Assembly: GCF_028641065.1 (NCBI RefSeq)
Contig: NC_073388.1
Location: 31,806,001-31,870,000 of the forward strand
DNA: 64,000 bases
Source of the DNA: Leucoraja erinacea
Lineage: Eukaryota
Reading direction: 5' to 3'
Positions 1 through 64,000 of this stretch are shown here, piece after piece. A program made the translations under genes and the position numbers. How positions within the stretch are numbered: the stretch's first letter is position 1; each line of letters starts with the position of its first letter. Below the pieces are notes generated by a model. The model did no database searches and was not told the origin of the DNA. It was given only the letters and a program-made list of their open reading frames with translations.

Positions 1-914
1 TGTTGTTTTTTAATGATTATAAGCATTTAATCTTACTTTACAAATGGAAAATGAAAACAAAATTGCCCATTTTAATGAATTGCCTCTATCCATGGTTTCT
101 TCCTAGTGGGAGGGGGAGTTGCGGAGAAGGGGTGAGGTAGAGGGGGAGGGGAAGTGGGGGTGAGGGTGGGGGACGAGGGAGGTGAGAATGGGAGGGGGAA
201 GGGAGGGGGGTGGGAGGGGGAAGGGGAGGGGCAGAATGGGGTTGATGAAGGTGAGGGGAGGAGGGTTGGAAGAAGCAAGGTGAGGGTGGAAGTGGGAGCA
301 GGAGTGTGAATTGAGTCACCAGAATGAAGATGAGGACCACACTATTTGATCACCTATCCAATCCTACAGTATAGGATAGCAGTTCTTTTTTGCGACAAAT
401 CATTATTACTCATTGGTAATGATAACACCAAAGAAGGTTCACTATATCATCATGTAGTGCAGATAATCTATGAAGTTCAGCCTCGATATGAGGCTAGGAA
501 TTAAAGTTCCATATTGAGATACGAGCCTTTCAGTGAAAGAAAAGTAATATCCTGGATTCCACCACATTGTTGAGAACAGATTAGGAGGCCACTCATCCTA
601 ATAAACATATCTACCCATGGAAATCTAGGTTTCTCCTATCACTACACCCATCTATCACTGTCAAGATATTTACTTTAACTTCTCTATCTGGTCCATTTTA
701 TATCTTTACAAGATAAAATACAATGGAAGGGTCTGATTGTATAAACTAATGAAAAGATTCAAGGTGCAATCAGTGGCACTAGTTGAATACAGTGGCATAT
801 TCAGAGACTTAAACCTTGCTATTTATTTTTGATTGTGGCTTTTAATGTATAGCGTACCATGATTAGGATTTTTTTTAATTTCTCCAGTAACTTGTTTGAC
901 ATCATTCATTCACC

Positions 915-1025
915 TATGTCATAGTCATGCAGCATCTAACCAGCATCTAACTCATCAATGCTTACCAAGATGCCTATGTAAGGTAGTCCTATTTATTTGT
1001 GCTTGACCCACATTCCTCCAATCTT
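915..1025 (-). mobile_element. Degraded CR1-type LINE 3' end fragment
   Basis: Resembles the reverse complement of the CR1 3' tails at 13850-13950 and is similar to 31080-31240. Confidence 0.5.
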
Positions 1026-4000
1026 TTTTTCCTCTGCATCTCTTGCATTGCAGGTGATATTTGCAGATTGTGTCAAATTAGGATGAATGTAGGAACAATA
1101 GAATTTTATAAATAATGAAGAAATTAGAGAGAACCCAAGATAAAAAATATTGCAGTGGCTGGTGAAATCCAGTACAGTTCATTTGCAAGCTAATTAACAA
1201 TAAGAAAAAAAGGGGAGACATACTCACACTTTCAGTGGTGACAAACTAACTGGGAAAGAAGTTGAACGCATTCTGAGACTGGTTGGAACTCAGTTTCTCA
1301 TCAGCGTTGGATATAAATTGCAGTTAAAATCCTTTGAGTCATGGATTGGCCTGTAATTTATCATACGGGACTAATGTGAAATGTGGCTTCAAATTAGTTA
1401 CGTTAAAAAACAGCCTAATTACTGGAAGAGTAAGCTAGTGTTTGCCAAAAAGCAATAATTCTAAAAAAAAGAAACTACCACTTGCCATAAATATTCTAAT
1501 TAAATAGAGGATTCCATCTCAATGTTACCTTTAGCTCATTTATTATCCACCATGCTCATGTGTTCCTTTCTCAGTATAAAATGCACTGGAAGATTTATTT
1601 TTCTGTCACAAGATATGGCTCAAAGAATCAGGACACATGTAGTTTACAGAATAGACAAAGGTGAATAAAGAGCAGACTGGTGAAAATTGTATCTGAATTA
1701 ATTTTAACTATATATTGGAAAGCGTTATAATTCTGGCTGAAATAATTCTTATGTTTCTTTCTGTGAGAGATTTTTAAGATTTGCCCATTAATGCAATCTA
1801 TTTTATGGTTTGCAACTGTGTAGTCACTTTTTTAAATTGTTGCCACTGATCATTTCAATGCAATTACTAGCCTTCTAAACAACCTTTTGCTTTATTTTCA
1901 TCGTCCTTTATTATTTCAGAACTGCTATTTTATTTGTTAAAAGAGGCCTCTATCCATCAAAGAATTCAACAGAACAATTTCACATTAATTCACCAAAAAA
2001 CTGATCAGACACATTAGGAACCAATTCTCCTAAAAATAGACAGGCTGAGTGTCGAGGTTTAAATGAATTTGAATCTCTTGTCAATCACAAATGTTAGGAG
2101 AAATATTTCCCCAATGGCTCCAATTCCGAATAAGGGAAGTTCACGTGACAGATCTTAAGGGTATCTTAATTTCTATCCTCTAATTGAAAGCACAATGAAT
2201 TTACAATGAGAAGCTCTCTGAAGAATTTGTTAGCAATGCTCCTGAGGGAACATGCAGTTTTCGGCTGCTTATTCATCCTCATAGTGTTCAATAGTCTAGT
2301 AAACAGTTTCACTTCTTGTCCTAACTCACACTGCACCAACATCCCAGGCACTCCTGAACTAATGCAATGGTCTCAGAGTAGACATTTTTGATATCCAGAG
2401 AGCATGTTTACATCTTATAAAATAGGAAACTTATTTTCATGAATAGAAATTTGACATGAGCGTATGGGACTAGAAGGTGCAAATATCATTATTCTCAGTG
2501 TTGAAGAATTGCTCAGTCTTCAAGGTGATTTGTGTCACTACTTCAATTTTTTGCCAAGATTTACCAAATATTTTTAGACTTGTCATTTTTAGCCATTGAA
2601 ATCCTTTTTAGTGTCTGTTCTGTTTTTACATAATGCCACTTGCTTCTGAGAGACTCATTTGAAATTATTTTCTCTTTTAAATTAAGAAGTTCATCCTGTC
2701 ACAAACCTATCTATCTTAAAACAGGTATTAACTGTCATTGGATGTAGGAATATCACTTTTAATTCTATTTATTATTTTTGTGAGGAGCTGAAGGAATTGA
2801 TAGGAGAATTTAATATGAAGCATCCTCTGCAGTTTTATGTAAGATGTTTACATAATACATTAGGGAGAGCAAATTTGTCAGTTCTTCTGGAAATTCATTA
2901 CTAATAATGTGCACACTTCAAAGAACACTGGCTGTCCTGTGCAGAGAAGCTGACGATCCACACTGCACTGAATGACCTTGCTAGAATCCGCCCTACAGTA
3001 ATAATTCAAAATATGTTAAGAATTCATTTCAGATGCATTTTTGGAATAAAGAATAGGAGGAAAATGCGGCGATTGTATTATACATTTTGCTATTTTGCAG
3101 TCTCCCCCCTCTCCCATCAGCAGGCGTATTTCAAACAGGTGGAGCCCATAATGAGCATTTGATCCATGGGTGAAAGCATTATATCTCCAATGAATGTCAA
3201 AGTCTTCCATTGAATTGAGTGATTGTGGGAAGCAAGAGGATGTCATCTTAAATGTTACACTTAAAAATTATAAGGTGTGGATGAAGATTTTAGCGACAGG
3301 AACAGCATAGTGATGGAAGATGTGGAAATTATACTGTAAGTAGAAAATAACAATTTTTGCGATGGTTGTGCATGCTGCTCCGATGTGCTGGAGTTCATAT
3401 ACAACATATGGTGTCTATACACCGGTGAGTTCAGCCTGAGCAAGCAGCTGTGCTGGAGATTGGATCAGAAGCAGAGAGGCTGGCAAGAGCCAAACAGGTT
3501 GGCTCATCATTGCCAACATTTAACTAGACTTGATTGTAATGGTTAAAATTATAAGCAACCATTATTGAAGATCTTCAATAATTCAATTTCTGGAAAACAA
3601 TAGTTAATGGAAAATTCAGTATATCTGCTAAAGTTATTCTACTGTTGCTAGCTGGGTGCTTTTTATAACCACTGAATAATGAAAGGGGTTTAGAAATAGA
3701 ATAATGACTTCATAGGTAAGTTGTATTTCTGAGTAGAAACTCACCTGTAAAGTTTATGAAACTCTTCAAAAAGAAATCCTTTACCATTTTACACCATTCA
3801 CTAATGATATGTGTGAGTAAAACCATTCAAAAATAAATCTTTCATTAAACTGTCACGGCTGATTGTTTAATCAGCTTAGGTTCACAAATCCCAGAGTTTG
3901 GCAAAACATCCAAGTCAAAATCCGGCACAGAACCAACTCAATTATTGGCAAATTTGTATTTACTGATGATACTTAAGAGCATTTGCTGGTTGATTTAAAG

Positions 4001-4069
4001 CTGTGGGGTAGCTGGCAATTTATATATTCCAAGCATTTGATTCAGCTGAAGAATAAACTTGATTCAAAG

Positions 4070-4640
4070 AGAAGCACAGCGATTACAACTGTTGCCTCGC
4101 AGCTCCAGAAACCAGGGTTCATATCTGATCTCAGGTATTGACTGTGTGGAGTTTGCACATTTTTGAAGTGAATGTGCGAGTTTCCTCTGAATACTCTAGT
4201 TTCATCCCATTTAGTTTTAGCTTTAGAGATACAGTGTGGAAACAAGCCCTTCGGCTTACCGGGTCCATGCTGACCAGCAATCAATGATACATTAGTTCTA
4301 TCCTGCAGACTACGGACAATTTACAGAAGGCAATTAACCTACAAACCTGCCGTCTTTGGACTGTGGGAGGGAAACGGAGCACCTGGAGAAAACCCACACT
4401 GTCACAGGGAGAACGTGGAAACTCCGTACGGACAGCATTGAACCCGGGTGAAATTATCTGAAAATATGCGAGTTATTCAGCCAATTGACGAATGTAAATA
4501 TTGTCCATTGTGTGTAAATAGTGGAATCTGGGGGAAATTATTAGGAAAGTGGGATGAATAGGTTACCATGAGAATTACCGTGGAATGGGATTGCTTTATG
4601 AGCTGATATGGACTTGATGGTCAACATTGCTTCTTTCTAT
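4070..4640 (+). mobile_element. tRNA-derived HE1/V-SINE-like element, interrupted by a second SINE
   Basis: tRNA-like head (gcctcgcagctccagaaaccagggttc), V-domain motif tgtgtggagtttgcac; 3' part resumes near 4451. Confidence 0.6.
4210..4450 (-). mobile_element. HE1/V-SINE-like element nested in opposite orientation
   Basis: Reverse complement of V-SINE core (ggagcacctggagaaaacccacac...acagggagaacgtggaaactcc) with CR1-like tail (ggaaacaagcccttcggc). Confidence 0.7.
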
Positions 4641-4899
4641 TCATAAAGTAGAGGGTAGGCGCAATATGGAAAATATGCACCTACCCTCTAAATATGTGTT
4701 TATCCATCGTAATAGTACAATATTCCAGAGTGACTCTTCTTCCAATAGGTGTTTGACATTTCAAACATGGCCATAAAATGATGTAACAAATGTTGCCAAG
4801 TGATTATACCTATTTTGTGGCCATTTTTATGGATGGTTTGATAACCAGACAGTTAGATTTGTGAATTCAATGACTTTGTGCTCATACAATCTCATTTCA

Positions 4900-7800
4900 A
4901 TAGATTCCCAACTGGGGAAGTAAAATCAGACATAGACTGTTATCAACTCAGCTGTTATTAACTAAATTGAATGCACAGATTAAATTCTGGAAAACATTGC
5001 TGTTGTCCTTAATAGGCAGAATAAACGCTATAAAAATATTTTTTTTACCACAAATATTATACCTATTCCAATCAATACTTTTATACATACCAAAAAACTT
5101 ATTTAAAAAGCTAGACCCTAATATTGCAATTTTCATTTGGGACTATAAATCACATAGAATCCAAAGATAACATTTGTATAAACCCAAATATGCTGGGGGA
5201 CTTTCACTCCTGAACTTTTTGTACTACTACTGGGCAGTGCATATGAAAAATATAATCTATTGGTTGGACAATTCTGCCCAACAACCAGAATGGATAAAAA
5301 TGGAGAAAGAGGACTGTTCTCCTTTTAATAGAGGAGCGATCTTCTTCTCCCCGATAAAAATGAACAACACAATATACAAGAAGAACCCAATCATCCATAA
5401 TACAATACGAATTTGGAAACAAATAAAATTAACTTTAAAATTAAGAAATCTATCACTTTTAACCCCATTAGTTATTATTCCAGCATTTAAACCATCTTTC
5501 TCGGATAAAACATATAACCAATGTGAAAAACTAGGAATTAAACGGATCGGTGATATGTACGAAATGGGAAACTTGCTGTCATTTCAACAATTACAATCAA
5601 GTTACAAGCTGATAAATAACCAATATTTTAAATATGTTCAGATTCGTGACTTCCTGAAAAAATATATACAAGGATACCAAACTTTAACTCTAGACTCATT
5701 TGAAGAAGCAATGAACAATAAGGCTGAATCAAGGAAATTAATATCATATTTATCTTAAATATAGAATTACCACAGACAGAGGCACTTAAAGAAGAATGGG
5801 AACGAGAACTACTGATAAAAATCCTGAAAGAAACTTGGGAAAAACACTTGATATATATATACATAAATATTTGATTAATGCAAGACATAATTTAATTGAA
5901 TTTAAAATTCTACACAGATTATATTATTCGAAAACTACATTGCACAAATTCTACCCAAATACTTCCCCATTTGTGATAAATGTTTATCTCAGAATGCTAC
6001 TATAACACACTCTTTTGTTTCTTGTATAACATTACACAAATTATGGAGCAAAATCTTTGAAATTTCACAAAATTACTTAAGATAAAACTTGATCCTTTTC
6101 ATTTTTGAATTTTATTGAGAAGTAAGTACAATGCAGTGGTACCTTTTTACAGGTGCCAAAAATATGTTAACATAATACATTCTCTGTACAACTTCTTTAA
6201 AAAAAAAATTTAAAGAGAGAAATAAGAAAGAAAGAGATAGTAAGGAATAGAGGAAAGTGTAGTGTGTGTAAATCAAAAGGGGGTGAAAGAGATAGTTAGG
6301 AAAATAAATAAGCAAGAAGAGAGAGCAGGAGGGAGATTATCAAATAGCCGCAAGGAGATGAGTTTTTATATTGGTGATCATCTTTCACCCATACCTGAAA
6401 CCTTTAATTTTTACGATACCGTTGCACCACATGAATCCAAGAAATCAATAAATGGAGATCAACTCGTTAAGAATTGGTCTTGTTTATCTATTAGGAGGAG
6501 TCTCATTTCTTCCAGGTGCGCTGTCCAAAATATTACTAATCCACATTTTAATCGTTGGTATAGTAGCATTTTTCCAAAATTTAAGTTTTTTTTTTGCTGT
6601 TATTAACCCATAATTAAAGAATGAATTTTGGGATATGTTTAATTTGTTCCCGTCTCCCAGTACTCCAAATATAATGTTTTCAGTATTAGGTTCCATTTTA
6701 TCTTAAATAGATTTGTGAATATATCAAAAATATCACACCAAAATTTATGAAGTTTTGTGCAAGAAACAAAAGAATGTGTAATATTGGCATTTTGAGAAAG
6801 ACATTTATCACAGATGGGAGAGATATTTGGGTAGAATTTATTCAGTCTATTTTTTGAATAATATAATCTATGTAGTATTTTAAATTGATTAAATTGTGTC
6901 TAGCATTAATCGAACATTTATGTATGTATATCAAATACTTTTCCCATGTTTCTTTCGAAATTTTTATCGTTAGTTGTTTTTCCCACTCTTATCTAATTGC
7001 CTCTGTTGATGGTAATTCTCTATTTAAAATATTATTATATAGATATGATATTAATTTTTGTAAGTCCACCTTAATATTCATTACTTCTTCCAGTGGATCT
7101 AAAATTATACTTTGAAATCTTTGTATTTATTTCTTAATAAAAACACATATCTGTAGATATTTAAAATATTGGTTGTTATTCAGTTTAAATTTTAATTTTA
7201 ATTGTTGAAATGATAACAGATTTCCCATTTCATACATGTCGTCTACCTTTTTAATTCCCAATCTGTCCCATTGTCTCTATGTTTTATCCATAAGAGATGG
7301 TTTAAATACCGGATTATTCACTATTGGTCCAAACTTGATCCTAACACTGAATTGATTATATTTGGATTACTGGAAGACGAGAATAAATTGAATATGTTTC
7401 AAAAATCATTCCTTAATTATGGTTTAATAACGGCAAAAAAACATACCAACATTTTGGAAAAATATAGCGATACCAACGTTTAAAATGTGGATTTCAAACA
7501 TGTTGGAAACCCTACATCTTGAAGAAATGCAATTCCTCCTATCAGTCAAAGTAGACCAATTCCAATGGATTTGCTCTCCATTTGTCGACTTCTTCGAAGC
7601 ATATGGTGCAGCACAAATATAGAAAAGATCTGTTTCAGGACTGGGTGAATGGTGGTCAAGAACAACAAATAGCTATCTCTCCTTTATTCTTCTGCTTACT
7701 ACCTCTGCTTCTTTTCTCTTCATTTTCTTTCTTTTCTCATTTTCCTTTTCTCACTTTCTGATATCACACACTTCTCTATTTCTTTTCTATTCTTTTTCCT

Positions 7801-7915
7801 TTTTATTGTTAAAATTAAAATAATAAGAAGCGGTACATGAATTGTAACATGCCAATATACACTAGGTACCTATGGTACCATATTATTGTACTTACTTCTA
7901 ATTTAAATTTTTTTT
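4900..7915 (+). mobile_element. 5'-truncated L1/Tx1-clade LINE (ORF2 C-terminal part and 3' UTR), split by an antisense L1 insertion
   Basis: Frameshifted ORF2 peptides LSLIGRINAIK..LPQILYLFQ, GGLSLLNFLYYYWA, EFKILHRLYYSK; sequence resumes at 7331 after a 12-bp duplication; 3' motif tgtacttacttcta near 7890. Confidence 0.85.
6097..7330 (-). mobile_element. Related L1-clade 3' fragment inserted antisense, with TSD
   Basis: PNTENIIFGVLGDGNKLN..NYGLITAKK is homologous to the host copy's PNTELIIFGLLEDENKLN..NYGLITAKK; minus-strand AATAAA and A-rich tail near 6100-6116; flanked by aaacttgatcct at 6085-6096 and 7331-7342. Confidence 0.85.
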
Positions 7916-7924
7916 TTTTAAATC

Positions 7925-9735
7925 CTTTTGCTATGAATTCCATTCACTTTCTTCACTGCCTGCTGCACCTGCATGCCTACTTTCAATGACAGGTGTACCA
8001 TGACACCCAGGTCTCGTTGCATCTTCCCTTTTCCTAATCAGCCACCATTCAGATAATAGTTTACCTTCCTGTTCTTGCCACCAAAGTGGATAACCTCACA
8101 TTTATCCACATTATACTGTATCTGCCATGCATTTGCCCACTCACCCAACCTATCCAAGTCACCTTGTAGCCTCCTAACATCCTCTTCACACATAACACTG
8201 CCCCCCAGCTTCGTGTCATCCGCAAACTTGGAGATGTTGCATTCAATTCTCTCATCCAAATCATTAATAGATATTGTAAATAGCTGGAGTCAAAGCACTG
8301 AGTCTTGCGGCACGCCACTAGTCACTGCCTGCCATTCTGAAAAGGAACCGTTTATTCCTACTCTTTGCTTCCTGTCTGCTAGCCAGTTCTCTATCCACAT
8401 CAATACTGAACCCCCAATACCGTGTGCTTTAAGTTGCATACTAATCTCTTATGTGGGACCTTGTCGAAAGCCTTCTGAAAGTCCAGATATAACACATCCA
8501 CTTGTTCTCCCTTATCCACTCTACTAGTTACATCCTCGAAAAATTCTATAAGATTCGTCAGACATGATTTACCTTTCATAAATCCATGCTGACTTTGTCC
8601 AATGATTTCACCACTTTCCTAATGTGCTGCTATCCCATCTTTAATAACTCTCTAGCATTTTCCCCACTACCGATGTTAGACTAACTGGTCTATAATTCCC
8701 CGTTTTCCCTCTCCCTCCCTTTAAAAAAAAAAGTGGGGTTACATTAGCTACCCTCCAATCCTCAGAAACTACTCCTGAATCTGAAGAGTTTTGAAAAATT
8801 ATCACTAATGCATTCACTATTTCTGGGGCTACTTCCCTATGCACTCTGGGATGCAGCCTATCTGGCCCTGGGGATTTATCGGCCTTTAATCTATTCAATT
8901 TACATAATACCAATTCCCGACTAACCTAGATTTCACTCAGCTCCTCCATCTCATTTGACCCGCGGTCCCCTGCTATTTCCGGCAAATTATTTATGTCGTC
9001 CTTAGTGAAGACAGACCCAAAGTAGTTATTCAATTGGTCTGCCATGTCCTTGTTCCTCATGATCAATTCACCTGTTTCTGACTGCAAGGGACCCACATTT
9101 GTTTTAACTAAGCTTTTTCTCTTCACATATTTATAAAAGCTTTTGCAGTCAGTTTTTATGTTCCCTGCCAGTTTTCTTTCATAATCTAGTTTCCCTTTCC
9201 TAATTAAGCCCTTTGCCCTCCTCTGTTGGACTCTGAATTTCTCCCAGTCCTCTGGTAGGCTGCTTTGCCTGGCTAATTTGTATGCTTCATCTTTTGTTTT
9301 GATACTATCCCCGATTTTCCTTGTTATCCACGGATGCACTACCTTCCCTGATTTATTCTTTTGCCAAACTGGGACGAACAATTGTTGTAGTTCATCTATG
9401 CGGTCTTTAAATACCTTCCATTGCATATCCACCGTCAACTCTTTAAGAATCAATTGCCAGTCTATCTTGGCCAATTCACGTCTCATACCCTCAAAGTTAC
9501 CATTCTTTAAGTTCAGAACCCTTGTTTCTGAATTAACTGTGTCACTCTCCATCCTAATGAAGAACTCAACCATATTATGGTCACTCTTGCCCAAGGGGCC
9601 ATGCACAACAAGACTGCTAACTAACACTTCCTCATTACTCAATACCCAGTCTAGGATAGCCTGCTCTCTCGTTGGTTCCTCTACATGTTGGTTTAGAAAA
9701 CTATCCAGCATACATTCCAAGAAATCCTCCAAGAA
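7925..9735 (-). mobile_element. CR1 LINE ORF2 internal fragment (APE endonuclease C-terminus to RT), disrupted
   Basis: EPTREQAILDWVL..LGKSDH, KSPGPDRLHPRV, GNYRPVSLTS, SKFADDTKL spread over broken frames. Confidence 0.92.
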
Positions 9736-9779
9736 GGAAGGATAAGATGTAGGCTGAGCTACTGTATAGAACCAAACGT

Positions 9780-10110
9780 CTCAGAAATAGTCCCTTTAGT
9801 CCACCACACCCATGTTGAACATTAGGCACCAATTCAGATCAAACCTACACCAATACCCTAATATTCTCCCCACATTCTCCCTAAAATCAACCTCCCACTC
9901 TAAGATTGTACCACTCATATAGGGCCATACTGGGGGCATTTAACCTTGGCCAAATAACCTAGCAATCTGCATGTCTTAGAAGCAGGGGACACAGGAGCTC
10001 CCAGAAGAAATCTATGAAGCCACAGAGAGAATGTGTTCTGGAGGTCTGGATTGGACCTGGATATCTAAGTTGTGAGGTAACTGTTCCACTAGCTGTGCCA
10101 CTGTGTCACC
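9780..10110 (-). mobile_element. Degraded HE1/V-SINE-like element
   Basis: Reverse complement of tRNA head (ctgtgccactgtgtcacc at ~10093-10110) and degenerate V-domain. Confidence 0.5.
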
Positions 10111-10371
10111 CAATATGTTTTAATGGGTTATTTAGAGTTTACAACGGACATGAGATAAACATACAATACAGCATGAATCATAATAATAGTGTTAAAAATG
10201 AATAGTGACTGATAATACTGGTAGAGGTGGAGGTAACAACTGCCTCTCACTCCCAGCTCAGTATTTGCAGTCTATCCAATAATGTCAACAGCTATAGACA
10301 ATCCTTTCTAGCAAAGCAATTCCAATTTTTGAGTTTAACAAGGGATGAAATTAAGTTTTAATTAAGGAAAG

Positions 10372-10438
10372 AACAGCAAAGAGCATCAAAAGATTCCAAA
10401 GTAAAAACAGCAAAGAGCATCAAAGTCTCCAAAGTAAA
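10372..10438 (+). repeat. Two-copy tandem duplication (~33-34 bp)
   Basis: aacagcaaagagcatcaaa(a)g..tccaaagtaaa repeated twice. Confidence 0.8.
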
Positions 10439-10579
10439 TGTGTGATGGTTGTTGATTAGCTTTGTGGGAGGCATGAAGGAACTGAAGGCCAAAATTGAAT
10501 CACATTCAGAGATTTAGGATGGATTCTAATGCATGTGTAAGCAATTAATGATATGTTCCATGATTTCTGTGAGATTTGT

Positions 10580-10778
10580 ACTTCAGGGTGCTCTGGTTTC
10601 CTCTCTATTCCAAATTCCAGGTTTGTAGGTTAATTCACTTCTATAAATTGCTCCTAGAGTGCAGGATGAGAAATTGGAATAACAAGAGCTAGTGTAAAGG
10701 TGAACGTTGGTCGTTGCAGACTCAGTGGGCTGAAGGGCCTGTTCCCATGCTGAATCTCTAAATGAACTAAATTAAATA
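10580..10778 (+). mobile_element. HE1/V-SINE-like 3' half
   Basis: gggtgctctggtttcc..gtttgtaggttaatt..gggctgaagggcctgttcccatgctg..ctaaattaaa tail. Confidence 0.65.
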
Positions 10779-12281
10779 TATCAGAGGACCTGGTAGAAAT
10801 TCCAGGTGCCCTAGCAGTGAAATATGAATCATCATTAGGCATGGGTGAGGTGTCAGCAAACTGTTGTGCTTCTCTTTAAGAAGGCCTGCAAGCAAGGGAA
10901 TTATAGACCAGTGAGTCTAACCTTTGTGCTGGGCAAGTTACTGGAGAGGATTCTGAGTGATAGGATATATAGCAGATGGATAGACAGGGGATTAGTAGGG
11001 ATAGTCAGCATGGTTTTGTACATGTGAGATTTTGTCTTCCTATTTTTTTAAAGAAGTAACCAAAGAGGTTAAATGTAGACATTTTCTATATGGACATCAG
11101 CAAGGTATTTGATTAGGTTGCGTATGGTAGACTACTCCAGAAGGTTAGATCGCATAGGATCCAGATAGAACTTGTCGACTGGATAGAGATTGGCCTTCAT
11201 GCAAGGGAGAGGGTTTTGGTGGAAGGTTGGTTTCCAGACTGGAGGCCTGTAACTCGTGTGTGCCACTGGGTCGCTGCTGAGCCCACTGCTATTTGTAGTT
11301 TATATCAATAATTTGGATGAGAATGTAAAGGACATCATTAGTCATTTTACAGAAGACACTAAAGTTGATGATACCCTAGATAGCGAAGATCGGAATTACA
11401 GGAGGGTTTCTGCAGGAGGACTTGGACAGGTTGGAAGTGCGGGCAGAGGAGTGACAAATGTAATACAGGGTGGCAAAGTGTGCAGTCATGCACTTTGATA
11501 GAAGAAATAAATGCATAGATGAATGGAAGATGTTTCAGAAATCAGAGGTGCAAAGGGACTTGGTGCAGGTTTCCCAAAAGGTTAATATGCAGGTTGAATT
11601 TGTGGGAAGGAAGGCAAATGAAATGTTAGCATTTATCTCAAGAGGACTAAAAAATAAAAGAAATGATGGAGGCCAAGTCATTGGGTATTTTTAAAGAAGA
11701 GATTAATAAGTTCTTGATTAGTAAGGTATCAAAGGTTATGGGTAGATGGAAGGAGAAAGGGGTTTCCCTTCAGTCTCCAATGCTTCAGAGAAAACAATCC
11801 ATGTTTGTCCAACCTCTCCTCAAAGCTATTAGTCAAGGCAGATTGTTGGTGAACCTCTTCTGCACCCTCTCCAAAGCATCCACATCCTTCCTGTAATGGT
11901 GCAACCAAAGCCTTGACCACATTTTTTGCACTCTGTCTAAGATGACATTCTTGGGATTATCACGGCATACTCTTCACCCAGAATTTTTGTTTGAGGTGCA
12001 ACCCTCTCTCCGCCTCTTCAACCTGATGTCAAGGTTGTCATTGTTTATTCTGGAATCTATTCCCTGCTGCAAGGCAGACTCTTTACAGTTCATTCTGAGA
12101 CACAAGGTACCTGTGGCAATTTTCACCTGTCTCCAGTCATCTGAGAGCCATATGAAGGTAGGTAATATTGTAGATAGTGAGATGGTTCTTTAAAAATTAC
12201 ACCAGGATCTTAGTTAAGTCAAATCAAAGCAGGACCTACACAGTGAATGGTAGGGCAATGGGAGTGTTGTCGAGGAGTATG

Positions 12282-12990
12282 AGGCCGAGTGGTGGCGCCA
12301 TCTAGTGTGACCATCTAGCCTCACCAGCGCCTGTTCATCCTTTCATCCATTTTCTTATTATTAGTCTGTTTAAAAGTTTTGTTTTGGAGGTCTTTTAGTA
12401 TTTTTTATGTGAGGGGTGGGGGGGGGGGGGGGGGGGGGGGGGAGAGGGGGAAAGGGGGAAAGGGGGAAACTGTTATTCTCAGTCACTACCTGGTCGAAGA
12501 TGCAACTTTCCTCCGAGCCGCATCTTCGCACCCTCTGACTTTAACATCGTGGAGCCTGGGATCTTTCGCTGAGGTCGCCAGCATTGGAGCTCCACCCAGC
12601 TCGGCCTGTGGACTTCGGGAGCAGCGGTCTCCGGTAGGAAGCGGCTGATTTGGAAACTCCAAGCCACTGAGTGTGTTCTTCCATTCCAATGCTGGAACTC
12701 CATCATCCCGGCAAGAGGGCCTGAAACATCAGGCCACCGTTGCAGTGACTGTGAAGGCCACGATAGGCCCCGACCACGGGTGAACGGAAGGAAGTTGAAG
12801 ATGGCTGGACTTTGTTGCCTTCCCTCACAGTGGGAAATATTGACTCCACTGTGGGGGGATGTTTTTATGTTCTATGTTAAGTGTTGTGATGATATAGTGT
12901 TGTGTTTATCTTATTTGTGTGCTGCATGGTAACTCAAATTTCACTACACCAATTGGTGTATGTGACAATAAATGTCTTTGTCCTTTGACA
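12282..12990 (+). mobile_element. Non-coding retroposon (SINE-like) inserted within CR1
   Basis: GC-rich body, internal poly-G tract, 3' tail ggtgtatgtgacaataaatgtctttg; a similar tail lies antisense at 35940-36050; CR1 sequence on both sides. Confidence 0.5.
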
Positions 12991-13204
12991 TTGCTCCATG
13001 AAAGTGGCATCACAGGTAGATAGAGTGGTAAAGAAAGCTTTACGTACATTGGCTTTCATAATAGCTTGGATGGGGATTTTAATCGGCATGAACAAGTTGG
13101 GCTGAAGCGCCTAATTCCGTACTGTATGACTCTATGATTCTAAAGTTACAGAGACTCCTAAGAGTTAAAGATGTGCAAGGTTGTTGGCATTTGGAGATCA
13201 TTAT

Positions 13205-13362
13205 TTATACAAAACTGTAATGTTTTATTCTTAATGCTTTAATGTTTTATGTTTTATTCGAAATTGTTTACTGTATGTCGTTTTGTTACTTGTGAGCGGA
13301 GCACCAAGGCAAATTCCTTGTAATTGTACATACTTGGCCAATCAACATTCATTCATTCATTT
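13205..13362 (+). mobile_element. Rex1-type LINE 3' tail
   Basis: gagcggagcaccaaggcaaattccttg..cttggccaat + (attc)n; matches 29870-30020 and the antisense copy near 40070-40130. Confidence 0.7.
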
Positions 13363-15979
13363 ATCCATCTGGACACTGAGTACAGAAATATGGATATGAT
13401 GTTACAGTTATACAAGACATTGGTGAGGCCAAATTTGGAGAATTGTGTTCAATTTTGGACACCCTGCTCTAGGAAGAATGTCATTAATCTGGAAAGGGCA
13501 CAGAGAAGAGTTACAAGGATGTTGTCAGGACATGTGGGCCTGACATATAAGGAGTGATTGGGCAAGCTAGGTCTTTATTCCTTGGAATGCAGGAGGCTAA
13601 GGGGTGATCTTATAGAGGTGTATAAAATCAAGTGTGAATGCACATACTTTTGCCAAGGATGGAATTCAAGAACCAGAGGACATAGGTTTAAGGTGAGTGG
13701 GGGAAGATTTCATTGGAACCTCGGGGGCAACTTTTTCACTTGCAGTGTGGTAGGTTTATGGAATCAGCTGCCAGAGAAGGCATTTGAGGTGTACAGCATT
13801 TAAAAGACAGTTATACAAGTACTTGGATTAGAAAGGTTTAAAGAGATATGGGCCTAATGTGGGCAAATAGGACTAGCTTAGATGGGGATTTTAATTGGCA
13901 TGAACTAGTTGTGCTGAAGGGCCTGTTCCCATTCTGTACGACTGCATGATTCGAAAGTTACTGAGACACCTAAGAGTTAAAGATGTACAAGGTTGTTGGC
14001 ATTCAGAGATCATAATAGTCCAGATATTTTGTATATATTATATTGTATAATCCTCAGTATTTTCTTGTGATGTCTTATGTTACATTATTTGTGGAACTTT
14101 TAATGATGTTATTTTGTTTATAGCATTTGCGCTTAAAGATTTTCTAGTTTGTGCTGCCCAGTCGGCCTTGACTAGTATTACTTCACTCAGAAGAATTCTG
14201 GCCAACTAAAGATAACTGAGACAGCTACTTATATCTCCTTCAATTAATTTTATTCTTCTCTGTATTGTGTAATTCATAGAAGTTCCTTCATGAAGATTAC
14301 AATGGGGTGTATGGGATTTTGGGTACAGTTAGATAGTGAATAAAATCTCCCATGCAGTGATGACATTTATCTGATCCAAAGGTATTGAAATATTACCACA
14401 ATGTGGGATTACTGCTAACAATAAAGTTAATCTTTTCCTTACATTTAGAAATGCTTGCACTCATGCCAGATGCTGGTCAGAATTTAAGTGTGCTGAAAAG
14501 CCCTATGAGATTTCAGCATTGATTTTTACAGTGGATCTGATGTTTCTTGTGTACTCCATATGATAATATTGTCTCAAGGGTAACTTGTCTCCTGTTTGTC
14601 CTGCTGATTATCAGCCTTGCAAGAATCTCATTATTTTATGTGACTTTTGGCTTCCATCAAAATGTCACGCAGCACAAGGTCAAACCTAACATTCAAGGTG
14701 TAGGCTTGTGTATTTTGTTTTCTTGCATTCGGTTAGCCTTGCTTGGTGATTCAAGTGGGATGTTTGCCTTATATAATTGAAGGGTAGTTCTCTGGAGGGA
14801 GGGGATGGCTGCAGGTATGGTGGGGTTCCTGTTATAAATTAGTAGCATGTTCTAGCACACAAAACTAGTTTTAAAACTGCAGTGGAAAATAAATAAGTGA
14901 TCAATGTTATGCTCCAAAATCAAGAAGAGAACATTAATGGACTGATAAGTAATATTACATGCACTATTCCAAAAATAATTATTAACTCTGAACAATCATG
15001 TGAACTGCAATGATATGCTGTAAGAATTAATGACATTTGTGGAAATAAAGAAAAAACAGATGATGGAAATGTGAAATAAAAGCCAAAAAAAATGCTGGAA
15101 ATACTCAGTAAGTTAGACATCATCTGTGGAAAGAGATAACATTTTGGTTTGAACTGTTAAATAAAGTAAAAGCTTCAAAAGCTGAATCATGAGAAAAAAA
15201 AATAATGTACAATGCATTTAGTTGTTTTTCAATGAGTACATGCAGACTATGAACGTAGCTTTCTATATGGAGCTTACCCATTTCTGAAATTATTTGATAA
15301 TAATATTTTAAAAAGTAGGATCTAAAGAAAGCTAAACAGCTTTTTGAAGATTCTGGTTAATCTACTAACCTACAAATGTTCAATATTATTTGATGTCTAT
15401 TCATGATGAATAGAAAAATATGTGAAATAACTTACCTTCTCAAGCCAAGTCCATAAAAGATACATACATCTCCAGGATCTTAGAACATGACTTCCAAATC
15501 ATGGATGTGATTAATTAAATATTTTCACCCATTAACATAACATTTCTGTCGTTAGATATATTTTTATGCACCTCACACAGTTTAAATATTTTTAGATATG
15601 AAAATAACGGGTTGAATTTAATTTCATGACTGTCCTGTCATGACCAAAATTATATTTATGTTGATGCTGATATTTCTTTGAGAAGGATCAGAAAGATCAA
15701 CAGCATAGTTTTCACCATGCTATTTGTTGATCCTGTGGTTAGTTCTGTCAAGCTGGGCTTTACAAATGAGTTGTTGTTTTGCCAGACAAATACTGATGTT
15801 AAGGCTGAGAATTTTGATAGGTTCAGAAAAGAGGTTAACAATGGCCTTTCAAGTTAACGGCTCTGAGTATGTGCTTTGAGTTTTGTAGCATCAGTTCAGG
15901 ATTGTACTTGCTCTTGACAATGTTGCGAATACAAAATAACTATTACATTTAATTCTGGTATTTTATTTTATTGTTCACA

Positions 15980-16135
15980 TAGATTCATAGAGTGATAGTG
16001 TGGAAACAGGCCCTTCGGCCCAACTTGTCCACACCAACCAACATGTTTAAATTATAATGTTTTATTTTTGATTGTTTATTGTATATTGTGTTGTTACTTG
16101 TGAGCAAAGCATCAAGGCAAATTCCTTGTATTCAA
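15980..16135. mobile_element. Short antisense CR1 3' tail joined to a Rex1-type tail
   Basis: ggaaacaggcccttcggcccaacttgtcc followed by gttacttgtgagcaaagcatcaaggcaaattccttg. Confidence 0.55.
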
Positions 16136-17867
16136 TTCAATTTGTCCACCACATCAACAATATTGTTTTTAACCTTTGAGTGTTTCATTAAATGTATTGT
16201 GTGTAAGGTGCAGAAAATACCCCTTGAATTATGATATTTTGTAATCGAGCCATTATGTGACAAACACCCATCAGTCTTATATTAGGTTAAGTCTCCGATT
16301 TATCTCCAGTCTGAATGAATGTTTTGAGAGTAATTTGTGCTGATATTGATATTGTAAAAAATAAGTAATATAATTTACAAGCTATTTGTTTCTGAATTGC
16401 TATGCAAAAAATCCCATTGTACATTTTTTTTCATATTTCAATTTAATAAAAATCAAAGGGGGCAGATTCTGCAACGCGCTACTGTATTTGCCGAGTTAGA
16501 ATGTGGGCAGAATACAAGAGTCTGTAAATGATCACTAAACGAAGGACCACCAAAAACATGCTTGTCAATCCATAAGACCTCATTGTTGAGAATCCATGTC
16601 CATAGTTGGAAAATAATGGTGTTGGGTAATGAGGTTGGTCTGTAGCAAAATTGCAAGTGGTAGGAGGCAAATGAAAAAGGTGGTATTGTGTTCAAGGCAG
16701 AGAGTACTAAAAATATTTACTACAAGGCATGGTATAAATGTCATATCTTCTGAGATAGTGTTTCCAATTTTGGGTAAATAAGCATAAACCACCCCACTCG
16801 TTGATTTTCAACTCACGTGAAACCTTAAACATAAGTCTGTGCAATAGATGTTTACTCGGGTAAATATTTTCATGGCCAAATCATCTTTACAATTATATTA
16901 TTTCTCTATGCACTAATTTATCTAACTAATATAACACAAAAACATTTAATCATTTCTGAACTGCATTATTTGATTGTTATAAACAAAAATAGGCACATAG
17001 TAATATTCGCTTAAGATGCACTGCAAAAACATTCTATTTTTTGTACAATTTTGTGACAGCATTCTTGACAATTTGGGGCTACCTTATTGATCCGTGTCTT
17101 GTTGAATCCTTAAGGATGGTATGGGTGGAATATTATTTTGCAGCTATATGCTATGATGAATCCCAGAAGGAATATCATCTGCTCCTATATAGTGCAGTAA
17201 TATAGGTTGAGGCAATAGTTTCTGCAATGTTACCATTTAATCGTAAATCTATCTGTTAAAAATCTTAGCTGAGTTTTTCAATTACATTCTGATTTTTATG
17301 GATTATACAAAGACCATTATAGTTTTGTTACATGGCCTGTGCTGTAAATCATTTACAAAGCATCCCTAACACAATACAACATATATCGTCTCAGTGAATA
17401 GGTTAGCAACAAAAAAATGTACATACAATTATCCTCTTGTGGTAAGAAAAAAAACATGCCTTAAAACAATATTTTTTATTGTTTTCACCCTGTCTGTTCA
17501 GTTCACCTTGGTATCTACACACTGCACTATATGTCAATATCAAGTTTAAACATATAGGAAGAGAGTTTTACACTTGGGAGTCATGGGCATTAACACAAGC
17601 ATTGGATTAAAGAGCAGTGAAGTAGCTAGTATGGCATGATTTTCTAATCTCATTGGTGCAAAAGCACAAATAGGAATTTAGGTTTTGACATAACTTGTAT
17701 CATGAATGCCAGGCAGCAATAATCCTCAACGCTAGATTGACATGGCAGTTTTACTTCATTCTTAACAAACCTCAGTGTCGATATCCATGAGAATTATAAT
17801 ACAACACAATAACTAGACGCATCTGCAGAGTATAAACAAAAAAGAACCAGTGAAGAAAGCATAAAGG

Positions 17868-18980
17868 CTTGGATCCCACCACTAATCACATCTTCCCATC
17901 TCCACCCCATTTCGCCTCCCTCCATGGCTCCTTGGTCCCTCATCCCTTCTTACCCAAACCACAGCATCCCCAGGTACTTTCACCTGCAACCGCAGGAGAT
18001 GCAACACCTGTCCTTGTACCTCCACCCTTGACTCCATTCAGGGACCCTGACCGTCCTTTCAGGTGAAACAAAGGTTCACATGTACCTCCTCTAACCACAT
18101 CCTCTGTATCCAATGTTCCTGTTGTGGGCTCCTGTACATTGGCAAGAACAAACGTAGACTCGGTGACTGGCTCACTGAATACTTAAGGGCCTGTCCCACT
18201 TACATGTCCTTCGCACGCAAATTACGTGACCTGGTGGTCGCGTTGAGCCGGGATGGTCCCGCAAAGGTCTGGCGTGATTACATGCGTACGCACAGCTGTC
18301 TGGAGCGCGTGACGTCATTTGAAGATGGACACAAAGCTGGAGTAACTCAGCGGGACCAGCAGCATCTCTGGAGAGAAGCAATTGGTGATGTTTCGTGTCG
18401 AGACTCTTCTTCAGTCTGAAAAGAAGGGTCTTGACCTGAAATGTCACCCATTGCTTCTCTCCAGAGATGCTGCCAGTCCCGCTGAGTTACTCCTGCATTT
18501 TGTGTCTATCTCCAATTTTCTTGGCCCCGCTCTGGGAGTAGAAGTGGGGGCGGATCCGGACCACAACAGCCGTGAGCCCCAGGCCGAGCTCGGCGATTGT
18601 TTGCCTGCTTCTGCTGCTGTTGAAGGTGAGACGTTGTGTTATGCCAGGGTCTTCGGCCCGTCCCACTTTGGACGTCAGTTCCACGACAAGCCATTGGTGT
18701 GCGAAGATTTTGTTCACTACAAAGATTTTGGAGCCCCACGCGATGTCGTGCACAACTACATACCGCTCCGCGTTTCTAAATGGGACCGGCCACGTGCGAC
18801 CATACGATGCCCGTGCGCCTCAACACAACACCAAGGTCGCGTAATTTCCGTGCCAAGGACACGTAAGTGGGACAGGCCCTTTATGCTCAGTCTGCCAACG
18901 CCTATGGGAGCTCTCAGTTGCCCACGATTTTAACTACTCTTCCCATTCCCACACTGACCTTTCTGTCCTGGACCTTCTCT
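17868..18980 (+). mobile_element. Penelope-like element fragment (GIY-YIG endonuclease region), interrupted by a MITE
   Basis: KQRFTCTSSNHILCIQCSCCGLLYIGKNKRRLGD; homologous to 33590-34080; sequence continues after 18883. Confidence 0.85.
18186..18880. mobile_element. Non-autonomous PIF/Harbinger-like DNA transposon (MITE)
   Basis: TIRs agggcctgtcccacttacatgtcctt / aaggacacgtaagtgggacaggccct (25/26 match, imperfect extension inward); TTA TSD at 18183-18185 and 18881-18883. Confidence 0.85.
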
Positions 18981-18984
18981 ATCG

Positions 18985-19172
18985 GGGTGGTGCAGGTAGG
19001 TTTTCTGGATGCTTTCAAGAGAGAGCTAGATAGAGCTCTTAAAAATAGCCGAGTCAGGGGATAGGGGGAGAAGGCAGGAACAGGGTACTGATTAGGGATG
19101 ATCAGCCATGATCACATTGAATGACGGTGCTGGCTCGATGGGCCAAATGGCCTACTCCTGCACCTACTGTTA
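18985..19172 (+). mobile_element. CR1 3' terminus
   Basis: FKRELDRALKN and 3' UTR gatcagccatgatcacattgaatg..ggcctactcctgcacc, near-identical to 35380-35545. Confidence 0.85.
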
Positions 19173-19903
19173 TCTGTGATTGGGCGATAGGGTTGCCGCC
19201 CACTATACTTTCCCGCTGTTGGTTTCCCGCCACTGTATATCTGTATAAATGGGTGATCGGTTCGTTGGCGCGTGTCATCTTTCTTTTCTGTTCTGTCTGC
19301 GCGAGGCTGCTGAGGGCTTGAGTGAGTGGATCAGGAATTGGCCTTGCAATGAATCAATGGTTTAGACTACTGTACTCGAATCATTGATTTAATAATCCTG
19401 GGCTTATGTTATTTGTCCTACGCAACATATGGTGTATGTTATCACGGTCTTTAACAAGGTTAAGCGTCACTTTTTTAGCTTTTTTATGGTCAACCATCGC
19501 TCTTTATTAATTTCCAGTAGCCGATACAATTGTTTTTACCGTCGGGTTGATTCCCCCCCTTCCTTCTTTCTTTTCCCTTTTCCCCTCTCTCTCCTTTTTC
19601 CCTTCCCTTTTCCCCTCTTTCTTTTTTGTTTTCTTTCCCCTTCCTCCCTTTTTCCTCCCTTCACTTCTTCCTTTTTTTTCTCGTCTCCTCTTTTCTCCAC
19701 TAGACGTCTCCCCACTCCTCCCTCGACTTCTCCTCGACTTCGACCTTATCCTCCTCTCTCTTTTACCTACTCTGTTTTTTTATCCTCCTTTCCTTCGCAG
19801 TTTATCTCTCCAATTCTTCCTAGGTATTTGTCTCCCCGGTCTGTTCTTTCGTGGAATCTGTTTCCTTTTTTTAGGTCTTTATCTTACAATTTCTTTCTTT
19901 TCT

Positions 19904-20003
19904 NNNNNNNNNNNNNNNNNNNNNNNNNNNNNNNNNNNNNNNNNNNNNNNNNNNNNNNNNNNNNNNNNNNNNNNNNNNNNNNNNNNNNNNNNNNNNNNNN
20001 NNN
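19904..20003. other. Assembly gap (100 N)
   Basis: Run of N, preceded by ~700 bp of low-complexity, poor-looking sequence. Confidence 0.99.
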
Positions 20004-22830
20004 TCATCTTTTATAATTGACCAGCCTCTTCCCCACCACCAATGTCAGGCTAACTGGTCTATAATTCCCTGTTTTCTCTCTCCCGCCTTTCTTAAAAAGT
20101 GGGATAACATTAGCTACCCTCCAATCCACAGGAACTGATCCTGAGACTATAGAACATTGGAAAATTATCACCAATGCATCCACTATTTCTAGAGCCACTT
20201 CCTTAAGTACCCTGGTAGGCAGACCATCAGGCCCTGGGGATTTAGAAGCCTTCAGTCCCATCAGTCTACCCAACACCATTTCCTGCCTAATGTGGATTTC
20301 CCTCAGTTCCTCCGTCATTCCAGATCCTCTGGCCACCAGTACATCAGTAAGATTGTCAGTGTCCACCTTAGTGAAGATGGATCCAAAGTGCCTGTTCAAC
20401 TCATCTGCCATTTCCTTGTTCCCCATAATAAATTCACTTTTTTTCAGCCTTCAAGGGTCCAGCTTTGGTCTTTACTAATTTTTTCCTCTTCACATACCTA
20501 AAGAAGCTTTTACTATCCTCCTTTATATTCTTGGCTAGCTTATTCGTATCTCATCTTTTCTCCCCATATTGTCTTTTTAGTTATCTTCTGTTGCTCTTTA
20601 AACATTACACAATCCTCTTGCTTCCCACTCATCTTTGCTATGTTGTATTTCTTCTCTTTTATTTTTATACTGTTCCTGACGTCCCTTGTCAGCCATGGTC
20701 GCCTCTTACTCCCCTTGGAATATTTCTTCCTCCTAGGAATGAACTGATCCTGCACCTTCTGTATTATTCCTAAAAATTCCTGCCATTGTTGTTCCACTGT
20801 CATCTCTGCTAATGTATCTTTCCAGTCAACTTTGGCCAGTTCTTCCCTCATGGCCCCATAGTCCCCTTTATTCAACTGTAACACTGACACCACCGATCTA
20901 CCCTTCTCCCTCTCCAATTGTAGATGAAACCTGACCATATTATGGTCACTACCTCCTAATGGCTCATTAGCCTGAAATTCCTTTATCAAATCCGATTCAT
21001 TACATAACACTAAATCCAGAATTGCCATCTCCCTGGTAGGCTCCAATACAAGCAGCTCTAAGAATCCATCACGAAGGCACTATACAAAGTCCCTTTCTTG
21101 GGCTCCAGTACCAACCTGATTTTCCCATTCTACCTGCATATTGAAATCTCCCATAACAACCACAGCATTACCTTCGCTACATGCCGATTTTACCTCCTGA
21201 TTCAATTTGCACCCTATGTCCAGGCTACTGTTTGGGGGCCTGTAGATAAGTCCCATTAGGGTCTATTTACCCTTACAATTCCTCAGCTCTATCCATACTG
21301 ACTCCACATCTCCAGTTTCAGTCACCCCTTGCAAGGGACTGAATTTCATTCCTCCCCAACAGAGCTACCCCACCCCCTCTGCCCACCTGTCTGTCTTTTC
21401 GATAGGAGGTATACCCTTGGATATTCGGTTCCTAGCCCTGGCCCTCTTGTAGCCATGTCTCTGTAATTCCCACAACATCATACTTGTCAATTTCTAACTG
21501 AGCCTCAAGCTCGTCCACTTTATTCCTTATAATTCGCGCATTCATATACAGTACTTTGACCTCCGTATTCACTTCCCCCCTTGCACCACTCGCAATTGGC
21601 CTGACTTTACTCTTTTATCCCTTCTCGAACTTTCCTTCCCATTAATTTGAGAATCTTTTGTAATTTTTACTGTACTCCTGTACTCACTTCCTCTTCAACT
21701 CCATCTTTATACTCCCAATTTGTCAATCCCTTCCCCCCCCTCTCCCTCCCCCCCCCCCTCCCCCCCCTCCCCCCCCCCTCCCCCACTATTTAGTTTTAAA
21801 AACCCACACGTGTAGCCCTAGCAAACCTGCCTGCCACAATGTCAGTCCCCTCCAGTTAAGGTGTAACCCGTCCTCTTTGTACAGGTCACCCCTACCCAGA
21901 AGAGATCCCAGTGGTCTATAAATCTAAATCCTTGCTCCCTGCATCAGCCCCTCAGCCACACATCCAGATCCCCTATCGCCCTGTTCATGTCCTTACTAGC
22001 ATGAGGTACTGGAAGCAATCCAGAGATAACCACCCTAGAAATCCTGCTTTTCAGTCTTCTTCCTGACTCTCTGAACTCCTTCCTCTTCATCCTGATGTCA
22101 TTTGTGCCTACGTGCACAACTACTGCCGGCTGTTCACCTTCTCTCTCGAGGATGTTCTGAATTCGCTCGTGACATCCTGAACCCTGGCACCAGGGAGGCA
22201 ACAGACCATCCTTGTGTCTCGTCTGCTGCCACAGAATCTCCTGTCTGCTCCTAGGACAATGGAGTCACCCACCACTATGGCTCTGCCCGACACCGGTCGA
22301 GTCCCATCTCTAGGATTGGAGCCACCGACATGTCCGCCGCTCAGACTGGAAGCATCGTCTCCCCAACAGTTCCCAAGAGGGCGTACCTGTTTTCATTAGG
22401 CACAGCCTCCTGGGTCTCCTGCACTCCACAGTTACCACTCTTTCTCTCAGTCACACACCTTCATTCTTCCCGTAACCTCACTGTAGGTCCTGTCCAGGAA
22501 ACTCATTTTCCCAGATGGCCTGAGGTCATCCAGCTGCTTCTCCAGTGCCTCAACACAGTCCTTCAGGAGCTGAAGCTGGACGCACTTGCCACAGTTGTAG
22601 CAGCCAGAGGCTCCATCTGTGTCCCTGGGCACCCACATTCTGCAAGCATCACACTGTCTCATCTGTCCTGTCATGTGTTCACCACGTCCCGTCCGCTCCA
22701 GCTTTTTGCGTAGCCTCCTCTCTGAAGACTCTTGAAACAAAGACTCACAAGGGCGCTCCCCTAGAAATTTACCAATTTACAAACCAAATTCGTCAGTTTT
22801 AAACTGTTTTTACCCTGTGACTTACTCATC
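20004..22830 (-). mobile_element. CR1 LINE 5' portion: ORF1 (zinc finger/coiled coil + esterase) and ORF2 endonuclease, disrupted, cut by the gap
   Basis: ORF1 RQCDACRMW..CGKCVQLQLL and esterase motif VVVHVGTNDI; ORF2 EPTREMAILDLVL..LGGSDH, KSPGPDG, GNYRPVSLT. Confidence 0.9.
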
Positions 22831-22864
22831 TTTCCCACGGGAAACACACCACTCTCACCACATG

Positions 22865-22966
22865 TTGCCTATTTCCTTCGCTCCATAGATGCTGCTGCAC
22901 CCGCTGAGTTTCTCCAGCTTTTTTGTGTAACCTTCGATTCTCCAGCATCTGCAGTTCCCTCTTAAA
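22865..22966 (+). mobile_element. ~100-bp Penelope terminal-repeat (pLTR-like) insertion with 15-bp TSD
   Basis: Flanked by cactctcaccacatg (22850-22864, 22967-22981); first ~65 nt are the reverse complement of 28277-28342. Confidence 0.7.
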
Positions 22967-23606
22967 CACTCTCACCACATGATTTTTTTTTTTTCCAATG
23001 CCACTGTGCATTACAAATAGTGAATTTGTAAGTTTGCTTCCTTACATAATTCAAATCCTTTTGCTGAGAAATTGAACTGGACATTTCTAAGCAAGATTCA
23101 TCCTAGCACGATTGACATTTATTCAGTATCATTTGTGAACATTATATTGTCGGCATGCACAAGAGGTTGGACTAATAATATGCAGCCCACAATTTAGTAC
23201 TATTCTTTTTATTTCATGAGTAATTTGATTGGGTATTAGAGCTAAGTACAACACTCAAAGCAAGATAAATCCAATTGGTATGCATCAGCCTCTCCCACTA
23301 TTCGAATGATGATTTATTTTTAGCTTGATTTCATCTATCTGGCAGCTTGTAGTAACTGTGCATGACAAAAATCTATACATTTTAATAGTAAGATTAAACG
23401 AGTACTTACCAGTGCGAAGTTTGATCTGTATTTTATGAGGAGTTACGATGAGGGATTACGTGAAGAACCCACCCAGCGCGCAGGCGCGGCATACTTCCAA
23501 GCAGCGGTGTGGAATCACAGATAGACACAAGTTGAAGTAAAGATAGTAAAGACCAATGAGACATCAGTCCGAGTTTGATCTATACAATGAGGGTGGGAGC
23601 GGAGGG

Positions 23607-23719
23607 CACGTAATCCCTCATCGTAACTCCTCATAAAATACAGATCAAACTTCGCACTGGTAAGTACTCGTTTAATCTTACTATTTTACTTCGGAGTCAC
23701 GTGAGTGACTACGTGAAGA
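23607..23719. repeat. DIRS internal complementary region (ICR)
   Basis: 23607-23685 = reverse complement of 23384-23462 (79/79); 23683-23719 = reverse complement of 28148-28184 (37/37). Confidence 0.97.
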
Positions 23720-23880
23720 CTTCAAAGGTCTGTGATTTCAAACCGTGTAACAGTTATATCACTCACTGCCGAAAGATCATCGAGGGAGGAAGTGGTATCT
23801 AAAGACCAACAAGTTTGTTTAGTTTTAAAAAACAAATGTTTATTAACTACAACAAAAAATAGCTCCCCTGGGCTTTTAAA

Positions 23881-24891
23881 TTATAACTTTGCGGTTTCTA
23901 AAATTCTTTCCGCAAAGACGTCCTTTTCCATCAGCGGTTTCCTGTAGAATTTTTGGAATGTCGATTCCCTTGACCATCCCGCTGCTCTGAGGATGTGGTC
24001 TAGGGGAACCTGCATCCTATCCGCCGCTGAGGTGGACGCTGCCCTGGTTGAATGGGATTTAAAAACATCTGTGTTAATCCCTGCCATGTTAAGGACCTGT
24101 TTCAACCATCTGGATATTGTCTGGCTGGTAACCCGTCCAAAAGGCTTTTTGTGGCTGACCCATAAGGCTTTTTCTCTCCCTCTAAGAGTTTGGGTAGTGT
24201 CTAAATAATGATGAAGGTGGGTCACCACACACAGCCTAGGTTCTGGAGGGTATGCCCGGAAGATCAACGGGGAGTTGGATGTACCTGGTCTGCTCTGTTT
24301 TACCAACCCCGGCATGGTGAAAGTAATGGTATCTGGGGTGGTCACCATGTGGTTCAGATTTAACTGATGCAGCGACTGAACCCTCTGAGCTGAGACAAGC
24401 GCCATGAGCATGAGGGTCTTATAAGTGGACTGTTCCAGGCTCAGGGATCCCACCGGAGGCCAACCTCGAAGGTGTGTCAATACTACACTCACATCCCACA
24501 TATGGGTGTATCTAGGTGTAGGGGGTTTGGTGTTATAGATCCCTTTAAGGAGTTTGATAACCAGAGGGTGGGATCCCACACTATGCTGTCCTATGGGCAT
24601 AAGGTATGCGGACAGGGCGCTCCGAGCTGTATTGATGGCACTATAGCTCATCTTAAGGTCATGGTGCAGGTGGGCCAGGAACTCCAGCACATCCGAGATC
24701 GAAGCCGTCTTGTAGGATGTCCCTGCTTCCAGACAGTACTGTTCCCATTTCCTGATGTAGGTCAGGTACTGTTTTTTGGTGGAAACTCGCAGGGATGCCG
24801 ACATGGTGGCGATTGTTCTCTCTGATAACCCCAATCCCCGGTAAGGTCTGTTCAGAATCTGGAAACCAGGAGGTTCAATTTTTGGTGGCAT
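23881..24891 (-). CDS. DIRS tyrosine recombinase (lambda integrase family)
   Basis: 336-aa ORF; N-terminal core-binding region (YSAINTARSALS), catalytic R (SAQRV), K (LVKQ), HSTR, AGW, Y (FQKFYR). Confidence 0.93.
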   Translation of the reverse strand: MPPKIEPPGFQILNRPYRGLGLSERTIATMSASLRVSTKKQYLTYIRKWEQYCLEAGTSYKTASISDVLEFLAHLHHDLKMSYSAINTARSALSAYLMPIGQHSVGSHPLVIKLLKGIYNTKPPTPRYTHMWDVSVVLTHLRGWPPVGSLSLEQSTYKTLMLMALVSAQRVQSLHQLNLNHMVTTPDTITFTMPGLVKQSRPGTSNSPLIFRAYPPEPRLCVVTHLHHYLDTTQTLRGREKALWVSHKKPFGRVTSQTISRWLKQVLNMAGINTDVFKSHSTRAASTSAADRMQVPLDHILRAAGWSRESTFQKFYRKPLMEKDVFAERILETAKL

Positions 24892-26786
24892 GGATGACTA
24901 ATGCCAGTTACCGGGTGAGTCAATAATTGGGGGTGGTTATGAAGGACCATAGGTGTCTCTACCACCATGTCGTGGAACATTGGGAACCATGGTTGGGTAG
25001 GCCAGTCGGGCACGACCAGAATGCCAGAGGCTGAGTCTGCCTGAATTTTCTGGAGTACCCGACTGATGAGGCAGAAGGGAGGGAAGGCATAGAAAAAGAA
25101 ATTTCCCCAATCCAGCGTGAAGGCATCTACCACTGCTGCCTCTGGGTCTGGTTCCCAAGCCACATACATGGGTAGTTGGTGATTTAATCTAGACGCAAAC
25201 AAATCTATATCTGGCGTACCATATTGCTTGACAATTCTAGCAAATAGTTTTGGGTCCAACATCCATTCGATGTTGTCATTGAATTTTCGTGACCTGGTGT
25301 CCGCCACTAAATTTAGCTTGCCTGGTAAATAGGCAGCTGATAGCCAAATATGTCTCTCGACACACCATTGCCAGATTATAGTAGTTAATTTGTCGCATGA
25401 TACTGATTTTATGCCACCCATGTGCTGGATATAAGATACCGCCGTAGTGTTGTCAATCATAATCCTAACATGCACATGCCGCATATCAGATGTATATGCT
25501 TTTAGCCCATAAAAGGCGGCGAGCATTTCCAAGAAGTTAATGCCCAGTGATTGTAGTAGCGATGCCTCTGAGTTAGTCCATCTGCCACCTGTGCTGTCTA
25601 TGGAGTTAGTAGCTCCCCAGCCTAAAGCACTGGCATCCGTTGTAATGGTTATGTTAGGATTGGTGACGGCGATAGGACTGTAACTGTGCCAAATATTATC
25701 GACCCACCACTGAAGTTCTGATTTGGCTTCAGTGGGTAACTCCATTTTGCGGTCATAATGCCCTCTATTAAGACGTAGTGCATGAGTCCTTGCCCTTTGC
25801 AAATTTTGATAATGCAAGGGCCCATGTTGGGCAGCCGGGAATGCTGCTACTATAGAGCCAATAACTCTGGCTACGTGCCGTATCCTTGGTTGCGGTGTAG
25901 CAATTAAATTATTACAAGCTTCGATGAGTGAAACTTTTTTGTTTCTAGGCAGAGTGACAGTCATATGTATAGTGTCAATAGTGAAGCCTAAGTAATCCAT
26001 GTTAGTAGTAGGCCCCAATATTGATTTATCTGGGTGTAGGATGAATCCCAAAGTTTCAAGGAGTTGTTTAGTGGCTAAAACTCCTGCGACAGCTAGTTCC
26101 CTTGTTCTCCCTAATATGAGAACATCGTCCAGATAGGCCACGACTAAATGTTTTTGTTCTCTCAATTTTTTCATGGCCACTTTGAGAATTTTTGTAAATA
26201 ATCTGGGAACTGTCGTTAAACCATTGGGCAAGGCTCTGTACTGCCACAGTTGGCCCATCCAGATAAATTTCAGATATTTGTAATAATCCTTATGAATGGG
26301 TACTAAATAGTAAGCATCCTTGATATCTATGCTTGCCATGTAGTATCCCTTGGAGATCAGTTGTCTGGCAGTGACAAATGTCTCCATTTTGAAATGTTGA
26401 TACTCAACAGACTGATTGAGTGACGTCAAATCAATAATAATGCGACACCCACCATCTTTCTTGGCTTTAAGAAAAATATTTGATACAAATTCGTGCGGCT
26501 CGTGTGTGGTCATTTCTATGATGCCTTTAGCCACGAGCCTATCTAGTTCAGCTTGTCCTTCTACCTTCTCAAAAGCTGAGGGAAGGAATACCCTTTGGGG
26601 CATGTGCTGAACTGGAGGTTGTAAGCCTGGTTTGAATTCAATTTTGTATCCACTGATACTGTTGAGTATAAACTTATTGTTAGTTAAGGAGCACCAAACA
26701 TGCTTGAAGAACCTCAAACGTCCTCCTGTTAATACAGCACCCATTGTCTGTGTATGTTGGCAGGAACCAGACCCACCTACCTCCAT
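24852..26786 (-). CDS. DIRS pol: reverse transcriptase, RNase H and adenine-methyltransferase-like domain
   Basis: 644-aa ORF; RT SIDIKDAYY, LPNGL, AYLDD; RNase H TDAS, INFLE, DNTTAV, AD; MT-like DLFAS..YAFPPF. Confidence 0.95.
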   Translation of the reverse strand: MEVGGSGSCQHTQTMGAVLTGGRLRFFKHVWCSLTNNKFILNSISGYKIEFKPGLQPPVQHMPQRVFLPSAFEKVEGQAELDRLVAKGIIEMTTHEPHEFVSNIFLKAKKDGGCRIIIDLTSLNQSVEYQHFKMETFVTARQLISKGYYMASIDIKDAYYLVPIHKDYYKYLKFIWMGQLWQYRALPNGLTTVPRLFTKILKVAMKKLREQKHLVVAYLDDVLILGRTRELAVAGVLATKQLLETLGFILHPDKSILGPTTNMDYLGFTIDTIHMTVTLPRNKKVSLIEACNNLIATPQPRIRHVARVIGSIVAAFPAAQHGPLHYQNLQRARTHALRLNRGHYDRKMELPTEAKSELQWWVDNIWHSYSPIAVTNPNITITTDASALGWGATNSIDSTGGRWTNSEASLLQSLGINFLEMLAAFYGLKAYTSDMRHVHVRIMIDNTTAVSYIQHMGGIKSVSCDKLTTIIWQWCVERHIWLSAAYLPGKLNLVADTRSRKFNDNIEWMLDPKLFARIVKQYGTPDIDLFASRLNHQLPMYVAWEPDPEAAVVDAFTLDWGNFFFYAFPPFCLISRVLQKIQADSASGILVVPDWPTQPWFPMFHDMVVETPMVLHNHPQLLTHPVTGISHPCHQKLNLLVSRF

Positions 26787-26788
26787 GT

Positions 26789-28006
26789 TTATTTGTGGGG
26801 CCGTTTTCGGTAGGTTTGGCCCAAGGTTGTCCGTGTTGGTGCTGCGGTGGGGCGGCGCATCTTCCCACGGCTCCGCCCTGGGCCCCGCTCTAAAAAAGAG
26901 CTCTGGGGGTAGTGGGAGGCGGTCACCAGGCTTTCACCAGCTCGGTACCTGCTGGTGGATGCCGAGGCGTGCTGCCAACTGGGTGTCTTCACCCTGCTCG
27001 GTCCTGGCCCTGCCCTCATGAGGCCTACTGGTTTGGCCGCCTCTTCCAACTCCTTCAGTTTTTTGGCCAAATCTGCACCAAATAGCAGCGCCTCTCGTTC
27101 GGGCGCTGGAGCTTTGCAGAGGCCTGCATATGTCGAGTTGAGGGCAGGCCTAATGTTGTCCCGCCGTAGGCTATTGAGCTCATAAGTGGTGCTGCACATC
27201 AGTGCGAGTGCATCCTGCTGGGGTATGGTTAGGTCTTCGTTCCCCACGGACCGAGCAAAGGCGGTGATGGCTGCTGAGTGGAGTTTCAGGACCCGCTGCA
27301 TCTTTACTTCCTGAGCCCTGATCTGCTGCCCCATCTGGTTCCATATCTGCCCGTTGACCGTTTTGACCCGCAGCGCCTCGCAATTCTCTGGCGCTGTGTA
27401 CGTGTCAAGGGCCTGCTGGACGACCTTGTCCTGCAGCGGGTTGTTGGACAGCCTGTTAATGCTGGCCGCCATTCTGGGTGGCAATACCATCCCAGTCGTT
27501 GGGGGCGCTGCGTACCGGCCCACTACACCCAGTAGCTCTTCTTCTAGCACGCCCGGCATACTGATGTTATCCTCCGCCTGCCCTTGGGATAGGCCAGCCC
27601 AGTCCTGGCCTCCCTTACTGCCCTCGAACATAGAGGGTACAGAAGGGTGTGGTGAGGAGGAGGCCAAAGCCCGTCCTCCTGGGAGATGCCTAGCCTGCAT
27701 CTCCTCATCGATCATTTGCTCTAGGAGCTGCCTCATGCAGCTGATGCGAGCGTCTTCCCGTTTCGGTGGTGGAGAGCGTTCCCGTTCCTCCGATGAATCG
27801 GAGGACACCGGCCGGTCGGTTTTGTGAGTAGCCTTCCTCCCTGTGCGGGGCGTCGATATCTGCAGCACAGGGGGCGGCTCGGTGTCGGGTGAGCGGGAGC
27901 GTTGAAATGGCTCCTCCGCTTCGAGTGGCTGCCGCCCAGCTATGGACCCCTCCTCGGGTGGAGTTGGGCAGGCAGTCCTTCTGGCTGGTCGCTTTCGAGA
28001 GGCCAT
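26789..28006 (-). CDS. DIRS gag-like ORF1 (405 aa from the first ATG, MASRKRP)
   Basis: Open frame upstream of pol inside the element; PENCEAL..VN..IW, ELNSLRRDNIRP, LFGADL resemble DIRS gag; ATG at 28006 in attATGg context. Confidence 0.85.
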   Translation of the reverse strand: MASRKRPARRTACPTPPEEGSIAGRQPLEAEEPFQRSRSPDTEPPPVLQISTPRTGRKATHKTDRPVSSDSSEERERSPPPKREDARISCMRQLLEQMIDEEMQARHLPGGRALASSSPHPSVPSMFEGSKGGQDWAGLSQGQAEDNISMPGVLEEELLGVVGRYAAPPTTGMVLPPRMAASINRLSNNPLQDKVVQQALDTYTAPENCEALRVKTVNGQIWNQMGQQIRAQEVKMQRVLKLHSAAITAFARSVGNEDLTIPQQDALALMCSTTYELNSLRRDNIRPALNSTYAGLCKAPAPEREALLFGADLAKKLKELEEAAKPVGLMRAGPGPSRVKTPSWQHASASTSRYRAGESLVTASHYPQSSFLERGPGRSRGKMRRPTAAPTRTTLGQTYRKRPHK

Positions 28007-28114
28007 AATTCTCCCTTGAGCGACTCTGTAACACAAAAAAGGCACTTACCTGAGGTCTTGTCTTTATGCTGCAGCTGGAGAGCCTGGCTCCAGCTGCTGC
28101 CGCTGTTGCACTGC

Positions 28115-28171
28115 TGACGTAATGCTGCGCCTGCGCGCTGGGTGGGTTCTTCACGTAGTCACTCACGTGAC
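28115..28171. promoter_or_regulatory. Putative DIRS internal promoter motifs (CRE-like, NRF1-like, E-box)
   Basis: tgacgtaa 28115-28122, tgcgcctgcgcg 28126-28137, cacgtg 28164-28169 clustered at the element 5' end; motif match only. Confidence 0.4.
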
Positions 28172-28274
28172 TCCGAAGTAAAATTGCTTTCTTCTTAGTC
28201 ATTGAGGGAAAGGAATGCAGGTGATCCATGCAGCTTTTAACTATTTTAATAAAAGTACCCATATTGTATTGATT

Positions 28275-28428
28275 GGTACACAAAAAAGCTGGTGAAACTC
28301 AGCGGGGTGCAGCAGCATCTATGGAGCGAAGGAAATAGGCAACGTTTCGGGCCGAAACCCTTCTTCAGACTGATCGGGGGCGGGGGTGGGCGGGGACAAG
28401 AAAGGAAAAAGGAGGAGGAGCCCGAAGG
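28275..28428 (-). mobile_element. Penelope terminal repeat fragment with minimal hammerhead-like motif
   Basis: Minus strand reads ctgaagaagggtttcggcccgaaacgttgcctatttcc..gctgagtttc..cagcttttttgtg. Confidence 0.7.
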
Positions 28429-28754
28429 TATCCTGGTATTGTGGCTGATCCTTCACAGCTTGGCAGGAGACAATCAAGTGTCTTCAACAAGTATTTGAGT
28501 TGCCACCTCCAGTGCAATGTTTCCTACAGATAAAGCTCAGTCTAATTGGAGATCAGTGCTATCATAGTGTCTGTTGCACAACTTTCACCAACTGCTGAGT
28601 AGTCATGTCAAGTATAGGGGATGACTGGGCTGGCATGAGCAGTTCAATCTTAACTTCTCCATCTTGACTCAATAAATCTCATTTGTTTACAAACATGTTT
28701 TTATCAGCTTTATATCCAATCCACAATCATTTGTTCATAAGCATCAAGCGATTT

Positions 28755-28922
28755 ATAGAATATAGAACAGCAAAAGAACAGGCTCTTCGGCTCACATTGT
28801 CTGTTCCAAACATGTTGCCAAGACCATCTCTTATCTACCTACGCATAATCCATATCTTTCCATTCCCTGCATATCCATATGCCCATCCAAATGCCTTTTA
28901 AATGCCACTATTGTATCTACCT
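28755..28922 (-). mobile_element. CR1-type 3' tail fragment
   Basis: atagaatatagaacagc..gaacaggctcttcggctcac..catatctttccattccctgcatatccat. Confidence 0.55.
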
Positions 28923-28924
28923 CT

Positions 28925-30020
28925 GGCACAATGGATTCAACACCATTGTTCCAGAGCTACTACATTACAAACTCTCCAAGTTGACTGTGCCTGAACCCGT
29001 CTGTCAGTGGATCACCAACTTCCTGACAGACAAAAAGCACCATGTGAAGCTGGGAAAACACATCTCAGACCCGCAGACCCTCAACATAGGAGCACCACAA
29101 GGCAATGTACTCTCCTCTCCTTTACTCTCTCTACACCAACGACTGCTCCTCCACAGACTTCTCTATCAAGCTTCTCAAGTTTGGGGACGACAAAACCCTG
29201 ATGGACTGATCCAGGATGGGAAGGAATCTGCCTACAGACAGGAAGTGGCACAGCTGGCATCCTGATGCCTTTGTGACAACCTGGAGCTCAATGCTCTTAA
29301 GACATTGGAATTGATAGTAGACTTTAGGAGAAGTCCCCCTCCCCTCCCCCCACTCACCATCAACAACACCACAGTCACATCTGTGGAGTCTTTTAAATTC
29401 CTCGGAACCAACATCTCCAAGGACCTTAAATGGGAGGCCACCATCGACTCCACATCCAAAAAGGCCCAACAGTGGATGTACTTCCTGCGGCAGCCGAGGA
29501 AACACAATCTGCCACAAGCAATGATGGTCCAATGCTATACTGCCATCGTACAGTCTGTCCTCACCTTCCCATCATGGTCTGGTTTGGCTCAGCCACCAAG
29601 CATGACATAGTTTGATCAGCTGAGAAGGTTGTTGGCTGCAACCTTCACTCCATTGACGAACTGTACACTGCAAGTGCCAGGAAGCGAGCGGGTAGGATCA
29701 TCTCTGACCCCTCTCACCCTGGCCACAAACTCTTTGAAGCACTTCCCTCTGGAAGGCGACTCTGGACTGTCAAAGCCGCCACAGCCATGACATAAAAACA
29801 GTTTTTTTCTGCGAGCACTAGTACTACTCAGTAGCCTCCTTTTGCTCTGGTATTTTATTTCATTCACATGTTTAAACTATAATGTTTTATTCTCAATTTT
29901 TTAATGTTTTATGTTTTATTCTTAATTGTTTACCTATGTCTTGTTACTTGTAAGCGGAGCACCACGGCAAATTCCTTGTATGTGTACATACTTGGCCAAT
30001 AAACTTATTCATCCATTCAT
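28925..30020 (+). mobile_element. 5'-truncated Rex1/Babar-type LINE
   Basis: FNTIVPELL, WITNFLTD, GAPQG, FKFLGTNISKDLKW..KKAQQWMYFLR; 3' tail ending cttggccaataaacttattcat. Confidence 0.85.
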
Positions 30021-31077
30021 GCATTAATTACTGCCCTACCTTAGGGCCAAAATTCCCCTCAACAAATATTACAAGAAAAAAAGAATATGGGTCTCTTTAC
30101 GATTGTGGGGATTTTACTGTATTCATTTTGACTTTCCAACATGACAGTCACCACACTTCAAAGCTACAAAGCTATTCATTTAAAAATTCTAAAAAATGAC
30201 ACCCCACACACAGCATTCCATTATAATCAGAGATTCTCCACACCTTCTCAAGGAGATGATCAATTGATAGAAGTTTCCACTTCAATAGAAAATTGCAAGC
30301 CGTTTAATATGAATATATCTTATTGTTGGGTTAATAGCAGAGGCTAACTCAAAAAGTAAGCTGAAAAACCTATCATCATGCAGCCAGGATCTTACAATTG
30401 TGTTTAATTATTACGTTATGAAGTTTGGAAGCTCAATTCATTAGCTAGAAAATGTCACCAATTGTACCAGCAATATGAACATGAGTTGGCCATCATCTCC
30501 ACATAACTTCTACAATCAATCGGATTGTCCATGGTGCTATATCAATTTCAATGATGTGCTTCTGTTCTATATTTCTTATACTCCTTCTCAGTAACCAATT
30601 TGCTTTTACTTAAATATTTTAATTGAGCACACATAGCCTGTTTGGGAGAGAAAACCAAAAACTGCAGATGTTTGAAATATAAAATAAAAATGAAAATTGC
30701 TGGAACTACTCAGCCAGTCAGGCCACATCAGGTGTAAGACCATTCATATGTATTTATATCTTGCAGATTAAATATCCACATCAGGTTAGAAAGGTCTGTA
30801 TAAAAAGTACTGTGAACAATCCTTGTGTAGATTATTCAGACTCCCTCATTAGACTGGAGCACACTGATGCTGAGTTACAGGTCCATTAGGATCTGCTGGC
30901 TTGTTAGCCAAGGGCACAACTCTGACTTCCAGGTCTGTATTTTGTGATGCAAACATTGTAAACATACTGGAGACCAGATAGGTATACACATAACCTTTAA
31001 TTCTGCCTCTGGACTCACCAGTGGGTGATATTTCCTAATTTATTAATCTGAGAAGCCAGAAGCACTTCATGTCTTGT

Positions 31078-31240
31078 GTCATAGAGTCTTAGAGTCATAC
31101 AGCGTGGACACAGACCCTTCGGACCAACTTGCACAGGCCGACAAACCTGCCCCATCTAGACTAATCCCACCAGCATGTGTTTGGCCCATATCCCTCTAAA
31201 CCTACCCTATCCATGGGCCTGTCCAAATGGTTTATAAACA
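31078..31240 (-). mobile_element. CR1 3' terminus
   Basis: agagtcatacagcgtggacacagacccttcgg..ggcccatatccctctaaacc. Confidence 0.7.
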
Positions 31241-33189
31241 TGCTTTAGTTTTATACTAGCTGTGACTAGCCCATCCATGTGCCTTTAATCATTTGAATAG
31301 GGCTGCAACCATTCTAAAGGTAAGTTTATTTTTTCAACTTTTATTTTTGTGAATTAGAAGTTTCATGACTTTTTAAATGAGACATTTAAAAGCAGTGACA
31401 ACCCATTGGACAGAACGAGCTGTACGAGGTCACAAGGCAGTCTGTGGGCCATGTCTGTGCCTGTTGTCTGTGGATGAGCCACCACTCACAACTTCATAAG
31501 CCTCAGTGAAGCTCGTGGCTGCAATGGGAGTAGTGCAATAAGAGCTGAGCAACCACAAAAATGCATCACAGTTTGAGTAAGTGCAGATAGTGACAGGACA
31601 ATGTGAGCTGGTTTCAGGGTCATAGTTCAATTACTCAAAGATCAATTTCCAGAAGTTCTGAGTGGACGTCTCCCTCTATGCCAGAGGTTTTTCTAACTAG
31701 AAGTTTGCAAAATACCTTTCCCCCACCCCACCCACATCAATGTCCGGCACTCCCATTATCCTCATCATGAACTGCTAGTTTTCCAAACCTCACAACCACT
31801 CCCAAGGTCTTGACATTAAGAAGGTGACTCTCCTTGTATGGGATAGTTTCAAATTCTGGATTGTAGTGTTGAAAGTCCAACATAATTGCTCTGCTTCATA
31901 CATTGTTTCCTCCACCGTGTAATCCCATTTAAGATCCTATGAATGTTATGGTTGACAAAGTCATCTTAATGGGCTTTTTCCCTGAACAGTTGGCTAAACC
32001 GATGCTTTTATTTCCTTCAATTACTATTTAACACTGCATTAAGCCAATAGAAAAAAAAACAGAGCTCTATAAAACTCCTGAAATAAGTCAAAATCAACTA
32101 TTCAGCAATTTTCAACTTGATAATTAGATGAATAAATTATGACAATCTCAGCACTATGTTCTATATTTTTAATGAATATACATGTAATGGCAATTATTTA
32201 ACTTTACAATGTCCAACTTTTATTTGCCGTTACTACACTGGCAAGGAGGAGTGGAGTTTACGCAGTCGATGTTAAAAAACAAATCTTCCAGTCATAATTT
32301 CCAGTATAATCGATTTTAATTGAAGTTGTTGTAAATACAAAGAAGTGTCTTATAAAAATTGTAGCTTTCCATTCTTACTATCTGAACTGGTAAAAATTGT
32401 GTCTTCTATTCCCGTGCCAGCACCCGTCTGATCTGACCACTCCCTGTCGTATCACTTAGTTCAATCTGTCATGCCCATCTACGTATCAAAATCCTACACT
32501 TAAGCGTACAGAACAATACAGCTAGACATAACTAGACAAGATAATAAAATATGCTAACAGCAACTAGCTTAAGCATGAATGGCTCCTACAATACATTTTT
32601 CAAACACATAATCAAAGAAATTGGGCAATAATGAACTAAAATATAGCCAATTAACACGGAAAGCAAGTGCATCTTAGTGTTGGGAATATTCACTAATAAC
32701 GTACTCAGTTAAGTACAGTTGACTCATCTTTTCTGAACAAAGGCAATATGAAATTTTGAAAAACATAATTGCACTCAGAATGTTGCATTGTGCAACTGCA
32801 ACACAGTTGATTAATGTTTGAAACTAACATAAGTGCAATTAAACATTATCAGTAGAAGAAAAGTAATAGGCAAGAACAAAGTCAGGAAATCAGAGGAATC
32901 ATTAGCAGAATTTTTTATTAACATTATATAATGAGGTTGTGATAGATGCTTACTAATTTAATATTTTCAAACCAATCCTTTCCCTTGCATGATACTTTTC
33001 TCTTATTAACAATCGTTTTAATTTTTATATTTTTCAAGTCCTTTTATATTCTGATTGCACCTGTGCAGCACCAGAGGATCAAACATCTTTGACCATTGCT
33101 ATTCCATCATCAAAGATACCTATCGCTCCATCTCCCCCCCCCCCCCCCCCCCCCCCCCCCCCATTTTGGGAAATCAAAGCACCTGGCTA

Positions 33190-34182
33190 TGCTCTTTATT
33201 GATACATAAAAACATTGACTGAAGATTGCAGTTCCAGCAGTGAGGATGGCACAGAGAGGGTCAACAAAGGCAGAGGAACGACTCCGCGACTGCTTAGAGA
33301 CTACAAACCCACTGACTCCCATGGCTATCGGGATTACACTGCTTGCCATCCTGCTTCCTGTAAGGACTATCCCCTACTCCCAATTCCTCCATCTATGCCT
33401 CATCTGCACCCAGGATGAGGTGTTCCAAACCAGAGCATCGGAGATATCCTCATTCTTTAGGGAACGGGGGTTCTCCTCATTGACTATAGATGAGGCTCTC
33501 ACCAGGGTCCCCTCTATATCCTGTAGCACTGCTCTCACTCCACATCCCCCACTCATAACAAGGACAGAGTCCCCCTTGTCCTCACATTCCACCTCAACAA
33601 CCGTCGCATACAACAGATAATCCACAGACATTTCTGCCACCTCCAACGGGATCCCACCACTGGCCACATCTTCCCATCCCGGCTTTCCGCAGATAACGTT
33701 CCCTCCGTAACTCCCTGGTCAATTCGTCCCTTCCCACCCAAACCACCCCCTCCACTGGTACTTTCCCTTACAACCGCGGGAAATGCGACACTTGCCGCTT
33801 TACCTCCCCCTCTACTCCATCCAAGGACCCAAGCAGTCATTCCAGGTGAAGCAGAGGTTCACCTGCACCGCCTCCATCCTGATCTATTCCATTTGCTGTT
33901 CCAGGTGTTAACTGCTCTACTTAGGTTAGACCAAGCGCAGGCTTGGCAATTGCTTCGGCCAACACCTCAATTCAGTTTGCAATAACCAACCTGATCACCC
34001 GGTGGCTCAGTATTTCAACTCCCCCTTTTTGACCAAATTTGACCTTTCTGTCCTGGGCCTCCTCCATGGCCAGAGTGAGTCCCAACACAAATTGATTGGA
34101 GGAGCAGCACATATTTTGTTTGGTTAGTTTACACTCCAGCAGTATGAACATTGACCTCTCCAATTTCAGGTAGTTCTTGCTT
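33190..34182 (+). mobile_element. Penelope-like element 3' part (RT C-terminus, linker, GIY-YIG), disrupted
   Basis: YKPTDSHGY..HPASCK, IPYSQFL..ICTQDEVF, FQVKQRFTCT..; stops and frameshifts present. Confidence 0.85.
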
Positions 34183-34670
34183 TAGGAGATGTCCCACTGC
34201 GGTAACCTAATCTGCGAGTTTAGAAGAGTTTGCTCTCAACTCAAACTCGCAGCATGGTCGACATGTGGTCCTAGGAGGTCCTATGAGGTCACTGGAACTC
34301 TCCTTTTTGCTCGAGGGAAGTTCCCGAATATATTCATGGCCACAGCCAGGTCGTGGAAAAAGTTTCAGCATGTTGATAAATTTCCCGCAAGTAAAACTTG
34401 GTCGGCTTGGTTCTACTTAACTCGTGGTGCAGTGGAGTGGGGTCGCTATGGGCAGTCAAGGGCAACCATAGGCAATCTCCTTCGCTGACTGGGCATTTTG
34501 ATTGGCTCATTGGAGTTTTCAGGACCAGGGAAAACCAACTGGTAGATAAAATGCCCGGTAAACTTTATTATACTTCTTAAAAGTGTCTCCACTCCTTCTC
34601 CCCCCCCCCTTCTCTCCCTCCCCTTTTATCCCATTCTCTCCCCTTCTCTCCCCTTCTTTCGCACTCTGAC
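34183..34670. mobile_element. Probable Harbinger-like MITE remnant
   Basis: Begins tta-ggagatgtcccact, resembling the TIR at 18186; right end not identified. Confidence 0.4.
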
Positions 34671-35005
34671 CTTAGATAAACTCTTCTCCCTGCCCTGATT
34701 TTGTGCAATGCTTGACACAGATTGCTGTATGAAAAGTAAGCCCTTTGCCTGCTACACTTCCTCTCGACTTTTACTTAAGCTGCCATTTCACTGCTGGATT
34801 GGTTATTTTGTGTTATTACATTGCAGATTTGGAACAGACATGGAAATTGATAACAGCACAAAATAAGGAAATGTATTGTAGGTTAAAAATCAGTGAAATC
34901 AGTGAAAAGGTAATTGCAGCCACTCGGTACTTTTGTTCACAACTAGTTCCAAATAATGTTTTCTAAATAATTTTCTTTCTTCACTGCCTGCTGTACCTGC
35001 ATGCT

Positions 35006-35548
35006 CAATGAAAGTAAGCATGCAGGTAAACCAGGCAGTGAAGAAAGTGAATGGCATGTTGGCCTTTATAACACGAGGAGTTGAGTATAGGAGCAAAGAG
35101 GACCTTCTGCAATTGTACAGAGCCCTAGTGAGACCACATCTGGAGTATTGTGTGTAGTTTGGTCCCCTAATTTGAGGAAGGACATTCTTGCTGTTGAGGG
35201 AGTGCAGCGTAGGTTTACAAGGTTAATTCCCGGGATGGAGGGACTGTCATATGCTGAGAGAATGGAGAGGCTGGGCTTTACACGCTGGAGATTAGAAGGA
35301 TGAGAGGGTATCTCATTGATCATTAAGGTGGTGAGTCTGTGGAATTCTCTGCCTCAGAGGGCGGTGGAGGCTGGTTCTATGTATGCTTTCAAGAGAGAGC
35401 TAGATAGGGCTCTTAAAAATAGTGGAGTTGGGGGAAATGGGGAGAAGGCAGGAACTGGGTACTGATTGGGGATGATCAGCCATGATCACATTGAATGGCT
35501 CGAAGGGCCAAATGGCTTACTCCTGCACCCATTGTCTATTGTCTATTA
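35006..35548 (+). mobile_element. 5'-truncated CR1 with 3' terminus
   Basis: LQLYRALVRPHLEYCV, 3' UTR and ctattgt-type tail repeats; 5' fold-back at 34975-35047. Confidence 0.85.
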
Positions 35549-35554
35549 TCTTTT

Positions 35555-35928
35555 GAGACCTAAACAGCAACCTCAGGTGACCTTGCCCACCACCCAAGGT
35601 TTCCATGAGGTCACCAGAGGTTTTGGTCACTCTCCCTAATAGTCAAAAGTGGTTTCCGTATGATCGAGACTTTCTCTAGGTTGCAGCTATTTTTTCATCA
35701 TGATTAAAATTGGCCTTGACTAAAAATAAGTTGCCGTTTTAAAAATCAATAATTTTTTCGTCACAGGTCTAGTCGAAGCCAGTTTTCTTCATAGTTGTGA
35801 AAGGTTTTCAACATATGCGTGGGAGATGGTAGGAGGTTGTAGGTCACCTTGACCTTGATTTTCTTTTTGGATGGAGGGCAAGGTCACTAGAGGTTGTTGT
35901 TTAGGTCTCCTAAGCGAGACAGGGGCTT
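35555..35928. mobile_element. Harbinger-like MITE missing its left tip
   Basis: gagacctaaacagcaacctcaggtgaccttgccc is inverted at gggcaaggtcactagaggttgttgtttaggtctc; right end gagacaggggct-taa. Confidence 0.65.
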
Positions 35929-35939
35929 AAGACTCTATG

Positions 35940-36421
35940 CAAGATTCAAGATTCAAGATACATTTAATTGTCACATGTGCCAGATGGCCCAGTGAAATGA
36001 AATTCACATACAGCCATACAATAAAAAAAATAAAGAACACACACTATAGAATTTGAAGCCGACAATCCCCTGCTGAGAAGCGGCCGTTCCAGATGGCCCA
36101 GCCACTGTGAGGACTCTCCCGACGCCAGGGCAACTCCACCCGGCCAGAACGGCCAGGAACATCGGGCCTCTGTAGAGGCAATAGCGGTGGCCTCAATAGG
36201 CCTGACTTTTGGGAGAACTGGGGTTGGGGACTGGACTCTGTGCCTTTTTGATTTTGTGTCTTTGGAGCGATTTCTATCTTTAATTTGTATATTGATGATG
36301 TCCTTATTATTTATTTTTCTCCGACTATATGTTTTTTTCTCTTCTGTTAATCTTTGTAAGGAGTCCTTGAGATTTGAAAGGCGCTCGAAAATAAAATTTA
36401 TTATTATTATTATTATTATTA
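35940..36421. mobile_element. Two retroposon 3' fragments in opposite orientation
   Basis: Antisense tail (aagattc)n..attgtcacat at 35940-36050; sense piece ending gggcgctcgaaaataaaattt(att)n. Confidence 0.5.
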
Positions 36422-36709
36422 TAGAAGAATCTATAGATGCCCCATAATAGTTTATTGATATAGTTTTCCTTGGAGAAAAATGCATGTTGAATAATTTTTC
36501 AATAAAATCACCATAAAACTGGTCTGCCATTTGCAAGACTGTTACTACAATTTTATGGACATTATGATTACAACATGAGGAGAGTCAAAACTCAAAATTT
36601 AAAAAAATGGTTGGACTTACTTTGCTGTATAAGAAGAAAGTGGGCAACAGTAAATAATTGTACAGTAATAGACTATACAAAACTTATTCATATCAAAGAA
36701 GCTTTTCAG

Positions 36710-36830
36710 AACCACAGCCACTCCACAGTGTTCAGTGCCCAGATCACCCATTTCACCAGCTCCACCCGGCGGGTCTCCGGTGCCAAGTCCACTTTTACAG
36801 CATTGGTCTGCAGGACATTACAGTAACTAG
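36710..36830 (+). CDS. Candidate host exon encoding a Pro/Ser-rich C-terminus (gene not identified)
   Basis: ttttcag acceptor, then TTATPQCSVPRSPISPAPPGGSPVPSPLLQHWSAGHYSN-stop; GC-richer island in AT-rich non-repeat DNA. Confidence 0.35.
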
Positions 36831-37705
36831 CAGCTACTCAGACTGACTTGCGTAAGCAAGCTCTTGGTAATATAAATCGCATAAATCGCCAATCTACACT
36901 TAACACAGTTGTTAATTTCACAATGATTATTCTGAAAATTCTACTCATATTTAGGGATCATTTTAAGTTGACTGCTGCGAGCATAAATGGCACTGGTGCC
37001 TTTACCTGCAAATGTTTTTTCCTCCATTCCATTGAAATGAATGTTCATGCCAAGATGTTTTAAGTATTAACCTTTATCCTTTTTGTACAGGCACTTTCAC
37101 TGACGTGTTAATGGTCTCATTATGATTCTCTACTGTATGTAAATTCAGTCACTCCTGTACACTACTCGCATTGCAGGGCTTTACCTCTGAAAAAAATGAT
37201 AGCAATGTACAAAAAAATAATTAAAAGTTACTTAACCTCTCGTAATACTCTAAATAAGACCTGTTATTCATTTTAAACCTTAAGCCAAATGCTTATCTTC
37301 CTAATCATATATATTTAAAATATTTATATATATTTTACTAATTTTCTCTATTAAGATATGAATCATCATGTCACTATATGGATCATAATTAAGATTAACA
37401 TCATTTAATAAAAGTATGGAGAAGGATTGCATTTATAATTAAATGATAAATACTGTAGGGGCAATTTCAATTTATTTATAATTCCTTTTCTTTACAAGGA
37501 TATATCTGTATAGATCTGTAATCTATTGATTACTCACTATTCAAATAAAATCCAATTCTGTTAGCTAATGTATCAGCTGAAATTATACAAAGTAAACCTT
37601 ACTCAAAATAACTTGGAACTTGAAAATAAATGATTAAAAGTATAAGTGCTGAGCAAATAAAGTATATATTTATATTCTATATATAAAAGCAGAAAGTGTA
37701 TTATT

Positions 37706-37813
37706 ATAGAAACATAGAAAATAGGTCCAGGAGTAGGCCATTCGGCCCTTCGAGCCTGCACCGCCAGTCAATATGATCATGGCTGATCTTCCAAAATATC
37801 CTGTACCTGCCTT
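37706..37813 (-). mobile_element. CR1 extreme 3' end
   Basis: atagaaacatagaaaataggtccaggagtaggccattcggcccttcgagcc. Confidence 0.8.
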
Positions 37814-39984
37814 GAGAGCTATAAAGCTCTTGGGTTTGTGAGGGTCGCTGACTTCTGTGATGCATTTTTATTTTTAGTTCATGTCAACTGATTACTTTCA
37901 ACAACATCGATACTAAGAATTAAAATGATATTGGGGAGATAGGTGAAACATAACACTTGCATCATTTTGACAAAAAATCACGAAGAAAAAGTTTTTTTTA
38001 CTTATACTAATAAGAAATGAGTAGCAACATTTTATGGTAGTGAAGTACAACCATTATACAATGTCCTTCCACTCACCGATTCCTTGCACCTTTAGCATAA
38101 ACCACCACTAGGAGTGCAGTATATAGAAGTTATGTCAGACTTGCAATGAGGCACTATCAATGTACACATGAATCATTTGACATGTTGTATCTTGGCTGTT
38201 GACCAGCTTGATGTTTTCTTCTGAAATAAAAACAGAAAATGCTGGAAATACCCCAAAAATCAGACAGCAAATGCTGAGATGAAAAGAGTTCACATTTCTT
38301 TCAAAAAGTTGCTGTTTTGAAAGTTTAGCTCTATTTTCCTCTCTGCTGATGCTCAAGTGAGCTCTGTTTTTCTCTCTGCTGATGCTCAACTGTTTTCAGC
38401 TTTTTCTGCTTTTTAATATATATTTTGAACAGTGCACGATAAAAATCTGCATATGTTTCCCTTTCCATTATTATTATTATTTCCATTCTGATTGCTAGGC
38501 TAACTGGGATACACACTGAAGGACTGTTTGAAAATAAATTAGAATATTTGTTGATCTATGGAGTTCTATATGAAACGTATTTATTTGTTGAGAATTGTAT
38601 GCAGCACAGTAATGATTAAGTTAGTATGGCCTTGAAAGTTGTGAAGGCAGATTCAATGGATATATTGAATGTGGGACATAGACATTTAAGCTACAAATGA
38701 ATCAAGAGATATGGGGAGAAATGGAAAATGGTGTGGAAGTCAAGATTGGATCAATTATCAAATTACTTCTTGAGTGAGTTCGCCAACAATAATTTGCTCC
38801 AAGAAGTCAACAAGCCCCTGATAATTGCCGGTATGGACCTTGCTGATTGTGAATACCACCAAAGTGTTTTTGCCAGTAGGTTAAAGCATACTCTCAGGAA
38901 GAACAGATGGTCAAAATATCCTCAAAAGCATTTAAGAACACCTAAAAAAGTAACACTGTCCAAATGTTAAAAAGTATTTGATAAATATAAATAACAAAAC
39001 AGCACTTAAACCTTTATAAAACGTTAGGAACCAATGAAATAACATAAATTGCTAATTTAAAATATGCTTTTCCAACTCAAAGCCACCCCTATTTATATAA
39101 ATGAATAGGGTGAATGAACATGCAGGTTCATTGGGAAGATTTCCCAGTGTTCTTGGTGAGAACATGTGGAACTTCAGATTCTGTCACTGGACTTCAGGAC
39201 GAGTTTGCCATAGAAATGCAGTCAAAAAGATAGAGATAATCACATTGGCTCAAGAATCCCAACCTATTATAATGAATAACATTGGCAGTTCTACAAGAAT
39301 TTTTTTTTAGCAGAAATATAGGATGATTCATTTTCCCCTTTTTTTAAACCATTGGAGCAACCTCTGCCAGCATTCAGAATTATTCATATAATAACATTGC
39401 ACAATTTTACATAGCAACAGTGAGTATTGAATGGTATTGATAAAGTAGTAAATGTAGGTTGCTGACCAGCTATTTGAAACTGTAACCTGTCTACAAGAGA
39501 ACCCAGCATTAATCTAGTTTCATTTGTTTAATTATTAATTTAGCATAATTTAGTGACTTAAATAACAATTATAATTTTACCGTTTGTTTACTAATTGTGG
39601 TATTCTAATGATAATTTTGTGGCAAATGCCTCAGTTGATACCATTAACATATCCACAATGATGTATTTTGGTGCACATCAAAAATTAACATGATAATGAG
39701 CCAGACTCATTTTAATTCTTGCTGAAGAATAAAATCTAAATTTTACAATTGTGCAGGGAGCAAATGATTCCAGAAATATAGTTTAGGGAGAGGGGAGAGA
39801 TAGGTGGTTGTGAGGGGAAAAGTGCAGGGTCAAGGTGGTAATGCTTTTTCAGACGACAGGTTTAAGACAATTATCGAGCATTTCTTTAAGGGGATTTATA
39901 ACTAATTTTATTAATTAAATCAGTTGTTAATTTGTGGATGAAAAATAGTAAAACTAGGTTCAATAATATAGAAAAGACTCAGAG

Positions 39985-41225
39985 CAGCACAGTGGTGCAG
40001 CTGGTGGAACTGCTACTTCACAGCTCCAGTGCTTCAGGCAAGGAAAAAACTGCTGACAAAGACCGCTGCTGAATGAATGAATGAATAAGTTTATTGGCCA
40101 AGTATTCACAAATAAGGAATTTGCCTTGGTGCTCTGCCCGCAAATGACAACAACATCCAGTGACAGTTAGGAATGACACATAAAACATTAAACATTAATA
40201 ATAAAACATTATTGATTAAACATGCAAATTAAATAAAATATCAGAGCAAAAGGAGGCTACAGATTTTTGGTTATTGAGTAGAGCTACTACTCGTGGAAAA
40301 AAAAGCTGTTTTTATGTCTGGTTGTGGCAGCTTTGACGGTCTTGAGTCGCCTTCCAGGCAGAAATGATTCAAGGACTTTGTGGCCAAGGTGAGAGGGGTC
40401 AGAGATGATCTTACCCACTCGCTTCCTGTTCCTTGAACTGTACAGTTCATCAATGGGGGGAGGGTTGCAGCCAATAACCTTCTCGGCTGATTGAACAATG
40501 TGCTGCATCTTCCGGATGTCATGCTTGGTGGCTGAGTCAAGCAAGACCATGATGGAGAAGGTGAGGACAAACTCTACGATGGCCATATAGAATTGGACCA
40601 TCATTGTTGGCTGTGGCAGATTGTGCTTCCTCAGCTGCCGCAGGAGGTACATCCTCTGTTGTGCCTTTTTGACTGTGGAGTCGATGGTGGCCCCCGATTT
40701 AAGGTCCTTGGAGATGATGGTTCACAGGACGTTAAAAAACTCCACATATGTGACTGTGGTGTTGTTGATGGTGAGTGGGGTTGAGGGGAGGAGGATTTCT
40801 CCTAACGTCTACTATCAATTGATAGATGTCCGAAGGAAGAGTTCAACCCCAAAACGTATTCTGATCCATTTCCCCCCATGGCCCCTTTACTGCCTGACCC
40901 ACCAACTTTTTCCACCAGTTTGAATTTTGCTCAAAATTCTAGCAACTGCAGTCTCTAGTGTTTCCAGCAAACTCTGGCTCATTCATGGTCCATGGTCCAT
41001 GGTGCTGTCTGTGTGGAGTTTGCTTGTCTCCCCTCATTCCAAAGACTTGTGAGTTTATAGTTTATTGGCTGCAGTAAATTGTCACTGGTGCAAGTGAATG
41101 GTGAGATCTGAGGGGAGTTGATAGGAATGTGATGAGGAATAAATGGAATTGGTAGTTGGATTAGTTTAAATGAGTGCTTGATGGTGGGCACAGGCTGGTG
41201 GACCAAAACATTGTTTTTTCTATGA
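39985..41225 (+). mobile_element. SINE (HE1/V-SINE-like) split by nested insertions
   Basis: tRNA head gcagcacagtggtgcagctgg at ~39985; V-domain tgtctgtgtggagtttgc resumes near 41005. Confidence 0.5.
40070..40822 (-). mobile_element. Rex1/Babar-type LINE 3' fragment
   Basis: MYLLRQLRKHNLPQ..SDPSHLGH..; (attc)n tail; homologous to 29300-30020. Confidence 0.85.
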
Positions 41226-41238
41226 TTTTATTCAATTA

Positions 41239-41430
41239 CAGGTGCACAACCTTTTATCCGAAAGCCTTGGGACCAGGGCACTTTTCGTAAATTCAGAATT
41301 TTTTCGGCTTCGGAATGGAAGATTTTTAGCGTAGTGGTAGAGTTGCTCGGCTCATATCCGCAAGGTCGCCGAGTTTTTGCGCCTCGATCCCGGCAGTTAC
41401 TCGATCGCGAGTTTGAGTCTTTCAATGTTT
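41239..41430. mobile_element. Possible left end of a Tc1/mariner-superfamily (TA-flanked) MITE
   Basis: ta-caggtgcacaaccttttatccg start; no matching right end found before sequence quality drops. Confidence 0.3.
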
Positions 41431-44400
41431 TTTCTTTTTTTCTTGCAGAATAGGAGAGAATAGGGAGGGTTAGGCTGAGATTATTCTCTGTGAGATGATC
41501 TTATGGCGGAGACAGTGTAGGAGAGGTGTACTGACTGTGGGGGTCAGATCTTTGGAAGTGATTTGCCACCATTCTCAAAAGCCGGGTCTCCCTCCATCCC
41601 TCCAACGGCAGAGGATTCGTTTTTTTCCCCGATGGATGCAGACCCAGAGAGAATAACTCCTGGCGACCAATAGAGGTAGTTCCCTCTAACATAAAAGGCG
41701 CGGATAATACACAATGTCGGGACGATCCCAGCCCGAACCTGTGCAACAACCAAGAGAATCAAGATAGCCGCAACACCGACAATATTGCACTCTGAAAAAT
41801 TTGAGGTGGTCTATTCCGCTAGAGTGTGGCGAATCGCTAGGTGAGTCGATCTAGGAGCACCCGTAAGCGCATTGCAGTAGACACCGGAGGGATCCACGGT
41901 CTGGTGCGCCGAGAAAAAAAAGGGCAAAATCACGCTCGGGCTGATGGGCACGGCCACTTGAACCCGGCGAGTAACGAAGAACGAGCATCGAGGGCGGACG
42001 GCGACATGGGACTGGGCCTGACGGCCCTCGCTCCTGGCCAGGGAAAAGGGGCCGAGAACGTCGGACCACAAGAACCCGCTCCCCGAATGGGCCGCGACAG
42101 CGACGTGGAGTTACTTGATACCACACACACCGAGGCGGCGACCCCCCCGGTAGCGAGCCACAACGCCCGGCAAAGCATCTAGTGGAGCGTCGCGGGAGGG
42201 CTCTAGGAGTACTATCAAGGTGCTGCGGGCTCACGGTGGAGTAACCGCATGGTCGGTAGAGCTCCGGGGACATCACTAGCAGAAAACAAGCAAGGCTGGG
42301 GCCCCGCTCGAAGGCCCATGGGAGAACACACACGTCATAGCGAAATGCCAAATACACCAGAGGGAAGGACTGGATGACTGTAGCACCCTGCCAAAATAAT
42401 AGCCCCCGCCTCTGCTCACTGGGCAAAACACGCGGCGCCACAGTTGCGAGCCAGCGCAGGCTCCTTAACCCGGAGGGGGCGCGGAGACGACACAGTGCCC
42501 ACGGTCGGCGCCCCCACGGGGGCGCTGTGCGAGCGCGTCTAGGACCGAGGAACAGTGCTCCGGGGGCACGACGATCGGCGTCTGGTCCGACGCAAGCACT
42601 AAACTTCCGCTGAATTAGATGATTCTGGCGAGCGCGCTAGCGGTGCCCCGCGGGAGATCGCGCTCTGGCTGGCAAGGGGGGCGCGGGTCGCGTCCCGTGG
42701 TCCGCGACAGCACACCGACAGACTGCAACATAAGCAGCCGGACGAAAACAAGTGTGGCAAAACCCCCGCACCAGGGCAATGGGCGGACTGAAGTCGGAGG
42801 AAGGGGTCACACACAGGCCAGGACGCAAGGTGATAAGGTGGAGTAAACACGAAGGGAAGCGACAATCTGCGCGCCCGGCCCGCTGGCATGTTATAAAAAC
42901 GGGGTCCCACGCAAGCCCACGTACACGGTAGCGTGATCAGCCGTAGAGGAACATTTAAACGCACGTGGGCAGGACAGCAGATTTGTCAACGATGTAGTGT
43001 ATCCCTCCACCGTGTAAGCTAAATAGGGTACCAGTACCTTCGTCGAAATGTGAGGAACTGGGATACTTAGTTTCCCCGATGTAAGTGCTGGTCGAGACCG
43101 GGGGGACCGGAAAGGGTGTCCATATGTCTGCGTGCAGGTGTGATACACACGGCGGCGGGGGAAATCGGCAGGGAACCGCCCGGCTCATCCGGACGCGGCT
43201 AACAGGGAGACAGAAACGGTATGGGCAGGACCGGTTGTATTTTTCACAAGGAGCGGCCGAATAATATTCGGCTATTGCAGACAAAGCGTATAGTTTCGTT
43301 ATTTGGAAACTGGGTGCTGCGATTACATCACAGGTTGTATGCACCGGAAAGGGGGAACTACTCTGGACCACCTCTCAACAACCGCCAGTCATGGACAAAC
43401 CCAATGAAGTACATTGGCGATTATTCTCTGTCGGGGTGCCGCGATAGAATAGCTATTCCCATTGGATAATCCGTTACCTCTCAAGCAGGGGACCTACAGC
43501 TTTAAGAACTGTCATAAGTCGTTACGCTCTCGTGCCATCCGCTCCCGAAATTGCTGAACGCGTGCGGAGCCGCGCGCAACGAGGGTCCCCGGTGCTGGCA
43601 GGAGGATCCTCAAGTCTGAGGAATCAGCCAATGTACATGCTCTGAAACGTTTTGAATCTACAAAGTGTGATGAGAAGCACAAACCTGGCATACTGTGCTC
43701 GATGAGCCTTACGTTGCGGTTTCGCTCACATGAAAACTATTCACTTGGGAAGAAGGTGATTAGTTATTAGCGTAGAAAAGACCGACGAGGTGTGCGAAAT
43801 TTAGAATGCTCTGCCCTCAGGAGGGTTATCAACCTCCTACCGACGTTGGAGAGAGGTATAATGATCTACGAAGGAAATGGGAAACAAGTGCGGAAAGTGA
43901 CGTTGGAAAGTGGACAGAACTCATGAAGTAAGGAGATCCCATGATAAAACCGGGGAGTTCAAATGGTGGGAGTATGTGCAAATGGGGGGATGACAAAGTG
44001 GAGTTAAACGCTGATTTGGCATACATATCTCACTGTTCTTAAAAACGATAATAACTGCAGGCCTTCTTCAGGTAGTAGTGCTTGGAAGGACAGGTTGTGA
44101 TGAAACCATTTATATGGGTCCATGGTGCGGAACCCTCGTGTCACATAAGCATACGCTGCACGATGGAAGCATCAGCCAAGGTGTTGTATTTCACGCAAGG
44201 CAAGTTAAGTTCTGCGATACATTACATGCATTGTTGGGCCATTGTGTGTTCATTGCAAAGGCTACTCATGAATGAGGCGATTTTGGTAGGGAGGGGGGTT
44301 GTTTTGAATCAAGAAATGCATGTCTTTCGCAACTTTAACGCACCGCCGGGTCAGCATGACTCAAGGGGTTTGAATCCCTCTTCTATGCTGTCGTGATTGT

Positions 44401-47400
44401 TAGAGATTTTTTGTGGTTGAAACTGCACATAGAAAGGCTAGCCAAAGTGCGTGGGTGTCATTGGTTGTAGTTTCGGCAATGGCACAAAGTGCACATTGCA
44501 AACTAGTAAGGCAGACCTCCTCAGAGACTTCACAATTCAATTCCCCTGACTCTCCATACTCTCCGTTGCACATTTGGTAAAGCTCTCTCCAGATGATCAA
44601 CCTCACGATTTCATCCAGTGGTTTCTTCCATATCCTAAGAGGTACGTGTTGAATGGGTTTGGCACTGTAAAATTGGTCTCTCTAAGCTGTGTAGTTTTTT
44701 TTATACTTGGAGAGGCGCATTGTGTGAGAATTTGGTGGCGCATTAAAAAAACGACAGTCACGTCAATGTCGAATATGTGTCCAACATGCTTGATGATGCA
44801 TTGCGCAAATGGGGGAGGGTGAAGGGCAGCTGTTTTTCGTTCTTCAGAGTTATATATTTTTTATTGACTATGACTTTTTGAAAATAATGAATGGAAGCCA
44901 TTAGTCGGGTTGTGCATTAAAAGGTTGCAAGATTGAATTGAACTGATTGGCAATGACATTCCTTCTTAATTAGGTGTGTGGGGGTCATTATTCTGGTTCC
45001 GCATAGTTACATTGTGAAAAATGGTAACATAACCTTTTTGAATATGTATAACGTGTTGTCTGATGACAGAGACATTTTAATTTGTTTTTGACATATATAT
45101 TGTCAGAGTGGATAAAGAAATTGAGAGGTTTTGTGGATTTGCGCCTCAATCTCTAAAAGTAAGTCCAGCTAAATATGAACTTAAATAAACTTTTGTTTAC
45201 AGGGGGGGGGGGGCTGGGAGAGTTACAACCATTCATTGGTTTCTCAGTGAGTTAAAAGACAGCAACAGAGGGGGTCTGGTGGTGCGCTGTTAAAAAGTAA
45301 ATTGAATGTTTTGTTTAACTGAAGCAGCTGCAAGGAGCTTTGTTCATAGGCCATGGAAAAGTGAGAGGTAAAGTGTGAAATACAAAATCATCAGATGCCT
45401 TATACTTCTGATTGTTCAGCAAATGAAGCATGAGACACAGTTGCATTATTGTGGGTATGATACTTGTCTACAGGGGGTTTGTTTTCAATTCTTCAGAGGC
45501 AGTCCTCAGGAAAGGAAGAATTGAATCTAATTGAAAAATGAGAAAAAAAAAGACTCCCACGACAATGTGGGCTGTACGAAAAGAACACGTTGTTGAGGAC
45601 TCCTGAATTCAAACAGAGTGTGTCGCTGTGTCAGGAACGTAAATTATGTTCAAAGTATCTTTTATTTTAAAAGGACCAAATTAGCACCCTCGTCATAGAA
45701 AGGTCACTCAAAAAGCGACAGCCATTACAGATGGAAAGGTAAGCACTCTTTAATTTAATTTGTCGTGCTTTCTTTCAACAAAATGAAATGTTCTTTGGTA
45801 TGTTTTCATGTTGTCACCTTCAATAATTTTAGTTGTACTTGTCATTTCCAGCTGTGAATCCTGAGACAAGTTGTGGGTGGTTGCTTGAAATAAAACGAAG
45901 TTTTGCGGAGACTATGCTCATTTCGTAACCATTTGTCTCATGAAAACAATTACAATCAACCATTTTTGCTGATCAGACTTGGCAAACTGACGCGGTGCGA
46001 ACGGGGGGTGGGGGGACACTGAGACTGAAGCCCTATTTTCCCTTGAACATGCTGCTGCCTGTCAAATCCAAGTCTGGGTACCATGAGTATAAATCCCCCG
46101 AATGCCATGAATTTATTCTCGCCAGCCGGTTTCCGTCCCTACGGCCAAGGTCTTACCATAGTCATACTATATATTTTTTAAATAATAATTGGGAGCTGGG
46201 AAAACTGGCAATAATGACGAGGAGATGGGGTATCTAAATTGTAAACAGGCTATGATCATCTTGAGTTCATCATATTTCATATTTCATTTTTCTGATGTGA
46301 AATGTTTCGATAATGAAATTTCCATACCTTACCTGTACTTACAAAATACCATATGGTTCTGCAAAGTATGCAATAACAATTATAAGAGCAAAATGAAAGA
46401 GACATCAGAAGCGAAAGCAGTGTGGAAATATGAATTCCTCAGAATTTTATAAGATCCTCAACATATTCTTGAACTATTATTTTTTGTTTCGCATAGTGCC
46501 TGACATCAGTGAATTGTTTTCAAGAACACCTTTGGAGAAACGACTACTGCCCATAGTTAAAATTACATCATCTGCTTAGACTGTGGAGTCCAAATATTTG
46601 ATTTTGTAGTTCGTATAGCTGACCATCTGCACCATGTTGGCGTTGGGAGAAATGTGGTAATTGCACCCCATGAGATTAAATACTAAGCACAAAGGTGCCT
46701 CAACGGTCATCTTGATAATGAACGCCACAATTTAGGAGTTCCATTTCTGGGCGTGGTAATTTCGATTATTGTATATTCTAATTGTAGTATTGTGGTATAG
46801 AGTATTTCCTAAGCTGTTGATTTTTTTAGTATGCTGGGGGAGGGGGGGCGGGGGGGGTTGATATGTTAGATGGCGTGTCCTTACAATTATTAGGAGCTAT
46901 CGAAGTCAGCGAGGAGAGGTCCAGATCAGTTGTTTGCCCCCTCGGGATTAAAGATAAACAGTTTTCTTACCCACCCAACACAGTTAGGAGAATAAAAAGT
47001 TTGTATAAGAATTAGGAGGATGGCGGTATATTTCATCTGTATCTGTATAATACTTCATAAAGACCAATTAAACTGGAGAATATGACTGGGAAGATTTTTT
47101 TTGTGACTATCGGCGTGCTATGTAACTTTCTTTACCTCTGCCGATTCCCGAGTAGTAATGGCTAAATTAAAAGTTGGACCATTGTGGTAGCGAGTTCAGA
47201 AATTGCCGTCTGTTACACGCAATAACTTTGCTTTTGTGTACAACGTGCCTTCAATCGTCACCAGAACAAAATTGGTTCAAACCATTTTTCAAAGGGACAT
47301 TATCAAACACAAGTAAAAGAACACGTGAGCTAAGTCGGCGAGATGGAATACACTTACCGTGCTTCACCATAGAGGTAATGATTTTGTTCCTTAAAGCAGG

Positions 47401-47661
47401 AACTAGAGTTATGAAGGACAGAAAGATTCAACGAGGGACAAATCCCGGCCTAGTGGCTCAACACTCGGAGGCATAGTCTCAAAATGAACTTTCGTAACCT
47501 GCAGTTCCACCAGAGATTATCAAAGTTGTCATAAATGGGAGACTACACATATCTTGTGAGTAATTTTATAGTGGCGTAGAGAAAAAGAAAGTTGAGGCCA
47601 CACGAGATTTTAAAGGGAGCCCATGAGAAATAATAAAATGCAAAGTGTGTAAATAGTAGGT

Positions 47662-48090
47662 CAAAGGCCTGTCCCCACTGCCACACCTTTCAGTTGACTG
47701 TACTTCGACCTGTTCAAGCTCCTAGCGGCACTCGGCTGGAAAACTTGAGCGGTATCAACCGGGAGGGTCGCGATACACTGCGGCTGGATCGACCTCGACC
47801 TCGCACCGCACACGCCACATACCACAACTCGCAAAGTGCCGGGGCCAGGGGAAGCCCGCTGTCCTGTGAATTCATAACTCGCTAGTCGAACAGAAAGGTA
47901 AGAAGACGGACATCGCCGCAAGATGGGTACCAGCCACTTAATTCTACCACTCCAAACAAGTGACAGGCATTTTAATTGGTATGTTTTGTAACAAGTTCCC
48001 AATCCACCCGAGAGAGAGACAATTCGGTAAACTGGAGGACTTCAACCAACTCCTGCCACATGACGGCGCAGGCTACGATAAACTATTTGG
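47662..48090. mobile_element. Harbinger-like MITE remnant (noisy)
   Basis: aaaggcctgtccccact resembles the TIR at 18186. Confidence 0.35.
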
Positions 48091-48099
48091 TTTTAACTG

Positions 48100-51000
48100 A
48101 AAATTCGAAAGAATGTTCCTCCCAACAGCATCATTCTGGAGAGTTTTAGACTACGCAACATTCTGAAAGACCCACCAAGGGCAAGTATATAATCCAAAAA
48201 ACATATGGACCATATTTGTTTGAGACAAACGATTAACATCGAGATTAATCGCCAACTTTCCTATGGGATCCATCCTTTCAAAACATTTTATTCGGAGGAA
48301 TCAATTATCGGTGCCATATCAATGCCTTTTCAACAAAAAGCGCAAATAAGAATGAACAAAGTGACAATTAAGAAAACACACATCAGAACCACAACTAGAA
48401 CTATAGATAATGCTAAAACTGATGCCACTATGGATAAAACATAATAAAATTTTTAATACTGACATGTTAAGCTACATAAATTTTGTGAAAGAATGTTATA
48501 CAGATTTATTCCAAATTACAAACAAGACATTTCGACATTTGGGGATCAACGCCATAAACTTTTGGCAACGCCAACCTTGAAAACCTGGAAAAAGATCATG
48601 CAATTTTAAGATTAAATTCGGAGATATAGGGAATATTAACTCTACCTAAGGATATCAATAAAAACTTGTGGTCAAGATATTTTAACAATGCATTTATATC
48701 CACATCAAACGCAAAATAGCGAATAATAAAGTGTTTCAGTAATTTTTGGACAATTGTACCTTCCCAAATACTAGAGCTGAAGGAACAAGAGGACTGGGAG
48801 CACAAATTTATTCTCCAGGACATCGGAAGACACAATAAAACACACGTTAAGAATAGTGGAAAAACACCAGGACCATACGCAGATTCAGTATGAATTTTAT
48901 CATGCTTTGGGGTGAGCAACATTGTTACACCACGTCTACGAGAAACGTTATACTACGCTTTTAAAAGAACAAATCTTACCTGAACCTAGCAGAATCAACG
49001 ATCCCATTAAACTTAAAAAAGATAAAGATATAGAACCAGGCCTCATATAGAGCTAGGTTTATGTTAAATATGGACAAAAAATATTAGCGAAAACACTAGC
49101 TTGAAGATAATCAAATGTTTAGTAAAATTAATAAATGGATCAAACAGGATTTCTACCTAGAGACATGGATTTAATAACCTGAGACGCCTGCCTTAACATA
49201 ATGCACTCTCACAAACCTCAAGAACAAGATTTATCTATCATTTTCCATTGGACTCAGAAAAAGCGTTTTGATCAGTAGAATATGATTAAAGTATTGCAAA
49301 AATTTCAACCATGGAGAGAACTTCTCGCAATGGATACAATTATTATAATAAAACACACCCAACGGCTAGAAAGTAACTAATAATACTATCTAGCGGGAAT
49401 TCCATACAGGGCAATAGAACAAGGTATGTTCATTATCACCGCTGTATTTGCTCCTGGTAATTGAACCTTTTATCTGAAAAACTCAAACACGACCCGGAGA
49501 TTTTACGGTTATGATCACAAAATACACAAATAACAAAATATCCTTATAATACGCAGCACGAAGTACTACTGTATCTCACAAAAACCCCCAATCAGTAATA
49601 CCAAACATATTAAATCATAATTGAGGACTTTCTGGATCTTTCTCGGATACAGAATAAACACTGGAACAAAGTGAAATGAATTCGATAAAACGAAAGAAAC
49701 CACACATCTCTTGAAATTCCCCTTTAAAATAGGCCCACAGAAAAATTTACCAAGATTAGAATTGAAATCCACTAGAAATTATCACGCTAAAATGTTTTTA
49801 ATGCCATTTAGTCCGCCCTTAATTAAGAAACAAAATATCTAATCAATTTTCTGGAAAACCGCTCCCGATGTACTTTGTAATAGGTCGCTAATAAATGCTA
49901 TAAAGAATGATATTTTCGTAAATACCTACAAAGCCCTATATATATTGCCAATCAACTACCTATATATCTTCCAAAAAAGTTGTTTCAAAAAATCGTAGAC
50001 TCATACATTAACAAATTCTATAATATGGAGTTATAAATCCCCATCATAATACAATAGAGCACACCTTTGGTACACAAAGAGAGACATGGGTGGTCTTTGT
50101 TTGCGCTAGCCCGACATTTATGTCTATAACTTGTGCACGTTAATATTAAAAATATGATTCACACAACTGGACATACTTCTGCCCAGCAGTTGGCCTGAAT
50201 TGTAATGAGGAGAGAGAGTACTCTCTCCTCCGTTAATACAGGATTCGACTCTCCTCTCCACCAATGTAATCTGAAATAACCAAAATTATAATTAAAATCC
50301 AATGAGAGATAGCACAATTGAAGAACTTGGAAACAAAATAAAACCCGAATCTACAAATTAGAAAATCTATCTGTTTTAATGCAATAGTCCAATAACCCCG
50401 TTGTTTAAACTTCAATTCATAGATAATATTTACACAATGGGAAAGCCACTTGGGACTCAAAACGCTCGTGGAGACGTTGCTGCTTGAATTAGTGAAAATT
50501 ATCTTATCATGTTCAACAATTTACATACTGTGAAATATAAGTTGAAAAATTAATCAGTCACTATTTTATAATTATCTCGTCAAATCACGTTGGCCGATCT
50601 GAATAAAATACACACAACACCCAACTAATCATCACATTTGGCGCCCCAGAACTTATTGATGAAGCCATGGAAGACCAAAGGCCGAATAAGCAAATCTAAT
50701 ATCCATACTTATCACAACCATTATTTTAAATGAGTAGAATTACCTCCACACCGCTGGTATCTAGAAGAGACATGGGGAACAAGAACTTAGCTGATAAAAA
50801 GTTCAAAGATAGCTTGGGCTATAAACACTTACTATATGCTGACATAAATGCTCGCTCAATTGTACACGGACATACTCTAACTTCATCTAAAACATTACCT
50901 AGTACGATATTTATCCAACACGAAACATAAATAAACCCGTTCCCCAATGTCCTCACCCATTTTGTGCGAAATGTCAGTCACAAGAAGCTAATCATAGCTC

Positions 51001-51825
51001 CACGTCTTTTGGTTCCTGTAATGAAAATTCCAAAATGCTGGAAGACTAAATATTTGTAAATCTTCACAAACCTCTATTTATAATAAAACCTTGTATTTGT
51101 AAATAAACAGGCATGACTGGATCATTTCTTTTTTGGTGTGATATCAGAAGGTACTCCCCGAATTAAAGTGTGTGTTTCAAAATAACTTACTTTATGCTTG
51201 CGGGCTAATAATGGGGAAACAAGCTTATAGACCCAGAGGTTTGGAAAAAATTCTTCCAAGACCAACCTAAAAGTTTGGGTATTCAAACATGTTCCGAAAC
51301 ACTAACGACATGGAAGTGATGACGAGCCCTCCTAGCAAGGCAAAGCAGACCACTTCCAAAAGACTGGTCTGCATTTTATGGAACCTATACAAGCATAAGG
51401 TTCAAATGGTATTGTCAAAATATACATGGTAACCAGGATCTTGTAACGGGGGGTAGCAAAATAATTTATAAAACAATAAAAACAGTTGGTTAAAATACAA
51501 AAATAAAAAAATAAACCACGACAGTTGGTACCATCCTTGTTTTGTGAGTTTTCTGTTACAATAAGCGATTGTTTTTCCTTTTTTTTTTTTCTTTTCTTTT
51601 CTAGGGTCTTTATTTCCTTTTCTTTCCTTCCTTCGCTAACTTTCCTAGGGCTTTCTTTCTTCGCTCAACACACTTTCCTGCACCTTCACGCTTCTGCTCA
51701 TTTCCTTACTTCTTTTATTTCTACCTTTTTTAAGCTCGAAAAAAGAAGTGATACAACAAACGTAATAATATATATGTGAATTGTATTACTGTAATTTTTG
51801 TACTTCTATTTAAAAAAAAAAAATT
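48100..51825 (+). mobile_element. L1/Tx1-clade LINE ORF2 and 3' UTR, indel-riddled
   Basis: Corrupted motifs ~LDAEKAFD (49250-49275), ~QGCPLSPLLF (49420-49450), ~KISLYADD (49535-49565); 49840-51400 is colinear with the cleaner copy at 4980-7620; poly-A near 51812. Confidence 0.8.
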
Positions 51826-51939
51826 AATATATATATATTTTTTAAAACGACTCAACAAATTTGAAAATTACTAAACCCATAAAGCGTAACCTTGCATCAA
51901 CTCCATTCCATCATGTTTTATCTCCAAACATCCTCGTTG

Positions 51940-52500
51940 TTGGAACCTGAACAGTACCGGACGGCCTTTTCACTGCCACAATGTCCATGCCAAACATGAT
52001 GCCAAGTTAAACTATCTCTTCTGCCTGCATATGATCCAGTTTCCTCCATTTTCCTGCATATCCCCGTGTCTATCTAACAGCCCTAAAAAGACACTCGAAC
52101 TCTAAGGGGTTATCTTCCACCACCACCCGAGGTGATCCTTCCACCACACACAGGTCCTTAAAAGTTGTTACCCAATTGGAGCTTAAACACATTACATTTC
52201 CAATCACCGGGGGAAAAAAGGGTTGAACTAATTCTACCCTAGTCTAGTTCCTCTCATATTTTCCAATACTTCATAGCGTCTCCCGTCACCCTGCTGTTGT
52301 TTCAAACCACCAAATTGTGGGTGGTGTACAAACCTCGCCTTAGTAGGACATTCCCTGGGATCCAGCAGACCCCCTCCAAAGGACATGTTGCTTCGCCCGC
52401 TCCAAAATCGGTCAAGCACCCTCGCGTGTGCCACCAGCAAGAAATACCAACGACCTGAACAGGTGGCGACAAAAAGAAAGCAAACATCCAAAAGCAAGCC
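51940..52500 (-). mobile_element. CR1 3' fragment (noisy)
   Basis: cacaatgtccatgccaaacatgatgccaag..cctgcatatcc, similar to 28755-28922. Confidence 0.5.
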
Positions 52501-53929
52501 TAACCAATTGATTTATAAAGCGCAGTACCCTCTAGGGTGAAACTAAACAGCGTCGTGAGCTTTGGAACGTGGCGATGGATCTGTGGCGATGTACAGTAAA
52601 TTAGCAATTAACCAAGTACATTTGTTGACACAAGGAGTGGTACAGGTGAGGATTGTAAATCAGATGATAACATAAGTAACAAAAGGATGGTCGTGAAGAC
52701 AATCAGCAGTACAAGTTTACCACAAGGTGTTGGCCTTCTTAGATCAGTGGGCAAGTGCGAATGCATAATGGACATGCAATCGAAACAGTAGAGCACATAT
52801 CGAGGTATGGTAGAAACCACACAAAAAGTGCAAATGAAAGTTATACAACACACCTTGGAGTATGGCTGACGAGTTCACGCGTCAAAAAAAAAGAGCATTT
52901 TCATGGTGTCAGGCAGCAGCAACAGTGGTTTTGTGTATTAGCGATTTGATGCACGTCTGCAGTCTTGGCTGCTAATGGCTGCTGTGCGCAACAAGTTTGT
53001 AGTGACAAAGTCTTTCCCCGAGAAGTCTTGACACAAAACACAACACGAGAGCTGTGTTGCAACAAACACATGTTCGTGGCTCACATATATTTAACGGTTG
53101 CCTTAAGTCAGCTTATACATTTCCTTATCCTGTTCCAGGCAACCAATGCGGTGCCCAACGTGCGTGGCATATTGAAAACGATCCTGAGAGATTGTTCTCG
53201 GTTAAACTGAATTTGGGGTATAGGGACACACACAAACTGGAAAAGCCGAACATGCGAACACGGAACAGGTGGGTGAAGTGAAGTGGGTTCGAGGAATCGA
53301 TTCAGATTCACTTTGGTTATTTGGCAGTTGTGACACACGGGGCGTGACAGAGACATGAAAATAGCAGTGGAGGGCCATCAGGCTCCCACTATCTGCAGAT
53401 TGCGCGACGGCCGTACGCGGAAAGTCCGCGAAAGATGGAACGAAAAAAGGGAAAGGGCGAAAGGGAACAGGGGGAAACAGGAAAAGGGGGGAAAAGCACC
53501 GGGGAAAGTACAAGTAAGGATGGACAGTAAGGCACGTCCAGTCCTTAAGACCTCATCTCAGTGCTAGTGCGTGGATGATCATACTCATATTACGCAGGCA
53601 CATGAATGAGGATTTTGCACGTATAGAACATACGAACATGCTCAAACAATCTCTCATGAACCGTGCACAGTGTAGCAGACTGTACGTGAGTGGCATTTGC
53701 TACAGCACAATTCAATCTAGTACTTTGAGTCATTCGGCTAAAACATGATACATGGGCAGGTCCAATCCGGTGAAAAAGTACAGTAATAGGTCGAGAGTGA
53801 CCATCGATGGACTCGCTAAAAAAAAGTACTCCGCAGCATGCTATATTGAGGTTGTGTGGTGCGTACACAACTACTCTAGTGTAATACTCGACTAGCAGCC
53901 CATCGACCATTATACAGAAATACGCCTAA

Positions 53930-56900
53930 GAGCGACACAAGGGGGGGAGAAGAAGGGAGTGGGTATGATTGGGAGGGAGTGGAGAGTGAGATGAGAGGTG
54001 GGAAGAGGAGAGTGATGAGAGGGGTTTGATGGGAATATGGGGAGAGGAAAGAGAGGAGTGAAATTAGGAAGAGAGAAGATAGCAAGGAGATTAGAGGAGA
54101 TGGCTGACGTAGACGAGAGGTGGGAGAGGAGAAGGAGGGGTGAAAGAGGAAAAGGGGGGGAGAGGCTGGAGGGATATAGGAAGGGAGAGAGGGGGGGGTG
54201 GGAGTACGGATGGGGTAGGAAAGGGGGTGAGAGGAGGGACGCTGTATGTTGGGACTGGTTGCTGCTTCGAGATTGCGCGTGTAGAGGAGAGGAGGGGGCA
54301 GTATGAAGGTTATAGTAGTGATGAGTAAGTCGACGGAGGACACATGGCACGGAAGAGGCGAAGTGCCAGTGACGAGTGGTTGGACAAATGAAATTTGGGA
54401 TTGTTGGGTGATGATTGAGCGAGAGTGGTGGACGAGGGAGGAAGGTGGGGATTGGATCAACGGAATGAGGGAAGGAGAGCCGCATGCAAGGGGGGAGGGT
54501 TGGAGAGTGGGGGGGAGACACGAAAGATGGGAGAGTGGGAGTGTTGGCTGGGTGAGGAAGTTTGAGACAGCTGCTGCAAACGAGGGAAGAGACGGGAGAG
54601 AGGGTGATAGTTGTGGGGTGTATGGGGATTGTGATGACAGTGACGAGGGGAGAGGGAGGAGAGGAGAGGGGGGGGAGGAGAGGGAGGGAGAGAGAGGGAG
54701 GGGGAGAGATGAAGAGGAGCGAGGAGGGGGGGAGAGGGAGTGAAGAGAGGAGAGGGGAAAGGACAGGGGGGGAGAAGGGAGGAGGTGGAGGAGGTAGGGT
54801 GGGGAAAGAGAGGAGGAGAGGGAGAGAGGAGAGAGGAGTTGGGAGAGGGTGGGAGGGAGGGAGATCTGGAGATTAGAGGGGAGAAGAGAGAGTAAGATGC
54901 TGGTGAGATGAGGAGGGAGAGGGAGAGGGTGGGGAGAGGACGGAGAGAGAGATAGGACCGGACATGAGAGAGAGCAAGAAATGGGAGACATGTAGAGGGG
55001 AAGGGGGGAGATTTCGTGAAGACTGTGGGACAGGAGAGGAGAGGAGAGAGGGAGGGGCTTTGAGAGAACCTGCGAGGTGGGAGGGAGGAGGAGCGAGGAG
55101 GGGAGGTGAGTAGATTTGATGAAGGAGACCAGGACCCCCGAGGACTCCGCAGCGAGAGGAGTATTAGGTGAGAGAGCTAGACAGAGTCGAACTGAAGGAA
55201 AGTTTATTGGAGTACTTGGCGAGAGAGGGCTGTTGAGAGTGTGACCAAGAAGGGCAGAGGATGAGAACGAGAGAGCGAGTGAGGAGAGGAACACCGGGGC
55301 AGAGAGGGGAGGAGTAGCAAAGAGGTGACTGAGCGAGATAATCGATAGGGAGGTGGGAGGGAGCATGTAGGGGTGAGGAGACTCTGCAGCGGAGCAGGAG
55401 GAAGGGAGGAAGAGGAAACTTACTGTGAGAGTGAGGGGGCAAGAGAATCGTAAAATAGAGCGAGGGGGCTGTTTTCTGTAGGAGAGGGTGGACAGTAGGA
55501 GAAGCGTCGGGATCCCGGGAAGTAGGAAAAGGCATTGAACAGAGCGGAGGAATGCATCCGAGTCAGCGCAATCCGTATATCCAGGTAGACAGCAGTCATC
55601 CGAGGAGAGGAGGTCGACGATGAGTGAGTGAGGGCATGACGGTGAAGAAGAAGTAGTGGAGAGTAGAGGATGAGGAGAAGTGTAGGGATGTGTGACGAGG
55701 CGCTATGGATGAGAATGAGAGAACGACTTCGAGAGGGAGTGTGGGGGAGAGTCGAAGGATGTGATAGGAGATAAGGAGAGGGAGAGGGATAGGGAGATAG
55801 TGAGGAGAGGGGGCGTGAGTCGGTGGGAGGCGAGAGTTCCTTGCTCTTGTGTGAGCAATCGGTAAGGTGTGCGCGAAAGTGACGAGTGGAGAGACAACCT
55901 CAGACGGAGGGGGCTATGGGGAATGGTAGGGGCAGCTGAAGGAGTTATCGTGGTGCCTAAAGGCAAGGAGAGAATGTCTCCTATGGTCGGGAGTGCAGAA
56001 TATAGTTAGAGAGACCATATATACACATACTGAATGGGATCGACATTAAGAGAGAGGATATACATTTTTATCGGAGGGAGGAGGGCGGAGCCAAATACAG
56101 ATCCAAAACGAGGACGACGATCAGATTACAGAGTGAAAGAAGTGAGAGGACTATAAATGAGACACGAGAACTGATGAAGATCGCGAGACTGAGTCTCTAG
56201 ACGCTGAGAGGGGTAAACTAATGTCTACAGATATCTAAAGAGTGATAGAGTGAGAGCACTCTTTCTTAGGCTATGAGTGACTGAGTACGGCGAGTTAAGT
56301 GCGAGAGAGGTGAGGAAGAGACGGATTAGGAGAGAGGGTTTAGTGGGATGAGGGAACACCCGGTTAGCTTAGGAGAGGTTTGAAATTGTAGAGCGAGAGC
56401 CCATTGGTGGGGAGTGAAGGATAATTAGATGGTAGCACGGTTGACGTGAGGAGGGAGTGAGCGTAGTGGTGTGGGGGACTTCCAAGCTCACTTGGATTCA
56501 AATGAAAGTAATGGACTTGGAGGGAACAGGCAAAATATATTACAATAGAGTGATTGATGATCTGGATGAGGGAGTATTGAAGGGGCAATATCTCCAAGTT
56601 TTTGCGGAATGACACTCAAGCTGGGGGACAGTGTGTAGCTGAGAAGAGATGCTATGCTAGAGACTTGCTGGTGATTGGATGAGGACTGGATAGGTCCAAG
56701 ACAGTGTGGGGGAAGGTGTTGGAAGCATAGATGCACGTATAAAATGTGGATAAATGTCTGAGGTTATCCATTTTGAGGTGGCCAAAAACAGGGAAAGCAG
56801 AGATTTGTTTTATATAAATGTGCGGTAAATGTGTGCGAGGGTAGGGAGAGATATCGGCAAAGCGAGAGGGATTTGGTCAATGGTAAGTACACCATCATTG

Positions 56901-59700
56901 AAGGTAGAGGGATGTGATGGGGTAGTCAGGATGTGATAGAGAGCGAATCGTTGCACTGGAGCCTTTAAGCTCGAAACCGTCTGTTTAGGCGAAGAGGAGG
57001 GGACGAGGAACTATACTATAGCTTGTGTTGTACGAGTTCCGACGAGATCGGTCTTGAAAGATACTGAGAGATTTGCGGTGAGTGAGGAGTATTGAGAAGG
57101 CGGTGACAGTATGGGGCTCCAAATGACTGCAGGGTGCAGTGTAGAAAATTATGAAGATTAGAGGGACCGAGCGAGTCAGTTAGAGTACACGAGACATCGA
57201 CCTGTGAATGAGACCTAGGGCTCAGCCCCACCAGCGAAAAACTGTTTTTATGAGGAGGGGGGGTATTTGGATGAAGTGAAACCGAGGATGTGGTAGCAAA
57301 GGAGAGTCTTAGGAAGATTTGAGATGGGAGAGAGGGCGAGGGTAATATGCCAGAGGAGGATGGTAGAGCGGTTGAGCTACAGGGAACTAGGACAGACTAG
57401 AGAGCGGGATGATGAGGTTGATAAGATGGCTATTCGAGACCTTGGAGAAGGTGGAGGTCCCGGAGGAGTGTTCGATGAGACGAGGTGGTAGTCTCCGGGA
57501 TAGAATCAGTCAGGAAGATCCCTTTCGTACCAAAACGGAGAGATGAGAGCAACTTTTTATCCAGACAGAAGAGCAATAGAAAGCTAGAGGCTCTGGGGTG
57601 AGAACGCCGAATATATGGTTGACAGAGGGTCGCATGCGAGGCGGCGCATCCACCTGAACGCTGGTGGCCCTGCGAGAAGGAGGAGCGTGGAGATGTGAGA
57701 CTCGCTCACGAGGTAAGAGAGCGAGGTGACATTAGGAGGAGAAAGAGGGAGATGGAGAAGTGAAGACAGAGATACGACAGGGATACCGAGAGGAAGTGAG
57801 ATCGCGTGAAGACGAGAGATCATTTTGAGAGAGGATTGTAGGAGTCGTTGAGGGGAGGGGGGTGAGGGGTGGTGCGGTAGAGCGGGAGTGGGGTTGAGGA
57901 TATATTATGAGACCGACGGGTAGCGAGCCAGAACGAGGGTTCCGGTATGGATTACGAATCAGATGGGCTGGGGGTTTGAGGAGCAGAGAGTTGTGGTAAT
58001 GGAGAGACCCTCTGGAGAGAAGCGAGGAGTCGGAGGAGGCTTGTTGAGCTGAGCGGATGAAGATTGGAGAAGATCAGAGAAGTGAGAGTGAGTGAGGGGT
58101 GATCGTTGTTGACTTTAGTGGTATTTGAGGATGCAGGGAGTGGCACGGGCAGTTGCCTTACGATAAAGAGATGGGTGTGCTCTGAGAGAAGAGAAAGGGA
58201 TGAGTGAGTAAAAGGATGAAGAAGGAAGAAAGAATATGGAGAGGAGAGAAGGAGAGATTGGGTAGAGAATGAAATGGCGACTACCGCGCCCATTTTATGG
58301 GATGAGATTCGGTTGGAGATGTAGCAGATTGCGTAGCAGACGATGTTAGTGGTCTTGCGGACGGAGCAATGGGCTTAGATCACTTAAGATGGCAAGAGGC
58401 CTTTGGGATGATGGTGAGGAATGGAAAAGCAGACTGAAGATAGAGAAGAGAGGAGAAGAGAGAAGGTAAGAGAGGGTACCTGCCGGGTAAAAGAGAAGAA
58501 GGCAAGCAAGGTTAGCGTTGGACACTGAAGAAGATGTAGCAATCCTCGTGGTTTGGACCGAGTATAATAGGAGCGCTGCTGAGAGATGACGAGTGAGATG
58601 ATAGGAGGAGGGAGCAGAGTGGAAGGTGGGATGGAAGAAGGGAAGGGAGAGAAGATCGCGAAGAGAGAAGAGGGAGAGAGAGAGAGAGAGGAGAGAGAGA
58701 TCGAGAGAAGAGAGAGGAGGAAGAGAGACGAGAGGGGAGAGAGCGGGGGAGAGGGGAGACGGAGAGAAGAGGAGAGGGAAGAAGATGGAGGAAGGGGGGG
58801 GACCGGGAGAAGGGGGGAGAAGGGAGAAGGCTCTTCGCGGGAGGAGGCCTTCACAAATCGAAAGAGGGAAGAGGGGAGAAAGGGAGAACAGGGGGATAGC
58901 TGATTGCTACAGGTGGGGACAGGGATGCGGAGGGAGGGGGATATCTCTGGGGGACAGAGAGAGAGGGGGGGGAGGAGGGGGTAAAAGGGGGAGAGAGAAG
59001 GCGACAGGAACAGGGGGAGTTATGAGGGAAAGGAGGGCAGTGTGACGATAGACATTTATAAGTGCAGTCCGTCCCATTCCGACCACCGATTATAGAGCCA
59101 GAGGTGAAATGGAGTTGGCGACACAGCGGCCACGGCGGGTTCCCACACCCCCCTGTCGGGACCCAAGAATGTCAAACCAATAGGAGTCTTGTGATGGGGG
59201 AGCGGGTGCTATAATATCTCGGCGGCGGCGCGGCGGTGAGAGGCTGTAGAGCTGGTGCGGGAGTCTTGCGGGGGAGGCGGGATGGAGGGGATTTGGAGTC
59301 TACAGGGGGCGGGGGTAGGGGGGGCGGGGAGGGTCGGCCATGGAGGGGAGGAGGGCGGGAGGGGGACCCTCGAGGGAGGGAGGGCTGTTCACCTGCAAGG
59401 GGAGGAGGAGGAGGGTCGGAGGATGGGGGGGGCGAGGCTGGCGTGGGGAGGATGTGAGGGCAGGGCGCGGTTAGGGGGAGAGAGGATGACAGGGGGGTGC
59501 GGGGGCGAGGATGAGAGGGGGGAGAGGGTCCAGGGGGGCGTGTGTAAGGAGGTGGGGAGAGTCGAGGCGGGGGGGGAGGGGGAGGGACCGAGGGGGGAGG
59601 GAGGCGTCCCCAAATGGGGTGTGTGTCGGAGGGGGATGTGGGATGGAGGGGCAGGTTGGCGTGGGGGCCACAGGACAGAGGGAGTTGTGTGTAGTGAGGG
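53930..59700. repeat. Purine-rich (G/A) low-complexity, low-accuracy tract
   Basis: Extreme G+A skew; long S/P/L or G/E/R spurious ORFs. Confidence 0.8.
55200..57800 (+). mobile_element. CR1 ORF2 RT and 3' region buried in error-rich GA sequence
   Basis: 56555-56820 reads as corrupted DLDEG..NISKFADDTKLGG..NVDKCEVIHFGGKNRK, matching the 8038-8259 peptide; boundaries approximate. Confidence 0.65.
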
Positions 59701-62439
59701 GGGACATGTAAGCGGAGGGGACATACATCCAAAGCCGGTGGGGAGACCTAAGTGGGCCTGGCGGCCTCGGTTGCTTAGATTTTAAGTTTATGACACGTGA
59801 TCCCCGAGGTACATTGAAGGTCTGTTGCCACTGGTCGCTCATGCTCAGTAATACCGTTAGTCCCGTTCACGGCCGAGCCAACTTCCGCTCTAGGCTCCAC
59901 CTGCGCACCCATTTTTTGGTTGATCATCGGCATGTGCCCCCCCCCCTTGTGTCGCCACCCTCCCGGGAGTTGCCCCGCTGTCTCTGTCCCTCGACGAGCC
60001 CGTCCCTTTTTAGGCTTTTTCCTTTGTTTTTCCGTTGCACCTTTTCTCTTCTTTCCTTCTTTCCCTCTCTTGGCGTCGGTTCAACGATGCCTAGATGGAC
60101 AGTTCATGACTCCTCTTCCTTAAAAACCCTTTTTCCCCCCCTTTCCCGTGCTTTTCCCTCCCCTCCCGCACTTGCCGTTTCAAGACGAATATTAAGTTAG
60201 CCTTTCAAAAGGTCGCTCCGCCTGAAACAGATAAATCTTGTGTACACCCGGCCTTCTTCCCCCCCCGGCCTTCTCAACCCCCTCCTCCGCTCCTTGCTTT
60301 GCTCTCTCGTCTTCTAACAGCACCTTCTGTTGCTTCGCTTTCTCGCCCTTCTCAGGCGCCTGCCCCCCCTCGCAGAACTCCTCTCTTCTCTTTCTTGGTA
60401 CGTCTCCCAGGGCAGAATCTGTTGGACGAGCCAGTGGGGACAGGAGTTCAAACAGGTAACTTCCCTCCACCCTTTTTGGAATACCCACCATTAAATAGTT
60501 CTCCTCCCTCTTTCTGGGGGGGGCTTTCCCTCCTGTCCCGCCTTCCCGTACTTTAACCTGAGATGACTTCGCCCCCTACCCCTAATCTCCCCTAGGACAC
60601 TTAGGCTCTAGAAGACGTTTCCCTTGGATAGCTCCCCTATCGGAGAAGTACCCTATCTGTGACAGTCCACTCACCCCCCCAAGCGCTGATTTTCCATTTA
60701 GACCTTTTGTCCCCCCCCCTCTCTTGCTTTTACTTTTCAGCCCTACTTATAATATTCCTGACAACATTTTTGTGTTTTCCCTTTTTTCCTTTTGTCACAG
60801 TCCTAGTTCTACAGGCACCTCCTCCAGTCGCGGTGGAGCTTTTCTTTCTTAAAGTCTCTTTCTTTTTACCCTTCTTATTCTTCCCCTCTGCGCTGGCCGA
60901 GGCGATCGCAGGCTTCCGGATGTGTGAACCGCAGCCCAGGGCATGGGAAGTAGTTCAGCCCCCCCCCCCCCCCCCCCCCCGCGGCTGAATCCAAGCACCG
61001 CGAACTCGGGCTGGTTTTCAAACTCCACGGCCCGAGGCGGTCGAACATCCTGCTGAAGCTGCGCCGCCCTCCAGTAAAAACAGGTCACCAACCTGTGACC
61101 TTGCTAGCTTCCCGACGATTGTTGTCCACCGGGGCCGTATGTGCCTGTCCTCCCGCCGAGGTCAGGCCCACCGCTGGCCGCCTATAATGCCACACTCCGA
61201 GGTCGGGTCGCCTGCTGGCTTGCGTGAAACTCCCAAAACTCCGAAGCTGGGCCAGCTCAGCTATTAGTCCGCGGCGCAGGCGTGAGACATAGAACTGGGT
61301 ATACGACAAAAGCAGTCGCATCCCCGCGAAGGACAGTTACCAAAAACTGTTTCTCTCTCTCTTCACCACGCCCCCCCCACAACACATCCACAAACCTAAT
61401 AAACCTAAAAAATAACTACACCAGTACAAAGCAACCCAACAAAAGAAAAAACAAATGGACTGCAGCGAGACACACCCGCAGCTTTGCTAATGCAGCGCCG
61501 CGATGAATTGGGCAATTCGGCGCAAGGGGAATTGAAAATTGGTTCATCTCCAGGTGGGGCCACCCGGGATAGAGAGAACAAGGTAAGGGGAAGAAAGGAG
61601 CAGGGTTTTATTTACCTAAAACTGAAAATTCAATATTCATAACCAATGGTTTTGTACGCAGAATTCATTTGAACGGTTCTGTATCATCTTTGTGGCGGAA
61701 AGGAAAATGTCCAATCAAAGAGAAATTGTTATGGAATCCTTCTAATCCCGTCCAACTAGTTGAAAATTATTTGGTTTCAGGATACGCTGTTGTTTGCAGA
61801 GGAGTTAAATTCTTTAATCTATCCTATATTCTATCATAAGTACATTGTTTTGTTGGAGCGATTCATAAGTTTTTGATAGACGTAAGTGTACAAATAGTGT
61901 TATAGGCTTCAGCAGAGTGTCCACAAGAGTCCTGTCCTTGTCAGATGTTAAAACCCCCTTTTTCACGGTGCGACTTGACGCAAGAGGTACAACCAAGAGT
62001 TTGACATCGTGGGGAACCTCGTGCGTAACAATACGGCATTCGTTGACCACCGTGACGCTAACGGCAGGTAATCTTGTACCTTGGGTACTCGAGAGAAAAT
62101 TCAAACATGTTTGAATTTGTCCAAGAGTGTCTTGTGCACTTGTGGTTGAGCATTGCAACATTTTATGAACGAAGTGTCCCGTGCGATATCGGTAGTAACT
62201 CTTGCGGTCACCGTGGGAACTCCTGCCAACGGTGAACCCGGAAGTTGGATAGAGTGAATCCAGCCAGTTTGCTATTTACATACAAATCTAATAAAACTAG
62301 CTAAGCATTTCATTAATGTCCAGTGTGGTCTCTTTTTTGTCTGAAAGATGGGGGTGTCTTTCATTTACTGGCGGTGGTGTCCCTGTCACTGAAACAGGCA
62401 GGTAAGATTTCGCATCCACCTTGTGTGTGCGTATCTCTC

Positions 62440-62842
62440 CTCTCTCTCGTCTCTCTCCCTCCCTCTCACACAGCATAGCGTGAATGGATGAACTCTCCGC
62501 GGGCCATGGCATCATCTACAGAGAGAAATGGACAGACACAGAGAGAGAGAGAGAGAGCGAGGCAGTCCTGGTCAGTCCTTTTTTGGAAGATCACAACACC
62601 ATTTTTTTGTTTGCTTGGAGCAACTCAGCGGGACGGGCCGCATCTCTGGAGAGACAGTGAACGTAAATGCTGCCTGGCCCGCGGAGTTCCTCCATTCCAT
62701 GCCTGTGTGAGAGTGAGGGAGGGAGAGTGTGAAGAAGGCTCTCGACCCGAAACGCCACCCGTTCCTTCTCTCCAGAAGATGCTGCCTGTCCCGCTGAGTT
62801 GCTCCAAGCAACTGGTGTCTATCTTCAAAGGACTGACCAGGA

Positions 62843-62883
<41 letters not shown>

Positions 62884-63490
62884 CCTCCCTCTCCACAGGC
62901 GTGAATGGATGAACTCCGCGGGCCAGGCAGCATCTACAGAGAGAAATGGACAGACGAGAGAGAGAGAGAGAGCGAGGAAATGGAACGAAGGAAATAGACA
63001 ACGTTTCGGCACCGCTGCAGCACCCGCTGAGTTTCTCCAGCATTCGCGTGTGTGGGTGGAGTTTGGGTGGGTGGGTGGGGGGGTGGGGGGGGGCAAAGGG
63101 GGAGAAATGGGTCGTCCTGTCCATTTCACGCCTGAAGCGCCCTGGGCCCGCGTCTGTCCATTTCTCTCAATAGAGGAGCTGCCTGAGAGAGAGCGTAGTT
63201 CATCCATTCATTGCCTCTGGGAGAGAGAGAGGAGGGGGAGGGAGGGGGAGGGGAGGGAGAGAAAGAGAGAGAGAGAGTGGTCCTTGGTGTACAGGAAAGT
63301 GAGAGACACAAATAGTGACCCGGTGTGTGCAGGAGAGAGAGAGAGAGAGAGAGTGTCCCTGGTCAGTCCCCCTTTGAAGATAGAGGGAACCAGTTTGCTT
63401 GGAGCAACTCAGCGGGACAGAGGCAGCATCTCTGGCAAGAGAAGGACGGGTGGCGTTTCGGGCTTGAAAGTCTCTTCTTCAGACTGAAAG
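62440..63490. repeat. Cluster of direct and inverted Penelope-terminal-like units with (GA)n
   Basis: gcgtgaatggatgaactc..catctacagagagaaatggacagac at ~62478 and ~62899, inverted near 63150-63210; gcttggagcaactcagcgggac at ~62613 and ~63397, inverted near 62790-62810. Confidence 0.7.
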
Positions 63491-64000
63491 TTTCACCATC
63501 TCAGTAGATCATAAAATAAACACAATAATCAACGGTCAATGTGAGATACAGTCTTTATTCATATTTGACAAAATAAAAAGACGACTTCTTTGCACATATT
63601 GAGAGAAGGGTGCATCACACCAAACAACATTTGTCTAAAAAAACAGATTATTCTTCAGCTCATTAAAGAGCTCGGGTGTGAAAAAAAAACGAATAGAGTG
63701 TGTGACAACAAAGTAACATCATTTGTGCCACGTGATTAACTACACTACAGTCCACGATGTTGATTCGGGAAAGATCGGGAGACGGACAAGTCACTCGCAC
63801 AAAATGACAGAATTGCCGAGAGTACCGTGGGAAACTCTTGAGTCTACCCCCCCGTTATATCGGTGATATCGTGCATAGACCACGACCAAATCCACTCGTG
63901 GCTACCTCCTTGCGTCAAAGAAGTCGCCCCGTGGTCAACTAAACCCATTATCAGTTTCCAGGATGGTGGATTATACTAAAATCCCTATTTCCCTTCCACC

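Follow-up and report, generated by a model that had tools for sequence, protein, structure and literature searches.

A predicted pol intron and a slippery heptamer in the gag tail of a DIRS1-type retrotransposon of the skate Leucoraja erinacea

Analysis of a 64,000-nt stretch of the Leucoraja erinacea genome (contig NC_073388.1, positions 31,806,001 to 31,870,000; hereafter the window, in whose numbering coordinates are given) indicated that the tyrosine recombinase of a DIRS1-type retrotransposon is probably translated from a spliced RNA, which is predicted to give a Gag-linker-recombinase fusion by way of -1 frameshifting. The signals, their phase, their conservation and the third-party gene models that carry the junction are direct observations. 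The original prediction had proposed a splice switch choosing between the reverse transcriptase (RT) and the recombinase from one ATG: conservation, acceptors containing a TAG stop and echinoderm gene models lend good support, at the sequence level, to its reading of pol as a phase-0 intron, while the shared ATG did not hold as a general mechanism.

DIRS1 elements occur in large numbers in fish, amphibians, reptiles and many invertebrates, and the translation of their second and third ORFs is unaddressed in the literature surveyed. If true, the proposal would explain how a widespread group of animal retrotransposons makes a recombinase that in many cases lacks its own start codon, would correct the annotation of thousands of start-less recombinase ORFs and would represent a rare stacking of frameshifting and alternative splicing in one retroelement. 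Since each of the two processes is known in other retroelements, this would be a new arrangement rather than a new kind of machine.

The element, its predicted intron and a model of expression

The following features, all on the minus strand, were recognized:

23384..28184, DIRS1-type retrotransposon, apparently full length (from repeats, reads exiting at 28184 and copy matches)
28122..28184, left terminus with left inverted terminal repeat (repeat pairs I2 and I4)
28041..28052, strong leader splice donor CAG/GTAAGT; the intron would start at 28049 (best-scoring donor of 209)
26789..28006, gag-like ORF1, 405 aa, with its TAA stop two bases ahead of the pol ATG
26891..26897, predicted site of -1 frameshifting, a slippery T TTT TTA read in the gag frame (from phase and retention across copies)
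26781..26891, transframe linker in the -1 frame, with 37 codons between slip site and donor, the last two being M-E
24852..26933, pol open frame (ATG at 26786, 644 aa), RT followed by RNase H-like and methyltransferase-like regions
26775..26783, predicted splice donor GAG/GTAGGT, phase 0 (from sequence and conservation across copies)
24859..26780, predicted GT-AG intron of 1922 nt, phase 0, holding nearly all of pol
24859..24873, predicted splice acceptor ending in ctggtttccag (YAG here in 46 of 49 loci, TAG in 21)
23881..24858, tyrosine recombinase exon, 325 codons (Phage_integrase match)
23607..23719, internal complementary region in two halves (repeat pairs I1 and I4)
23384..23492, right inverted terminal repeat and right extension (repeat pairs I1 and I2)

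The element is a member of a young multicopy family, with 98–100% identity in all 40 scored DNA matches, 95–100% in all 123 scored protein matches and 527 unspliced copies of the family's donor motif in an exact-pattern search. Inverted terminal repeats, an internal complementary region and an extension, as given by pairs I1, I2 (28122–28165 with 23449–23492) and I4 (28148–28184 with 23683–23719), form a DIRS1-like layout whose edge is marked by reads leaving the element at 28184. Long direct repeats were sought between 20000 and 32000 and none was found, unlike the split direct repeats of the Ngaro and PAT superfamilies. A SINE neighbours the element at 28246–28400.

ORF1 shared 32% identity over 172 aa with the sea-urchin model P0133, making it a homologue of the N-terminal portion of urchin proteins that derive from DIRS elements, and matched no Pfam family. 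The RT domain of pol was recognized as RVT_1 (E 3.3e-18); the regions that we take to be RNase H and methyltransferase were named by eye from their motifs, and neither gave a Pfam match at E 0.01. These two labels also lean on the DIRS1 family description in the accessible part of PMC3266345. The recombinase, which stands in place of a DDE integrase, matched Phage_integrase (E 1.3e-7, 32 bits against a cut-off of 27.1), with SAM-like N-terminal matches below the cut-off; in alignment A1 the H-S-T-R pattern and the catalytic-type residues R159, K187, R272 and Y305 were invariant.

The donor ATG GAG/GTAGGT, with the intron starting at 26780 and ending in cctcctggtttccag at 24859, was confirmed as predicted. 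The junction is in frame, giving 325 recombinase codons from 24858, or 327 with M-E, in place of 336 from the ATG at 24891, so that 11 residues are replaced; the pol stop lies 4 nt past the acceptor, and the recombinase frame is the -1 frame relative to pol. With a rough weight matrix of approximate frequencies, rather than with MaxEntScan, the donor ranked third of 209 GT and the acceptor third of 337 AG in the element, a stronger donor being present at 28049. The candidate GT-AG intron is bounded by sites of the consensus type that are conserved and agree in phase.

According to the model, one transcript would give rise to four proteins. The unspliced RNA would yield Gag (405 aa) and, after slipping back by one base at U UUU UUA (26897–26891), Gag-Pol (~1051 aa), while the RNA from which 26780–24859 had been removed would yield Gag and, by the same slip, Gag-recombinase (~734 aa). 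By analogy with retroviral Gag-Pol, the Gag moiety may serve to package the two enzymes in the particle, at a ratio that is low and fixed. It is from the signals that we infer splicing in the skate, the frameshift and such a role in packaging.

Retroviral Gag-Pol frameshifting of the HIV-1 type takes place at the heptamer U UUU UUA. The skate element shares with it the heptamer and its phase, the F-F-R start of the transframe region and a gag tail overlapping the -1 frame, but has no protease and no detected stable stimulatory hairpin, and its -1 frame would lead to either enzyme depending on the splice. The env of retroviruses and gypsy elements is made from a spliced subgenomic RNA with its own start. 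In Ty1/copia, Gag alone is produced from a spliced gag RNA, according to the accessible part of PMC5580714. Both have in common with the present model a single promoter and a protein ratio set by alternative splicing; in contrast, the splice in the skate element would swap the enzyme following the frameshift, and the integration enzyme is located outside Pol.

The closest described systems are the DIRS1-like tyrosine-recombinase elements with three ORFs (gag-like, pol with RT, recombinase), inverted terminal repeats, an internal complementary region and a right extension (accessible parts of PMC3266345, PMC9210276, PMC5633606). Those parts describe ORF overlaps, with neither a splice nor a gag-pol frameshift; the first two do not mention splicing, and their mentions of frameshifts concern decayed copies. 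The skate element differs in a minimal pol/recombinase overlap bordered by splice sites. The literature within reach, key reviews lying outside it, contained no description of DIRS pol splicing or of a gag slippery site.

Splice sites across the skate genome and in skate RNA

The search of the skate's own genome produced 49 loci forming eight clusters at 85% recombinase DNA identity, seven of them usable after exclusion of a broken singleton (L050). Recombinases were 50–100% identical across the element groups, and the group representatives shared 58–77% DNA identity. The donor was located in 43 loci and the YAG acceptor was present in 46 of 49, both in all seven usable clusters. The expectation that donor, acceptor and phase would be kept in related families was borne out in 7/7 usable groups; the ATG at 24891, as was also expected, is not conserved as a usable start, an in-frame ATG above the acceptor being present in only 15 of 46 copies. 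In 21 of the 46 the acceptor reads TAG and is itself a stop codon of the recombinase frame, so that the two frames overlap by a mere 4 nt ahead of the pol stop (range across skate copies, 4–43 nt). The copies L058/L060 and L059/L063/L065 combined a TAG acceptor with the absence of Met from the first 50 recombinase codons, so that neither upstream nor nearby downstream initiation would work there. The donor codons GAG GTA GGT were identical in 5/5 intact pol copies, as against 15 of 99 invariant four-fold codon columns in the control, and GTAGGT alternated with GTAAGT (Gly/Ser) among copies, indicating that the donor was kept and the residue was not. Judged from sequence, such site conservation in all seven groups together with the donor codon identity is more than chance.

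It is improbable that no splicing occurs at all and that the sites are by-products of the protein motifs E-V-G/S and C-R, with the recombinase expressed through a -1 frameshift from Pol, an internal promoter or the ATG at 24891. The -1 relation of the two frames would suit such a frameshift, and the acceptor AG doubles as a Pol Arg codon, Arg codon use accounting for it in half of the control columns (7 of 14 Arg columns all-AGR); yet the invariant third positions of the donor exceed the control, and the in-frame upstream ATG is confined to the minority of copies given above. A probable frameshift from pol into the recombinase was proposed for Ngaro by Poulter and Butler (2015), as quoted in the accessible part of PMC13003380. 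Ngaro is similar in that its recombinase ORF opens where pol ends, shifted by -1 and with no obvious start, but it has split direct rather than inverted repeats, while the skate overlap, which is 4 nt in 21/46 copies, held no slippery heptamer in 45 of the 46. With an overlap this small and a heptamer in a single copy, the Pol-to-recombinase frameshift was rejected as a general route.

The lack of junction reads and of spliced copies in the skate also speaks for expression in the absence of splicing. Four skate RNA sets were mapped without the SINE: X23, X24 and X21 (raw reads, 1–5% of each run) and X2 (contigs). The search for junction reads suggested by the original prediction gave no 24858–26781 joint in these low-depth sets, with approximately 14–22 reads, or a contig depth of 36, at the donor. 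Two joints were listed, neither at the predicted sites, and when the SINE was included in the mapping none of the joints listed was at these sites, 34 further joints being outside the list. One X2 contig (26143–26874) spans the donor unspliced. The RNA reads on the element came from both strands and were mostly less than 99% alike, and are therefore probably read-through of old copies; the lack of a junction is weak evidence against splicing. Three exact-match patterns for spliced genomic copies, covering part of the families, gave none: one had 0 matches for this family against the 527 unspliced donor motifs, the single acceptor-side match of another was a related unspliced element, and none of the four donor-side matches of the third was a DIRS element.

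A predicted frameshift site in the gag tail

What is conserved ahead of the donor is, by its sequence pattern, a -1 slippery site within gag that went unnoticed in the original prediction. Most skate copies combine an X XXY YYZ heptamer in the gag phase with a -1 frame that stays open: the heptamer was in phase in 31 of the 43 copies with a located donor, and in 30 of these 31 the -1 frame was free of stops up to the donor, L074 having a stop in the linker. In the exceptions the heptamer was either out of phase (6/43) or absent (6/43), probably due to decay. Among 21 representatives, chosen for an in-phase heptamer, with L074 excluded and the nearer of two heptamers used for L091 and L117, the -1 frame was open after the slip site in 21 and the +1 frame in one, while the -1 frame over an equal length upstream was open in two. 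The RNA behind the slip site can form a stem of 21 kcal/mol, but shuffled sequences fold equally well (z 0.24 and 0.83), and z was below -1.5 in one of the 21 representatives.

The same U-tract might instead be a 3' splice site. In that quite unlikely case, the leader donor at 28049 would be spliced to TTTTTTAG as the acceptor for Pol. The recombinase would come from a further splice, or a direct one, to 24859 and would start at an ATG in exon 2 or at the good-context ATG at 24804 (GCCACCATG). The donor at 28049 is the best of the element and a similar one is present in 30 of the 31 copies examined for it; a G comes directly after TTTTTTA in 10/10 skate and 6/7 invertebrate representatives. 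However, A AAA AAC takes the heptamer's place in the same phase in L091, L117/118, L126 and L127, L101 has no AG after the heptamer, and the five Gag-containing echinoderm models retain F-F-R, which excludes a splice after the AG. Furthermore, an open frame above an ATG would be unneeded yet is present, the ATG at 24804 is missing in three groups and would remove the first 18 conserved residues, and a joint of this kind was absent from the four skate RNA sets.

Echinoderm models and other relatives

The predicted junction was present in six annotation models from three echinoderm genera, namely Strongylocentrotus P0129 ("isoform X1") and P0133, Diadema P0190 and P0191, and Amphiura P0192 and P0322, all examined as protein sequences only. 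All six read linker-E/recombinase, skipping pol at homologous boundaries, contrary to expression without splicing, with the junction 25 residues ahead of S-T-x-x-Q-Y, that is, in the acceptor column of the window's copy; the unspliced urchin isoform has MLQ at this column. The urchin linker matches the Gag C-terminus read in the -1 frame, 50 codons agreeing with 0 mismatches (16 of 29 at the next best offset), and the two frames in which the sea-urchin proteins are read dictate a T TTT TTA slip site. Among 12 proteins with both Gag and recombinase parts, the junction was found in five and was absent or ambiguous in seven. A weak search for longer proteins or a full Pol carrying the urchin linker found none. 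The wasp models P0293 and P0323 have E/VIRR at the junction column, but were not counted, as this stretch may be an unspliced recombinase frame.

These models also bear on the shared start codon. Given a real splice and a common start of Pol and the recombinase at the 26786 ATG, reached through re-initiation (TAA-NN-ATG) or through leaky access, a frameshift would be unnecessary; ATG GAG/GT is indeed retained in 36 of 43 copies and five of seven groups, the spliced M-E-I-L sets Met in a column where many homologues carry Met, and no stable frameshift stimulator was detected. Nevertheless, this appears unlikely, as the ATG is replaced by ATA in five and by ACA in two of the 43 donor-located copies (two whole groups), the linkers of L052 and L084 contain no Met, and five of the six echinoderm junction models have none between the slip site and the junction. 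For these reasons a switch from a shared ATG fails as a general rule; moreover, it leaves the in-phase heptamer and the open -1 frame unexplained, and the ATG lies behind a gag of 405 codons. Re-initiation after the gag stop may still operate in the group of the window's copy.

Among 26 metagenome loci with both an RT start and a recombinase, U UUU UUA or A AAA AAC was present in the corresponding phase in 15, and most of the 26 had a phase-0 donor 6–63 nt before the RT start. An acceptor at the homologous place was found in one (L084); others had a candidate acceptor 78–216 nt upstream, mostly on pyrimidine-rich F-P-P-F-S codons, which confound the signal. On balance, the evidence leans slightly toward a two-layer switch shared by DIRS1 elements from skate to echinoderms, in which an HIV-type frameshift at the end of gag would feed either Pol or the recombinase depending on the splicing of pol, both as Gag fusions, with donor and slip site kept and the acceptor moved between lineages (end of pol or the upstream F-P-P-F-S). 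Viral contigs searched for relatives contained none, and the prokaryote genomes searched contained a single one, L160, which is probably host DNA.

Element architecture and the predicted intron

Repeat, ORF and domain analysis of the window delimited a DIRS1-type element extending over approximately 28184-23384, with the following features.

Features of the element
28184-23384, minus strand: inverted terminal repeats, two-part internal complementary region (ICR) and right extension (repeat pairing)
minus strand: gag-like ORF, 405 aa (ORF call)
minus strand: pol with RVT_1 match (domain search)
minus strand: recombinase ORF, Phage_integrase family (domain search)

The element represents a young family of DIRS1-type retrotransposons. 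Its recombinase matches at 95–100% identity (123/123 scored) were nearly all open, and the exact donor motif of the window family occurred at 527 places in the genome. The element is flanked by two oppositely oriented copies of a highly abundant, SINE-like short repeat (22864-22938 and 28268-28370), and LINE RT fragments were read by eye from ORFs at ~20500-22800 and ~28850-29600.

The original prediction regarded pol as a phase-0 intron, the removal of which would place the recombinase under the pol start codon. Its coordinates were correct: on the minus strand, pol starts with ATG GAG at 26786, GTAGGT follows from 26780 and cctcctggtttccag ends at 24859. Removal of these 1922 nt would join M-E to a 325-codon recombinase frame in phase 0. 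According to rough weight matrices, the donor ranked 3rd of 209 GT and the acceptor 3rd of 337 AG in the element. The second-best donor-like motif, CTG/GTAAGT at 23409 (minus), is located in the right extension, with its complement in the ICR, and would be upstream of the left end only if the element were circular or tandem.

Conservation of the splice sites in the skate genome

The comparison set, consisting of the window and 48 fetched stretches hand-picked to cover different families, formed eight clusters at 85% recombinase DNA identity, with representatives 56–77% identical to each other and a broken singleton (L050). The donor GAG/GTRRG was found in 43 loci representing 7/7 usable clusters; L077 also had it, although the search pattern missed it, while the 5' part of pol was missing from the fetched stretches L048, L050, L059, L065 and L070. 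A YAG acceptor was present at the homologous place in 46/49 loci. In 21 of these 46 the acceptor reads TAG; as this triplet is a stop for the recombinase, the open frame begins there. An in-frame ATG upstream of the acceptor occurred in only 15/46 loci, in agreement with the expectation that donor and acceptor, and not the recombinase ATG, would be kept. Two groups with the TAG acceptor (L058/L060 and L059/L063/L065) also had no Met in the first 50 recombinase codons.

In five intact pol copies from four clusters, the donor codons GAG GTA GGT were identical in 5/5, compared to 15/99 invariant four-fold columns among the controls; the matched control columns were all-GAG in 0/13, all-GTA in 1/10 and all-GGT in 1/24. 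The acceptor AG was weaker as sole evidence, as 7/14 invariant Arg columns were all-AGR. Pol is probably an intron, and its splicing, taken independently of any translation model, is regarded as very likely. Nucleotide conservation continued beyond the donor to ~+15 (26780-26763, minus), including a second GGT codon identical in 5/5 copies; this stretch is possibly a splicing enhancer or a peptide motif.

Start codon and gag slippery site

The pol ATG was replaced by ATA in 5 and by ACA in 2 of 43 copies, each being a whole cluster, which speaks against the shared ATG as the recombinase start and makes initiation at 26786 unlikely. A conserved T TTT TTA is present in the gag frame 110–137 nt upstream of the donor (26897-26891 in the window), in phase in 31/43 copies, out of phase in 6 and absent in 6. 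Pol is in the -1 frame relative to gag, and this frame was open from the slip site to the donor in 30/31 in-phase copies. Among 21 representatives (L074 excluded) the -1 frame was open past the slip site in 21/21, against 1/21 for the +1 frame and 2/21 for the upstream -1 frame, a contrast overstated by their preselection for an in-phase heptamer. No signal of stimulatory RNA was detected beyond the window slip site (z 0.24 and 0.83), and RNA stability past the site gave z below -1.5 in 1/21 representatives, yielding no stimulator.

The feature is real, and the first reading was half correct. It was retained with regard to the probable intron; for the recombinase, however, translation behind Gag via a frameshift is the most likely route, instead of use of the pol ATG. 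The favored, reasonably probable scheme is a single transcript in which splicing of pol together with a gag -1 frameshift feeds either Pol or recombinase. The unspliced RNA would produce Gag, plus Gag-Pol of ~1051 aa by -1 slippage, and the spliced RNA Gag, plus a Gag-linker-recombinase of ~734 aa (computed as 372 + 37 + 642 codons for Pol or 325 for recombinase). Such a design would combine known splicing and frameshifting in one element. For DIRS1 elements, the literature searched described neither pol splicing nor a slippery site in gag; older papers, Repbase reports and supplements may mention them.

In the leader (positions 28049 and 28026, minus), a strong donor, at 28049, was kept in 30/31 copies checked, ~30–75 nt upstream of the gag ATG and often with a pyrimidine tract and AG within ~24–65 nt, a spacing too short for an ordinary intron. 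The donor could serve to bind U1 or to pair with a different site; splicing from it with TTTTTTAG serving as the acceptor is improbable.

The sea-urchin (Strongylocentrotus) homologue belonged to a cluster in which RefSeq-named isoforms of one locus, predicted independently of the present analysis, diverged at exactly the junction column: isoform X2 reads MLQ/VMRQ, and isoform X1 (P0129) has a 40-residue linker ending in E, followed by /VMRQ. RefSeq isoforms of such kind are usually RNA-seq based. Another urchin model, P0133, has the order Gag, A-F-F-R, linker, E/VMRQ. The urchin linker matched the C-terminus of urchin Gag read in the -1 frame, with 0/50 codons mismatched (16/29 at the next best offset), and the two reading frames of Gag end and linker together force T TTT TTA. 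Models of Diadema (P0190, P0191) and Amphiura (P0192, P0322) shared this F-F-R linker and the E/ junction, which lies 25 residues ahead of the S-T-x-x-Q-Y motif, at the distance seen in the window. Of 12 available proteins combining a Gag and a recombinase part, 5 had this form, 3 also contained pol and 4 were joined elsewhere or ambiguous. The echinoderm models presumably cross the frameshift upstream of F-F-R via a predicted intron.

RNA evidence and distant relatives

Among the runs listed by the run search, none with a match was recorded as RNA. During the first mapping of skate RNA sets (X23, X24, X1, X3) the flanking SINE swamped the table and 34 joints were hidden; this repeat was heavily represented in RNA. 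At a likeness of 80, the second mapping (X23, X24, X21, X2) gave two listed joints, both away from the predicted sites; the junction reads proposed as a check were not seen, at a donor depth of ~14–22 reads in the raw runs. One contig crossed the donor unspliced. Reads on the element came from both strands, were mostly <99% alike and look like read-through of old copies. The RNA result counts against strong splicing in the sampled sets. Exact-match junction pattern searches, which covered part of the families, found no spliced copy in the genome. Both negative results would fit an element with no splicing; this is nevertheless doubtful, since a pol-to-recombinase frameshift, rejected as a general route, would have only 4 nt of room in 21/46 copies and a slippery heptamer in 1/46.

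Of 77 loci from the metagenome and genome collections, 26 contained the start of RT as well as that of the recombinase. Within these 26, a U UUU UUA or A AAA AAC in the same phase was present in 15, a different heptamer in 4 and no heptamer in 7. The acceptor was at the homologous place in a single locus (L084); in most others, a phase-0 donor closely preceded RT and a candidate acceptor, also in phase 0, lay 78–216 nt further upstream, mostly on F-P-P-F-S codons, a signal confounded by codon make-up. In L126, L127 and L131 the open recombinase frame begins precisely at a TAG within these pol codons, 174–216 nt above the homology start, i.e., the stop-as-acceptor pattern at a shifted position, which may explain the 67–105 residue N-terminal extensions of many recombinase homologues. 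The long-overlap elements L104, L114, L120, L154 and L155, with the recombinase frame open 2–3.3 kb above its start, were without the splice-plus-slip design; in L113, L114, L120 and L125 a strong phase-1 donor was located instead, 107–188 nt upstream of RT. A DIRS-type recombinase relative (41%) in a Nitrospirales MAG (L160, on a contig of 705 kb) is probably misbinned host DNA.
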